Source: a virus
Taxonomy: Duplodnaviria; Heunggongvirae; Uroviricota; Caudoviricetes
Virus record (IMG/VR): IMGVR_UViG_2534681941_000022
Strand: one strand, 5' to 3'
Length of the DNA: 9,320 nucleotides
Notes under the pieces: model-generated
Seen by the model: only the letters and a program-made list of their open reading frames with translations
What the model was told of the DNA's origin: nothing
Databases searched by the model: none
Shown here: positions 1 through 9,320 of the stretch, piece by piece
How positions within the stretch are numbered: position 1 is the first letter of the stretch
Layout of the letters: every line of letters begins with the position of its first letter
Position numbers and translations under genes: made by a program

Positions 1-8187: not shown

Positions 8188-9039
8188 ATCTCACACCTCC
8201 CGGAATCCCCGCTGAAGCCATCATTAATGCGGCATCATCCACCATGACATCCGCCACATCCGCAGACGATAAAATATCGCGCCCTCCGTCCCCACCGAAC
8301 CGGACGCCTCCGGCAAGTCCTGCCGCTTTCTGCATCAGCATTTTGTCCTCATCCGGCCTCTCCACCTGCTCTTCCTCATGCCGGGGGACAAGCAGACTGA
8401 AATCAGAGGGATGCATATCCGGATCGCAAAAAAACAGGCTGAGTACAGCGTACGTCAGCCCGGAAAAATGCATATCCAGCTGGGTATCCTGAAAATAATG
8501 CGTGCGGTAAAAACGGTGCCAGTCGGCATATTCGGTGGATGTCATCCCGGCAAGCATGGCGCGCCAGTCGGGTCTCCCCATCTCACGCGCCAGTCTGAGG
8601 GCAAAGTTCAGCTCGCCGTCGAAGACTTTCCCGCAGAAAAATCATCATCAGTCAGCGTGTTATTTTTCGCCACTTCAGTAATATCAGTATCCGGACGAAC
8701 AGCCCCGCTCATCCCGGACAGGCACAACACCACGTCTTCCGCCCGGGCAATGGCATCGGCAGGCCAGGTGGTGAGCACTTCCTGCTCTATCTTCATCACG
8801 GCCTCATTCATTGACGGTGACTGCGTTTTCTGTGGATGGTTATGCCACAGGGACATCGCCACCAGAAACGCGCCGGTTCTGACGAGATCTTCCACGCTTA
8901 CCTGCAGGTTGCCGCTGGATTCTGCCTGTTCTGCACGCCGTTTCAGGAGGGCAAGATGCTCGATACGCTGCAGCGCAGACAATTCGGAAAGCGTGACAGA
9001 CACACCGTTATATTCAAATTGTTCTGTTTTCAGAAACAT
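8168..9039 (-). CDS. T: Tail assembly chaperone G-T fusion, produced by programmed -1 ribosomal frameshift at 8632-8626 (about 290 aa)
   Basis: The -1 frame is open from the slippery heptamer and reads GKVFDGELNFALRLAREMGRPDWRAMLAGMTSTEYADW..., collinear with lambda gpT. The frame ends at stop 8170-8168. The track lists only the ATG-initiated part (8168..8581). Confidence 0.75.
8608..9039 (-). CDS. G: Tail assembly chaperone G homolog (143 aa)
   Basis: ATG at 9039 with GGAGG 8 nt upstream gives MFLKTEQFEYNGVSVTLSELSALQRIEHLAL...DDDFSAGKSSTAS, collinear with lambda gpG (140 aa). The track ORF 8608..9111 carries a 24-codon upstream extension that overlaps the V stop and is not used. Confidence 0.9.
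   Translation of the reverse strand: MFLKTEQFEYNGVSVTLSELSALQRIEHLALLKRRAEQAESSGNLQVSVEDLVRTGAFLVAMSLWHNHPQKTQSPSMNEAVMKIEQEVLTTWPADAIARAEDVVLCLSGMSGAVRPDTDITEVAKNNTLTDDDFSAGKSSTAS
8626..8632 (-). promoter_or_regulatory. Slippery heptanucleotide G GGA AAG for the G to G-T -1 frameshift
   Basis: Plus strand CTTTCCC at 8626-8632 is GGGAAAG on the coding strand. In the G frame the codons are GCG GGA AAG, 5 codons before the G stop. Same heptamer and position as the lambda G/T site. Confidence 0.75.
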
Positions 9040-9052
9040 GTATGACCTCCGT

Positions 9053-9320
9053 TTACCCTGCAGCGCCCGCTTCAGTAACGGTGACTTCAGCCACTGCGGC
9101 GAACTGACCATTTCCGCTCACCACAGGGATCTGCACCTTACCTGTCGCCACGCCGTTTACCGTAATTGTCATATCTTTCACACTAATGGTGGCTTTCGAC
9201 GGATCGGCGGAAACCGCTCTGAACGTCTTGTCTGTTGCACTTTCCGGCTCAAAAGAACCGTCAGGGTGGTTGTTTTCCCTTTGCCACCGTACCGGATGTC
9301 GGCGTCACCTTAATCGCACT
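9053..9320 (-). pseudogene. V: Major tail protein V homolog, 3' portion only (5' end beyond the right edge); frame interrupted twice in the visible part
   Basis: Frame ending at TAA 9055-9053 reads ...[66 protein letters not shown], matching the lambda gpV C-terminal Ig-like region, but has an in-frame TGA at 9307-9305. The upstream V-like sequence sits in two other frames: [12 protein letters not shown] (about 9311-9276) and KGKTTTLTV (9282-9256). Confidence 0.6.

What the first reader, a model, noticed from the sequence alone, without database searches (positions are those of the whole stretch)
9251..9320. Major tail gene V needs two separate frame changes within about 30 nt
The frame ending at 9053 is V-like only back to about 9253 and is closed by TGA at 9307-9305. 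Upstream V-like sequence is in a second frame (KGKTTTLTV, 9282-9256) and then a third ([12 protein letters not shown], 9311-9276), matching lambda [24 protein letters not shown]. This implies two 1-nt deletions: one in the A/G runs at 9273-9283, one at 9254-9255 next to the T4 run 9251-9254. With the L frameshift, that is three small indels in two essential genes while H and J stay open.
Basis: partly seen in the sequence, partly recalled or inferred. Interest (0 to 1): 0.55.

Follow-up and report, generated by a model that had tools for sequence, protein, structure and literature searches.

The report
Homopolymer sequencing errors in tail gene V
The two frame changes in the phage tail-tube gene are really in the deposited sequence, but they are almost certainly base-calling errors in runs of identical bases at the end of an old draft-assembly contig, not a decaying gene.

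Summary
On the minus strand of 9320-9250, V-like sequence runs through three frames. The window lacks one A of an A4 run (AAA at 9282-9280) and one T of a T3 run (TT at 9257-9256). Restoring both gives a gapless Big_2 Ig-like domain, 73% identical to lambda gpV 164-244.

The biological reading does not hold. The window is a whole 9,320-bp contig, AIFL01000045.1, from the 2012 E. coli DECA draft collection. Both deletions lie within 65 nt of its end. The intact allele is exact in 1,162 complete E. coli records and in 77 of 77 metagenome contigs. The double-deletion allele occurs in none of them. It recurs only on a second contig of the same assembly.

Sister DECA drafts each show a different set of one-base homopolymer undercalls in the same 45-nt stretch. 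Their indel counts equal their substitution counts.

The adjacent 2.5 kb has no substitutions against complete-genome copies. The L "frameshift" is also a homopolymer change (GG to GGG).

Verdict: sequencing or assembly artefact, about 0.9 confidence, low interest. The only genuine frameshift in the window is the programmed G-T site G GGA AAG at 8632-8626.

The parts
9053..9320 (-). 3' end of a lambda-type major tail gene V, covering only the C-terminal Big_2 Ig-like domain (about residues 158-246). It is cut by the contig end and broken into three frames.
   Evidence: After repair, Pfam Big_2 scores 66.9 bits, E 1.6e-18.
9280..9282 (-). AAA run that is AAAA in intact copies: the first 1-nt deletion, 39-41 nt from the contig end.
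   Evidence: The A3-only allele is exact in 3 complete-genome records, against 1,162 with the intact allele.
9256..9257 (-). TT that is TTT in intact copies: the second 1-nt deletion, 64-65 nt from the contig end.
   Evidence: The T2-only allele is in 0 complete-genome records. It was seen only in DECA drafts AIFL (two contigs), AIFM and AIGF.
9261..9263 (-). TGA that would end V translation after ...VAKGKQPP if the first deletion were real. It lies upstream of the second deletion.
9305..9307 (-).
8608..9039 (-). Tail assembly chaperone gene G (143 aa), intact.
   Evidence: The exact protein is listed in 7,860 blocks of the gene index.
8626..8632 (-). G GGA AAG slippery heptamer, the conserved programmed -1 frameshift site that produces G-T. 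This is the one genuine frameshift in the window.
   Evidence: in register with G, and a -1 shift reads through T.
4975..4977 (-). GGG run that is GG in all relatives. The 1-nt insertion splits L into 132-aa and 93-aa ORFs. It belongs to the same class of homopolymer length change.
   Evidence: The 132-aa fragment is found on no other contig. The top complete-genome L copies span 699 nt for this 700-nt query.

Best explanation
The two frame changes are base-calling and consensus errors, not mutations. They are homopolymer undercalls (A4 read as A3, T3 read as T2) in a homopolymer-dense stretch within the last 65 nt of a short repeat contig. The contig belongs to a 2012 draft assembly of a multi-prophage E. 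coli strain from the DECA collection.

The real gene is most likely an ordinary intact V C-terminal Ig-like domain, identical to the copy found in many O157-type prophages. The extra G in L is the same kind of error.

Shown here:
- The indels are homopolymer length changes.
- They are unique to this assembly.
- Sister assemblies carry different undercalls at neighbouring runs.
- Indels equal substitutions in number in these drafts.

Inferred, not shown:
- The sequencing platform was 454 pyrosequencing.
- The repeat consensus was placed twice by the assembler.
For: 1. The window is the entire contig AIFL01000045.1 of GCA_000249395.2. The AIFL accession lies in the block of the E. coli DECA collection (PMC3558956). 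A sister project from the same centre and year used 454 Titanium with the Celera assembler (PMC3491183).

2. Allele counts are lopsided. The intact 68-mer is exact in 1,162 complete-genome records. The double deletion is in 0, T2-only in 0 and A3-only in 3. All 77 metagenome contigs are intact.

3. In the same 45 nt, different drafts carry different homopolymer undercalls:
- AIFL: A3 + T2
- AIFM: T2 only
- AIFO: A3 only
- AIGF: G3 to G2, T3 to T2 and T4 to T3
- AIGG and AIGX: the second A4 to A3
- AKMN: A3 only

4. The orphan 42-aa V tail ORF that results from a broken V is on only 14 contigs. Of the ten shown, seven are DECA contigs from six assemblies. The adjacent G protein is in 7,860 index blocks, with intact V upstream in all 10 places shown.

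5. In near-identical segments, the DECA drafts have as many indels as substitutions, and most are 1-nt deletions in runs of 3-4. AIFM has 5 indels and 4 mismatches in 10 kb. AIFL contig 57 has 4 and 2 in 4.8 kb. Six later drafts have 0 indels in 16.8 kb.

6. The first 2.5 kb of the contig has 0 substitutions against L002 and L004, yet 2 indels against L004 (against L002, which shares the A deletion, 1).

7. A second contig of the same assembly (AIFL01000057.1) starts at the same V base. It is identical for about 1.9 kb, including both deletions. That fits one repeat consensus placed twice.

8. In the stretch, 41% of bases sit in runs of 3 or more. That is the 98th percentile for this contig.

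9. The only 3 complete genomes with the A3 allele have 4-10 neighbouring prophage genes flagged frameshifted.
Against: - No reads were available, so the error is inferred rather than seen.
- I could not read the sequencing platform of this particular assembly from its own paper (searches failed).
- Runs of 3-4 bases are short for classical 454 undercalls, although low coverage at contig ends makes such errors more likely.
- The A3 allele recurs in three independent complete genomes and in AKMN and AIFO drafts. A real recurrent slip at that run is therefore not strictly excluded.
- Defective prophages in O157-type strains do carry genuine frameshifts.
Confidence: 0.9

Rival explanations
1. Genuine pseudogenisation. 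One or two prophage copies in this strain really lost one A and one T, truncating V after the tube domain (...VAKGKQPP*) and leaving the Ig-like domain untranslated.
For: - The V allele type of the window sits, in relatives, in a prophage that already lacks the 3' part of gene E through gene U. Selection on V there may therefore be relaxed.
- Prophage genes in O157-type genomes are often annotated as frameshifted.
- In lambda, loss of the gpV C-terminal domain still allows tails to form (PMC8718954).
Against: - 0 of 1,162 complete-genome records and 0 of 77 metagenome contigs carry the double-deletion allele.
- The flanking 2.5 kb has zero substitutions. With indels about 10 times rarer than substitutions, two indels alongside no substitutions has roughly 1% probability (my estimate).
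- Sister drafts show the three other combinations of the two sites, which would need recurrent mutation at both.
- The whole assembly family shows an indel-to-substitution ratio near 1.
Confidence: 0.07
2. A real slippage hot spot. The AAAAGGGAAAA stretch mutates recurrently in nature and switches the surface Ig-like domain of the tail tube off, as a kind of phase variation.
For: The A4 to A3 change appears in unrelated backgrounds: an O121:H19 strain, two O157-type complete genomes, and several drafts.
Against: - Runs of 3-4 nt are far below the lengths known to give appreciable slippage.
- Every assembly that carries the change also has many other frameshift flags or fragmented genes nearby.
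- None of the 77 metagenome contigs shows it.
Confidence: 0.02
3. Programmed ribosomal frameshifting joins the Ig-like domain to V, as reported for Ig-like domains in some phage structural proteins.
For: This rests only on an analogy recalled from the literature (Fraser et al. 2006, which appears in the reference list of PMC8718954). The window does have a true programmed site 600 nt downstream, in G-T.
Against: - Homologues, including lambda, encode this region in a single frame.
- Two shifts of the same sign would be needed within 25 nt.
- The two-frame arrangement is not conserved.
Confidence: 0.01

Closest known systems
Lambda gpV major tail (tube) protein, C-terminal Big_2 Ig-like domain (gpVC, residues 157-246)
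   Same: The repaired window sequence aligns without gaps to gpV 164-244 at 73% identity. It matches Pfam Big_2 over nearly the full profile. The downstream gene order G, T, H, M, L, K, I, J is that of lambda.
   Different: The deposited sequence has two 1-nt homopolymer deletions. The tube domain (Phage_TTP_12) lies beyond the contig end. The closest natural copies are O157-type prophage alleles, not lambda itself.
Homopolymer-length errors of pyrosequencing or long-read assemblies in multi-copy prophage regions
   Same: - The changes are single-base indels confined to homopolymer runs.
- They sit near a contig end.
- They are unique to one assembly.
- Sister assemblies vary at neighbouring runs.
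- The indel-to-substitution ratio is about 1.
   Different: The platform for this assembly is inferred from the project and centre, not read from its own paper. The runs are short, at 2-4 nt.
Defective lambdoid prophages of E. coli O157:H7 (the Sakai Sp and EDL933 CP-933 pool)
   Same: The first 2.5 kb is identical to a copy present in hundreds of O157-type genomes. In that copy, V follows an 88-aa capsid remnant.
   Different: In those complete genomes this V region is intact. The window's frameshifts are not part of the known defects of that prophage.

Membership tests
Lambda-type major tail protein V (Phage_TTP_12 + Big_2) | C-terminal Big_2 Ig-like domain | tested here: met
   The repaired 89-aa sequence matches PF02368 at 66.9 bits (cut-off 22.8), profile positions 5-79 of 79. 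It is 73% identical to lambda gpV 164-244.
Lambda-type major tail protein V (Phage_TTP_12 + Big_2) | N-terminal tail-tube domain | not testable with these tools
   The contig ends at about V codon 158. Relatives with the same 3' end have Phage_TTP_12.
Lambda-type major tail protein V (Phage_TTP_12 + Big_2) | Position immediately upstream of G, G-T, H | tested here: met
Lambda-type major tail protein V (Phage_TTP_12 + Big_2) | Single uninterrupted reading frame | tested here: not met
   The deposited sequence uses three frames. The frame is restored by adding one A and one T.
Genuine pseudogene in a decaying prophage | The lesion is shared by related genomes or seen in independent assemblies | tested here: not met
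   0 of 1,162 complete-genome records and 0 of 77 metagenome contigs carry it. It is found only in two contigs of one assembly.
Genuine pseudogene in a decaying prophage | Accompanying neutral substitutions, with indels a minority of changes | tested here: not met
   There are 0 substitutions but 2 indels in the first 2.5 kb. The indel-to-substitution ratio is about 1 in the sister drafts.
Genuine pseudogene in a decaying prophage | The lesion is reproducible in reads or resequencing of the strain | not testable with these tools
   No access to reads.
Homopolymer sequencing or assembly error | The indel changes the length of a homopolymer run | tested here: met
   A4 to A3, T3 to T2, and in L GG to GGG.
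Homopolymer sequencing or assembly error | Different errors at neighbouring runs in assemblies from the same pipeline | tested here: met
   One search shows five different runs affected across AIFL, AIFM, AIFO, AIGF, AIGG and AIGX.
Homopolymer sequencing or assembly error | The platform is known for homopolymer errors | tested here: inconclusive
   AIFL lies in the DECA accession block. A sister project at the same centre used 454 Titanium with Celera. The DECA paper itself is not held.
Programmed ribosomal frameshift | A two-frame arrangement conserved in homologues | tested here: not met
   Homologues are single-frame.

The most novel reading that the evidence does not exclude
The A4 run in GGCAAAAGGGAAAAC is a genuine recurrent slippage site. 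Independent lineages would then switch off the surface-exposed Ig-like domain of the tail tube protein while keeping the tube domain, and this strain carries such an allele plus a later secondary deletion.
Probability: 0.03. Interest if true: 0.3.

Novelty: not a real feature. Interest (0 to 1): 0.05.

Why it matters
It matters mainly as a caution. Short repeat contigs from early draft assemblies of strains with many prophages carry homopolymer indels that look like pseudogenes. Counting such frameshifts as prophage decay would give false signals.

If the lesions were real, they would only remove a decoration domain. In lambda, loss of that domain still permits tail formation (PMC8718954). They would also sit in a prophage lineage that is already defective. 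The biological consequence would therefore be small either way.

Tried and rejected
- **Reading the DECA genome announcement.** I tried by DOI and by a remembered PMC id, and neither is held. Searches for AIFL or GCA_000249395 in papers found nothing. A search for neighbouring accessions matched only unrelated longer strings. The strain name is therefore unverified. From accession order, it may be one of the DEC3/DEC4 O157:H7 isolates.
- **Finding an identical copy of the whole contig.** Among 5,426 complete E. coli genomes, the best match is only 97.1% identical.
- **Looking up the exact H protein and the 132-aa L fragment.** Both exist only on this contig, so no independent assembly of the same prophage could be compared.
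- **Testing whether the contig is a chimeric consensus of paralogous prophages.** The variable-site matrix for M-L-K shows tracts of 200-400 nt resembling different copies. That fits both real mosaicism and chimeric assembly, so it is undecided.
- **Programmed frameshifting and compensating indels.** Both were considered and rejected. The two deletions have the same sign (net -2), and homologues are single-frame.

Full report
**What is in the sequence**

The minus strand of the window encodes a lambda-type tail module:
- the last 89 or so codons of V
- G, T and H (859 aa)
- M
- L, split into 132 and 93 aa
- K and I
- the first 1,001 codons of J

- The frame starting at 9320 reads [19 protein letters not shown] and stops at TGA 9263-9261.
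- A second frame reads [10 protein letters not shown].
- A third frame, closed upstream by TGA 9307-9305, reads [18 protein letters not shown]...TEAGAAG and stops at TAA 9055-9053.

The frame at 9320 is the native V frame, because the offset to the annotated V start in a complete genome is 157 codons.

**The two deletions**

Alignment to intact prophage copies from complete genomes shows exactly two differences in this region:
- One A is missing from an A4 run. The window has AAA at 9282-9280.
- One T is missing from a T3 run. The window has TT at 9257-9256.

Adding the two bases restores one frame.

The window therefore holds only the C-terminal decoration domain of V. The tube-forming domain lies beyond the window edge.

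**Where the window comes from**

An exact look-up of the H protein shows that the window is a whole 9,320-bp contig, AIFL01000045.1 of assembly GCA_000249395.2. It cannot be extended.

The AIFL prefix lies in the accession block of the E. coli DECA collection drafts published in 2012 (PMC3558956). A sister project at the same centre in the same year used 3-kb paired-end 454 Titanium reads assembled with Celera 6.0 (PMC3491183). I recall the same pipeline for the DECA genomes, but I could not read that paper.

Both deletions lie 39-41 and 64-65 nt from the contig end. The 41-nt stretch around them has 41% of its bases in runs of three or more, which is the 98th percentile for this contig.

**Population evidence**

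| Allele | Exact matches in 5,426 complete E. coli genomes |
|---|---|
| Intact 68-mer | 1,162 records |
| A3 only | 3 records |
| T2 only | 0 |
| Double deletion (the window) | 0 |

A degenerate pattern that accepts all four combinations found 77 metagenome contigs, and all 77 carry the intact allele.

The three complete genomes with the A3 allele have between 4 and 10 neighbouring prophage genes flagged as frameshifted or carrying an internal stop. They therefore look error-prone in this region too.

**Evidence from sister assemblies**

A broken V leaves a 42-aa orphan ORF. That exact ORF occurs on only 14 contigs. Of the ten shown, seven are DECA contigs from six assemblies, one is an AKMN draft, and two are LXIX/LXJI contigs in which the ORF follows an N-joined duplicated piece. 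By contrast, the adjacent G protein is listed in 7,860 blocks of the index, with an intact V called upstream in all ten places shown.

Within the same 45 nt, the drafts differ only by homopolymer undercalls, and each shows a different set:

| Draft | Undercalls |
|---|---|
| AIFL (both contigs) | A3 + T2 |
| AIFM | T2 |
| AIFO | A3 |
| AIGF | G3 to G2, T3 to T2, T4 to T3 |
| AIGG, AIGX | second A4 to A3 |
| AKMN | A3 |

If real, this pattern would need recurrent independent mutation at five neighbouring short runs, restricted to a few sequencing projects.

In segments that are otherwise nearly identical to complete-genome copies, the DECA drafts carry as many indels as substitutions, mostly 1-nt deletions in runs of 3-4:
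- AIFM has 5 indels and 4 mismatches in 10 kb.
- The other AIFL contig has 4 indels and 2 mismatches in 4.8 kb.
- Six later drafts have no indels in 16.8 kb.

**Evidence within the same assembly**

A second contig, AIFL01000057.1, begins at exactly the same V base. It is identical to the window for about 1.9 kb, including both deletions. Further along, its H and J genes are broken into several pieces. This fits one repeat consensus placed at two positions by the assembler.

The first 2.5 kb of the window has no substitutions against two complete-genome copies, yet 2 indels against L004 (L002 shares the A deletion, so 1 there). If indels arise about ten times less often than substitutions, two indels with no substitutions has a probability near 1%. 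That figure is my own rough estimate.

**The L frameshift**

The window has GGG at 4977-4975 where all compared copies have GG. The resulting 132-aa fragment is found on no other contig. The top complete-genome L copies span 699 nt for this 700-nt query.

**Conclusion**

The frame changes are real features of the deposited record. They are very probably homopolymer base-calling or consensus errors at the end of a repeat contig, with confidence about 0.9. Genuine pseudogenisation keeps about 0.07. A real recurrent slippage site keeps about 0.02. Programmed frameshifting is excluded for practical purposes, because homologues are single-frame.

Even if the lesions were real, they would remove only the Ig-like domain. 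In lambda, loss of that domain lowers activity about 100-fold but still allows tails to form (PMC8718954).

The V allele type seen here also sits, in related genomes, behind an 88-aa capsid remnant. That prophage has already lost the genes from the 3' part of E through U.

**Other points**

The one genuine frameshift signal in the window is the conserved G GGA AAG site for G-T at 8632-8626.

The contig as a whole matches no complete genome better than 97.1%, and its H protein is unique. Different segments are identical to different prophage copies. The contig may therefore be a chimeric consensus of paralogous prophages. I could not decide that point.

Noticed in passing
window 4975-4977 (minus strand, gene L): An extra G (GG to GGG) splits L into 132-aa and 93-aa ORFs. 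The 132-aa piece occurs on no other contig in the gene index, and the top complete-genome L copies are one base shorter. This is the same class of homopolymer change as the V deletions.
   Followed up: yes
window 8626-8632 (minus strand, 3' end of G): The conserved slippery heptamer G GGA AAG sits in the lambda register. A -1 shift there reads through T to give the G-T fusion. This is the only genuine frameshift signal in the window.
   Followed up: yes
whole window; L013 (AIFL01000057.1) 1-1900: The window is an entire 9,320-bp contig. A second contig of the same assembly starts at the same V base and is identical for about 1.9 kb, including both deletions. Further along it has H and J broken into several pieces.
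   Followed up: yes
window 1-9320, especially 4500-6900 (H 3' half, M, L): - No complete E. coli genome matches the contig better than 97.1%.
- The 859-aa H protein is unique in the gene index.
- The V-G-T-H 5' segment is identical to one O157 prophage copy, and the K-I-J 5' segment to a different copy in strain 13E0780.
- The L region is a patchwork of 200-400-nt tracts.

This could be real mosaicism or a chimeric consensus of paralogous prophages.
   Followed up: partly
L001 8782-9770; L004 2282-3270; L010 5582-6444; L015-L024: In related genomes, the V allele type of this window follows an 88-aa major-capsid remnant. A deletion from gene E into the first codons of V removed FI, FII, Z and U. 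That prophage lineage is therefore already unable to make heads or tails, yet its V reading frame stays open.
   Followed up: partly
L002, L104, L105 (PNUSAE019785, O121:H19 16-9255, O157:H7 AC-3): These are the only three complete RefSeq genomes with the A4 to A3 allele. Each has 4-10 neighbouring prophage genes annotated as frameshifted or carrying an internal stop, which suggests residual homopolymer errors in these finished assemblies too.
   Followed up: partly
L008 ~9100-9120; L011 ~9990-10000: The LXJI and LXIX draft contigs carry duplicated 3' pieces of V joined through a single N. These look like scaffolding artefacts, and they create the same orphan 42-aa ORF without any frameshift.
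   Followed up: no
window ~8247-8255 (minus strand, gene T): There is a 9-nt in-frame length difference from strain 13E0780 at a short direct repeat (GCGGATGT GGCGGATGT). The difference was not seen in the alignments to the compared O157-type copies.
   Followed up: no
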